From assembly GCA_965285935.1 (NCBI GenBank), contig OZ260665.1, positions 42,098,001 to 42,162,000 on the forward strand: a DNA stretch of 64,000 nucleotides. Reading direction: 5' to 3'. Source of the DNA: Ophelia neglecta. Its lineage: Eukaryota. Position numbers and translations under genes: made by a program. Shown in pieces: positions 1-64,000 of the stretch (its first letter is position 1; every line of letters starts with the position of its first letter). The notes beneath the pieces are model-generated. The model searched no databases. It saw only the letters and a program-made list of their open reading frames with translations, and was not told the origin of the DNA.

Positions 1-2567
1 TCTTAATCACAACTGCACTGCTCATGCAATGAAGCCTCGTGACAACTGATTCATTATGTCAAGCAGCCTAAAGACTTTTCTTTTAATGCCACATACAACA
101 ACGCGAACACTATCAACTTTAAATCCGATTTTACTCCCTAAAGCCTACAAAGTGACTTGTATCAAGGTATAGAAGTACATTCTTGTAATTAGGATAGGCC
201 TATGACTCAATGATTATGCACTTTTTCCCCTTAGTTTTATTCTAAGTAGGCAACCATAAGATTAATTGTATGGTGGAAAGCTAAAAACAATGAACTACGA
301 TCGCCGTTTTTGACACAGTACGTTCGACAATAGAGTCTTGACAAAAGGTTTGAAAAATGAAATAAAAATTCAGAGAAGGAGCCAAACGCCAATGCCTAGC
401 CAGCTGGGTAGGTCATACTAGGGATTGTTTCGCCATCAATTCCAAGTTTGATATCATTCCTAGTTTATGTAAACCATATGCTTAAGCTGGAAAAGAAACA
501 CCCACGTTCGCTGAACGGCCAGATTCGGCAAAGGGTTTCCGCGCGATAGCACGATGACATCTATATATGAAAAGTATGTCAAACTGATCGCTATTTCAAG
601 TTCTAAGTAATGACGTATAATTCAATCACAAACTATTTGGGTGATGTTCTAAAATGTCGAACAGCTTAATAGTTCAGTCGACTTCCGTGGGCATGACAAG
701 GCGAACGGAAAAGGCTCCGTTCGCATTGTTCCACCTCTGTCACCGTAGGCATGCTAAACTCAAAATAAAAAATTGCTCACTTTGAGCTGATTTCCCCTTG
801 CGGCATCCCAGTGCTCATGAAATCAGCGCCGCACTCATTAAATCTCTGCATGGGGCTTAGCTTAGCAGATCTCTGGATTTGGCTGTGGCAGGTGTACCAG
901 CCTTTCCACAGCGTGCCACAGCACCGAAAACACTGCACCTTTAACAGGTAGCCGGTAGATAGCCTTTTTGGCATAGAGTAATAAAACACATTCTTAATAG
1001 ATCATGGGTGCTGGTGCTTATTTAGATCTCAAGAGCTTGGCCTGGTGGCCATTTTGATATGTTTGACTCATTTTGGCCAATGACTTGGAAAATGTGATGT
1101 CTCCAATGGCAGGGATAATTCTAAGCTACTCCTGTCAAGAATTAATTCCATTGGTTGTGGCCTACCCCATTTTGCTGATGAAACGTTGAAAATTGGACCC
1201 TGTCTATCCCACACGATGTTTCCGGTTGTTGATAAGACCTATCCAATCTGTCAGGGCATAATGTCGACTATCATTTCCTTTTTTACAAAAAGGCCTTGAA
1301 GAAGAGAACCAAGCGGAGGTTCTCCGGTAGTGGTTCATTATTGTACATCCATTTGTTTTATTTGAATCGATTGATTATTGTCCACTCTTGTTTTAGGTGT
1401 AGCTCATATTTGCACTGTATTCTAAATTCATGGGGGAGGTATGCGGGGTTGGGTGGAGGGTAGCAAAAAGTGGGTGGGGTGGGGTTCATATGTGGGTTGA
1501 AATAGATCGCAATTTACTTGTTGCATAACATCAGAGCTATGACCTACGATGAATGCATAATTTAGTGCAAAATTACAGGTAATTCTGGCATTTAATTAGC
1601 GAAATTGTCCCCATTAACCCAAGTTATCGAAAGTGCCATTGTGGATAGTGGTAAATGAATAGGTGAATGTACGGCTAGCTAAATTTGTATTGTATTGTGT
1701 CGTATGCACCCCGAGAAATGATTGACCATTCTGAATTGTTCCAGAACTTAATGATTTCACATTAGCATCCATTTTGAGAGTCGTTTAGGGCCGCCTGTGA
1801 ATGAAATCATCCCTAAATCTGGAAATGACGATTAATCCACGGTTATAGTCAGATTGGGGAAACTTACATGAAATGCCGCCAATGACACCATTATGATCAT
1901 GTCTGACATGATTTACGTACTCGGTTCGCAGTTCTTATCCAATAGAAACGCCCACTGATCAGTGTAAGATGTTTGTTTATGATAAGCAATAGATAATAAT
2001 AAGTGGCCTGCGATATGAGGCGGATGAACAGGGCCGGGTGGGAAGTGCGGGGGAGGGGGACGGCTCGCCGGCCCAGCCTTCTAACCAGGTTTTCCCTTTC
2101 ATGTAATAGTACTATGGTCACATTGCCCTGTGTCACTTATTCTCCCGAGGAATTATTGACATGTATGTTAGACTAACATGTCGCCAAGCCTATTCGTCCA
2201 ATTCAACGATAGACGCCCCATCGTCGCATCTCAATGCCGAACATCGCCTTGTTATAATCTTTTTCCTAACGAAGATTCATTCTGGACTTCACTTCCTCTA
2301 TCATACACTGCTTGACTCCATTCAAGAAACCACTCAATGTGCCTATTATCTTGAGAATGGGAAATATCCATCTCCACCTAACGTACATGCCCTGAATCTG
2401 GTGTACCTTCGACTTAAGCCTACCTTGAGATATTGCAAGCTTAGATCTTCTTGCGACCAAGAGAACTAGACTTTCCATCAAATCATTGATAAAGAGAAAC
2501 GAGATAAATGTATGTTAATAAATCGATACAGACAAACGAGATACATCAATAATTCGAAAAAGTTTAC

Positions 2568-2570
<3 letters not shown>

Positions 2571-2617
<47 letters not shown>
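2571..2617. repeat. (AG)n microsatellite
   Basis: About 23 contiguous AG units, directly visible. Confidence 0.95.
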
Positions 2618-2622
<5 letters not shown>

Positions 2623-2849
2623 CGCTATTCAAGGTTGAGATAAAAAGTTGACTTCCTGGGTGGAAAATAAGAACAGATATTACTTTTGCTGGTTCTGACG
2701 GTCAAAGCGTACAAACAAAATCGGTGCTAGTTATGGGGTTTTTATGCGAGTATGTAGCAAATTGAATCTTGAAAAGAAAAAAATCCTCTTTGTACGTGGT
2801 CCCCTCAGGAGTTTGAAAAGAGGGAAGATAGGCTCACCGGACGGTTCAA

Positions 2850-3182
2850 AATCGGGGGTCAAAAGTCTATGTCTGTCGGAAAAACAGGGGTCAAAAATCT
2901 ATGTTTTTCAAAAAAATATGGGTCAAAATTCTATGGCCCCAGTACACCAGTGCTTGCATACCGCTTGCAGACATGTTGGACACTAACTCTTCTCAGGTAT
3001 ATATCATTAAAAATTAGGGTCTTAATTCTATGTTGAGTGAAAACAGGGGGTCAAAAGTCTATTTTTTATGCAAAAAGTAGGTATCAAAATTCTATGTGAC
3101 CTGAAAAAAAAAGGGGGGGGGGACATCCCAGCGAAGCCTACCTACCTACCTCCAATTAGTGAGTACCGCCCCCCCCCCCGGG
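2850..3182. repeat. Degenerate repeat array (unit GGGTCAAAANTCTATG), probably one end of a non-autonomous DNA element
   Basis: Six imperfect copies start near 2854, 2887, 2920, 3017, 3046 and 3080. The array ends in GAGTACCGC(C)nGGG at ~3162-3182, which resembles a terminal repeat. No partner terminus was found. Confidence 0.5.
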
Positions 3183-3566
3183 AACCTGCCAAAATGCACC
3201 TTTTAAATTTTGAAAAAAACAAAACAAGACTAACAGCTGTGCATTGATGCATGTATTTGGAATGATTGCAACGTATATATATACATGTATACTTAAACTT
3301 TTCACAGGGCACAAAATAGAAGATTAGAACTTACATGTTGATATACTAAAAAAAATACATTTAAAATTAATTCTGGAAACGGCAGATAGCTCGGTCAATG
3401 ATTAAGTTTTGTGCTTCCCGCTGCCCCTTTAAATAGTATCTGAGTATCTGAGTTTAGTGCATAAATGAAACGTTCGATTCGCGGTAATTTGGTTTACATA
3501 GAAGATATATCCAGTAAGTATTATCTTATTCAATTTATTTGCACGCAACAAATTAAGCTTACTCAC

Positions 3567-3807
3567 CTTCGCTATCAATTTTTGCAGGCGTTGGTAGTTG
3601 GCTGTAACAAGAGCAGGTGCTACAATCACAACTGAACAAATCATTTCGGCAGACAAAACATTCACTTCCACAAGTCGGATTTTCCCTAAAACAACAGCAT
3701 TCGTACATAGCCGGTCTGGCGGGCCATCGAGCACTGGACATTACAATAACAGCCAGCAAGGCTGCGCAGAACAAATTATATTTTTGAACGCTGAAGAAAT
3801 CACGCAT
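3567..3807 (-). CDS. Probable first coding exon of an unidentified secreted cysteine-rich protein (remainder likely off-window to the left)
   Basis: The ATG at 3807 has A at -3. MRDFFSVQKYNLFCAALLAVIVMSSA reads as a signal peptide, followed by 10 Cys in YECCCFRENPTCGSECFVCRNDLFSCDCSTCSC. The frame runs into a perfect donor AAG|GTGAGT at 3567/3566 (phase 1). No family recognised. Confidence 0.5.
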
Positions 3808-3886
3808 CTTTGAGCACTGGTTTGGAGTGTGTGTGATTCAAGTTGACTTCGAGATTATTTGTTCCGTTCTATCTGGCCAGCAAGAG

Positions 3887-3964
3887 AGTTTCTGTTTTCA
3901 CTGCGTGGGTTGGCGGCAATTTAACGGGGCTGCCCTCAGTTTGCGCAAGCCGCGAGTGACGTAT
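3887..3964 (-). promoter_or_regulatory. Candidate proximal promoter with a C/EBP palindrome, a CRE-like site and an ISRE-like site
   Basis: TTGCGCAA at 3941-3948, TGACGTAT at 3957-3964 and AGTTTCTGTTTTCA at 3887-3900, all 80-160 bp upstream of the ATG at 3807. Confidence 0.35.
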
Positions 3965-6900
3965 AATTACGCAGTTCCGCGTTTTAGTGCAGGATAAATT
4001 GGCTTTGTTCCTTTGAACATCTAGAGCATTGTGCAGCGGAAGTGGGCGACAAGGGGCGTTGGCGAAATGTAAATGGTCATTTAATTTGGGAGATCACGCC
4101 TGTAAATCACGCCTCCAAATATCTATGTGAAACCAGGCAGCACAGCCTCACCAGAAAAAGCCTATTATATCGTTCTTGAATTTGACAACAAATAAACTAT
4201 CGCCCCTTTAAGCTTTATTGGCTATGGTATTCTCAGCAAACATGTACTATGGGGTGCTCAAATATTGAGGCCCCAGGGAAGAAGGTCGGTGATAGGAGTT
4301 ACTCTCTCCAATTGATGCACTCGTTAATTTATCAATATACGCTATATTCAAACATTGATTCATGGACAATTATATGATATTTCTTTATCTATTTGTGGGT
4401 TCATGCTAACGTTTTCTGGATTAAACATGCCAAATCCGCATGCATTGTTTTCTTGAAGACAGCAGCTTGCAGTCAAAGAGTAGGGGGAACTCTTGAAAAT
4501 CGATAGCTATTCATCCTTAGAAAATTCGATCATTATTAAATCATCACAATCATTCCTGTATACCGTATTTCATCCAAATTAACTTATCTTGTCCCTCGCT
4601 GGCCTGGCCTTATGAACTATCTCCATGATATTAATTGATATTGGCGGATTACTCTCTCAAATTTCCTATTTTTTGTCAAATGAGGTGCCAGAAAATGCTT
4701 TCGGGATTGTTTTACATCATAATTTATCGACGACATTGTCATATTTAAATATTTATTTATAAAAATAATCAAATCTACTGATGCACCAGCAGGGTTTACT
4801 CGGTTTTATAATACACTCCATGACTTTTTTCCCTATTAGAGCCAACGGGAGGTATTTCATAACCAACAGGCGCGTTTCTCATTTTTGAGCCTGATTGCCA
4901 TTAAAACAACAGTGGTCAGCTAGTGTTTAGAAGGACTAATGTCAGTTGTGCATCGGCATTCATCATGGAATTTATTCAACAGACCTTTTCTTTCAGTCCA
5001 TTGTTTCAAGGGACTGAAACAAAAAATCTGGCATTGCAAAATAGAGCTTTCCAAATATGTAATTTTCATTTTGGTATAACGTAGATTACAATGAGCATAC
5101 TAGTTAGCGCGTAAAATCAAAACTTTATCCCCACTATTGCTGTGTACTAGTCATAGAAGTCATGCATTCCTATCCCCTTCTAGAATACAAGCCGAGCTTG
5201 ACTTAGCGCTGACAACTCCAACTGTGAGTCACTAAAACTGAAACTGAAACGCAATCTGCAAAACCGGAAGCACTGGCCTACTCAGGCAGTCAAAGGTTCC
5301 ATTAAAGTAAACAAAAATTCTTATCAAACCAAAAACCACCTAGAACTTGCCATGGTCCCTTTGAACAAAAGTGACAAAAAAGAAGCAAATAGGTCAGACT
5401 TGATTCAATACAAAAATGGCCTAAGTGACACAGAAAGGGCCTAACTAACAAACTGTCATGGTAGATAGGCTATTTACATTTTGACCTATACGTGCGTTCA
5501 CAATATCTATTTCGAATAATGGTAAGATCACAGATAAAGACATAATTAACTGATAATTTCAATATTATTTTTGGTTGGTATCGGGCCTGCACTTGCTACA
5601 TCCATTGCTTTAATTAACAGACAACCATGAAAATATATGAAAGTAAAAATGGCTATGGCATTTTCTTGAAGCCTTTTACTAAGGATCGAGTAACGCATTT
5701 TTATTAAGTTTCTTAAACGGAGTGGCCCTGGCTGGGACTGATTTTCCTATCACCTTGTCAAAGCAACTGCTTAAGTTATCTTAATGATACTAGTCCATCT
5801 TATGATCTTTTGATCAGCGAACCTTTCATAATGAGCTTTTGGTTGCCAGAGTATAACAAGTTTTCAAGTCTGGTGATTGTAGACATTTTATTGATTACTT
5901 GCCAGTTTCAAATTCTTAGCTTCCTATGTTGGTGTAGATCATAGAAAGACTTGCAAATGTACTTATTGCAGTAGTAACAAGAAGTTTGGGATAAGGCAAA
6001 TCCTAAGGACTAATTGGGCTCAGATGATATATTAATTGATATAATAAATAAAATGTATTTTTCAAATTTTAAACTAATTTGTCTAAATCGACTAGCTATA
6101 TATAATCAGGCAATTTTTGTTCAGTTCCTTCGGTGGTCGAAAATTCCCTACATATTACGCTTAGCTGTTATCTCTCCGCATAATAAAACATGATTAAAAC
6201 CCTCACTTTTATAATACAAATTAGTACATCGGTATTATTATTTTATTTAAACAAAACATGGGGACGAAATTCTTTATCACCCAAAAAAATCATAAAAAAC
6301 GAGGTGTTTTAACCAGGGAACTATCCTGTGGGTCCCCTTCTTACATATAAGTTGGGGGCCGCGGTCAACCTGTTAAAGGCACAGTCTAGCGTATACCTTC
6401 ATTTATACAAAAGTTATATACCAACATTCAAAAAAAGATGGGACATTGGCTGCGAGACTGCCGGTAGGGAACCGCCGGAGGGAGGCCGGAATTTAGGCGC
6501 TTTACACTATGTGCTGAATATTGCACATAATGGAAAACCCTATACTATTAAGGAAGGTGTAACGAATTTGCTATACTGTAATCTTCCCGAAAATGAGTTT
6601 TCGTGTCTATATCAGCAGACAATGGTATTGTAGGATTATCTCTCTCATGTTTTGTTGACAGTTCGCGGCCAGCCTTGAGTGGACTACTTGTATTCATAGA
6701 GAACCTATATAACTACCATTTCTTGATATAATCTAGCTGGTTTACTGTCGTGCGGCACGGGGAAACACCGGCTTTATTTCAATGATATCGTAGAACTATC
6801 AGGATCGATACCATTGTCATTTCGCTGTTCATCTGCCTAGCTAGAATATTCGAATAAGCTTTAAGTGGGGTCGGGAGTGGGCAGAGTTTGTTCGGGTGCA

Positions 6901-9900
6901 AATGGGAAGTCACTGTTAGGAGGAAAGGGGCGGGGTATACTCTACTTGGATGTTGTAGGATGAAGGGTTGTAGGATACGGACCACTTATCTCCTCCAACT
7001 ACACCGCTTTCCCCGTCTAAAAACATCACCTCTTTTTATCGCACAATTCACCCTCTAAGTATAAACGCTATAATAGAAGTGATTTAGGGAATAAACCAAT
7101 GAACGATAATTCTCTAAATGATTGAGAGTTAATGACCGTTGTTAGCAGGTCCATGTTCCTACGACGTCATCTTCATCATTAATTTTGTCCGTATTAGCAG
7201 GGGCCTACTTTAATTCGACGAAATTAGACAAGGTATCATTGCCTTCCTGCAATTCTATCCAATTTTCGCAATCATCCATTACACGTTTATTGCACATGTA
7301 GGAATTAGATGCTTGATTATCCATTTCACATAACAGACTGTAGCGATATAGTGTTAACATTGATGGCGCCAGCTTACTTAATATGCCCTGCACACAGAAC
7401 ATACACTAAACAACTTTTATTATATTAAATATATATGTTTTCGAGGAGGTCCAACTGGTATTCACTTTCATAATAAATTTCAAAGCCCCCCCCCCCCCCC
7501 CTCCCCCTCTGCCGTAACGTGATACAGATTACTGAATGAAGACAATGGACGGATTCAACTATGTTCCCTCATCGAATCATCCAGTAAGGACTCAGATCAA
7601 CGTCAATTGGCTTACATAGGCCTACCATAAATATTGACCAGCTTAATAAGTGTCCTCTTATGGATACCGGCGGCCAGGGATATTTGACTTGCGGTAAAGC
7701 CGGGACTTGTAGGCGGAACTGAACCAGAGCCAATACAGACTTCATTTCTCTGTTGCTTCAATAAGATCAATTGCACTAACCATGCCTATTGATTATATTC
7801 ATCTTCCCTATGTAAAAGTTCGGCTTGTTTGGGTTTGGCAGCGGTTTGTTCAGGAAATAATTTCTATTACGTGAAATTATATGGTTATAACTGTGTTAGA
7901 GAGTTACACCACTCCGAATGATATAAATCAATGTTGGATGTCCAAAGCTTGTAATACTGTATACTGAAGCTCCCCCGTGAAATATGGACACGCCAAACAT
8001 GAATTGGGGTATTGGTCATGGCTATCCACGGAAAATCGTAATGCATAATGCCGTACATAGTTTTAATGATATTAATAATATTGCCACTTATAGAGCGCTC
8101 CTTTCCTCGTTAATGAGCTCAAAGAGGAAAAAATAGATAGGCCTTTATTAAGACCTCAATTTACCTTGGAATGGAATGCACATAGGCCCAAAACAGATTT
8201 AAACTAAAACATATGATTGCATACATTTATCTCCACCCAATCCGCTTTAAAAAGAGAGCTCGAAGTCTAGGAGTCTTAAAGCCTTGATATAAAGGCTTCA
8301 ACTGACTCGTTATATCTACTTAAGGCTGCTTGGCAACTGGTTCTAGAGCCTAGGTCTATATATATAAGAGACAACTCTGTCACCAGCAGCTATAGAACCA
8401 GTCTCGAAACTGGAACCTTTAGAAGCTGTTCTGAGTCTAACCTGAAGTAAACATAAACATTAAGGCTTTGTAAATTTCATTGATTATGGGAAAGAAATGC
8501 CTTACTTGGTATGTTTTTGTTTGACTTATATGTAAGTAAAGCAGTAACGTTATTGCAAATCGCATTGACAATTAGCACTCACAACTGGTCCTTTTATGTA
8601 TAGCCCCCATAACTTGTAGCCCAAAAGAATCATTGGAAATGTCCTATGCAACACGGAATTCTCAAGATGATAATTATTTTACATTTGTCTACAGCAATAT
8701 GCATTCAGGAGATGTCGTCTGGTTCGTTCAGTAGGCTGATTTTTTCTGCTCTGGTACCCTGAACTGTAAGATGCCACGGGATTTTATATGCTGTGGACAA
8801 AATGAGAAACATTCAGATTTGGAGCAATTGTTCCAAAAATATCCCTTGCATGGATAATTGTTAACCAATAACATTCATAATTGATAAGTTACAAGTGCCC
8901 AGATAAACCAAAAGGATTCTCGAACTTTTGTCGAAATCTGTGTGTTATGATGAAACTCCCATATATCGGTACTCTGAGAGATACTAGCTATTAGCGTATC
9001 TTGTTTGACCTGAGTTTAAGATTGTAACCCGGCAATTCTATTCCATTCGTTGCAAAATGTACGTGAGATGGGCAGAACGGTTCCCTGACACCAATTCGGC
9101 ACTAAAATGAGAAAAATGCATTTCTCCTTTAAGAACTATTCTTGGTGAACAATTTTGCGTTGTGTGCCAGGTATCGACTCTCTTATTTGAGTTATCCTAT
9201 ATACATATTCTAATGTCTCATCTACTGCGATCAGTTTTCACTGTGAAAATCAATGTGTTAATTTCGTGCATATATTCGTAGTTTCTTCTAAAGAAATTAA
9301 AATTTTCAATTATATATAAGGCTATTGTAAAGTACAGTTTGGTAAAGTCAGTATCAGCTATTTGGTGTGAATTTCAACATTTCCCTTCGCTTTAGATTGC
9401 TTGTCTCCATAGCTGCAGCTTCAGATATACCCTTGACTACCTGAACTCCTGATCTTATACTAGGCATATGGCAAATGTCTTGAAAAAATGGGCCGTTTAA
9501 AATTCGATTTAAGCTTAACTTGAGAATTTCAAGACCCCAGTTCTAAAGACGAATGAAGACTAAGTCTTGACGAACCCAGTATTAGTGATTGGCAGCGTAC
9601 GAGATAAGAAACAACAAAAAAAGTCTGCAGGTTCACCAAGAAACGGCAGTGCATTCGCGTTTAGCAGACATGTTCCGTGAGAAACCTATTGTGCGATTTC
9701 TGGCTTCATCTTTTGCAGTGGGTTATTGGCGGAAGGCTTTCATTTGGCCAGTAATACAAATTGTCTCCGATGTACTTGAATTCGTGATTGCTTCCTAAAC
9801 CACAGGAATGATAGATATATTGCCGACTCTGGATCCTGGATACCGAGACAAATTCTGTGAGGCCCAGAGACAAGCAAATCCGCCTCATTGGCAAAAGTGA

Positions 9901-12900
9901 TGCGAACAGTACAAATGTAATCACGAACAAATCACCCATTAAATGATTTCATAACAACTAGGCCTATAACGGCACACTTTTACAAATGATCAACTATCAG
10001 CCTGAGGAGCTTAAAAGAACCATTGCTGGGGAACATTACTGCAATGTTCAGTCATCATTGCGCTCCTTTTGTACTTTTGTTGAATAAATAAGTACGTTAA
10101 GTTCAGCAGACACAAATAGTCTGGTTTACCCACGGGATTTGATCGCTCGTTGAACTAACGAGGGTAAGGCACTGAACATGTATGGCTGGGTACAAGGTAT
10201 GACGAAGTTGCAGTCATGACGTGAGTTACTTGCAGCAGGGTATCTCGACATGTAAATCAAAAATAATTAACTGACTTCTTTCAGAACCCGATGACTTAGC
10301 AGTGAATTCCCTAACTTCACAGAAGTCATAACTAAGTCCCGTGGACATGTAATTTGTCAAATTACCGGTCGTCGGTGAAAGTTGTAACCTGGGTAATTCA
10401 CAAATCTTTGCAGGCACAATAATATTAAAAGCAAAGAACTAGTACATACAATCGATTTCTTTTTACAATGATGCGTATTATGAACGTATGACTTACGTTT
10501 GATATAACCTAACAGTTTACTAAATGTGTCTTTTTTCTAATCCTGTAAATCGTTCCATCGTATGTAACGTTATCCATTATGAAGAGGGCAACAATCTTAG
10601 TAAAATGACCAGTACCATGAGAAAATATTTTTTGGCCCAAATGCAAAATAGGAATAATCGAGAATGGCGACCGACTTACATTTAACAGTGCAAAAAAACG
10701 TATGCCTTCGACTAGGGCCTCCATGTACGATGGGGCATTACAAATGTACACATACCTTATATTGTACGTTTAATTCGTTTTTATGCCAACAGCGATTGAA
10801 ATGAAGCTTTTTAACTAAACAATTCCTATAAAGGCCGAGCATCGTTTGGCACTAATTATAACTTCCACCAAACAGTTTATGGCTGATTGTTACCGGGAAT
10901 AAAACTACCAAGGAGATATCGAGATCTTGATTACTACACTCTCACTCTAAGCTCTGCTTTAAGACTAAACTGGAATGGTTGCCCTGCAGTTCTCGTCAAT
11001 CCCAGTCGTTTGAGCAGGGCGAAACTATTAACTCGACCCTTATAATTTAGCGACTGTCCACTGCGAATGAGATCATGGCATTTTGTTATCGTTGGTTATC
11101 AAAAGACGAAGATTTATTGTGTCCTTCGAGATTCGGAAGGTTGTTGTTTGGCAATGAATTAACACAAGGATGGGCCCTGTGGTTCGGTGTACGGTCACAG
11201 ACTACGTTCTGCATTAGTTAGTATAAGTATAGCTGGAACAGTCTGCACTCAACAGGCCTCGTTGATATAAGAAAATCCTCATGAGAAAAACTGAGTCGTA
11301 GTAGACAATAAAGGGATTCATTTTTATCTGAGGGTTCAGTCATTGAAGGTTTAGTTAGTATGTAATTGATATTGATGAAACAGTGCGTGTTTAACGTAAC
11401 GTTTTCCTGCGTTGACCACTGACACGTTTTTGGTTGCTGATATCGTAGAAAATTCAACAGACATACGTTAATTCTCATTGCTACTATTATCAGATATGTT
11501 GGTTATATTAGTTATGGTAGAAAGTTATTTACAGTTATGATTCCGGCCCGGATATCTCAGTATGATTTTGCAAGTTTTGCTGAGAGTTTCCAACTATTTT
11601 GACCGATTTGATGGACTATTTTCGGGACTATTTTCATTAACGATTTTGATTTGTCTGCCAGGTAGCTAAATGTTTGAAAAATATAAAATTACAGCAAAAA
11701 TAACCACGGAAGTTATATCAGCCAGATTTTTTTCAGTCTTTAACATTCATAATCCATCAGTGATCACCGCCATGTTGTACCAGATGTTAATGTGGACAAA
11801 ATATTGCTCATAAGTGTTATATTTGTTCAATTCTAAACATGCTTATAGCTATAGAGTTAGTTTTTTATAAATGTTAGCAACCTTTTGAATTGATTACCAA
11901 GTGGACTTGCTTATGTATTAACTGAATGTAGGCCTATCAACACTTTTATCGATCACAAGAAAGAATTGTACATGAACCTGCTATTGAAAATCACACCCAT
12001 ATACTTAAGATATAGAAAAGATAGGAACAAATGCCTTGTTAATGAAAATTACATGTTTATGCGTACTTAATGAGTGAACCCCTCTAGTGAGGAACTAATT
12101 ATGGTCTGAAAACACTTCTTCTTTCCACCAGATACAATTAGATAAAGTTAATATATTTAACATTATCGTATCGTTCAAGAACAGCAATTTGACAGAAAAG
12201 GGACAAATTTTCATAGTGACCAGCGCACGGCAACACATGTATGGAAATTATACCGACACATCATTTTGTGGTGAAAGGCGATTTACAGAATGCTTATAGG
12301 CATTTGGCTTTATTTTCACATCTAACCAACAAGTGACGTAAAACCAATTCAACTAAGTGTCTAGTAATCCTCTCATGTGTTAGGAAATAATTCACCTCCA
12401 TTTCTTTAGTGCATTTTTATTGCATTAGGGCCATAGTTTTCCTATTACCCGTTGATTTTAACTACCTTAAATTGCTTACCAGAAATCAGGTACTGCCTAT
12501 AGAGCTTGAAATGCAAAACGAATAATATTTAGGAAAGTCAAAAGGGTGTGCAGCTTTTATAATTCTAATCTGATGGGAGATGAATATAATAATGCTTTAT
12601 TTATATGTAATGTATGCCGTGTAAGGCATTTAAGAAACAGATACATCACAAAATTTTGTTCTTTAAAACCTAGCATGTTCAACTAAGCTGGAAGCTGCAA
12701 GAAAATGGATGTTTTTAAAAACAATATAGCTCTGTCCAAAATGCTAAAATTGTCAAGTTACTTTAGTTTAAGATCTCTCAAAGGTAGCATAATTATCACA
12801 AATTTGCATGTAACATTACATGTACTCCGCGCTTCAACTAGCCGAGCCGAGATGAATAAACTTCAACAGAGCCTCACTATTTTACTCGGATGTCTGTAAG

Positions 12901-13656
12901 AAACAGTACACAAAGTTATTTCCATTAGTGCAATATAATTCTTAATTAACAATTAATTCAAAATGCGCATTCCAGAGTTGCTGCGATTGTCCATTAAGTC
13001 TGAGTAATGAGAATCTCGTCTATATGAGATATTTGCTTATAGAACTTCCTTTGAATTCGAAAGACTTCCGCACCCATGTCATATCTCCGACGGGCCACCT
13101 GTATTTGGCAGGGCATTCCAATTGCCACGAACAGAAAGCAATTGTTCCCATTCTGTTATAGCGAAGCCATTTAGTTATGATGAACACGCTATAATGTGGG
13201 CATTGGTTTTCTGGCTTTGGGGGTTATTTTATCGCTTAACGGCCCTTCTCGTACAGTTTCGTGGGTAGAAGTGTCTCCAAAACGGTTCGTCTCCATCGAG
13301 AAAATTTAATCCAAAATTTGGATGGCGTTAATTAATGCAACTCTTGAAAGCGGCAATAATGCTCAGGAGATTTGCCTACTGATGTCACTATTCAGCCTGC
13401 AGTGGACTGGCTGGGGCTTCGACTCAACTTTTCCTTCATTCATTTAGTAGATCCCGGGTGCATTGTAAGGCGTTGGAGCTCCGCTCCTTTGTTGTGACAC
13501 TCAATGACGAATTCCCTGTTCACTAATGCGTCTTCTTCTAGCACAGTGACAGCCCTCACTGCCGCCCCACCCACTACCTGCCCTATGCCTTATCCCTCTT
13601 GTTCTTTTCATAATACTCCTTTTTCCTCAGTGGCAATTGTGTGGGAATATCATTGT

Positions 13657-14420
13657 ATTATGTCCCCTGTGGATTGGGGAACTTAAAATTTTACACATCG
13701 TCCGGCGTCCGTTTCTTTGTCGAATGATAAAAGGAAAACGTAGTTTTTTTACGAACAGTGAGAATATAACCCAAAATCGTGTATGGATTGTTTATGGGTA
13801 ATGTTAAAAAGCAGTTTTTATCATTCTGACTTTTGGGCTAGAATATACCATAATCTCGTCTGGGATTGTTTTTGAGCTACCTCCAAACATATTTAGTTGC
13901 CGTGGCAAAGGGATATAAAAGGTTGATACTTTGATCCGAAATTTTAAAGCCTCTGTATGGCTTGATGGTGCAAGATATGCATGAGGATAGTATTAAACAC
14001 TAATAGGAAATCATACACAGGAAATTGTTTGGTGATGACAAACCTGACCTTGACATTTGCTTAAAGGTAAAATCATGTGAATCTTAATTTTCAAAGCATC
14101 TCTATGGATTTATGATGCAAGAAATGTATAATAGATGTATTAACTAATAGAAAGTCATATACAGGGACTCTTTTCATGTCTATAAACTTTACCTTGACCT
14201 CTGCTTGAAGATCAAATAATGTGATCCGTATTTTCAAAACCTCTTTATGGCTTAATGGTGTAAGTTAGGCAGGATAAAAAGGAAGTCATAAACAGGGAAT
14301 AATTTGATGGCTACAAACATGACATTGACCTCTTCATGAAACTCAGATCATATAGTCAGAATGTTCAAATACGTTACGCATTACTAGGAAGTCATATTCG
14401 TGGAAAGAGGAGCCCCCAAG
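13657..14420. mobile_element. Old non-autonomous element with ~3.5 internal degenerate ~145-bp tandem units
   Basis: Units start near 13950, 14098 and 14240 and share CTCTNTATGGNTTNATGNTG, TAGGAAGTCATA and TGACNTTGAC. Boundaries are approximate. Confidence 0.5.
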
Positions 14421-14550
14421 AAGTATATATGTATCAAGTAGTATAGGTAGCAAGTAGTATATAAAGTAACATATGAAGTAGTACACTTAAGTAATATGTG
14501 TAAGTAGTACATGGATGTAGCATTAGTAAATATTATCACAAAGTAGTATT
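14420..14550. repeat. Degenerate short tandem repeat (AAGTAGTA core)
   Basis: AAGTAGTAT/AAGTAGTAC/AAGTAATAT recur roughly every 12-15 bp. Confidence 0.6.
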
Positions 14551-16956
14551 GGCTGGATCACTTGGACCCAGAATGGAAGCATATAGGGAAGTTTATCTTT
14601 GGCATTTTATAGGGTTCTTATATTTGACCAAGGATAAATAGAAAAATCAATATTTCATATCCGCCTTTACTTTAACAACATCATTGCATCTTATAATTTT
14701 TTTTAGAAGTGAGAGTTGAATCAGCCATTTTCTCTGTGCTGTCTAGCCACCAGTTGCATAGCTTTCACGGCTAGCTGATGCTTTATGGGTCAGTTTGTGA
14801 GGCTAATTTCGTTGCATTTGGACAGCAGATATATGATGATGTGAAACTAGTTGTTAGCTTCCCCATGGGAGTAATTCCATGGGTATCTTGGGCAGGCCAG
14901 ACGCTGTGGAATAACAAAAGGGGCTGGTGTTGTAATTAAGAAACATCAAAAACATATTTAGTTGCCATGGCAAATGAGCCTTTATAGTTTGTTTATAACT
15001 CAATAACTTGTACAACTGTTGGTTCCAGGCGGGGGAAATTTCACAGGATTCCCCTGTCTAGTTATAAGATGAATGTTCGAACTAGTATAGAATAGCAAGA
15101 GCTGCAACAGGATGCTGCATCGCCATCTTAAAAAAGAAATACAGGATACAATGCCTCGTACAGTTTAATTACAGTTGCTGACCACTACGTCGAGCCAACA
15201 TGCTAGTATGATTTATAGCCTTGAAAGAGCATAATGGACTTAGTTACATTCATTTGTTTTCATTGGGTGTGACAGTCTTTTCTTCTTCAAAAATGTCCTT
15301 CTGCCTAAGAGTCTGACTACATGGCAACCAATACTTTTGCCACTTTGTCATCACAGAAAACCGTTCTTATCACTGGCTAGATCTGACAGTCGTACCGGCT
15401 ATCAAATGAACTAAATGGATATCTTCTATCACTCCTGCTTATCCGTGTAGCAGAGTCTGTACTACTTTACATTAATAACTTTGCCTTTAAGCAAAACATT
15501 TTCCACTGATGTAGTGCATGTGTGCCATAACGTATTACTTTCACCACAGATTAATTCAATAACTGTCGTAATTCCGACAAATGGGTTCCTTGAACCCTAG
15601 TATGTATTGGCCTTTCTGTACGGTTAAATGTATGAAGAGACAGATGAATTAACATACATGGGGCTGTACATTCAAGCAGAAACCCAACCACATTACGTGC
15701 TGTCTTGCCTAACGATCCGTGTAACACTTCATCCTCTTTGGGGCCCAGACCAATATCCTTTAGAAGTGCCATCTTTCAACTCGAACTGAGGCAAATGGCT
15801 TTTAGTGATTAAACCGGTCTATTGTTCTACGTTTACGATAAGAATATATGTTTAGCAGACATTCGAACTCTTACTGTTTAATTGAATTTTCATTACTACG
15901 GCTGTTAAGGTAAAATACGCCTCTATTAAAGATCGATTATTAAATGTGTTACAACGACATGTGCGTCACGAGAACCGTCATACCAGCGTCACCCGCAAAT
16001 TATCACGCATTTCTAGAAATGTGTGCTTGCAATTTGGTGTGGCTCATACGGGATGTAACTTCATTTAATATTCACCGAGATGCCCAGCGGCATACTTACG
16101 AACCATTGTAATTGCATTTAGCAGAAAGCAACATCTTTGGGAAGCAGGTGTCCCGCCTAATATGGCGCAATTTATATATATAACTCGACTGCAGCTGCCG
16201 TTTATTCAAATACGCACCATATTATCTAGCCGCTAACAACAACGTACATTTATTGGGGGGGGGGGGGGGGGGGGGACGGACAAAATTGATATTAAAACAA
16301 GAACAATGTGTAAAGTGGCTGTAACGGGGAAACGTCGCCCTACACCATACGTGAAATAAAGCATGACCCACCTCCAGCATGTCGGAAACACTGATTTAAA
16401 GAACAAAACGACTTAAAATTGAAGTTCATAGTCTTAATACTTCATAAACTTTAGTTATATTAAATTCAAGAAGCCAACTGCCGAATGCTTATGTGATAAC
16501 TTTAAACATAGTGTATAGCTATAATAATAATTTTAAAAGTTATTTATTGCATTGAAAATATGTATTCTATTACAAGATCAGACATAATTCACATATAATT
16601 AGTTACAACACAAATACTGGTAACAGTTATATGTGTATCATACGACCAATGAGGACTGGACGCCAAATGGGACAAGGGCCTGTGCTCCCTCACGCAAGAA
16701 AAAGTCGAAAAGTAACATATGGGAACACAACATTGCAGGTGCGAAAAAAAGACTGACTTTAAACAAAACTGACATGAAATATAAGGTTAGAATTGGTCAT
16801 CCTAGCCAAATGTAGCCTAACGATGAACACCACACAATCATAACAATTCCGTTTTCTAGATGACCTTTTGTATCATTCAAAAACGATATTGCTGTACTTT
16901 ATCGTTTCTAGAGTTACATGTTAATGAATTACAAACATGTACGAGGGGATTGGTGT

Positions 16957-19353
16957 CTACGTGACTGCCTCAGGCACTGCACGTACTTCCGCATTTTCAT
17001 CGAACTGGCCTAGCTGGCACACACTGACGTTTTTGCCGAGGTTGGTCACAGATTCGTGGTTACTCGAGCTCACTTCGGGGATGTCAGCAAATTCCGGAGA
17101 GTCACGACTAAACTGTCGTAGTTTAGTCGAGGACCGAGTAGAGGTTTCGGAGCTGTGGACCGGGCGGGACGATGGCAGGGAGGAATGAGGGGTGATGAGA
17201 GAGGGGTTGGGAGACGGTTGTCCATAAGATATCGAGCTGTGATCTTTACATCGAGAACCAGCCAGAGCAATGTCCGAATCACAAAACTGTCCGGAATGTC
17301 CCCACAAGAAAGTTCCTTGTCTGTATGTTTGCAGGGCAGGTCCGTCGGGGGTGAGGTAATCTCGAGTATTGGCTAGGTGTTTTGGGCCAGTAACCTGGGG
17401 GCCGTTTGGTGCCTGTTGTTCATCAGCAATCCGTCTCGTTTGAAAACGGCAGCGTAGAGCTTTAACAAATAAGCGGCGATATTTCCTCTTTAGTGCAACA
17501 TACACTAAAGGGTGGTAAACAGAACTAGAAGTTGCTATTAAAGTAGCAATCATTAGCCATTCAGAAGGTAATGTTTCAGTGAAGGAAGCCACAGAAGTTA
17601 GGATTACGAAAGGCAGCCAACTCAACGTGGATATTACGACTAAAAGCACCATCATGAATGTCATATGCTTGTGCCTGGAATTGGCTGGTTTCTTGATTTT
17701 TAATTGATCGGTCTGTTCTGCAAAGCTCATATTACTTCTAAGAGTAAGTTTACTATCTGCAGGCGCAGATTTTGAAAAAGAACTACTTTTATAACTGCCA
17801 GTAGTGATTGTAGAAACACGAGAGACTCGCTTTGCCGTATTATTGATGGCTAATGACCGACTGTAACGTATTGTCCTTTCCACTCGCTCAACCCGTTTGC
17901 AGACGAGACAGTAGCATACTGCTTTTATACACAATGGCGTCAATATTCCAGTTGCACAGAATACATTTGAGTAAGAGGAATGAATATCAGTTCTCGAATG
18001 CCAATAGAGAGCACATGTTAGGGTTTTGTTATCCAGCCTGAAAGAAGACCAACCACACAAGGGAGCCAAGGCCCATAGAAAAGCTACTGACCATGCCACT
18101 GCCACTGAGCGCAACATCCGGGCTTTGGTTGGTCCCTTATATGTCTGGTTAGGATGCAGAACATCACATCTGAAACAGTGAACAAATAACCGATAATGAA
18201 ATAGATATTCCAAAAATCAAGTTAACCTTTACTCAATGAATAATTACTTTACTGAAAATAACAAAAACTTAATTCCGTATAAGAGTTTGGTTGTTGATAT
18301 GTCAAACTAGAATGTTTGAAGGGCATAAAATAGGGTTAGCCAATTTGTTATATCAAAAACGAAAGCATATCCATCTATGCCGGATTCAATCTTGAGGCCG
18401 CTAGGCAAATTATACCAACAACGTTAACACAACTACATTTTCTGGTGAAAACACAGGTAAAAAATAATCATTTAATCGACAGAATTCTGTTGATTTCTCT
18501 TATCATTCTATCAGTGCAGTAAATTGTTAAGCTTAAAAACATATTGGCCTGCTATTACTGAAAATTAAGGGTTGCTTTGACCACATTGGTAGTTTGTTAA
18601 AAATAGCGAATAAAGCATAATTTCATCATATCTCTTTCCGCTTCCTTTCAGTGTCACGCATTAACCCCACATACATCATAAATTTGAAGTAAGCAGCATT
18701 TTTAATCTACATTCAATCAGTGTATTTGCGAAAGCACTGCTGCAGGAAACAGCCACTCAAGTTGTATTCGTTGGATAAGTTCAATGGATCGGAAAGTTAT
18801 GCATTGCTTACCTTTCCATTGCTATTGCCGTTGTTGTATTAAGAGCAGCAGATCCATAAAGGATAAAAGAAAATCCGTACCATCTGCAGCCTCCCCCTTG
18901 AAGAGGCCATTCTCCCACCAACATTGCCATCAAGAACATCGGCAAAGAAGTGGTAGAGTTGAGGAAGTCAACCACGGAGAGGTTGATGAGAAGGTAGTTC
19001 AATGGTGACCTGGCCAATCCATTCTTAATAAACATCATAAGGGTAACGGTATTAAGGTATGACGCAGTAATTATTATGAGAAAGATTAGTAGTATTAGTA
19101 AGTGTCTCACGGGCGACAATATGTCACTATGAAAGAATTCCTCGTCATCAATTTCCGTTGTCCAGTTGATATGTATTTCTGTCGAGCCATTGAAAGTGGT
19201 CCACACTGGAGACAGTGTTGCATTGTGGCATATTCCCTTGGTACCGACTTCCTGAGTCCAGTTAAAAGACATCCCACTGGTGGCAGTAGGCATCTTACGC
19301 ACGGATGTAACTTTGTCAATAAGGCCACTTTGAAACGCTGCTTTATCTTCCAT
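16957..19353 (-). CDS. Opsin-like class A (rhodopsin family) GPCR lacking Lys296, 584 aa, 2 coding exons
   Basis: Exons 19353-18812 and 18169-16957, joined by a phase-2 GT-AG intron inside E-R|-C. Seven hydrophobic segments. Motifs parallel bovine rhodopsin: SPLNYLLINLSVVDFL (TPLNYILLNLAVADLF), GCRWYGF, PLCGWSSFRLDNKTLTC, SWLPF, and ATLIATSSSVYHPLVY with T at the K296 position (codon 17530-17532). Confidence 0.9.
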
Positions 19354-20410
19354 TCCTTTCTTGTTCAGTTAATGGAACACTGTATAGAGGTATTTTCTGT
19401 CAGTCAATAAGAACTGTTCTCGGGGGAAGTATTGGTCACTTTGAATTTGCGGTATATGAAACCTTTGCTTGCACGATCATTAAAGTGCTGTAATCTATCA
19501 CTTCCCGTTGTATGACGCCAGTTTATTGACTTATTGGACAAAATTCCTTTACTATAAACATTGATCAGTAAATGGACAGATAATACCTGGGCACATGCTT
19601 GCGGCGAATTGAAGTAATTGCTGGCGTGATTCCTTGGAATATCGCCGCATTCAACTAGCCTAATAAATATACTGGATGCATCAAGTTCATAAATCAATAG
19701 ATATAGACTTCACATCAATGACAGAGATGTGTTTAACGTATCGCTAATGGTTCCTTAAAGATACGGCAGCAGATTCTATTTTCATGCTCTGCCCTACGGA
19801 AGCTACCAGCAGCTGGTGATGCCATTCAAAATATGACGCAGCTTGAGCACCCTGGAGGTTTGTTTCATGGGAAACTAATGAATGATCTCTTAAGTGTGCC
19901 TCCCATAGCAACCTGTATATAAGTTCCAACAGCAAGAGTATCATATATGCGTCCACAAGCAAACAATTCTTCGGGCAAATCCACGTATATCTTCTCAACA
20001 ATATATTGCTTTCTCCTGCTTCTTGCTAACAAAGAACATTAAAGAGCCAAAGTAATAGTCTTGGGTGACAACCGCCAAGAGAGATTTTGTATCAAACGGA
20101 TTAACAGGAAGTGTCCGATATTAATACACTAAACCAGACAATTATGATTTAATGATTAAAGTCAAACTTGACACAGTTGCACTCCAGGTCATGGACGGAA
20201 ATGGATACTGTAATCTCTTTAATTGTTACTCCATCTTATAATTATATATTCGGCAAGTGACATTGTTGAACAGCAACCGTCGACCTTGGGGAGTACCACT
20301 CTTCATAAGATGATTATGGATAGAAGCAATTCATAAGTTTAAAGAAAATGCACAGCAAGGCTCCAATTGCATTTGAATGATTCACCTTAATATGGTTCAA
20401 ACGTCAAGCT

Positions 20411-22559
20411 ATGATGGCCGATATTAGCAACAACACAACTGTGACCGTTATGAGGAATGAGTCCATGATGGCAGAGGAACAAGCCAACGTCTCCCAGACT
20501 GGGCGCCTTGGAGTGGCTGAAAACGATGTGACCTCTTCTCTTGTGAATATTACGAAATTAGAAAGTACATTCTCATCTAATTGGACTAAATCACCTGTGA
20601 CAAACAATACGGATATTTTCAATTTTACTTTGAGCAGCCTGGATTCTGTTCCTCGTGATAAAAACGAAACATCGCCTGTGACACAGTCCGTAGCACCAGA
20701 AAAAAACGTGTCAATCGTCAATTCTACCCTCGACGACAGCCCCTTACTTTATTATTCGTATGAATTCTCTCTCTTCCTGTTCTTTTTGATCTTAGTAGGG
20801 CTCACCTTAAACCTGTTTTTCATCAGGTTTCTTCGATCGTCAAGAGTGTTGCTTACAGTCAAAGGAACGTTCTGGTACAGCATCACCGTGACCAACCTTC
20901 TTCTATCTGGGGAAGTTTCCGTTATATTATTCGTCGCTCTTTCGAGAAAAGACTGGCCAATGCAAGACGCGGGATGTGAGGTTTTCTTTGTATCTCTTCT
21001 GTGCCTGACAGCTTTTCTTAATAACTCAATCGCTGTAATTGCCATTGAAAGGTAAGTGTTGTCAGATATTAGATTGATGTGGCCTATATCTCATATATGC
21101 AATTCAATATCGGGTTTTATAGAATTCATCTTATTATAGTCAGCCTTGAGATTCCATTTTAGTGTATTAAATTCTGTTCTTATTGATCCTAGTATTCTCG
21201 TTATAGTGCACTTTTGCCCCCCTTCATTAGATATGTTAATTCAGTATTATAAATTGTGTATACTAGTTTAAAAGACAGTTCTTAATTTTGGTCAATTTAA
21301 TATTTAGGTGTGTTTTCATTCACAAGAAATCCAAAGAAGTAAGCAACAATGCTTCCCTCAAGCGTCACTCCCTGTATATTGATCACTCCTATAAGAAGTA
21401 TGCTGCTTGTATTCTGATTGGAGCATGTGGCTGGGCATTGATTCTTGGCCTGCCGCCCATCATCGGGTGGTCTAGCACTCAGTTGGATCAAAAGAGGCTC
21501 TCTTGCCAACTCATCTCGGGGACGCTGGATGGCACACTTCCTTCATATCATATTTTCTTCATCTGCGGGGGCATCGTGCTGCCATGCATGGTGGTTTTGA
21601 TGGTGTATTTGAAACACAGACACACCGTCAAAATAATCATCGGTCAATTACAAAACAACAGACACAGGAGTTCGGTAGTAAAGCTGGCGATGAGAGTTAC
21701 GAGGGCTTCAACGACAAGCGGGCCAAGACAGAGCATCTCATCTTTGTCTTCGGTAATCATCAGAGACACAAACAATTTTATCAGACAGCCACTATCTGTA
21801 GAAATCCAAATGGAGAAACGATATATCAAATACCAAGCCATCTGGGGGATAAGCTGCATTTTGGCCTCTTTGCCCTATATTTTGGTATCATTATCTAATA
21901 CGTCGATACCCTCTTTGCCACCAGAGAGCGTCACAATCGCTTCACTCGTATACCTATGCAATCCGGTAGCTGTCCCAATTCTAATCATCTGTCTCAATGA
22001 CACACTGAGGGTAGACTTTCGCAGGTTTCTTACGGCAACTCTTTGCTTCATATCAGAGGATTTTGTGCCCACAGCGGTGGTAGCGCCTCAGGCTTACCGG
22101 TCAGGATCTAAGGACAGAAGAGACTCGGTGATCTCCAAAAAGTCAGGCGGGTCAGTGGGAGAAGAACTGAAGCAGAAAGTAGAGCGTCGACGGAGTCAGA
22201 TCGCTACGCATTGCAGTCAACCAACTTATTATGATGGGCCTGCCCTGACGCCAATCATTGAGAGACCTAGCACCTCTAACTATTCACCGAGTCCAATGAC
22301 CAGTCCCATCACCTACGGCAGCAGAATGGCACCGGAAACACTAGGACGAAAGGAAGGCATTGTAGTACGACCGTGCCCAGGAGAACTTCGTCTTGAGGAG
22401 AACGGAGAACTAACGAAGACTGAGAGCCCAGTCTCGGAAAATCCGGCAGAGTCATCAGCCACCCGAGGTCGTGTGCCCACGGGCGGCTTGAGGACTCATC
22501 CGCTACAAGTCCAATCGAGCGGCGAAAGTGACACTGGCGAACTACCCAAAATAACATGA
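20411..22559 (+). CDS. Divergent opsin-like class A GPCR paralogue, 630 aa, 2 coding exons
   Basis: Exons 20411-21051 and 21308-22559, with a phase-2 intron (AG|GTAAGT...TTTAG|G) in E-R|-C at the same position as in the neighbouring receptor. It has an N-terminus rich in N-glycosylation sequons, WPMQDAGC before TM3, LPPIIGWSSTQLDQKRLSC in TM4/ECL2, seven hydrophobic segments and a long Ser/Pro-rich tail. Confidence 0.88.
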
Positions 22560-22821
22560 ACATCCTCCAACAGCTGAGCATATCGATAGGAAACAGAAAT
22601 TGGTAAAAAAATATAATTACCCATTAAGGTGCCGAGCTTCTGGCCATTAAAGGACCGAAGGCGTGATTTATATATATATATAAAAGAATAAATGAACGAA
22701 TCCAAGTGCTGCTACGATCAATGTAAGTTACTAATATGCTACAGAAAACAAAAGCTTTTTGCTGAAGTATGCTTATATAAACCTGAACCGGCAGTGTAGA
22801 TATATTTTATTTTGGTTCGCA

Positions 22822-22857
22822 GGAATACACTGACTCGTGGAATACACTGACTCGTGG
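22822..22857. repeat. Perfect 17-bp tandem duplication (GGAATACACTGACTCGT x2)
   Basis: Copies at 22822-22838 and 22839-22855, in the probable 3' UTR of the plus-strand GPCR. Confidence 0.9.
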
Positions 22858-25800
22858 TAGCTGATTTATTGTAATAGTTGATAAAGTTTGAGTCTAGAGA
22901 ACACCCGACTCATGAATTGTGGTTATTCATTCATTTATTTGGTAAAAATCTCGCACGTAAATAATGTATTCCTATAATTAGTGTTTATTGTGAAAACTAT
23001 GTTTGCCCCGCTTTATATTGTGAAATCACTAATTGTAAAAAAATATTATTATTGTTATGTGTAGTTCTGTTAAGTTTTTGATAAATAGGTCTATATTTGA
23101 ACAAATTAACTAATGTTACTGCTATGCCTATATAGGCTTATGAAACATGCTGGTTATTTCTGGACACTAGACCCAAGCCTTGTGTCTTGTAATATGTTGT
23201 CTTACTAAGGATTGTTGTAGCAGTCTAAATGCGCATTAGGCTTATGCATTTGACGAAATGATCAATTAAACTATAAGGAGTAGTAGCCTATGTATTACGT
23301 ACAGAAATCCGTATAACAATGAAAACGTTTATGCACACGTTTCTTCAAACTCAACCCTCATATTTACATCTATTATCGTATTCTTAATCAAGAGTATTTC
23401 TTTGTCCTTCCTAAAGATTGTTAATTGCCAAGTCAGTGTATGCTTTGAATTAGATATATATATATTGTAAATGATCATATCTAGTCAAGTTCCATAATGT
23501 TTAGATATTTAACTTGTTTTATACCTGCTTTGATCCAAATAAGATAGAATGATATACACAAAGGCTTTCCAATATTCTTTAACAAACTTTGGGTAAAACA
23601 TGTATTAATCAAACAATGATTCGCTATACTTCGAGTCAAATTGAAAACGTTTGTCACTTACAGTTTTTCAAGTTAGTGCTTAACAAAATTTGACAATAGT
23701 ATGTGTTATCACCTTTATCGGGATGGAAGATATAAAGGTTCTAAATGTCCGCAGATAATGTGTTTCAGTAAACGAAAGTATAGGTTGAATAAACAAATCA
23801 TTCTCTGTATGGTTGCATGTTTCAAAGCATTACCTGCAAATATTTATGAACAGTCGTTTTTTCTCCCTATAAATCAACGCCTTCATCTCCAGCTAAATTT
23901 CTATGTACTCTAACTGTATATAAAATAAATTTCGATATAGCAATGCACTCGTGCCGTGAACAACCCATTCTGGAATTAAGGTAAACAGGGGGTCGATTTT
24001 TTTGGGGAAACTTCAAAGTCCTAATTGATGTTATTGCCTAATCAAAAAGGGCTAAATTTTACATCTTATGCATATAGAGCCAATGTACTACATACATATG
24101 TACGAACACTTTAGTAGAATGAATAAAACCATTCACAATCTTTTCGCCACACCCTCTTTCCATTCTGTAGTTTCGGCTTAATAACTAGCATCTTTTATGG
24201 AATAAATCATCAAGGTTAGTTAGCTGGTCAGGTGAGATCTTTCAGTGAGTCTCGGAGTATTTTAATGTCATCTTGCAATGCACTTTAATTTTGGTAATCA
24301 ATTACAAAAGTGACAGTGCCACTTCGTTTTTCAATACAGATTGACTAAAAAATTTATGTAACAAGTTTCACAGTTCTTTCGTACATGCGTTTTGTCTATT
24401 GCCTTGTGATTGCTGCAAACTTTTAAATATATTATTTTCAAATTGTAGCTTTGTTTGAATCAATTCAACGCCTTATTTCAGTTCTCTGGTCTTTTCCACA
24501 TATAACTAAAGCCATGTCTTGGAGTTGAATCTGATTGCCTAACCTTCCCTTCTGTCGTTTGTAACTACCAAATACCTTATCACAATAACTTCATGTTTCA
24601 CAACTATTACATGTATTCACAGTTTATGAAGCCCACACTCTTTCCTATAAGTTGCTTTGATTATGACAAAACCTTACATTCCTCTATCCTGGACACCTTT
24701 ATATCACTATATCATAGTTAAAGATACCTGGCAGAAAAACTCGAAAAAGACAAAATAAAAACCAGAGATAAGTAAGCGGCAAATAAATAAAAACGGTGAA
24801 ACTATATTTATATTCCAACTTTCCCTACTCTCATAAACATCCGTTAATTAATGTGTGTTTGGTCTATTGGGCTACTATGGTTACCTTTCAGTTATAATCC
24901 ATTATAAAATGTCGTGTTTTATAGCTTAAAACTTTATGCTCTCCGTGGCATCATTTTAAAGATAAATTTGTTGGGAGGGTTTCCTTCCATTACACACTCC
25001 GACGCATTTACATACATAAACTAGACCTAAAAGCGTTGCATTGATCACATAATATTCTCGATTTCTTTATTCAAATATAAATGCGGGAGAAATCCATACA
25101 TAAATGCGGGAGAAAAAGCGGGAATAAGTTATAAACCGGGAGAACTGGAGAACTCTTTTGGCAGGAGATACTTATATAAACCAAGAAACTCTCAGTGAAA
25201 GTAGGCGGGTTGACGGTTGTTGGTTGGATGTGCTTCACCCTGCTATGAAGCAAATCCACGCGAACTTGAATCCATTATAGACTGGGGGAAACAACAGGGT
25301 AGCCATACTGTTTATATGGTTTATATTATCATTCTATGCAGATTTAAGTGCGCGTGGCAAAATTCTGCGGGCATCCTCGAAGCCGTACAGAGTGCAGCTT
25401 ACTGTAGTCATTCTCGCCAAATCTCGCGTGAATTGGTGCGAAATAATCGTATTCCGCAGCTATCGCTAATAATGTACAAGGGGACAATTGTAAGAACAGA
25501 TATAGTCATACACAAACCGACTAGACGCTGACCGTAATTTATTTCGTTTCGTGATTTAAACTTCTTTGTATAGGGTTATAAAAGAGTAACATTAAAGTAA
25601 ACACATTGCGCAGCAGCTTGCTAGACTGTGTATTTATGATTAAGGATATACAGGACCAAGTACAAAGGGGAAGGAATGAGACGGGACTTGTATTGTAAGG
25701 AGGCATGACTTGTATATCTGCACGTAGGCCTAAGCTTTGTGTGCAAAGTTCAAGAGACCGAGAATCTGAACAATTGAAGTCAACAAGTTCTGATGTGGCA

Positions 25801-26897
25801 AACTCAACATAAATTCTGTTCCTATTAAGTGAACTGAATTTATATATAACGAATTTGACATATTTCATTCATTATAAATTGAATGACAGTATTAATAACT
25901 TATACTCCGCTTACATTATGGTTACATTTTCGGTTCTTACAATCTATAAGATAGCCCCTCCTTTTTATTAGATGCTATAATGTAGAACCCATTATTGTGA
26001 AGTTTTATAAAAAAACAAAAACAATTTTTGACTTGTAATTTCCTTATCGAAGGCATTTTCCGCTACGCAAGCCGTTTTCCCAACGCCATAATTAAGACCA
26101 TCATTTTTAATACGATGTTACACTCTTTGTGGTAGGGTTTTGAACAGAGACATTGCTGTAAGATTGAACCGAAGTTCGTGTTTCCTGTGGTTCACCTATA
26201 TTCCTGAATAGTGGCCAGAGGCCCCTAGACCTATAGAGTCTTCGTTTGAAAAATCTGTTACGTCAAAGGACTTATTAAGTTCGAGTTCGCGGGAGAAAGA
26301 CCGATAATGCTATTTCGTTTTGTTTTTGTAGAATTTATTTCAAACCATACATATTTTATTCATTAATAATGCTGTTAATTTATACGGTGTTCAAAAAGAA
26401 TAAAAAATAAACCTACGCTCTATTTCAACGCATAGCCAAGGCCTCACCAACTGATTGTTGCTCACCATATCGAAATGCATGTTTACATGAATAATCAACT
26501 TACTCAAACTATGCATTAAACCCCTTATGGCGATTTTTAAAAATTGAATAATACTGTACTGGTCCGCGCGTGTTTAAATATATATAAATGATACTAGGGT
26601 TATAGAATAATCTTAATCAACCAAATTTAACGCACTCTACTCATTTTAATGTTTGAGAGCCCCATAGGTTAGAACCGCTGACATTGTGGGCCGATGCCTG
26701 GCTCCGCCCTGAGCAGGACCCGCTGACAGAGAGAAAGGGACTCCTGGTACAAACCAGGTTCAACTTGACTCGCTCGAAACAGGATGAAAAACTGGAGTCT
26801 ATTGTTTCTGATCGTAACACGATAAAAAGAGATTTTAAGAGCATATCCTCGAAACTTTGTCACTCCCGGTTGTATTGATAAAAACTTGGTTAATATC

Positions 26898-28040
26898 TCA
26901 TCCAGGGCGCCACACAATACGATAGTTTTTCCCATAATTGTTGTCCCAGTAGGTAAGTCCATTTACCTGATAGCAGATAGCAAACTCGGCCGAACGTGGG
27001 CCTCTCTTTGCCAGGGTTTTCAGCGGCGGACTTTGGACTGTGAAGGAGAAGGTGTCGTAAACCGGTTGGAGACATCCCGAGGACACGTAGCTTCCCGGGA
27101 TTTCCACGTAGGTCAGCCACTCGTCGTAGGTGCAGCGAGCCGACACGCGTTTCTCATAACTCAGGTTTTTAACTTTCACACTGCAAAACACCTTACTGTC
27201 TTCCACACAAACATTCTCCAAACTAACACACTGAGCATCCAGTCGCCTCTGGAAAGAACTAAAAGACGAACCAGGTTGTTGAAAGCACAAGCTGCATAAG
27301 GTGCTGTTGATCTGTACATTTTTCTCTTTGGGGTCAATGGCAGTTGAAAAGCATTTCCTTGAGACGCTGAAGTCCTCCTCGTCAGAGGACATAGTAGGAG
27401 ACGTTGTTAGTGAGGGGGGTGAAGGTGGAGGTGACAACATCCGACGGCCCATTGCCAGCGGGTAAATGTCTCCGTGTCGACCGCCGAACAACCAGTCGTC
27501 CCAGTCGTCCTCTGAATCTTTCTGTTGATCATCAAAGTCCAATTCTTCCAGTGGGATGAAGTAATAGGAGACCAGCGACATGCCTCGCTCGTCAGCAAAG
27601 CTGACTCGACTTCGTGTTTGGCTTCCAGCGGTCAAAGACAAGTATGACAGGCCATTCGCTATTTCATGTATTTCAAATGTCTTTTCGTTCGATAGGAAGT
27701 CCTCTTCTGGAGGAGTTCCACAAGTGAACGTTGCTTTAATTTTAGTAGTATTTGTATCTTGCGCCTGAGTATTAACTGGTTCAGCACTGTTATCTGTTGG
27801 TGATGTGTACCCCGAGTCCGAATCCCGCCGTCTTCTGTATTCGCTGTTTTGTTGCCGTCGTTGTCGAAAAAGCGACGCGAGGGTGTCTTCGCGTCTCTTC
27901 GACGTAGGGCGTCGAAAAACCAATTCACCGAGGCGCTCTTCATATGTACATTGTTGTAAAACGTTTTTCCCTGTGGCACACTCTTCTTCTTCGGTTGGAG
28001 GTTCTTCGAAAAAAAGATATCTAGCAAAGTCCAGTGACAT
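26898..28040 (-). CDS. PPP1R3: Protein phosphatase 1 regulatory subunit 3 (glycogen-targeting; RVxF + CBM21), ~380 aa, single coding exon
   Basis: PP1-docking RVSFAD (27597-27608) and CBM21 signatures VKVKNLSYEKRV...CTYDEW, DTFSF and EFAICYQVNGLTYWDNNYGKNY. The likely start is MSLDF at 28040. The open frame extends to an acceptor-like site near 28156, so an upstream exon is possible. Confidence 0.92.
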   Translation of the reverse strand: MSLDFARYLFFEEPPTEEEECATGKNVLQQCTYEERLGELVFRRPTSKRREDTLASLFRQRRQQNSEYRRRRDSDSGYTSPTDNSAEPVNTQAQDTNTTKIKATFTCGTPPEEDFLSNEKTFEIHEIANGLSYLSLTAGSQTRSRVSFADERGMSLVSYYFIPLEELDFDDQQKDSEDDWDDWLFGGRHGDIYPLAMGRRMLSPPPSPPSLTTSPTMSSDEEDFSVSRKCFSTAIDPKEKNVQINSTLCSLCFQQPGSSFSSFQRRLDAQCVSLENVCVEDSKVFCSVKVKNLSYEKRVSARCTYDEWLTYVEIPGSYVSSGCLQPVYDTFSFTVQSPPLKTLAKRGPRSAEFAICYQVNGLTYWDNNYGKNYRIVWRPG

Positions 28041-31000
28041 CGTCCCCAGATTAATTTCTCTGTCTATATCAGTGCGACGAGTCGATCTCAATGGTTTATC
28101 TGTAGGAGTTTGTATCTGAAAATTTCTTCGCCCGGAGCGCTTTTTTCTTCTGAACCTGTTTAGACAAATAAACACTTAACCATGAGCTATCAAAGTCAAC
28201 AACGTGCATAAGTTATCAATGTTTTCCTAAATGGGCCTATTGACCTTCCCAATATACAAATGTGATAGCAATACCCCCCCCCCCCCCCATCGTCACTGAG
28301 AGCTATCTCGACGGGCTAACTTGCAGTTAACCTATCCTGTTGGGATATGTCTGATATTTGATGTTTATATGTCTCCTTCACTTTAGACAGCGGCAGGTAA
28401 CATACCGAGATGAATACCCAGCATGTCGATATGGCTTCTGGCTCCCACAAATAGAACATTGGCCTATATTACCATGCAGGATAACTGCCAACCATCGTTT
28501 ACTTGTAGTGTTTGGCTAAGCCGATATCTTTAAGGTGGAATGGATGCTTGCAAATATTATATAGGCCTATAATATCGTCATGACTGGCGTGTGCAGGATT
28601 ATTTGCATAGTCTAGCAGGCAGGACTGTTAACCTCCCAATCGTAAACAAAAGATTAATAATTAATTAATTTTCCATTTAGCGCCTTTAATCGTACCTTTA
28701 TCTCCCCTGGGAGTAAGCTAAAAATCATGAAATCATTGGTTATTACCATAATATTGTGCTAAATGTAATAAGGATACCACATTGCTCCATTTTTACTAAG
28801 CTGTCATTGTTTAATACCCCTCATGGCCTAGGCTTGCCGGCCCTTTATGATAGCCACAAGATATCATTTACCCAATACTATGTTTTCATTGATTTTGATA
28901 TAATAAGCCTATACAGGCGTGCGTGCGCCTTTGCTGTGTCTGGCGTATAATGCAATGTACTGTCAATATACTGTTGGTGTATTACATTGCTATTTGTCCA
29001 TATAGGCCTGGCATTACTATTGCACATATGAAATCATGTAATAATCATATATATTCAATATCACGTACGTTCACAAGCGTCGTGGAAACAATATCCATGA
29101 AATGGTGACATTAAAGTGCTCACAATTTCTATTATTGTCAATCCCTACCTTTTTAAAAGATATGTTCCAAAGTTCACTAAGACTTTACTATCCACACGCT
29201 GTGTATTTACTTGACCTTGGAAACAAGCAAGTGTCCCAAATTTGTGTCTAGGTCAAGTAGGATGTTTTTATAATAGGTGAATGGATTCATGTTGGCAAAC
29301 AAATTGATTCTGTGCCAACTACTATAGTATCCTTAATCATCGGTATATCTTCAACTTGCACGATGAATAATAGTACACAGTGTACTTTTCTTTAAGTTTC
29401 TGGGAACCGAAGCGGATATCACGTCGCTAAGCCTGTACATGAGGACGACTACATCCTACAGGCCTACGTATTACCGTCAATACATCATGTTCATGGCCAT
29501 ATAGCATGTGACTGGTACATGCTACACGTATGAGCTTATGCCTTGAACTTTGAGAACTGTGAGACTGTGTTTTAAATGAACATAGGCTGACCTTAGCTTT
29601 GCGAACGCATTAAGGATATATTCAAAATAATAATAGCCGACCAAAGATTAAGTCACAAAATTTATCCCGACATATAAAGGCCTACAACATCACAGACCAG
29701 CGAATTTGACTTTTAATCATTGAAGTAATTAAAAGTATGCAAGAATGATTATGATTGCTCGTTGGCCAAAGTCTAGGAAGTATTTGTCCTCAGATGACCA
29801 CAAGCCGCTTGTCGGACACGTACGTATTTAAGTTCAAACGAGCCTATATCCTACCTACCTAGCTAGTGATCAGCAGACGAGAACTCTGAACCGGCAAAGA
29901 CTTTCATAAACAGGTCCTCATTCAGCTTCACATCCCTTAGGCTTGACCAGATCACCTGAAAAGTGGAAAGAATATATAGGCCTATAATTTAACTTAACAT
30001 ATCTATACCATGCAGAAAACTAATGAAAATTAAACCCACAAGAGCTATCTAAACCAGACAGAACCTTGGTAAAACATATAGTTATCAAATCATAGTCCTG
30101 ATTAGACACTGATGGTAATACAAAACCCCAATCAGTGTTATAAAGTAGATCGCAAAGAAAATATATAATTACGTTTATAAAATGCTGTCTTTATGAACAG
30201 CTACGTTCCAGATCTGAATCGGGCCGACTCTACCTCCTCGATCACTCCTTACATGCACGTAATCACATTCTTTTAAATTTCAACGCATGCGTAACCCCTC
30301 ACCCCAAAGCTATAATGTACATCGCTATAGGTAGTTAGGAAGCGCACAGCTCGGCCCTGGAGAACAACTTCGAGCGAGCTTAACTTCGGTCTGGCTGCTT
30401 GGTATACTCGGCGAACGTCGAGACTACATTAAGTCACCCAATTTCCAGCCAACCAAGAGCTAGCAACAAATGCCAAAATATTTGCCTGTAAAAATCGGTT
30501 GCAATGCAGCAGGCGCTATGCGATGGACCCTCCCGAATAAATAATTGTACGATATACAGAAGTCGACCAGACCTGATAAAAAAGATAATAAAATTAAAAT
30601 AAGGTCGCGATCACGAGCGTCTTCCTGGCACAAACCCATATTGTCTATTCAGTTATTTGTTTCGACACGACAATCAACCGAGTCGATTTCTTTCTCGAAG
30701 TTTCTTTTGACTGAATGACTTCCGCACAGCTGTGTAAATCACTAGCAGGCTACTTGTACAAAAAATGTCAGAATAGAAACTTTACAAAGATAGAACTAAA
30801 GAAAGAACAGTGCGCGGCGCAAAACATTTATTAACAGAGGTTAATAAAGTTTCCTGAGTGTGATTACCCAGGGAGCCTAGAGCGGGACGGGAGACAGAAA
30901 TTCCCCAATATCACAATTAAAGGTAACCGCTTAGACGAACCAAAATCCGCTATGGTTTATCGCTCTGTTAACAATTTTACGCTCATTTGATGGTTTTGTG

Positions 31001-34000
31001 TAAGCGGTGAAAGCGAATTCCAGCTGTGGTGAAAGTAGGATTCGTGGCTTCCTAATCATCAATATCAGTCACTTAATAAACCCCTATTCCACAACCCATT
31101 CACCCCATGTTTTAGTAGTTATAATTATATATATAATAGTGGTAGGGCCTTTAGGAGTAACACTATCTTAATATTAATCAGGTTATTAAGAAGACAATTA
31201 ATGCTGCTTTTGCCACAGTTTATGCTTTCACCATTTACACAACTACCCTTTGACTGTTCAAGTGATTGTCACTTATTGAGATAGGAGATATTGCTGGGAG
31301 AACATTGCTTGACTGAGTCAAGTTACAGTCAATGCACTCGCATCGTATTTGTCAGAAAGGGATGTGGGCAAAATAGTTTAATAACATATAACGCTCGGCC
31401 TTCAGCCTCTTTTTGGTATGGGCCAAAGTTCCCTGTTACCCTTCCACCGGACCACCACCACCGCCAACCGCACCCGGAGAGAGTACTCGTCCATCAATTT
31501 GATATTCCACTTACAACCGTTGAAAGCGACCTCACATGGTACACATGGTCCAAGGAGTTTGCACTGGTGGTGTGGTGCAAGTGTTGTGGCCGTGCCTCAT
31601 CGTACGAACTGGACCAGATACCCAGGTATCGGCCCAGCTACTGGGCCCAGTTATCGAACCCTCATACCTGGAAACGGGCCATGTCTCGCTGTCTAAATAC
31701 CCCCTCCACGATCAGCAAAGACAGCGAATACTTTGAACTATATATATATATGTAGCTTGGTTACGGTGGCTAGAATTTCCTGCGAGAAAATGCAGGCTAC
31801 AACAACACATTTTGAAAGCATGGGTATGAAGCAGTGACAAGCTTCATATATTAGTTAAAGTGAAAACAGAGGACTTGTTTCTTGATAAATCTCCCTTTAA
31901 TTATCGAGACCTAGGCCTATATAACATTTCATGATCTTTTTCAGTTTGTAAGGAACCTTAGTTGTATCATCACACTGACACTATAAATGATTGGGTAAAA
32001 AAATGCAAGAAAACTCTCCGTTCTTTGACAAAGCCCCTAGCCCCTTTTTCTGCTCACTCCTGTCATAAATAATGAAAGACCCCTTAGTTTATATCACCCT
32101 AGTTCCTGGGGTCCTTGATCTAACATCCTAGACGCCCTGGCGTAGACCCTCGGTCCCGAAGGCCGTAGCTAGACCATCGGTCCAGAACCCCCGGAGGTCA
32201 TAGGCCCTCTATTTTGGGATAATGCAATAATGTTAACACATAAAATCCTAGTTTTAAGATGACATAGTCAGTTGTATTTCAAGTCTGTAAACGAAAAATA
32301 GCAAGCCAAGTCGTTAAATTTCCAATGATTACTGGGAGGGAGGGAGGGAGAGGTGTAATTTTGGTAGCGATTTGTCAACGCCCCCTCCCCTTGTCATAAA
32401 TAATGAACGTTCCCTAACATTGTTTTTCAGCAGGTTTTGCACTTTGGCCGAAGTGTATTTATCTTGAAACTGACGGAAAATTAATGTGTTTTCTAGAGAG
32501 GAGCGCAAGCTATCTGTGTTAATGTATTCAAAACGATACACTGTCTGCGAAACAGGTCGTATCCTATAGAAACTGCTGTTGATCATGTAGCACAAATTAA
32601 GCAGACAATTAATATGCGCCTTGATAGGCCTTTATTTATATGTATAGTATATATATTCCAGAGTTGTCAATATTTCTTTTTTTGTGGCAATTTACACCCT
32701 AAAGTCCCGTTTATAGACAGGAATGTTAATCACGCTTTTCTCAGTTTGGCCATAATTTATTTTAAAATGGCATATATATATCCTGATTTTAATGTGCATG
32801 TGAATTAAGTTATATTGGAACTGTCCACTAAATTTATATATTATATCAACTTTGCATATAGTCAAGAGCAGTTTACATGTAGGTACTTTGTAGACCACTT
32901 AAAACGTGTCTGCCGTCGACCAATTTCTGCGCATTAGTCAAAACTATCAGACAATATAGACATAACGGGCTTTTACAATACAAAGCTAAGGTGCATGGGG
33001 CCGTGTAAACAGACAAACGACGCATGAGTGAAATAGAAATGACATTATTGCATATATGATCTGCTGGCACTGGAATAAATATAAGTTTTAATGTATATCT
33101 TTTCCTCTAGCCTGGGGTATTCCCACTTGTTGATAGAGTTGTGTAGATTGAGTGAATGACAAAGCTATCAGGCTGTTGATATATAGGAGAGTCCAATAAC
33201 TGGATTAGGACCAGTTTGCTCCTATCAGAAGTTCAATTCGTGTCAGTGATAGATAGGCCACGATTAGATCGTTGAATGTATAGGCCTTACATCACGCTGG
33301 ATCTGCAGGGGAGTCGGGGAAGTGTTTATTTACTAAACTAGGCCTATTAATAGGCATATATACATATTTATATATATCGTTGAAATTTTAGGATATAAAT
33401 AAATCATTGTAATTTTCTGGGCCAGAAAGTGGCCAACGCCTAGGTCATTCTTTCATCATGCTTATTCCATTAAACTATTTCTCTCGATCGATCCATATGG
33501 GTATGTAAGGCAAAATAACTTCGACTGTAACCAACTCCTGAACATAGGCAAATGAAGAAAATCGTGCAACGTTAGGCAGCTGTTATTAACCAATATCAAC
33601 CCCGGTTGCACTACAATGTAAAGGTTTGATGCAACAATTAGACACCAAACCCTAAAATATCAATAATATGTTTTCCGAGGCGAACACATTGGTGTGCTTA
33701 ATTTCCTGCCTTCCTATTTGTACCTATATATTTCCTTGCCAATCTCCCTCTCATAAGTCGCTCTAACATTTAATGGAATAAATCTCAACGAATAATTTTT
33801 GTTATATGCCACGAACATTAGGCACATTCTGTTAGTGAGTTTTAATTGCAAACAATGAAAACGTCATCGAGCTAGCATCATGCATTAATCAGCTTTGTGA
33901 ATATAAGCATAAAATAAAGTACAACAGAAGCACACTGTATGTTGCACCTCAAGATCATTTGGCCGTTTAAAGCTGATTAAATAATTCAAGAATTTTCTGA

Positions 34001-35803
34001 TGATTAGCTCCCACTTCCCCCGCCCTTCTCTGTCATGTATAATGACCCCCTTCTTTGGCAACTATAGCCGCCACCATCGATAAGAACCGTTTGACTACCT
34101 ACAAAACAAGCCGTCCTATTTTGAGTTTGCGAGGCCCCCTTGACTTAGTTTCAGATAAAGAGGAAGGTCTATGCGGCGTCACATACCGCAAAGATATAAA
34201 ACACAAACAAAAACATCCGGAGTTTGCAGATAGACCGCGATAACTCGCTCTTCGGCTACACGCTCGTGTGGTGAATAAATATGTTAAGTATGGTAACTAT
34301 TTATCAAATTGTTTTCAATATATCATATAATTTACGAGCAAAGATTATAGAGTAAAAAACCTACAACAATCAGATTTCAACTTGCTGTGACGATCACCAA
34401 GTCATGAATCCAAGCGGTTCCCGGTTTATAATGATGCATTTTTTTCTTCGAAAGAAACAGATCTGAAAACACACTCAATGCAAGATGTTTTATATCATCT
34501 ATGCTGGAGGTTTATCAAGTTATTTGCTAATTTCTAAATTTTTGTGGCCTTTAATCGTGACCTTGAGGCTATGTTAAAATCATGACATTAGTAACACTTT
34601 TAATACAGAAATACATAGTACCGGTATAATATTTTGTAAATGATGACATTTTCGCACGTCCAATTAGTGCAATACAGAGAACAATTACAGAAATAAAGAA
34701 CAATCTAGAATCTAACATAGCCCTAGCGTGACATAATGTATATGATTTATTGCCATCAATGCAATGCACATATAAATAAATATATACATGCAGTTGGGCG
34801 GACGAACTTACGATCGCGCAAAAAAAACTCATTTTCTTTCGATAAGTTAAAACGTCTCATATCTGATTAAGTTTTACTCTACGTGGAAAACCAATATACA
34901 TTGTCGTTTGGTGCAGACATATCTATGTAGATTCGTGTAAAAAGAAACGCACAGATATAAGACAGAACCTCGATTTCATTGTTGTCTCGTTATCAAAAGG
35001 AGATAACGTTCGGCCTGAAACAGGAGTTTTGGCAGGTAGGACGTTCTGGGAGCTTGGCCTACTAGTAGTGCTCAATAAGTGTCCAGATTGTCTGCTCCAA
35101 AATTAAAATCCTAGGGCCTGCTCCACCTCGTCAGAATTGCCAAAATTTCCGGCCACCAAATTATAAGGTTACAGTTCTTATTGATATTGTTTCAGACTAG
35201 GATAATTGAAGCGTTCATTCCGGTTGTTAAGACGCATCTATAGAAAATGATGAAGGAGAGTCTGAAAAGGATTACACTATATATTGTATTTTTTAGTTTG
35301 TTTTGATGTCCAACTTTGCTTTAAAATGTTGCCCTCTTCTTAAATGAAGAGGCACAACTATAACTTTAACAGGCCTATTACCTGAACCGGTCATTGTTAA
35401 AAAAAATCAATTATTGGGTAAAAAAATAAGGGCAGACCATACACAGGCCTGACAAGGGTTTGCATTTTCTTCCTCAAAAAGAGAAAATTGAAGAAACATA
35501 GGTATGATTATACTATCATATATAGCTAAAGGGTAAATACCCACTCCTAGACATACATTTATTTTAGGCATACATACATTGGCCTATAATTTCAAATTTA
35601 TCACACTTAAATATGTGGGCCTACGAGTGCCTTCCAAGTCTATAAGGCTTTACATGTTTATGATATATGTGCAGTGGCAAAGAATCGATACAAATTAGCC
35701 GGTTGTTTTACTGTGTGGTAGATTTTAGTTATTAGCGTGTTAATTTTCTTAATAATCTAGTGTCTCTGGTGGGGTAGAATTTGACAGTGATAGTTAGAAT
35801 TGC

Positions 35804-38800
35804 CTATTTGCTTGTTACGGGATTGCCTATAGAAGATACGTCAACAGTCGAGATGGTTTCAATTTCGGCCAATTCAAATTTGACACCTGGAATATTCAAG
35901 TTGTTTGCCACAGATTCACCAATTGTCGAAACACTAAGAACTGAGACGGCTTCAATTTCATTCAGGACTGTATCTTCAGCAGGACGGATTTTTCTTTTGC
36001 CGTTCCCGTAGCACCTTCCGCTGTCTGTTCGACTATAGCCAAATGCTGAGCGCACGCGCATTCTGGAAGCAGTGCCTTCCGCATCCGTCATAGGCTGGCC
36101 AATCAGGGCTCCGATGGTGGGGTCCCGGATGACGTTGTGCTCACAGAAGTCTGCCCCAAATTTCTCTTCCCATTCATTCATCCGAATCCCAAGTAGCTTG
36201 TGTATAGGCTTCAAACAGAGAAACGGATTTATCATACATGTAATTAATTGAATTAATCCTCATCAACTAGGCCTGCGCCTTGTAGTTGTTGAGTAACTAG
36301 ACCAGTGATTCTTCCGCAATGAATGAGGTTCCCTCTTTTTTGCATAATACATTTTTTTTAATCTCATGACCAGTTACCAGTATTAAACCTGCGATTTTTA
36401 CCCGTTATACTTTTTCTTACTGCCTGGAGATTATCCACCAGTTAACCGTTTATTACCATAATATGTTACGGACAAAACTGCAGGGTTTGGTTTTGCGGAA
36501 CAAACAGGAAAAATTCCCCCAAACTTTGAAAATGCGCAAGGAAGGTTAATTAGGCCTAGATGATAAATCGACATAATTATAACCTCGGAAAGCTCTAGTT
36601 GGTGGGGGTGGGGGTGTAAATGGGGAGACAGTGGATATCATACAGGTTGTGGCTAGGCGTATATTTGAGCTAAGAGGAAGGTCAGTTTACTTAAAGTGGA
36701 CAATATACCAAATATACTCACGTAGAGGAGTAACCAGGTAGTGACCATACTCCAAACGATGATACAAACACAAGCCAGGGCTTGGACACCTAACAAATAA
36801 AAGCCGCCCCCCTTGAACAGGGCGTCCCGACCTCGCGTTATGTCCTGAATTGAGTCCCTTTCGGCGAAAAGTCCAACGGTTAACATTCCCTGTGAAAAGA
36901 AGCAGGTCGACCAAGATAAGATTGGCGTCTTTCTTTCATTTCTTGTCTTCAATATCATGAATATGTAAACATGTGCCAAGCCTTTATTTTGGCAGCCATG
37001 TCTAAGGTTAACTTAGAACATAATGCTATCTTTGCATATATATGAAAATTGGCGGAAATAATATTTGTCAAAAATACTGAACAATTCAAATGTGGCCAAA
37101 ATTGGGTGTTTTTATTTATATTGATATTGAATGCTGATTTCTGATTAAGAAATGACACAACTAGAGCACATGACAAGCCGTAGCACTTGCGTTTACCACA
37201 ATCGTCATAACCCACTAGGAAACATTTCCAAGAAGGGGTGGTAAACCACACTAATGTAGGAAAAATAGGTTCATAGCCCCTTCGATGGGACATAAAACGT
37301 GTCATATTCCGGCCAACGCTGTGAATACGGATTCGATATAAACTAATCTCAGTTAACGTATAGTCTTCAATTTATGTATCAAGAGGCTGGACCACACTGT
37401 CTTTAGAAACTCACCCAGATTCCGCCTATGCCATGGACAGCCACGGCGCCGACTGGGTCATCAATCTTAATTCGATCAAGCACCAGGGGAAACAGACAAC
37501 AGAGGGCGCCACCTATAAATCCGACGATCACAGCCTCCCAGGGATGGATTACGGCACAACCGGCTACACACAGAAAAGAGAACAGAATTATTAGGAGCTA
37601 TTAGGCATGCAGTTTTTCCGTACCAAAAGTCTAGGAATTGGAGGAATTCGTAGAGTTATCGGTTCAAGAGTGTAGGGAGTAACCTCGGATTTAAGTCTCG
37701 CGGAGCCACAGTGGTCCATTTTGGGGCCTTTCGGTACTTTTTATGTAGGAAAGATCTTTTTAGTATTAGGCCTATGTCATTTCATGCAAACAACTTCGTA
37801 GATGGGCCTATCGTTGGGGACATTTTTGAAGACATTTTCAAAGATGTTTAATTATCATATCAGCTCAATTCTAACGTACATCTTAGTATTTTCATTTGGT
37901 TTGAAAGTAATCACTAGACTATTAATTATATGCAGAACGCTGGTTAATGAAGGCAGGTACCCGCTCTTTTAATGAATCGAATATTCACACAGGCAAACAA
38001 TACCAGTTATCTTTGGATAATGTTTCGGCTCTACTGACTAGGCCTTTAGATGTAATATTGCAAGATAGGTTATGCGAAAGTCGGATTAACGCTTAACGTC
38101 GGCTACTGTTAATGTTTATTTCTGATTTAATACATTACGTCCGCGTGTATTTATACTGTAGAACAAGAGTTTATTACCGGTGATGCTAACCAAGGCACCA
38201 AGGACAGAATTGGCGATATCCGAGATGTCGTACTTCCCTTTGTTCCTCAAATAGCTGTAATTACACAAATCAAATTATATCATTTATTTTCAAGTTATAC
38301 TGCTCTGTTTTCTTGTGTCGCTATAAGCCTACTTCATCTGTCAATGTCCAATTCCTATATTATGTTAACATTGAGTTTATTGCTTGTAAAGCGGAGAAGT
38401 TCTCCCGTCTTTGGCTTTTTCGTAAATTGCACAAAACAGACATAAGAGAATTTTTACATTATTATTTAGCTCTTTGGAACAGGTCGAACTGATACACCCA
38501 CCTCAAATAGATTATTATCTAAATTACCTGATGACCATACCGGAAAACCCACCTCCCATCGACGCCATAATTGTGCTGACGGATGCCCTGTTTATAGTGA
38601 AACAAAAGAGAGTAAAATTCTTCTACTGCGGAGGAAGCATAAAAACAATAATTTGATGCGAGAAGGGATAGGTTACAGCGCGGTAAAATTTATCTTGACC
38701 TGTAGTGCATGACTAAAAGAAACATTGTACATTTCTAGGAAATTTTGCCCGGGCGTTAATTAGCAATGTAAATCCAAGGGTGCGGCCATAAAGAAGTTGT

Positions 38801-41800
38801 TCGCAGGGACCTCTAATAAAGGATTATATTACATTTTTTAAAAGAAAAAAAAGTGAACAAAAGCGCTTCTGAAACCTAATTTCAAGTTGTAGGCAACGTT
38901 AAGTGGTTATTTTTGCGTACCAGGGCTGTATAATCACTGAGCACATAATATAAACTTACTTTCCCGCCAACTTCCATTTTCCCTCAGAGATACCGTACGT
39001 ACTTCCGGAGTTAAATGCCAACCATCCCCACCTATAATCAATGCTCATACTTGTTTGACAAATGTGGAACCTGAGATTAAGGCCTACGAGAGACCTATTT
39101 CATGTTGTGGCAAAAACTTTCGCCAAGACTATAGTTTATGACAAGTTCCATTCACTATACTGAAAAATACTGATATTTGAATTTGCAATTCACAGAACAG
39201 AAAACCTTTTAAGTCTAGAAGAGAAATTCCTCAAGGGCTTTGGCACTGTTTCAAATCCAGATGCCTTCATGTGCAAGAATTCATAAATCTTATAGTGTGC
39301 CTTATCTTAAACGTTGCTGTGGTATGAATACACACCTTTTAAGCTACTTAATTATACTTTAACAGTAATTAAGTATGAATTACAGGCCTAGCCTAAGACC
39401 TAATCATTTTTACTACTCAATTTTACACCTTATTTTATTAATTATATGACAAATAAGTTTAGTATATGCATGGAAGTAACAACATAAGGACGTATATAAA
39501 TCTAGAGTATCTCTCGCTATGGTCAAAGTTAGGGTCATGGAGAGTGGGTAATTTTGTACATATTAACAACTACAAATATTGATTTGTCCTGTTGAATGTT
39601 TCATGACAAAAGATGACACATCAAACGACTATCACTCATGATTCTGGGATCAGGTCATTAGGCTAACCCCTGCATCACATCTCGCGTGATGTCCCCCACT
39701 TTCAAGGCAGTTCAAATTCTTGTGAAAACGCAAAAAAAAAATAATTGCAAGTTTGTAATTCGCGACAATGAGGAAAGATATTCTAAGTCTCTGACGTGGT
39801 TGACACAGGTGGGAAAACACGCACGTATGTTGCACATCCAAAATATGAATGCATTTAAACACAATTTCAATAAATAATTGTAATGTAAAGTTTGAAATCA
39901 ACCAGTCAAACGTTAAGTTTTTACAATTTCTAAGGACTACATGAATTCACGTGGGCAACTAAATGAATTGGATAGGCTTTTGTTTCTTTAAGAACCATCA
40001 TGGGCAGCTATGGGTTACTTACCAAAGCATGAATGTACCGATGAGAGTGTTGGTTGGATTTCCAAGCGGGAGGGGGTCCGGCCCATTGTCGTAGCGACCC
40101 GTTCGGGGTTTCAACATCCACGCAGCCATGAGGGCAGATGCACCTCCTAATAAATGAACAGCCCCGCTCCCTGGAAGAATATTTTCAAGTCATAGTTTTA
40201 AAGGTACATGAATTTTTAAATATAATCACAACTTAAGAGCGGGGGAGAGGGTTCTCCTCGGGCAATTGGGCCTTGACATGACATTACATATTGACTCATG
40301 GGCTACATATATACGAAGGCAGGCATCTGCCTTCTAAAGCTTCTTTAGCGAAAAATGTGTTTCTTTCTTACAACCGCTGTTTCAACAGGCCTTTTATAAG
40401 ATTATAAGTTCATGCCTGTTTAAAATCAGATTTCTGTCACTATATAATTCTCAAGATAACACCACGCACCACTCAAATTACTAATGAAAATCCTATAGTG
40501 GAGTTTACCTGCGATGTCGACACAGCCCATGGTGGCGAGAAAGCCGTTGGAGCCCCACACCCAGTGGGCCGGGAAGCAGTAAATCAGGGTGTTAAGAAAA
40601 GAGAACACCATGTACGAGCTGAGCTTGGTACGCTCGGCCATCGCGCCAGAAACGATTGTTGTCGCAGTGGTCGTGAAAGACAACTGTAAAGAGAATCTTA
40701 TAATTAATATCATGCATAGGCGGTTGGTGGAAGCTTACTTAATTAACAGTGAACACATTTTCATTCCACTTGCAATGTTCAGACTGAATAGTCTCTAAGA
40801 AATTGTTTCTAAAGGATTTTTTTTTCAAATAAAGTTCAAATATTTGCAACTAATTAGGGTACCTAATAAAAATGCATTTTGGCAAAACAAATCCTATTGC
40901 AATTTGTTCAAAGTCGAATCTTGTTTCGCTTGGACGATAATCCTAGTTGATACACAGCTCCATTGTTAAGACGGGCCTGTTAACCCAATATCGGGTGGCA
41001 AAATAACTGAAAGAATTCGTATTCTTATGTACGATGAGATGCGATTCTGGTATGCTGGGCCGTGGGTATAAAACAGCCTGCAGTAAGAAGTACAGGCTGT
41101 TCCTATATATGATTTTACATGATATGACCGACAAGTGTTGAAAACCACGTAAAACCCCAAACAACAACAACAACAACATTTATGATTTTACATGGACACA
41201 CTTAAATTAAGACTCGAGAACACTTTAAACTCTCCTTTGATTGACTCTGTTTTACTTAACTTATTTTCGAGCTCGCTTGTCACTTTTATGTCTTAATGAA
41301 TACGGTGCATGTTCATTTAGACTGTTGTCTTTATTTCTAAGTTTCAACAATTGCTCTTACATATAATGTCTGGGCTACATGTTATTTCTTAGTCAAATTT
41401 TTAGATAATTTCTAACTGATGTCAATGATTGTTATTCCAAGTTTGCATATATGTATTGTAGCCGCACCATGCGCAGTTTTACTGTATAACTATACATGTG
41501 CGCTTACAAGACAATAAATTATTATTATTAAATATTATTATACCCTATGTGTAGTAGACGCGTCTTCAAACAATATACCGCGTCAAATATTTAAGAACGT
41601 TGCAAATGAGTGGTAGTTAAGGAATATTAATTAGTCTATACCTGGAAGATAAAACTGCTGTAGAGGACTCCCATCTCCTCGACTCTGTTACTGGTGACAA
41701 ACCAATAGCCGACACCACAGAAAGGGTTGGAGCCGGGGCTAGTTCCAAAACTCAGGCCGTAGCCAAACACCCAGTAGGAGAGGCCTCCGAACACCACATC

Positions 41801-42476
41801 TACCACATTCTTAACCATGATGTTCACTTCGTTCTTCAGACTCACCGCTCCTGCCTCCAGCAAGCCAAAACCTGAGAAGAATTCATGCCATCGGAATTAA
41901 CCGAAAAAATAGGAAAGTCCGAAAGCCGAAAACAATTACACGTACATGTAAGCCTACCCACGGGAGTGACATATTTTTTGTACACACAGTGGTTGCGTTG
42001 AGGGTAATATTTTTAACAGCAGAGTAAAACTCTTCGCTTGTAGACAAAATGTCGGCACTTTTTGACCATATATAGGGCATACAGATCAACACCACATTAA
42101 GCTGGATCTCTGCGCAACGTACGCTCAACTCAAAACGAAAATCGTTTTTATGACTTTCACGGCCAGGTAAGCTCATGAACATTAAGAATCATATACATGT
42201 ATATGGTTAGCGAAATACTGAATATATCAAAGGAATAGGCCTATTACTAGCCAATTATTGCCCACTTCTACAAACCATTTTAAGAATTGGCTTGGAGTGT
42301 AATATAGGCCTAGTGCTGGTGCTATTCGGTATTTGGATATCGACACTGACACAGCTGTTGATAGTCCTACCTGACTGCATGGTAAATATGATGAAGCTGG
42401 AGGTGAGAATCCAGGTAGCGTCGTCCCAGGTCACCCCCACGCCTTCCTCCTCCGGGAGCGCCGTGGTGTTATTCAT
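35804..42476 (-). CDS. amt: Ammonium transporter (Amt/MEP family), 529 aa, 10 coding exons
   Basis: Exons 42476-42371, 41871-41642, 40683-40509, 40170-40023, 39031-38960, 38587-38528, 38254-38178, 37563-37415, 36889-36722 and 36208-35804, with consistent phases. Motifs MQSGFGLLEAG, FQLSF, SGAMAER, HWVWG, DIAGSGAVH, WWGWLAFNSGS, DDPVGAVAVHG and EEKFGADFCEH; twin-His and Phe gate are intact. Confidence 0.95.
40945..41178 (+). mobile_element. Probable SINE/LINE-derived 3' end with (CAA)n tail in an amt intron
   Basis: GATATGACCG...GTTGAAAACCACGTAAAACCCC is followed by (CAA)n at ~41160-41178. A similar tail lies in reverse orientation near 44515-44560. The 5' boundary is uncertain. Confidence 0.4.
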
Positions 42477-42958
42477 CTCTCAACCACTCCAGCTAGTCTC
42501 CCAGAATCTTACTAGATAATGAAGGCAAAGAAAACACATTCCATGAATTCATGGTATAGATTTACGTAAGAAATTATACATTGGGTTTTTTTGTTTACAA
42601 TGAGCTGCCACTGTTGACAATAGGGCTGCTAATAAAAAAGTATGTCTAGATTTCCAATTGTGTATACCATACACAAAACATCTTATGTTATCCTTTTCTC
42701 CTATAGAGCCGCATTTCTTTTTAACAAAAAATAACTATTCAAACGATTAAAATAGGCACAGAACATTTTTTTAAACATGCGCTTAATCGTTTCTCTATTT
42801 CAATATTTAACCAATTATCGGAATGTTTCACAATAATAATTAATTTGGCATAAGAAGTGTCGTTAGCCGGTCAATAAGTACTAATATCTTTTAATGTTTG
42901 TACTTACCTCTTAGCTGTAGTAAATTCGATTCTTCTCGAAATATGTTTAAATTTATTT

Positions 42959-42960
<2 letters not shown>

Positions 42961-43021
<61 letters not shown>

Positions 43022-43047
43022 TCTCTCTCTCTCTCTGTCTCTCTCTC
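42961..43047. repeat. (CT)n microsatellite upstream of the amt coding region
   Basis: About 40 CT units. A donor-like site (AG|GTAAGT on the minus strand, ~42908) nearby suggests a non-coding first exon. Confidence 0.95.
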
Positions 43048-44949
43048 GCTTTCTCAATGTTTGACTAACTAATTTTTCGCTTGGTTGTGTATTTTCTGCT
43101 GGAGAGGTTTATTTCCAGTTTTGCGTCCTGGTTTAAGAATGTCGTAGTAAGTTAAGGATTTAGCGCGGTTTCTACACCAATGTGTGCGCAACCTACATCG
43201 AGAGACTGGCAATGGCCATGTCACAAATCACTGATACTTGTCTTTTAATAATTTAATACAATCTTGAAAGCAAGAAAATTTCAAAACCGATCGATATATT
43301 CATCGGAGTTTATTGTTTTCTGGTTCCCAGGCCGCACACTGGTGAATCGGAGACTTTAAGTGGTCCCCACGGTCACAGGTGTTAAATCACAGCCCCCTCC
43401 CTCCTCCTCTCGCGGGAGAGATCACGGACGTCCCACAAGATGCCAGACTTGTCCAACTCAATACCTGCTAAATTAGCCCAGAGCTTTAGATCACTTCAAC
43501 TGAATAAGCGCTTAATGATGTGGATTGATGTTATGATGTTAGTGGTAGTAGTGGCGAGTATAATCGAAAATCGGACAGTAACTTGTCGTCGCAAGCGGTT
43601 AAATTAATGAAAAAACCAACAATCAATTTGTCTTAATCGACATCTGGGTTTATAAATAGTACGCCATTTATAATAGGTCGTTAGTTAAGCTTCCAAGTTT
43701 AATATTGTTGTTGTATAATAAAAGATTCTTTGTATGAAAATATAAATTTCTTAATACTATTTACATAGCAAAATGAAATCCTTATCAATTCTACTTATCT
43801 ATCAACTACAAGTACTATCGTTTAGTTAGGTAACATTACATCCAATGATGTAATAAATACCTGCATATTCCTAGATGTGCTTATCGACTGTATGCGAGGA
43901 CCGATCCGTTGTGTACAACCGATGATCGATTATAAAGTTGGCACGTTCTGAATATTATAAATACAGTAATTTAATACTTGTGATGTTGTTAAGTTGGTAT
44001 ACATCTATCATCAAAGAAATGCCAAAATGAAAAGAATGGTAATTTTGGACGAAATGGAGTTTTCTTTGAATGAACCTAGACCTTAATTTCACAGATTTAA
44101 ATTTCGTGCATCACAGAAACTCTCTATGTATATTTCTGGAGTAGCTGGGTTCCCATTATACACTCTGTTGCTTAACTCTCAATGCAGTTGGATGGAGCAA
44201 GACAGTTTGGAGGTAATGAAGAGCTTTTACTCAACTTGAAAAATAATAACATATTCTACTCTTCCTGATGCAAGGAATGCAGCATTAAGAATATAACCAG
44301 ATGACTAGTTCATCCAAAAATGGGGCACACTAAATGGCATTACAATTAACACTGAATAACTTTACCTTTATATCTTTGTAAAAATTATTTAAATATGAGT
44401 ATGCAGTAAGAAAACAGGCTCGAGACATTCTCTTCGCGTTTCGACACATCCATTTTTATAATAAGAGTATGCTCAGCGTAAATTTCCGACTTGAGTATGA
44501 AGTGCATCAAAAGATTTGTTTTTTGGGGGTTTAACGACACTTAAGCACAATGTGGGTCATTTACTGTCTTTAAGTTAGATATACTGAATGTTAGTATCAG
44601 AACTGTGCTTCCGTTGTCACGAAGAAATGGTATCAGTTATAGTACTGACCTTTATTGTGTAAAAACATTTGTATGGATCAGAGACCTTTGTTCCGATACA
44701 ATTCGTTGGTAAAGGTTCATAAAAAGTTAGTTGGTCAGTAAATAGGTAAAACAGGTTTTTTTAAACCATCAACTTTTAATAATCGCTATCACCGCGAGAT
44801 CTAGTACATTTTGAGATAGAGATATATAGCTCTTGAGTATTGAACGATCTGTTGTGGACACTCCCTTTCAAACAGAGTTTTTAAGTTATCAACATTATAA
44901 TAACGGTTTTAGGTTTCCATGAAATCGTTGTACTTCAACAGAATATTTT

Positions 44950-46046
44950 GGATGGTGATGAGGCGCTGACAGCCGTTACAAAATCCCAGGAGATAAGAGT
45001 CTGTTTTACTTGGCAATTGGTGCATTTAGGTTTTTGGAGTTGTCGCATACGTGTCTCTCAGGGTAGCACTTGGTGCACACCTCCTGTTTATTGGCAGGAG
45101 TCTCTGGCATGTCCGTATTGTTGGCACTTTGGGTTTAAAACACAGGGATTAACCCTGATGTTCAAAAGCCAGCTTTCGGTGTAGGAGGTAAATTTTGGGA
45201 GTTAAAAGTCAGAAAGTATATCCCAGTTTTCACTTCAGCTTCAGGCGTCTTTCAGATGCAGCACCTGTCCTGAGTTGCTTCCTGGTTCTTGACTTCTACT
45301 AAACCCCGGAACCCCTACCAAAGACCTCATTCCAAGCAAATTATCATGGTGTCATTTCCTGCAGACTTCAATGAAAAAGATTCAAGTTGCCAGTAGTTTG
45401 AATGGTTTGGTGCCTCAGCTACACCTTGAATGCCCTTCCCTTTTGCGAAGGGCGACACAAACTTCAAAGGCTTGCCTGGATTAACTGACAACAGAACGAG
45501 ATACCAAGGCCAAGAGTCAGTGTTATAATATATAGGTTGGGTCTTCTTCAGATGCAGTGTTGTCATGTTTTTTCGTTTATTCGAGGTAGTTGTTTGTCAA
45601 GAAGCCATTCGAATCAGTTTAGGTAATGCATGTGGGTACCACACTTACTTTGAGCACCACATGGTAGCATACTCTGGAGATTACTCCAAGGCAGACAAAT
45701 GTCAGTGATACACATTCATGTTCATTTAGACCAGCATCAACTATGTTCGTAACAGGTCCAAACTAAACCTGGGATCTTTGGTCCAGACTAACCCTAAGTC
45801 CTTTAGGATAAAAGACAAACAGGTTGACCATGTCAGGATAAACACGGCCTTCTGTCTAGGGGGAATTAAGGACCGAAGTGGTGAGTTTCTGCTTAACTCC
45901 ACAGTGGTCATTTGAGCTCAATCACCAGGATCCCTTCTTCCCCCCAACACAGGTCACATCCCATGGCAAACGGGACGCCCCTTTTAGTCGCCTTTTACGA
46001 CACGCAGAGGTACGTCGGGCCTATTCTTTCCCCGAACCCGCAGGGG
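44950..46046 (-). mobile_element. Decayed 5' part (5' UTR + gag-like ORF1) of an I/Nimb-like non-LTR retrotransposon
   Basis: Minus-strand pieces DSWPWYLVLLSVNPGKPLKFVSPFAKGKGIQGVA, TGIYFLTFNSQNLP, NIRVNPCVLNPKCQQYGHARDSC, VCTKC..H and KCTNC match the I-group ORF1 pattern (WPxFLV..LSPF, ILTF..LP, Zn-knuckle series), with stops and frameshifts. No associated ORF2 is seen. Confidence 0.7.
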
Positions 46047-46085
46047 AAGGTCGTCCGTAGGAGACGTTCGATTAGCCACTAAGAA

Positions 46086-49000
46086 TATGTATGTATGTAT
46101 TTTATTAACATCCTCAACTTAATGAGAGCAATCATAGGTACAAAAATCAAACATAATTACAAATTACATGCAACAACATAATACAAAAGTTAATACATAT
46201 AATATAATATCATAGATAGTTATTTCAGCGCCATTACTCCCGATATGCAATATTGAAAATCGCTTTTGCAAACGGACCATATACCTTTGCGAAAAGTTTA
46301 ATGACATGTTCAGCAACGTCGAGGTCATCACTGTCCAGAACAGTATTCAAGCAGTATTTAACAAAAGATTTTGCATCGCAGATGTTAAGGTATACATACT
46401 CGGAGACTGGTACAAAATCTATAACGAGTGTGTCAAAACAGTCTCTAACATCGAGTAGCAAATGGCAACCACTTTCATGACACAAATGTTCAATGGGGCT
46501 GGTGACTGGAGTTTCACATAATTTACAGTGGATATCATAATTATATACATCATTTTGAATACTAAACAGGTACATTATATTCGTCATATTGTTGTTAGCC
46601 CGAATATGTGTTTTTGCAAACATGTATAGCCTCGATGGTTCCAGCTTCGTTTGAACCAAGTTAAACTCGTCGCAGCCACTTTTGATTGCCATCTCATGTT
46701 CCCATTGCTTATTTTCGCGTTCATAAATAGCCCCCCGTACAATTAACCTCCAAGACAATTTACCAGGGAAGTGCCCGTCAGTTACATACTGAGTAAGGTA
46801 TCGATGGAGCCCATACTTAAGGCATATCCGGTTCAAATCAGATACAAACCCAGATGTCGGGGTGATACCTGATTCCCAACTAGATAGGCGACTCTTAAAA
46901 ATAAGTTTAGACAGGTGACTTTCCGAGAGATCTGACAATTTTTGTAAGAACATGAGTTTCTTAGCGTCAACGACCGACTCAATTGAACCCCATCCCAAGG
47001 CACCCAGAGAGACAGCGTTGTGGGTTCTCCGTGGAAAGCCCTGGATAGATCTTGCTACATATCTCAAGGTTCTCTCCAGGAGACTCAGTTCCGCACTTGT
47101 CAAAGTGTTCCACATCTCACAACCATGCAACATCGAGGGGAGACAAATTCTTTCCCATAGCCGTGAGGAGGTCAAAGGATTAAGGCCACTGGGTCTTACC
47201 CCAATTCCAACCATAGAGGCTAGTTGTTGTCGACCTTTACGACAGGCTGCCTGCGTTCTTAACATGGAGGACAAATCAGCAGATAACAAAATGCCAACGT
47301 GGGTTTCGCTGAATACCTCCTCCAACGGTCTCCCGCCTAGATTCCACTGGCGGTTTACTTTGTTCTTGGCATGCTGACGCCTATTCTCACCAAAAGTAAT
47401 AATTTTGCTTTTTTGGAAGAAGAATGTGAAGCGCCACTTCCTGGCGTATTCGTAGGCTGCGTGTAGCATACGCTGAAGACCGTTGCAAGTGGCAGAGAGC
47501 AAAGCCGTATCGTCAGCCAAGGTAGGACTACCTACATCAACCCCCTCAACACTAATACCATCTCTTGTTAGCGAAATACATTCGTGTATATCATGATATG
47601 CTACTGAGTGATAAAACGATGACAAAATCCCCCCTTGCTTAATACTCCTAGTAATAGGTACATCACTAGATCTTAATCCGTTCACCATAACGCTCACTGT
47701 TGAGCCGGAAAACCAATTGTTTATCAAATGCCAGAGTCTCCCTTTGATACCTATATTATACAATTTAAACATCAGACCATTCCACCATACTTTGTAAAAA
47801 GCCTTCTCGGCATCAAAAAATGCGGAGAAAACTTTACTGCGCCTGTCTGTATAATGCCTCTTGTACGGTAAACGAAAGCATTACATTGTTAGACTGCTTC
47901 TTACTATGTTGAAGCCTATTAGGGAAACACTCCAACCACGATTGTAATCTCACAGCTAGGATCTTTTCCAACAATTTACTCAAGACAGGCATCAGTGTCC
48001 CCCCCGATAAGAGTTAATGTCGCTTTTGGGTTTTCTCTTCCCCTTGTACACTGACACAATGACACCCTTTTTGAAAGAGCTGGGGATGAAAATATTACCA
48101 ACTATATCATTGTAAAGCTGAGCGAGGATAACATATAATTGATTACCCCCATACCGCAGTGCCTCATAAGTTATGCCATCGAATCCCGGGGCTTTTCTCG
48201 GAGGGAGAGTTTTAGCAATATGTTCAACCTCCTGCCCTGAAAAGTCAGAGTGGAGAATTCCTGTGTCGTCCCCCAGTTCATTAAGGGCCTCTATTTCGGA
48301 AACCTTATTTTGAATGTCAGCAGAGAACAAGTTATCCCATTCTCTACTCTCATAAGGTTGCTCATTCAAGAGTACTCTATAATGTTCGCTCCACATGGAG
48401 AGGAGTTCAGAAGGCGATGTGTATGTCACGTCATTTTGTTTAATGCTATGGAAGGCTTCTTCACTCGCCCTCTTTCTCCTTACATACCGCCAGAATGCTG
48501 TAATGTCAAAATCGCTGTTATAATCTAATTTACTCATTCTTTCATCATTTTCGGCTTTGATTTTGCAGTACTGGAGTACGCGAAACCTAGATTTAGCGGT
48601 CTTATATTCCTTAAAAGGTACATGTTCTGAGCCTCGTGGAGCCCCCTCCCTCTTCCACTTCAGGCGTTTGAGTTTCTGTTCAGTATGGGACTCGTTTAGC
48701 TCGTCATCCCAATATGACTTTTGGAAGTGACTTTTCGGTACGCAGGCCGCAACTGACTAGGCTCTCTACTATAGATTGTGTCAAGGATTCAATTCTCAAT
48801 CGGTAGTCGATATGTTGGTCCACCGAAATTGACTTTAAATTCTCAGCCAAGGTAGACTGATACGAATCTTTATCAACTTTATTCCACTTGTAGGTTGGTT
48901 TACAGAAAATATTGAATCGGGGAGGACAGAAATCATATGACAAAGTAACAGGTAAATGATCGGAGGTGTTAAGAGCACACTCGTCATGGACACGTGCAAG

Positions 49001-49610
49001 GCTAACTTTGTCAAAATTGTCTGACTGCACCAAAATATGGTCGATTTGTCAACCATTGCTACCCTGCCTAGGTAAGAAAGTGTACACAGGGCCATCACAG
49101 ACGTCCGAGCAGGTGAGTGACCTCGTATTAAATCGAGTGCAGACTTCAAGTAACATGACGCCCCGTCTCGTTGGTGGATTCATACCCCGTGAGCCTGCCT
49201 CCCTACCCATTTGGCCATTGAGGTCTCCGGCAATAATCACCTGACCTAAAGCCCCATAGTAAGCACAATAATCTGCCAATAAAGAGAGGTTCTCTTCATA
49301 CACATCATCAGAGAGCTTTGTACTCGGTAGATAAGAATTTAGGAGGTATAAATCCATGCCACTAGCCGGATGCGATAGTTTGATCCCCAATAACCTATCA
49401 CTACCCACATCTGACAACTTTGACACAAAATAATCCAGATTTTTTCGCCATAGAATGGCAATACCACCACATTTACCGTGTTTCAATTCAGCAGCCCTTT
49501 TGTCGGACCTGGCGAAACAATGAAAGCTATAATCAAGGGATGATACAAAGTCAAGACAATCTGGTTTAAGGTGATGTTCCTGAATACAAAGAATATAAGG
49601 GTTGCACAGG
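46086..49610 (-). mobile_element. 5'-truncated, frameshifted LINE ORF2 (APE endonuclease + reverse transcriptase + C-terminal CCHC) with AATAAA-(TACA)n tail
   Basis: Motifs ILCIQEH (~49580), GGIAILW, YLP, IIAGDLNG, IDHILV, SDHLPV, KAPGFDGI, FFDAEKAF, IKQGGILS, LADD, HVGI and CKLC..EHLC. The frame is broken near 49040, 48750, 48000 and 47860. The 3' tail lies at 46086-46106. Confidence 0.93.
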
Positions 49611-51417
49611 ATCCACCCTTTTTATGTGGCTCTAGGAGGAAGACCTTTAAATGAAACAATCATAATCTAGTTTTGATCAAACAAGGCTTTGTACAGATGT
49701 AACAAAACCTTTCGATCAGCACCCCAGTCCATGCTAGAGGAGACACGAAGAAGGATCAAGCCTTGAAGGAAGGCATCTAGGTCTCAGGTATTTGATATGT
49801 GGGAGACATTTTTTTTCGGAGAGCAGTCCTATACACATGTGGAAGTTTCACAGCAGGAATTGGAGATCCGTTGAGGGTTATCTCAAGATCTAGATGAAGT
49901 TTGTTTTTAGATATTTATTAAGCTTCCTCTTCCTGCAATTTTAAGTGGACACAGACTGTGTTCTAGGGGGAAAACTTGAAACCATTGTCATGCAACCTTC
50001 AATGTCATATCACTGTTTAGGACAGGGGTGTAGTTGTTATTCTTTTGTTTGCATGCTCTAAGATCTGTAGTCTGTTTTAAAGTCATCCCCATATAACGTT
50101 AATTGGTGGTAAAATATTTCTTTTCACACATTTAATTATGCTATAAATTTTAATGGTGAACATGATGACAGACAATATATGACTCCCCACGGGACGTCGT
50201 CTTCCTGCTCAAGGCGCAAGATAGAGTTACGCCTATCCTGAAGATCAGTCGTCTACAAAAAATTTATAGCATTTGGGAGAAGGCCGCGGACTCCGAAATA
50301 ATGGAGATCTATATCCATGTGGTGTCATAAGCCTTCTCCCAATTAATGACAATGGCAACCCCATACAAAGACTTGTTACATGGAGGTTTCAAACCCAGCT
50401 AGGTGATCTATTGTGCTCCTGCCCTCCCTGAAGCCACATTGGTACAAAGTTGACAGTTTGTTGGTTTCGAGGAACAAGACATGTCTGTTGTTAACGATCA
50501 ATACTATACTAAGCATAACAGCTGCTGAGGGCTATTTTTTTTAAACACCATGTGGAAAAAGTCCGACCCCTGGCACACACAATGAACGGTTGCTATAAAT
50601 AGTCTTCCCAGAAATACGTTTAATTCTTCATACAAAAATATGTAACCAATTGTAATATCAAAGTTTATCATGTCTAGGTTTGAAATTATTATTCCTAGAA
50701 ATGCCTGTACCTTTCATGTAAAAACCTTTAACCGGTTTCTCTGAACCTCCGATGGATTTATTTCAGGTGAAAAATCATGTTGAGTTTCCATCTGAAAAGG
50801 TTTGGAATTGATCTTCTTCAAATCAATGGATGCAAACCCATAACTTTAACCGAAAGCAGAACGGAAGGATGGACAGACCGGCCATTCTCATATCTCCTGT
50901 CAGGCTCTCTGAAGCCCGCGGGGGATGATAACACTTTTTCGCTTTCGATATGCTATAAAGCGCGGCTTGTTTTGCGCTTTTTAACCAGAATGTCGCATCT
51001 GTTTCAAATCTAGTCCTAAGCCATCCGACTATAATACCCAGGCTACTTATTCTACTCGAGGTACTTATTCTAAAGATATTTCTGATAAATGACTTTTTGT
51101 TTCAAACAAAGGAAATTTATTGACATACATATAGGCCTATTGGTGTGTACAGTCAAGCATGATGTAGACTTATCGACTACTAACATAAATAGAGACCTTT
51201 CTCAAAATAAGTTGAGAAAACTTTTTTAATAGAACATGGCTTTCAACCAATTTAAAAATCAATAATCAAAGTTTGTAGTTCAGGTACATATAGGAGTTTT
51301 AACCTCACTATGAAGTTTCTTTTTTATTTCTGAAGACAATACTTAAATCCAAGTCATATTAAATAATGTGTGTACAAGACAAAAATGATTTTATTGTTTT
51401 CTTCCTCAATAAATAGT

Positions 51418-54400
51418 TTATTTGGAAATCTGTATCACCTTCAGGGTACGATTGAGCTGGAATGGAAAAAGAAAATAATTGATCTCACATGTAGAGTAGA
51501 CTGAAATTGCAATTGCTAAATGATTAATAATAGCACCAGAAAAATTAACTTTTGACATACCATCAATGTAGGTCTTTTATACAAATTTGTTATTCACATG
51601 GTTATTTCAATTTGGATAATTACTTAACTGATATCTTATAGATAGTTACCTCTTCAAATTTATGAATTTGTCTGATAAAGAAATCTCCATATCTGCGTGC
51701 CACCTTAGTATCAGCAATGTGGATCATGTCCTAAGTAACAGATAATATTAATATTAGAATCATAACATATGAAAGTAAGTCAAGTGGCTCTCGTACTTTT
51801 CCACATGATTAAACTACCTTTTTTCAACTACATTTTCTCATGTTAAAAATCAGATAAATGTATTTGACTTTTAACTAAAAGAAAATCCCATTCGTCATTG
51901 CCCCCCTCCCCCGAGAGACCCATGCCAACTAAGTTATGTGATGAATAAAATTTCCAAATGCATGTACATAAAATAGTAGTAAACATCAGATGTACATATA
52001 CAAGGGCTAAAATCTGCTATAAAAACCCTGCTGAAAGAAAGGGAAATTAACAAGTACAGTCGGTATCAAGTACTGGTACAGTAATATAGATACCAGTTGT
52101 GCTTGTAGGACAGGACAGGTCATGACCAAATGGATAAAGGAATACCATTTTTTCTATATTAAACAGGTACATGATATATACAAGGAAGGTCCTTACCTTA
52201 TCAATATAGAAGTCCACTTCGGACGCTGACTGGAATTCTCCTTCTAGACCGCTTGTCCCCTTAATCCATACAATATTCTTCATTTTGTGCTTGAAGCACA
52301 TGAGATGGGTCCTGAGCTCCTCCTCGGTCACATCCATGAAGGTGGCCAGCTTAGATATTGGCAGGGTAGTGTACAGCTTCAAGTAACTGGAAATCAATGA
52401 CAGGACTAGTGTAACAGGACTCGTTTAACAGGACTGTGTAACAGGACTAGTGTAACAGGACTAGTGTAAAGGAACAAGCCTACAGATAATCTGACATCAC
52501 AATCAGACATAGGCAGTGCTGACCCAGCCAGATATACCACAACCAACATTTACTAATTTTGATCAGTAAGCATGCAGGTACATGCCAGATGCATACCAGA
52601 TATTATATCATAATTCACTCACCTCCTGATGGTAGGTAGAATATTCTGTTGGTTGACCTCTTCCATGAATACTTTCAACTGTAACATGTATGGCTCCTAA
52701 AACAGAAACAAGCCTATAAGAAACCTTCTCTCAAAGGGCACCCACAACTTCTGTCAAACTAATATACAGTGGTAATAGATATTCATTGTTGGTCATAAGC
52801 CCTTTTTCCCCAAAGAGATGGATGAGGAATGCACCTTGTGAAAGGTGGTGGTGGTGTCGTAGTTTGGAGATACAGGAGACAGAAATTTAGGACAGGCAAA
52901 CTGATAGCTCTGCTCAAACTCCTGAACATCCCCCTTCCCCATACGCAGCATCCGGTCCGCAAATTTCTCCCTCAGCTGCGAGTGGACGCTCTCGTCTATA
53001 CGCATGGGATGAAGGACCAGAGCCATGGCCAGCAACGTGTACATCTGCTCATTCTGCTTATTAATCTGTCAACAATGAAAATATAACGCATTGTATAAAA
53101 AGGAATGGTAAGTCATTGTTTTTCTTCATTATTTATTGGAACACTCTAATCAACCCAAATGCCATACATAAGAAAGGACTGATTGAAACTTTTAACAGCA
53201 TTAAAATATGTTTGCTCTGTGAATTAAGGCAGCGATAGTTGAGTATGAATTCACAGTATAGCGTCACAGGGTAAGGGGTACTAAGGCACCGTGTATGGTT
53301 AATTACCTTTCATTTTAAATAAAGTCCAGAAGTAGGAAGGCTTGCCTGCCGAAAATTCGACATATATACCATGGTGTTCTGTTTTATTTTAGCATTAAAA
53401 TATAAATAAACAATTTCTCCCCACCTGGTCATACAGGTATGTTCTGTTTTGGAACATCTGTTTTGTTCTCTGGATGTAGAGTAGTATGTTACTGAAGGTA
53501 CGAATGGCATCCTGGTAACGTCTCATCATCAAATAGGCAAATCCTACATAGTAGTACGTGGTAATCTGGCAGGCCGGCACTCGAGAATACATGTTCTGCA
53601 TAACACAAAGATAACAGTTAGACATTAATCAATGCTGCATCCTGGGATAGTGTATAATTATGATACGGTGCAGTGCAAACTTAAAATGTAAACTTAGCTA
53701 GCAATAGCATGGCAGTCCTACGATCAATCCATGAGCTGACTGTATTTGTACATTACCTTCTTGTTGAAGTCGATATTTTCCAGTACTTTGAGAGCCTGGT
53801 AGTAGTCTCCGAGGAGGGAGTGGAGACGCAGCAGTCCCACCAGGCTGAAGTATCCCAACATCTTATACAAGGAGTTGTGGCCAAACTCTCCGGCAACACT
53901 GTCCGGGTCACCTAAAAAAGGTAAGTTTATTTTCAATTTCAAAGTGTTTATAGCAATGATAATAGACACAAGTACATAGTGTATTAAAATTAAATAGAAA
54001 AAGAAGTACATGGCAAAGATGGCAGAACAACAAAACATAGTATATACCTTATCATAAGAGTACAGAATAAACAATACTGGACAGTGCAAATATCAAAATA
54101 AAACATGGAAGCACACAAACATTAAGTATTTAAAAGTGATTAGCGAGAAAAAGATATAATAATGATAATTATGCTCAGGTCAAATTATACGAGTCCACAC
54201 AGATTATAAACAATCTGACAAAGAGTCACCAGATAACGGATAACTTTTTAAATTTAGTTTTAAAGATGATATTTTACTTTGGACCTCAATTTGACATGAT
54301 ACATAATTCCAAATATTCACATCCTGTACTTTAATCGTTTTCTGCATACTCGAGCTTCGACAAAATGGAACATGGAGCTTAGATGACTATCTATAGTCCT

Positions 54401-57400
54401 GGGGTCATGAATGTGCATATAATGAATGAACAGGTAACACATTATAGGTAAATATGTAATGATAATCACTACATATACAAGTAGAAGAATGTAATGTTTT
54501 GCAAATTTCACAATCTTGTCTGCTAGAGTTTTCCATTCAGTAGTTGCATGTACATGGTTTCCTTACCTCCACTTGTGTACACCTCTAGCTGCTTGTTGAT
54601 GTTTGATTTGTCAACCAATGAGTGCAGCACATTCAGCACCGAGTGAACATTCCATACCTGAATCATACATAACTTAGTACAGTGCAGTTAGCATATTTTC
54701 TTCTCGTTTATGTTAACAATGTTTTAATCAATTAGAATGGACATTCCATGCCTAAATCAAGCAGTGGAACTGGTGGTTATTTGTAACTGATTTTCTGACA
54801 CTGCTGTGACAGCGACATCGATAATATATTAAAACATAATCAAACGATGAAAATACCTTGGGACTTCTTTTTAGGGCATCAATTTCTTTGTCTGTCTTTT
54901 TGCTAAGTTTGGTTCTGTACTGGCTAAAGGATTGGAACTGTGAATACAAAATGATTAAATTATAAATGCATTATTGATACCCAATTAATGTATAAATACA
55001 TTTATCATTACAAACAAACACATATTTGTCTGCAAACTTCATAAACTAATACAGTTACAGTCAAACCTGTTTTACAAGTCACCTGCACATATTGGTCACC
55101 TGCACATACCAGTCAGCCATTTACAGTCCCTTGAGTTTTAACAAGTAATAGATAATAATGGGCACATCCTGATCATATTGAGCAAAGCTAGGGGTGTAAT
55201 GTCGGCCAATATTATGATATTACACATTGTAATATTGTGTCTGTGTACCTGTGACCTATTGTGCAAAGGACAGTTATAGTACTACATCTCTGATGACTAA
55301 AAATAATCTAGGTTTGAGGAATGAGGTTAATTCATGGATTTATTAGTATTAACTTCCTTATAAGAATAAAGAAACAAATAAAAACTCCTTGTTAGAGGGC
55401 TTCTATCTGTCATTAATTATATACATGTACATAAATACTCTCAGAAACATAATAATACAAGAAAATGTTTCTAATGTTAGTTTCTGCGTTAATAAGATTT
55501 TTGTGCATTTTCTCTAAAAACAATGTTCAGTAAAAATCATTATCTCAAAAAAAAATTTCAGCATATCTGATAAAGCTAAACGTGGACAAACAGGTCACCC
55601 ATACAATCAGGTCACTCTGGCCCAGTCGCTTGACTGACCTGATTACACAGGTTTGACTGTATGCAATTATTTTTACAAGCAGCGACTTTGTCAGTCACAA
55701 GCCCTGTTTACCTGGTAAATAAATTCGTCAATGATATCCCAAAGCCACTGATTGGGCAGCTCTAGTGGCACAGGTCCTTCTGCATCTGTCAGTAAAAATA
55801 AACATGCATAAGTCGCAGAAATCAGTGTTGAGAATTTATTGGAAAATCATAATCAATAATTGGTATGAAGTACAGAAAATAACATGATAGATTGGGCAAC
55901 AACAAAAAAGATAGTTTGTTATGCTCCTGGGTCAGTTATCAATGCTGAGTGGTTGGAATAATAAGGACCGCCACTTATAAAAACAAGGCTTGACTTCCAT
56001 GCTTGCCCGTTGAAGTTTGGTTTCAGTGTATTGGAACCAACTGTTTTCATCAAATAGCTGAACACAATATTACAGCAAGACATTGCGCTCAATGTAAGCT
56101 TACCTAGATAGTTTAGTGAAGTTTCTTGTAAGCCATGTGAAGATATTTTGGCAGATTTTATTGAATTGGAATTAATGAAATCAAAAGAAAGCTACACTAT
56201 TCACTTTCTGATTATGATTATTTAGATTCCAATCAATTATAGCCATAGTAGAATTGGCTGGAAGTACCAACCAATTTTCCATTCTTTTAAATAATCATCC
56301 CATTTCTAGCAGAAATACTGGAGATTGCTTCAGGGATTTTATTTTTTCAATAGCCACATATTATCCAATCATTGTCATTTTAGTTGCTTTAGCAAAATTG
56401 TCTCAGTTGCCACAGGACAAGAAAATAAAGATGAATATATCAAATGGCCTTAATCTCTTGATAATGCCAGGAACTAAACATGCAAAATAAAATAGCATGG
56501 AAAGAAATGTTGGCCTTAATCACCTTATTCACATAGACCTATGATCTAGCTGAGGCTTTTGTCAGGTGGTTATTAATGCTAAATAGCAAACTTACAACAC
56601 CAAAGAACACTTTCTTCAGAAAATAAAGATATATAATTGAGACTTACTGAGGATGTAATTGAAAAGAGAGCAGTAGTTGTAGTAGCTCTCAATCCTCTGT
56701 TCCAGACTTGGTCCTCCCTGCACTCGGGCATACACGTGTCTATAATACAGCTCCTTGTACAGAATCAAGAACATCTGGTCTGCAACAAAAAAGACAGTGG
56801 ATTAACAAATGGACCACACTATAATTGGTAATAATTTTATTTGATGATACCCCCCCTTCCCGCAACAGTGATAATTTTTCCCCAAGAACCCCTCAGTGAT
56901 TTTGCTGGGTTCAGAATTTGTCAGGACATTTGTCCTGAATTGTCAAAAAAATTCAGGACAGTCTGCATATTTTCAGGACACTTTTATGGCACACAAAAAA
57001 GATAAAAAAAACACCTCATAACTGATTTTAATTTGATGAAATTCAATGAATTGTTTATATGGATATGAAGATATACAATACATGCATATATGGCAGTAAT
57101 AATGGAGCTTTAGGGAGTGATGGTGGGTGAAGTGTATATACAATTACACGTATGTGCTTGGCTGCAAGCAAACACGTCTGCCAGCTCCCCACACCGTCAC
57201 AATACTGGTACACACACCAGTGACACACATTAGTGACACTACATCTGTCCCCCAACCATTACTTGGTAGTTTGGCTCAGCAATTTGGAACTGCACACGTT
57301 GCGTTGCGTGGAGCATGGTAGATTTTCCCGGCAGATGGAAAGTATGGGGCATCGTATATACTTCTAGCAAACAGCTGCTACAAAGCAACAGGCTGTCTGA

Positions 57401-59962
57401 TTCGCGAGACTGAACATCACTCAACCAATGAGCGGCGCTCTAACAAATACAAGCTCTCTTTGTTTCGTGGAGGAAATAAAAATGTAAATAACATCCGCTG
57501 AATTTAGCCAGGACAAACTACATAAAATAAACTATAGTTATCAGTTTCTACGTGCATTATAAACGAGCTGTATTGATTCTGACAGGTAACCAGGCGGCAA
57601 AAGCCATCAGACAAATGTCCGGAAGCTTTTTAAAAGTTTAGGACATTTACCATTTTTGTCGGCAAATGGCCGATGGCCGACGGTCAGCAAAATCACTGGA
57701 ACCCCTCTTGTTAAAATTGGATTCCCACTCCTTGCAAACTCTTTAAGCCAAATGATGATTGATACCCCCTACTTTTCTTTATAGCTTTATTTCTTGCAAA
57801 ATCTGTTTATGCTCTGGGAGACCCCTTAGTTTTCATTAAATATCATCTTGCAAAACTTGTACACCTCCCAGGAGACCCTCTAGACAAAATTAATAACCCC
57901 CCCCCCCCCTAATTTTCATTAAAATAATAATAATTCTTTTTATTAAAAAACATTCAATAGTCCAGAAATTGATCTTACCATTATTTACTACTGGGGCCAC
58001 AACTTCTGCATCTGGCCAGGGATTGTTTTTGAAGAAACGATCTGTTAGCTTGTTGAACCTAAAAAAAATTCAATTTTCAATTTGTATTTTTTTCATGAAA
58101 CAATCTGATATAATTCGATACATGAAGTCCATACTTGCTGATTTACTTGACAAGTCCCTCTTCCAGGAAATAAAACCAACCAGTAAAATATTTTACAGTG
58201 TTTAAAGCCTTACCAAATGCAAATATAGATCATTTATCACCCACTGTCTGTAAGATTACTACCAGCTAAATTAATACCTACCCACTTTCATAGGCATTCT
58301 GAATTTCAAACAGATTTTGTTCACCAATACACTTTTGAAAATATGTTAAAAAGTTTTTGATGACTTCAGGAATAATGTAGTTCTTTTGATGCTGGTGTTC
58401 CAACTCGGCATCAGCTCTGGGATCCCCTGTGCAAAAGAAAATTAGAGGTTATTGATGTACAACTATTAATATTGGCTATTAAATTTGTTAATTATATATT
58501 TCTGTCAAAAAATAACTATAAAAAATAGATGTATTTACAAATATGTATTTTTTACAAATGAAATTATTAGCACCTGTATGAGCTCCACTGTAGCCATGTC
58601 CATCATCGTAGTATGCGTACGGATCATACTGCAAATATAATTTACAACATGACTAAACACCCCAGTACAGGCTGAAGCAATATGTCAGTTTTGCTTGCAA
58701 AGATGTTGAATACTTAAATTTAAATTTGATTGTTTAACTATGATTAAAAAACAAAAACTCCTATAATATCTGAAAAATGTTAATCTGCGACAGTAATGTA
58801 AATAAATGGAGTGTAATTTAAAGCCTTTTTTTGTGACTTGATGCAGCTTATTTGATTGCACAACCAAAGGTAAATCCAACTCGAAAGGAGAGGCCTAGTG
58901 TATATATTTCAAGGAGATGGATATAGGTCTAGACAAATCTAAAGATAAGTAGTGTAACATTCTGTTTGCTATTCTATGATTACTAAGAGTACTCTAGTAT
59001 CTCTGAATAAATGCATTTATTCACAACAAGTGATATAGCATCATGCGCCCTATGGGCCTTGCATAGAAAGGTTGTTACAGTACATTCATGCGTGCATACT
59101 GAATATGAAAAAAGAAGTATGTATGGGAAACCATGTGGACCTGCATATCCTCAATTCTGAAAATGGGAATGTTTCCATCTGCACCAAACTGGTGCCAGCC
59201 TGGGCAACTGAGAATCAAAGGGTAAAAGTTGCAATGCTATTTAAGATATGCAAATGTGTAGGCCTATAATTTTTTTGTACATATATTCTAGATGTCCATA
59301 ACTCTGGTGTTGTATATAATTTGTACAGCTATGCTTGATCCAAGGCTGTGCCTTCATCATATTATACATTGATGCTCAGGTCTTGGATAATATTGGAGGT
59401 TTTCTTTTGACTTTTAACACATGTGACTTGTTGGTGTATCAAGTGTAATCAATTTTGACATTCTATGTCAGAAATCCCAGAAATATTACTCATTTGCATC
59501 GTTCCTTTTATATACTCAGAGCAGTCGAAATTTGGAATTCTGTATGTATATCAAATGTGAGTTTGCAAAATAAGACCAGAGGAAAGGGTACATCCGATGT
59601 CAGAAGGGGGATCAATGTAGCAAATATAAGGCTTGGTGCCACAAAAGAAAAAGGAAGTAAAGCCTCTTTTTGAAGACTGGAAGTTTGTGCATGTGTGTCG
59701 CATAAATAAATTAGGAAACAGTTGAGTATCTATCACTGGCTGTTCAGCAATGTTGCCAATACGCTCATTTAATGGCAATTGCTGGCAATATGGTATGGGT
59801 ACTGGTTATTTGGCCTTGCCGATAGTGTATCCGTGTAGCATACATAGTAGATTTGACGGATTTACATAGTGAATACTGTTGTTAATTAGCACAAAAAGCT
59901 AAAATAATTATACTATACGATAGTTGTACCTCTCCTTCTACAAATTCTTCGCTTTGCCACAT
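51418..59962 (-). CDS. EIF3L: Eukaryotic translation initiation factor 3 subunit L, 543 aa, 15 coding exons
   Basis: Exons 59962-59930, 58628-58574, 58426-58282, 58058-57979, 56779-56648, 55785-55712, 54937-54857, 54657-54567, 53911-53757, 53595-53425, 53065-52835, 52696-52623, 52386-52197, 51730-51650 and 51456-51418, all GT-AG and in phase. Motifs [72 protein letters not shown] and [27 protein letters not shown]. Confidence 0.97.
52401..52472. repeat. Minisatellite, ~5 copies of a 14-bp unit (CAGGACTAGTGTAA)
   Basis: Directly visible in an eIF3L intron, next to the acceptor at 52387. Confidence 0.85.
55058..55659. mobile_element. Tc1/mariner(pogo)-type MITE, 602 bp
   Basis: Perfect 13-bp TIR CAGTCAAACCTGT / ACAGGTTTGACTG, flanked by TA at 55056-55057 and 55660-55661. 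No coding capacity. Confidence 0.85.
56894..57698. mobile_element. hAT-type non-autonomous element, 805 bp
   Basis: Perfect 14-bp TIR CAGTGATTTTGCTG / CAGCAAAATCACTG, a perfect 8-bp target-site duplication GAACCCCT (56886-56893 and 57699-57706), and subterminal GGACA/TGTCC repeats. Confidence 0.9.
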
Positions 59963-60446
59963 CCTGATTTAGTGTTATTTATCACTATAAGACTGAAATA
60001 CTGGAGTTACTCTGCCCAATTTTCACCACATGGAATACCGGAACCGGAATCTCCAAGCCGGTATGGTTAGAAATCGACCTATCGAGCCTGATTGTTGGTA
60101 ACTGAAGGCCAGTGTCCGTAAGGTCGAAGTCTTAGAAATTCGCGCATCTTTCTATTGAGCAAATTTGAGGTTTAAACATGTTAATAAACGATATTAGAAA
60201 TAAATATGTGGTTCCATGTATTCAAGATAAAAAAATTGCACGAAAAAGGTTGTTTGTTTTACTGGTGACCCGAGAGGGCTGTAGTTGCTTTCTCCAACTT
60301 GGTTTTGGCTCCTGAAATCTCACTGTGACTCCATTCCCCAAACGTAAACATAAACAGCCTGATAGCAGCTGGTAAAAACGAAACCGTTTAATAATTTGAC
60401 AGCGCGCAGTTTAACAAACCAGTGTCTGTAACAGTCATTGGATAAG
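59963..60446. promoter_or_regulatory. Probable bidirectional promoter and 5' UTRs of EIF3L and PLA2G6
   Basis: The eIF3L ATG is at 59962 (minus). A plus-strand donor AAG|GTAGGA at 60446 is the likely end of a PLA2G6 non-coding exon, with its acceptor at 61192. CCGGAA ETS-like repeats lie near 60040. Confidence 0.55.
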
Positions 60447-61222
60447 GTAGGATCAAAGTTAATGTTTTAAGCATAAAATGCCAATTCCAAACATAAAGTT
60501 GTGCCCTGCCTCAATATATATTTTTTGTTTTGAACTGTCAAAATTTTTCTACAGATGGCGTGTAGGTTAGGAGGGGGGGGGGGGGGGGGGGGGGAGAGAA
60601 TGGACGAATGTGACATTATTAGTGCTAATATATTTTTGAGGATCTGTTGTGTCCTGACTAGGGCCAACTTTTTTTCTCCATGGGAACTTCCAACGTCAAG
60701 CTAAGTGCCCCATTTCTCCATTGTGAACACTCTCACTGCCACTCCCACTGAGAGACAGTGTAGGAAATAACCGGGATAACCACTGGTTGCAAAACGAAAG
60801 TACACCGAAATTAAAATGTCTGACAGCTATGAGACACTGGTCTCGGAGTAAGACCGAGCCTGGGGAATTCAGCAATCAAACATATCCTATTTCTGTGGCT
60901 ACTAATTAATACAAGTCTCTCCCAGCCCCAAACCTTAGTTGCAAGGTTACAGCAATAAATAGCTACAAATGTTCAATATTCAAATAGAGCTCATTCAGAA
61001 ACCAGCCACCTAGATTTTGGAAAAATCCTTAGAATAATTAATATACGACCAAATTAATTCTACCATTTCTTCATGGCTACAGGACTATTTTTACCCTTGC
61101 TTTACCTACATACATTGATATATTTAAGAGTTTGGGCTTTTATAGTTAAAAAATATTAATAAAATTACTCTTATTTTTGATTTTTTCTACAGGTAGTGAT
61201 AAGGTGGTGATCAGAACCAATC

Positions 61223-63984
61223 ATGTCATTTCTACGCTCCATGACCAATGCTCTGTCTGAGACAGTGTCTGATCTAGTAAAGAAAGCAACCTCTGTAGGA
61301 AATCCCTACGAAGTACAAGACTTCAGTTCCAGTAATCTTGCAAGGTTTGAATACCTTCTACTAATTCAGATATTATCACAGACTGCACCCTCAGACTGAT
61401 TGATTTATGCTTACATGTGTAACATTTATAAATTAATGAATTTCACAAAATTGTGTGTTTTGTCAGGTTTTCTGCTGTGTGTAATGAAGACTGTGTTACT
61501 CTATACAAAGATGGAGGGAACTATTTTTGCATTGTATATTACCCAGCTGTCTGTACAAAAGCATTCAGGTATATTAGCATTAAGATGACTGATCAATGTG
61601 ATAAATAAGAAGCTTAAGGTGCATATGTATGTCAAAACTTAAAGTATAACATAGTATTAAAATTATTGAATCTTAATCTGCATACACTATACTTGTATAT
61701 TATATACATATGCTTACATATACACTTTCCTGATGACTTTCAGCTTATTTCGAGTTGGTTCAGAACATGAAGCCATGACAACATTCTCCAACTTTAGCTA
61801 CAAGTTACAGCCATTATATCTAAGTAGCAAGAAGATCCTAACCAAGGAGATGTTACAGCAGTTCTGTGACATTCTTAGACAGAACCCTACGTGGACCACT
61901 GCTCACCTGGCGGCCTGGCTGGGTCTGACCGAGTGCTTTAGACATAATCTTGTCACACAGTGAGCCCTAACAACTCTAACAGTTTCATATATCTTTTTAA
62001 TAATTTTTTAAGCTTGTCTTTAGAATCCGAATAAACACATTTGACTGTTCATAAACTTTCCTCTGTTCATTGTGTATTTTGTCTGTTCATTGTGTATTTA
62101 AAAGTGCATTCCAAACCACTCTCCTGCTTTTAAAAAGTCATTTAGAGATGAATGTGTATATCTTAATGACATCAGATTTCATATAATCAAATCTTTATAA
62201 TATAGACATCTGAGTAGTCCAGACGAGACTTCCCAAATGACTCCTATCCAAGTAGCCATTCAGCAGAATCATCTGGAGAGTGTTCAGGAACTCATCATCA
62301 TGAGAGTTAGACTAAATTTGGCGGACAACAGAGGAAACAATGTGTTCCACTATGCTGCTAGTGCTAACAATAGTACTGTAATTCAGGTTAAACTCACTTT
62401 AATACTTGATAGAAATTCAGAACCAAAGATGTAAATTACATCTTAAATAGCGGATATATTGTCAACCTTTCAAAAATTCAAGTGTGATTAGAATTAAATT
62501 AGTACAAAAAATACTTAACAATTTATGAAAGAAAAAATGACTCAAGAGGTTATTTAACTAGTTTTTTTGAATGAGTATTAATTGCAGTACCTGATCTAAA
62601 ATTATAAGCAACTTTTTTTCCAGTATCTGGCCTCGAAGGAAAAAGAGTGTATTAATCAGCTGAACATGTCTGGGGAGAGCCCCCTCCACGTGGCGTCGTG
62701 TCATGACAAACCAGATAATGTTGAGCAGTTGTTACGCTGGGGAGCCAACCCTTCACTAGACATGTCCGGAAGGTTCCCCATACACTGTGCTATGAAAGTT
62801 GGTAGTGCCAAGTATGTGTGTGCACCACATATCAAATTATATTTTGCCAAAAAAAAGAACAATATTAGACACATCTACTCTTCAAATCTCTTCTATTTCT
62901 TTGTGTCAATTATTTATTTTCTGTATTTAGAAAACTTTCAAGTAATTGGTGATTATTGGTACAATATAACAGTTTTTAGAGTGTAAATATATATTAAATA
63001 TACCAGTGAACATAATATCAATATTTTCTATTTCAAATTGAAATTGGGTTTTTCTATGGCTGTTGTTTAATTTGTAGATGTGTGGAGGTGTTGTGTAGAT
63101 GGTCAAGAGACCAGCTTCATATACAAGACAAGAAGTATGGAGGAACCCCACTACACTGGGCAAAGTCTAGAGAGGTCTGCAGTATCTGCTATTCATGTTA
63201 ACAATTCTGAGGAATTTTTTTTCTGATTCAGAGATGAAGAGTAATGTATTGTTATCATAAAATACAAAATCGCTAATATAAATATTTGTTCTAGCTTCAA
63301 CATTATAGATTTAGTAGAACTTACATTTTTCATGGTAGATTACTTTCATCAATGTTCAGTGTTATTATTTCTGTTTATATTCAGTGTGTGTATTTGTTGG
63401 CTGACCTTGGTTGTAATCTAGAGGCCAAGAACAAGGCTGGAGAGACTGCCCTTCACATCATGATTCAGAAGAATCGAGTGGATTGTGTCATGGGACTGCT
63501 CACCAAGGGTGCTGATACAAAGGCAGTGGGGAGCTCTACTGCCAGCGCGCTCCAGATGGCTATACAGGCAAGATACAGTATATAATTGTAGTAACTTAAC
63601 AAGCTTGTAGATAGACATGTAGCAGTATTTTTCCCACTGGGATATTTTATTAATATACAGATTTTGCCACAGACTTAGATTTCCCCAGGTTTCAAAACAT
63701 CATAAGAGCAAACATGTCTAGTTTCTAGTCTTTTCCCATTTTTTCTAATGATTGTCATTTTATGGTTTTCTGGTTAATCAGAACACAAAGGAGTTGTTCT
63801 TTATATGTAGTTTAGAATATACATGTTAGGTGTATATGTTTGTTTTCTGTCCTATTTTTCCTGTACAGGTTGATAATGCAGATCTGGTGCAGGCGTTGAT
63901 TGTTTTTGGGGCTGACATAAATGCCCGTAATCAAATGAACCAGAGTCCAAGGCATATGGCTGCCACCAACAAACTAAAAAACAG
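61223..63984 (+). CDS. PLA2G6: 85/88 kDa calcium-independent phospholipase A2 (iPLA2-beta), N-terminal and ankyrin-repeat exons; continues beyond the window
   Basis: Exons 61223-61344, 61467-61568, 61744-61959, 62206-62386, 62624-62811, 63078-63174, 63385-63567 and 63869-63984. Motifs NPYEV, FSLFR, DILRQNPTWTTAHLAAWLGLTECF, GNNVFHYAA, GESPLHVA, KYGGTPLHWAKS, GETALHIM and ALIVFGA all parallel PLA2G6. Confidence 0.93.
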
Positions 63985-64000
63985 GTAGGTAACTAAGTAT

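What the first reader, a model, noticed from the sequence alone, without database searches (positions are those of the whole stretch)
16957..22559. Head-to-head pair of lysine-less opsin-like GPCR paralogues: candidate two-receptor system
Seen: two 7TM genes diverge with their ATGs only ~1.06 kb apart (19353 and 20411). They share an identical single phase-2 intron in the ERC motif, similar ECL1/TM3 (WPLQGGGC vs WPMQDAGC) and ECL2 (PLCGWSSFRLDNKTLTC vs PIIGWSSTQLDQKRLSC), long Ser/Arg-rich ICL3s and a DGPAL tail motif, yet are otherwise very diverged. Both frames are intact, which implies an old duplication kept under selection. Known: opsin relatives without K296 exist (placopsins, lophotrochozoan pseudopsins) and their function is unknown. 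Inference: a shared promoter co-expresses a near-canonical receptor with a motif-degenerate partner, as expected for an obligate heterodimer, co-receptor or decoy pair in a non-visual sensory pathway.
Basis: partly seen in the sequence, partly recalled or inferred. Interest (0 to 1): 0.8.

Follow-up and report, generated by a model that had tools for sequence, protein, structure and literature searches.

The report
Conserved head-to-head pair of lysine-less opsin relatives
Two neighbouring, oppositely oriented receptor genes are old relatives of the light-sensing opsins that have both lost the lysine that holds the chromophore, and the same back-to-back gene pair occurs in at least two other invertebrate genomes, where one partner still has that lysine.

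Summary
Two intact two-exon class-A GPCR genes are transcribed away from each other. Gene A lies on the minus strand (16957-19353, 584 aa). Gene B lies on the plus strand (20411-22559, 630 aa). A 1,057-bp spacer separates them. Both have a phase-2 intron in the Arg codon of E-R-C.

They are about 26% identical and show no nucleotide similarity. They are this genome's only two members of a distinct opsin-related clade, which I call family X.

Gene A's nearest relatives in a 1.8-billion-protein library are unannotated orthologues, followed by true opsins. Most of those orthologues keep Lys296, ERY, Trp265 and NPxxY. Gene A has Thr at 296 and gene B has Leu.

Gene B groups with Capitella ELU13478.1 (Gln296) and with the minus-strand partners at two other loci (partitioned tree, 95.9/95). 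All B-type genes lack the Tyr of NPxxY.

The head-to-head A/B arrangement, with 0.5-1.2 kb spacing, recurs in two other assemblies. The duplication and arrangement therefore look ancient, although AU tests do not formally reject a recent duplication (p about 0.10).

The clade is probably the "pseudopsins", but I could not test that. Co-expression could not be tested and heterodimerisation was not. This scan had already noted the Thr296 substitution on this same window.

The parts
16957..18169 (-). Gene A exon 2: last base of the split Arg codon, Cys, TM4 to TM7, helix 8, 168-aa C-tail and stop.
   Evidence: ORF and splice acceptor. Pfam 7tm_1 at 5.5e-18. Best PDB matches are squid and bovine rhodopsin.
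18170..18811 (-). Gene A intron, 642 bp, GT..AG, phase 2 within the Arg codon of E-R-C.
   Evidence: Read directly from the sequence.
18812..19353 (-). Gene A exon 1: ATG, glycosylated N-terminus, TM1 to TM3, ending in ..AIAME(R).
   Evidence: Pfam 7tm_1 at 7e-11.
19354..20410 (.). 1,057-bp spacer between the two start codons; candidate shared or bidirectional promoter region.
   Evidence: Coordinates. GC 0.39 and CpG o/e 0.66, so no CpG island. No k-mer of 8 or more is shared with the L014 and L015 spacers. A 2-bp indel polymorphism lies at 19943.
20411..21051 (+). Gene B exon 1: ATG, about 130-aa N-glycosylation-rich N-terminus, TM1 to TM3, ending in ..AVIAIE(R).
   Evidence: Weak 7tm_1 hit, E = 0.1. 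Placed inside family X in the exon-1 tree.
21052..21307 (+). Gene B intron, 256 bp, GT..AG, phase 2 within the Arg codon of E-R-C.
   Evidence: Read directly from the sequence.
21308..22559 (+). Gene B exon 2: TM4 to TM7, C-tail and stop.
   Evidence: 7tm_1 at 5e-7, just below Pfam's curated score cut-off. 32% identical to Capitella ELU13478.1 exon 2.
17530..17532 (-). Gene A codon ACT (Thr) at the position of the retinal Schiff-base Lys296.
   Evidence: HMMER alignment to rhodopsins, alignment A1, codon located. Unchanged in the read contigs.
21954..21956 (+). Gene B codon CTA (Leu) at the Lys296 column. TM7 reads SLVYLCNPVAVPILI, with no Lys and no Tyr of NPxxY.
17317..17340 (-). Gene A copy of the family C-tail motif (PALQTYRQ); degenerate relative to the family pattern P-x-L-x-T/P-I-x-E.
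22239..22262 (+). Gene B copy of the family C-tail motif (PALTPIIE). It matches the L014 partner (PALSPIVE) and resembles Capitella (PLPPIEE).

Best explanation
The locus holds an ancient, divergently transcribed pair of opsin-family paralogues, an A-type and a B-type gene. They belong to a distinct opsin-related clade that I call family X. This clade is probably the group published as pseudopsins.

Shown:
- Both genes are intact two-exon class-A GPCRs. The family-wide intron sits in the Arg codon of E/DR(Y).
- They are this genome's only family X members.
- Orthologous A-type and B-type genes lie head-to-head, 0.5-1.2 kb apart, in at least two other assemblies.
- A-type genes elsewhere carry the full opsin signature: Lys296, ERY, Trp265, NPxxY, an acidic residue at 181 and Tyr113.
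- B-type genes everywhere lack the Tyr of NPxxY and mostly lack Lys296.
- In this genome both genes lack Lys296 (Thr in A, Leu in B).

Inferred:
- The family ancestor was a retinal-binding opsin and the lysine was lost repeatedly.
- Here neither protein can form the canonical Schiff base, so neither is a conventional photopigment.
- Gene A keeps Trp265, Asp181, Tyr113, HPxxY and helix 8. It most likely still signals, as a light-independent receptor that is either ligand-gated or constitutively active.
- Gene B lacks Trp265 and Tyr7.53 but keeps the conserved tail motif. It is most likely an atypical, G-protein-impaired receptor.
- The retained head-to-head spacing suggests shared cis-regulation.
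- Physical coupling of the two proteins is only a possibility.
For: Gene models and shared intron. Pfam 7tm_1.

Opsin affinity:
- Best PDB matches of A exon 2 are rhodopsins.
- In the full HMMER scan, the top hits P0001-P0007 are unannotated orthologues (E from 5e-31 to 7.5e-20). Named opsins follow.
- About five in six of the best 150 hits carry Lys at the 296 column.

Trees:
- Opsins plus family X against non-opsin GPCRs, 100/98; A with L014A, L015A and P0007, 89/82; B with Capitella and P0081, 92/87.
- Family X in the exon-1 tree, 100/97.
- Partitioned analysis: the B-type clade (winB, Capitella, P0081, L015B, L014B, P0015) gets 95.9/95.

Conserved arrangement: L014 (GCA_029979725.1) and L015 (ERZ25084518).

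Motif table.

Only two family X genes in this genome. Canonical AK..NPxxY opsin exons lie elsewhere in the genome.

No recent gene conversion.

Polymorphism: 5 synonymous to 3 non-synonymous SNPs, frames intact.

The Lys state needs at least 5 changes on the tree.
Against: - The AU tests do not reject A and B being each other's closest relatives (p = 0.111; p = 0.0996).
- Family X monophyly is weak in the exon-2 partition (81/0) and in the partitioned tree (13/49).
- Four other loci show no partner in the DNA available: L013, L019, L033 and Capitella L032, each with 7-10 kb upstream.
- The species behind L014 and L015 are unknown, so the depth of conservation rests on sequence divergence alone.
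- No expression data exist for either gene.
- Identity with the published pseudopsins, and distinction from bathyopsins, could not be tested because I had no reference sequences.
- All functional statements are inference from motifs.
Confidence: 0.7

Rival explanations
1. The pair is a functional two-receptor system: an obligate heterodimer, or a sensor plus a co-receptor or decoy. The two are co-expressed from one bidirectional promoter, and the motif-degenerate B modulates A.
For: - The head-to-head arrangement with a short spacer is retained in three genomes.
- B-type genes lack Tyr7.53 in all five members seen, yet keep intact frames and a conserved tail motif. This suits a non-signalling partner.
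- Both types share ICL3 and tail motifs that could recruit the same cytosolic partners.
Against: - There is no expression, interaction or signalling evidence of any kind.
- Capitella carries a B-type gene with no A-type gene within 10 kb.
- Several A-type loci show no partner, so the two genes can exist unlinked.
- Class-A GPCRs are not known to need obligate heterodimers (general knowledge).
- No complex prediction was run, because only half-receptor exon pieces could be submitted.
Confidence: 0.15
2. A recent, lineage-specific inverted duplication followed by very fast divergence of one or both copies. On this view the similar arrangements elsewhere arose independently.
For: - AU tests do not reject A plus B as a clade (p = 0.111 and 0.0996).
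- A and B alone share E-R-C, the WP(L/M)Q string and DGPAL.
- B sits on very long branches.
Against: - The ML trees from both exon partitions, and from the two combined, place B with Capitella, L014B and L015B, and A with L014A and L015A.
- All B-types share the loss of Tyr7.53, and winB and the L014 partner share a near-identical tail motif (PALTPIIE, PALSPIVE).
- A and B share no nucleotide similarity.
- Three independent inverted duplications with the same geometry would be unparsimonious.
Confidence: 0.08
3. One or both genes are unexpressed relics drifting towards pseudogenes. The loss of Lys296 and of the microswitches would be decay.
For: - A has lost Lys296, ERY and the Asn of NPxxY, and its family tail motif is degenerate.
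- B has lost Trp265, Lys296 and NPxxY.
- No RNA evidence exists.
Against: - Open frames of 584 and 630 codons with canonical splice sites.
- 5 synonymous to 3 non-synonymous SNPs, with no frame-breaking variant.
- B-type genes with the same degenerate motifs are kept intact in Capitella and three other sources.
Confidence: 0.07
4. They are still light sensors. Retinal would be bound non-covalently, or through a lysine relocated elsewhere in the pocket.
For: - Gene A keeps Trp265, Asp181, Tyr113 and the disulfide cysteines.
- The pseudopsin paper itself raises retinal binding without K296 as a possibility (PMC10097855).
- From my own knowledge, not checked here: the Schiff-base lysine can be relocated experimentally in rhodopsin.
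Against: - There is no Lys in TM7 of either protein.
- The only nearby Lys in A lies in ECL2, four residues before the disulfide Cys. I cannot say that this is a workable position.
- B also lacks Trp265.
Confidence: 0.08

Closest known systems
Pseudopsins (De Vivo et al. 2023, Mol Biol Evol, PMC10097855)
   Same: - Opsin-related class-A GPCRs without Lys296.
- Found in lophotrochozoans (molluscs, annelids, nemerteans).
- Placed at or near the base of the canonical opsins.
- Function unknown.
Gene B's sister here is an annelid (Capitella) protein with Gln296. This genome's HSP70 is most like lophotrochozoan ones.
   Different: - Membership could not be tested, because no pseudopsin sequences or accessions were available.
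- The clade found here includes members that do carry Lys296 and a full opsin motif set. The published description says pseudopsins lack the retinal-binding site.
- A term search of that paper found no mention of introns, synteny or tandem arrangement.
Canonical animal opsins (c-, r-, tetra-, xen- and cnid-opsins)
   Same: - Best sequence matches.
- One clade with the opsins against non-opsin GPCRs.
- Shared TM4/ECL2 P-x-x-GW-S motif, disulfide Cys, acidic residue at 181, Tyr113 and helix 8 N-x-K-F-R in family members.
   Different: - Both window genes lack Lys296 and have E-R-C instead of E/DRY.
- B lacks Trp265 and NPxxY.
- They have a long Ser-rich ICL3, a family-specific tail motif, and a phase-2 intron in the Arg of E/DRY. 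One canonical opsin exon of this genome spans that site without a break.
Other lysine-less opsins: gluopsins (Glu296, insects) and nemopsins (Arg296, nematodes), Guhmann et al. 2022, PMC9368030
   Same: Opsin-clade receptors that replaced Lys296 and have derived NPxxY motifs. The L014 B-type gene also has Arg at 296.
   Different: Those groups sit inside the chromopsin, RGR and retinochrome part of the tree and occur in other phyla. Family X is a separate clade.
Bathyopsins (Ramirez et al. 2016, PMC5521729; chiton members in PMC10733189)
   Same: A rare, sparsely distributed Lys296 opsin group that includes lophotrochozoan (brachiopod, chiton) members. This is like the sparsely sampled, Lys-bearing A-type genes.
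   Different: There was no reference sequence to compare, so identity or difference is untested. Bathyopsins are reported as sister to c-opsins. Family X did not group with the amphioxus c-opsins here.
Bidirectional (head-to-head) gene pairs sharing a promoter
   Same: Divergent orientation with about 1 kb between start codons, retained across species.
   Different: Transcription start sites and co-expression are unknown. There is no CpG island and no conserved spacer sequence.

Membership tests
Class A (rhodopsin-family) GPCR, Pfam PF00001 | 7tm_1 profile match over TM1-TM7 | tested here: met
   A exon 1 scores 42.5 bits and A exon 2 scores 65.8 bits, both above the 30.5-bit cut-off. B exon 2 scores 29.8 bits and B exon 1 scores 12.5 bits, both below the cut-off when taken alone. 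They match the complementary profile ranges.
Animal opsins | Lys296 (7.43) in TM7 for the retinal Schiff base | tested here: not met
   A has Thr (ACT, 17530-17532). B has Leu, or Ser in the other register. There is no Lys in TM7 of either gene.
Animal opsins | Closest relatives by sequence are opsins, and the genes fall in the opsin clade against other GPCRs | tested here: met
   The tree gives 100/98 for opsins plus family X against eight non-opsin GPCRs. The outgroup was limited, with no melatonin receptors or placopsins.
Animal opsins | Counterion and pocket residues: acidic 181, Glu or Tyr at 113, Trp265, Cys110-Cys187 | tested here: inconclusive
   A has Asp181, Tyr113, Trp265 and both Cys. 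B has Asp181, Phe113, Ser265 and both Cys. This rests on alignment only.
Animal opsins | Binds retinal and responds to light | not testable with these tools
   Needs expression and spectroscopy.
Pseudopsins (PMC10097855) | Opsin-related, no Lys296, lophotrochozoan | tested here: met
   No Lys in either gene (see above). Capitella is the sister of B. The best named hits of this genome's HSP70 are bivalves, Owenia, a chiton and gastropods at 76-79%.
Pseudopsins (PMC10097855) | Falls in the published pseudopsin orthogroup or clade | not testable with these tools
   No supplement is held. No accession numbers appear in searchable text.
Pseudopsins (PMC10097855) | Sister position to all canonical opsins | tested here: inconclusive
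   The quick tree puts family X sister to 54 canonical opsins (96). The careful tree gives an unresolved polytomy with r-opsins and the rest.
Bathyopsins | Clusters with echinoderm or Lingula bathyopsins, sister to c-opsins | not testable with these tools
   No reference sequence was obtainable. Family X did not group with the amphioxus c-opsins.
Melatonin receptors | Best matches to MT1, MT2 or GPR50 | tested here: not met
   The only match is a weak hit of A exon 1 to a melatonin-related receptor (E = 5e-4, rank about 54). There are none among the 60 listed hits for A exon 2, nor in the 8 hits for B exon 2.
Conserved bidirectional gene pair | Divergent orientation, short spacer, arrangement retained in other species | tested here: met
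   Spacers are 1,057 bp in the window, at most about 1.17 kb in L014 and 487 bp in L015.
Conserved bidirectional gene pair | Co-expression from a shared promoter | not testable with these tools
   No RNA run holds the stretch. The runs laid on it are DNA contigs.
Obligate heterodimeric GPCR pair | Physical interaction required for trafficking or signalling | not tested
   Only exon-sized half receptors could be submitted. There is no experimental handle.

The most novel reading that the evidence does not exclude
Family X is an ancient opsin lineage organised as a conserved bidirectional two-gene module. One gene is a Lys296-bearing A-type sensor. The other is a B-type partner without the Tyr of NPxxY, acting as a co-receptor, modulator or decoy. 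The published lysine-less pseudopsins would then be derived members of this true-opsin lineage rather than a pre-opsin sister group. In this species the whole module would have become independent of light.
Probability: 0.15. Interest if true: 0.8.

Novelty: new variant of a known kind. Interest (0 to 1): 0.55.

Why it matters
The pseudopsin paper left one question open. Are lysine-less opsin relatives of lophotrochozoans a sister group that predates retinal binding, or are they opsins that lost the lysine?

In the clade found here, Lys296-bearing members with a complete opsin motif set are interleaved with members carrying Thr, Leu, Arg, Gln, Asn, Met or Ala at that site. That pattern favours repeated loss from a retinal-binding ancestor.

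The clade also offers natural matched pairs for experiment. Lys-bearing and Lys-less orthologues can be compared directly, and so can an A-type gene and its conserved B-type neighbour.

The conserved head-to-head arrangement is a concrete, testable lead for co-regulation of two opsin-family receptors.

If the clade turns out not to be the pseudopsins, it is a poorly annotated opsin-related lineage in its own right.

Tried and rejected
- **Word-indexed protein search.** A exon 2 alone and a 12-row family alignment both returned nothing. The relatives share too few exact 5-mers, or Ser-rich words swamped the search. This is uninformative. The third search went to HSP70 to place the genome.
- **RNA evidence.** None is available. 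The three runs that hold the stretch are DNA contigs of one sample.
- **Spacer conservation.** No k-mer of 8 or more is shared by the three intergenic spacers.
- **Extended synteny.** No other window ORF matches the related loci.
- **Gene conversion between A and B.** There is no nucleotide similarity.
- **AU tests of A plus B as sisters.** Not significant: p = 0.111 on exon 2 and p = 0.0996 on the partitioned data.
- **More pairs.** L013, L016, L017, L019, L032, L033, L041 and L042 show one gene only, or the contig is too short.
- **Taxon of the other loci.** A paper search for GCA_029979725 found nothing, and treekit gives no origins for these loci.
- **Link to the published pseudopsins.** No supplement is held and the Capitella accession appears in no paper.
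- **ESM Atlas.** It returned only generic 7tm_1 clusters.
- **Own-genome searches with named peropsins.** They gave no close orthologue and no clue to the taxon.
- I did not build, search or fold the spliced full-length proteins. Every search was run exon by exon by reference. The combined phylogeny used two separate alignments as partitions.
- **Complex and structure prediction not run.** Half receptors would give meaningless interfaces, and I make no binding claim.

Full report
**1. What is in the sequence**

Two genes face away from each other.
- Gene A is on the minus strand. Exon 1 runs 19353..18812. A GT donor follows at 18811-18810 and an AG acceptor at 18171-18170. Exon 2 runs 18169..16957 including the stop. 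The product is 584 aa.
- Gene B is on the plus strand. Exon 1 runs 20411..21051 and exon 2 runs 21308..22559. The product is 630 aa.
- The start codons are 1,057 bp apart.
- In both genes the intron splits an Arg codon after its second base. That Arg sits in Glu-Arg-Cys, the position of the E/DRY motif.

All four exon pieces match Pfam 7tm_1, and the matches cover complementary parts of the profile; only the two gene A pieces clear Pfam's curated cut-off. Exon 2 of A and exon 2 of B are 26% identical (E = 2e-13). The genes share no nucleotide similarity, so there has been no recent gene conversion.

DNA contigs from one public sample cover the whole stretch.
- They keep both frames and both position-296 codons.
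- They differ at eight coding sites, five synonymous and three non-synonymous.
- This is a small sample that leans towards constraint.

Everything was done exon by exon.

**2. They are opsin relatives without the lysine**

The best solved-structure matches of A exon 2 are squid and bovine rhodopsin. In those alignments Lys296 falls on Thr. B exon 2 matches solved GPCRs only weakly.

I ran a full HMMER scan of 1.8 billion representative proteins with A exon 2.
- It gave 661 hits.
- The best seven (E from 5e-31 to 7.5e-20, 29-35% identity) are unannotated exon-2-sized ORFs from raw contigs.
- The next named hits are amphioxus c-opsins and sequences labelled peropsin from octopus, sea star and acorn worms.
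- About five in six of the best 150 hits carry Lys at the 296 column, within an A-K-x..N-P-x-x-Y context.

In a careful ML tree of the TM4-TM7 region, the opsins plus the new relatives separate from eight non-opsin GPCRs at 100/98.

The genome itself has at least six canonical opsin TM7 exons with A-K..NPxxY elsewhere. The loss of lysine is therefore specific to this locus.

**3. A distinct clade with two old lineages**

A, B and their nearest relatives form a clade that I call family X.
- Support is 100/97 in the exon-1 tree, 85 in a quick exon-2 tree, and a weak 81/0 in the careful exon-2 tree.
- This genome has only two members, A and B.

Family hallmarks:
- a phase-2 intron in the Arg of E/DR(Y), also present in Capitella;
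- a long Ser-rich ICL3 with an L-A-x-R-V-S core;
- a C-tail motif P-x-L-x-(T/P)-I-x-E.

The two lineages behave as follows.
- Gene A groups with P0004, P0006 and P0007 (89/82).
- Gene B groups with Capitella teleta ELU13478.1 and P0081 (92/87).
- With exon 1 and exon 2 analysed as separate partitions, the B-type clade gets 95.9/95. It contains window B, Capitella, P0081, the L015 partner, the L014 partner and P0015. The A-type clade gets 77.9/80.
- Forcing A and B together costs 18-21 log-likelihood units. The AU test does not reject it (p = 0.111 and 0.0996).

**4. The arrangement is conserved**

L014 (NCBI assembly GCA_029979725.1) shows the pair.
- An A-type gene lies on the plus strand. 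Its exon 1 ends ..AFER, and it has ERY and Lys296.
- At most about 1.17 kb upstream of its start, a B-type gene lies on the minus strand.
- The B-type exon 1 ends ..AVER with the same phase-2 donor.
- It has an extra intron after TM4, Arg at 296, N-P-I-I-T in place of NPxxY, and the tail PALSPIVE. Window B's tail reads PALTPIIE.

L015 (ENA ERZ25084518) also shows it.
- An A-type gene with Lys296 has a partner exon 1 on the opposite strand, 487 bp from its start.
- That exon falls in the B-type clade.
- A B-type exon 2 (P0015) comes from another contig of the same sample.

Four other loci with 7-10 kb of upstream DNA, including Capitella's B-type gene, show no partner. No other gene and no spacer sequence is shared between these loci and the window.

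**5. Motif states**

| Feature | A-type genes elsewhere | Window A | B-type genes |
|---|---|---|---|
| Position 296 | Lys | Thr | Leu, Gln, Gln, Arg, Lys |
| E/DRY | ERY | ERC | ERC in window B; Capitella ERS |
| Trp265 | present | present | absent in window B only |
| NPxxY | present | HPxxY | Tyr absent in all five members |
| Helix 8 | N-x-K-F-R | K-R-K-Y-R | not conserved |
| Position 181 | usually Asp or Glu | Asp | Asp in window B |
| Position 113 | Tyr | Tyr | Phe in window B |
| Tail motif | P-x-L-x-T-I-x-E | degenerate (PALQTYRQ) | intact in window B and L014 |

On the tree, the Lys/non-Lys state needs at least five changes, all inside family X. Because the neighbouring canonical opsins all carry Lys, repeated loss from a Lys-bearing ancestor is the simplest reading.

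**6. Which organism, and which known family**

An intronless HSP70 of this genome is 76-79% identical to those of bivalves, the annelid Owenia, a chiton and gastropods. It has no closer named hit. The genome is therefore a lophotrochozoan without a close annotated relative in that database.

De Vivo et al. 2023 described pseudopsins.
- They are lysine-less opsin relatives of molluscs, annelids and nemerteans.
- They sit next to the canonical opsins.
- The authors raise as an alternative that they are divergent opsins that lost the retinal site.

Family X fits that description, and its Capitella member makes identity likely. I could not test it, because no sequences or accessions were available. 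A term search of that paper found no mention of introns, synteny or tandem arrangement.

Gluopsins and nemopsins are other lysine-less opsins, but they sit in other clades and phyla. Bathyopsins are a rare Lys-bearing group with lophotrochozoan members. I could not compare them.

**7. How it most likely works**

Shown: an old, intact, divergently oriented pair of opsin-family genes, and in this genome neither has a Schiff-base lysine.

Inferred:
- Neither protein is a conventional photopigment.
- A probably still couples to G protein as a light-independent receptor. From general knowledge, Lys296 mutants of rhodopsin are constitutively active.
- B, like all B-types, lacks Tyr7.53 and is probably G-protein-impaired. 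It is nevertheless kept under selection.
- The retained geometry points to shared regulation.

Heterodimer, co-receptor or decoy function remains a hypothesis, with no supporting or contradicting data here.

**8. Verdict**

The most useful new points are two. The clade contains Lys296-bearing members, and the pair itself is conserved.

Noticed in passing
window 26898-28175 (-): Single-exon 425-aa ORF with a C-terminal CBM_21 glycogen-binding module (E = 6e-27). It looks like a protein phosphatase 1 glycogen-targeting (PPP1R3-type) subunit gene, 4.3 kb beyond gene B.
   Followed up: partly
window 46234-49486 (-): Run of long minus-strand ORFs (512, 181 and 145 aa). The largest has a weak reverse-transcriptase match (RVT_1, E = 1e-4). 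This is probably a LINE-like retroelement copy. Similar RT ORFs sit upstream of the family X genes at L013 and L019.
   Followed up: partly
G000 C1:35.81-35.87 Mb (L004-L008): Five near-identical tandem copies of a multi-exon class-A GPCR, spaced about 13-21 kb apart. Their TM4/ECL2 and TM7 exons resemble opsins weakly (27-33% identity).
   Followed up: no
G000 C2:96.75-96.78 Mb, C5:32.81 Mb, C5:95.89 Mb, C8:66.53 Mb, C9:41.32 Mb (L043-L048): Canonical opsin TM7 exons with A-K-S/T..NPxxY. The C8 copy has the r-opsin-like HPKFR helix 8, and the two C2 copies lie 25 kb apart. The genome therefore keeps an ordinary opsin repertoire.
   Followed up: partly
L014 8456-8929: The spacer between the A-type and B-type genes in GCA_029979725.1 contains a long low-complexity CT/GA-rich repeat, which reads as poly-Leu/Ser or poly-Lys/Glu ORFs. 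The window's spacer has nothing like it.
   Followed up: no
L014 about 6800-6950 (-): The B-type gene of L014 has an extra intron between TM4 (ending ..PPMFGWSEYQ) and ECL2. The window and Capitella B-type genes lack it.
   Followed up: partly
P0033 and P0081 C-termini: The Capitella B-type protein and its relative both end in ..KNNTHV, which looks like a class-I PDZ-ligand C-terminus. Window B ends ..LPKIT. Several A-types end in L/M-P-x-V-E/D-x, which suggests a second conserved motif at the very C-terminus.
   Followed up: no
window 19943: All three read sets lack 2 bp in the intergenic spacer relative to the assembly. They also carry 12 SNPs across the 5.6-kb stretch.
   Followed up: partly
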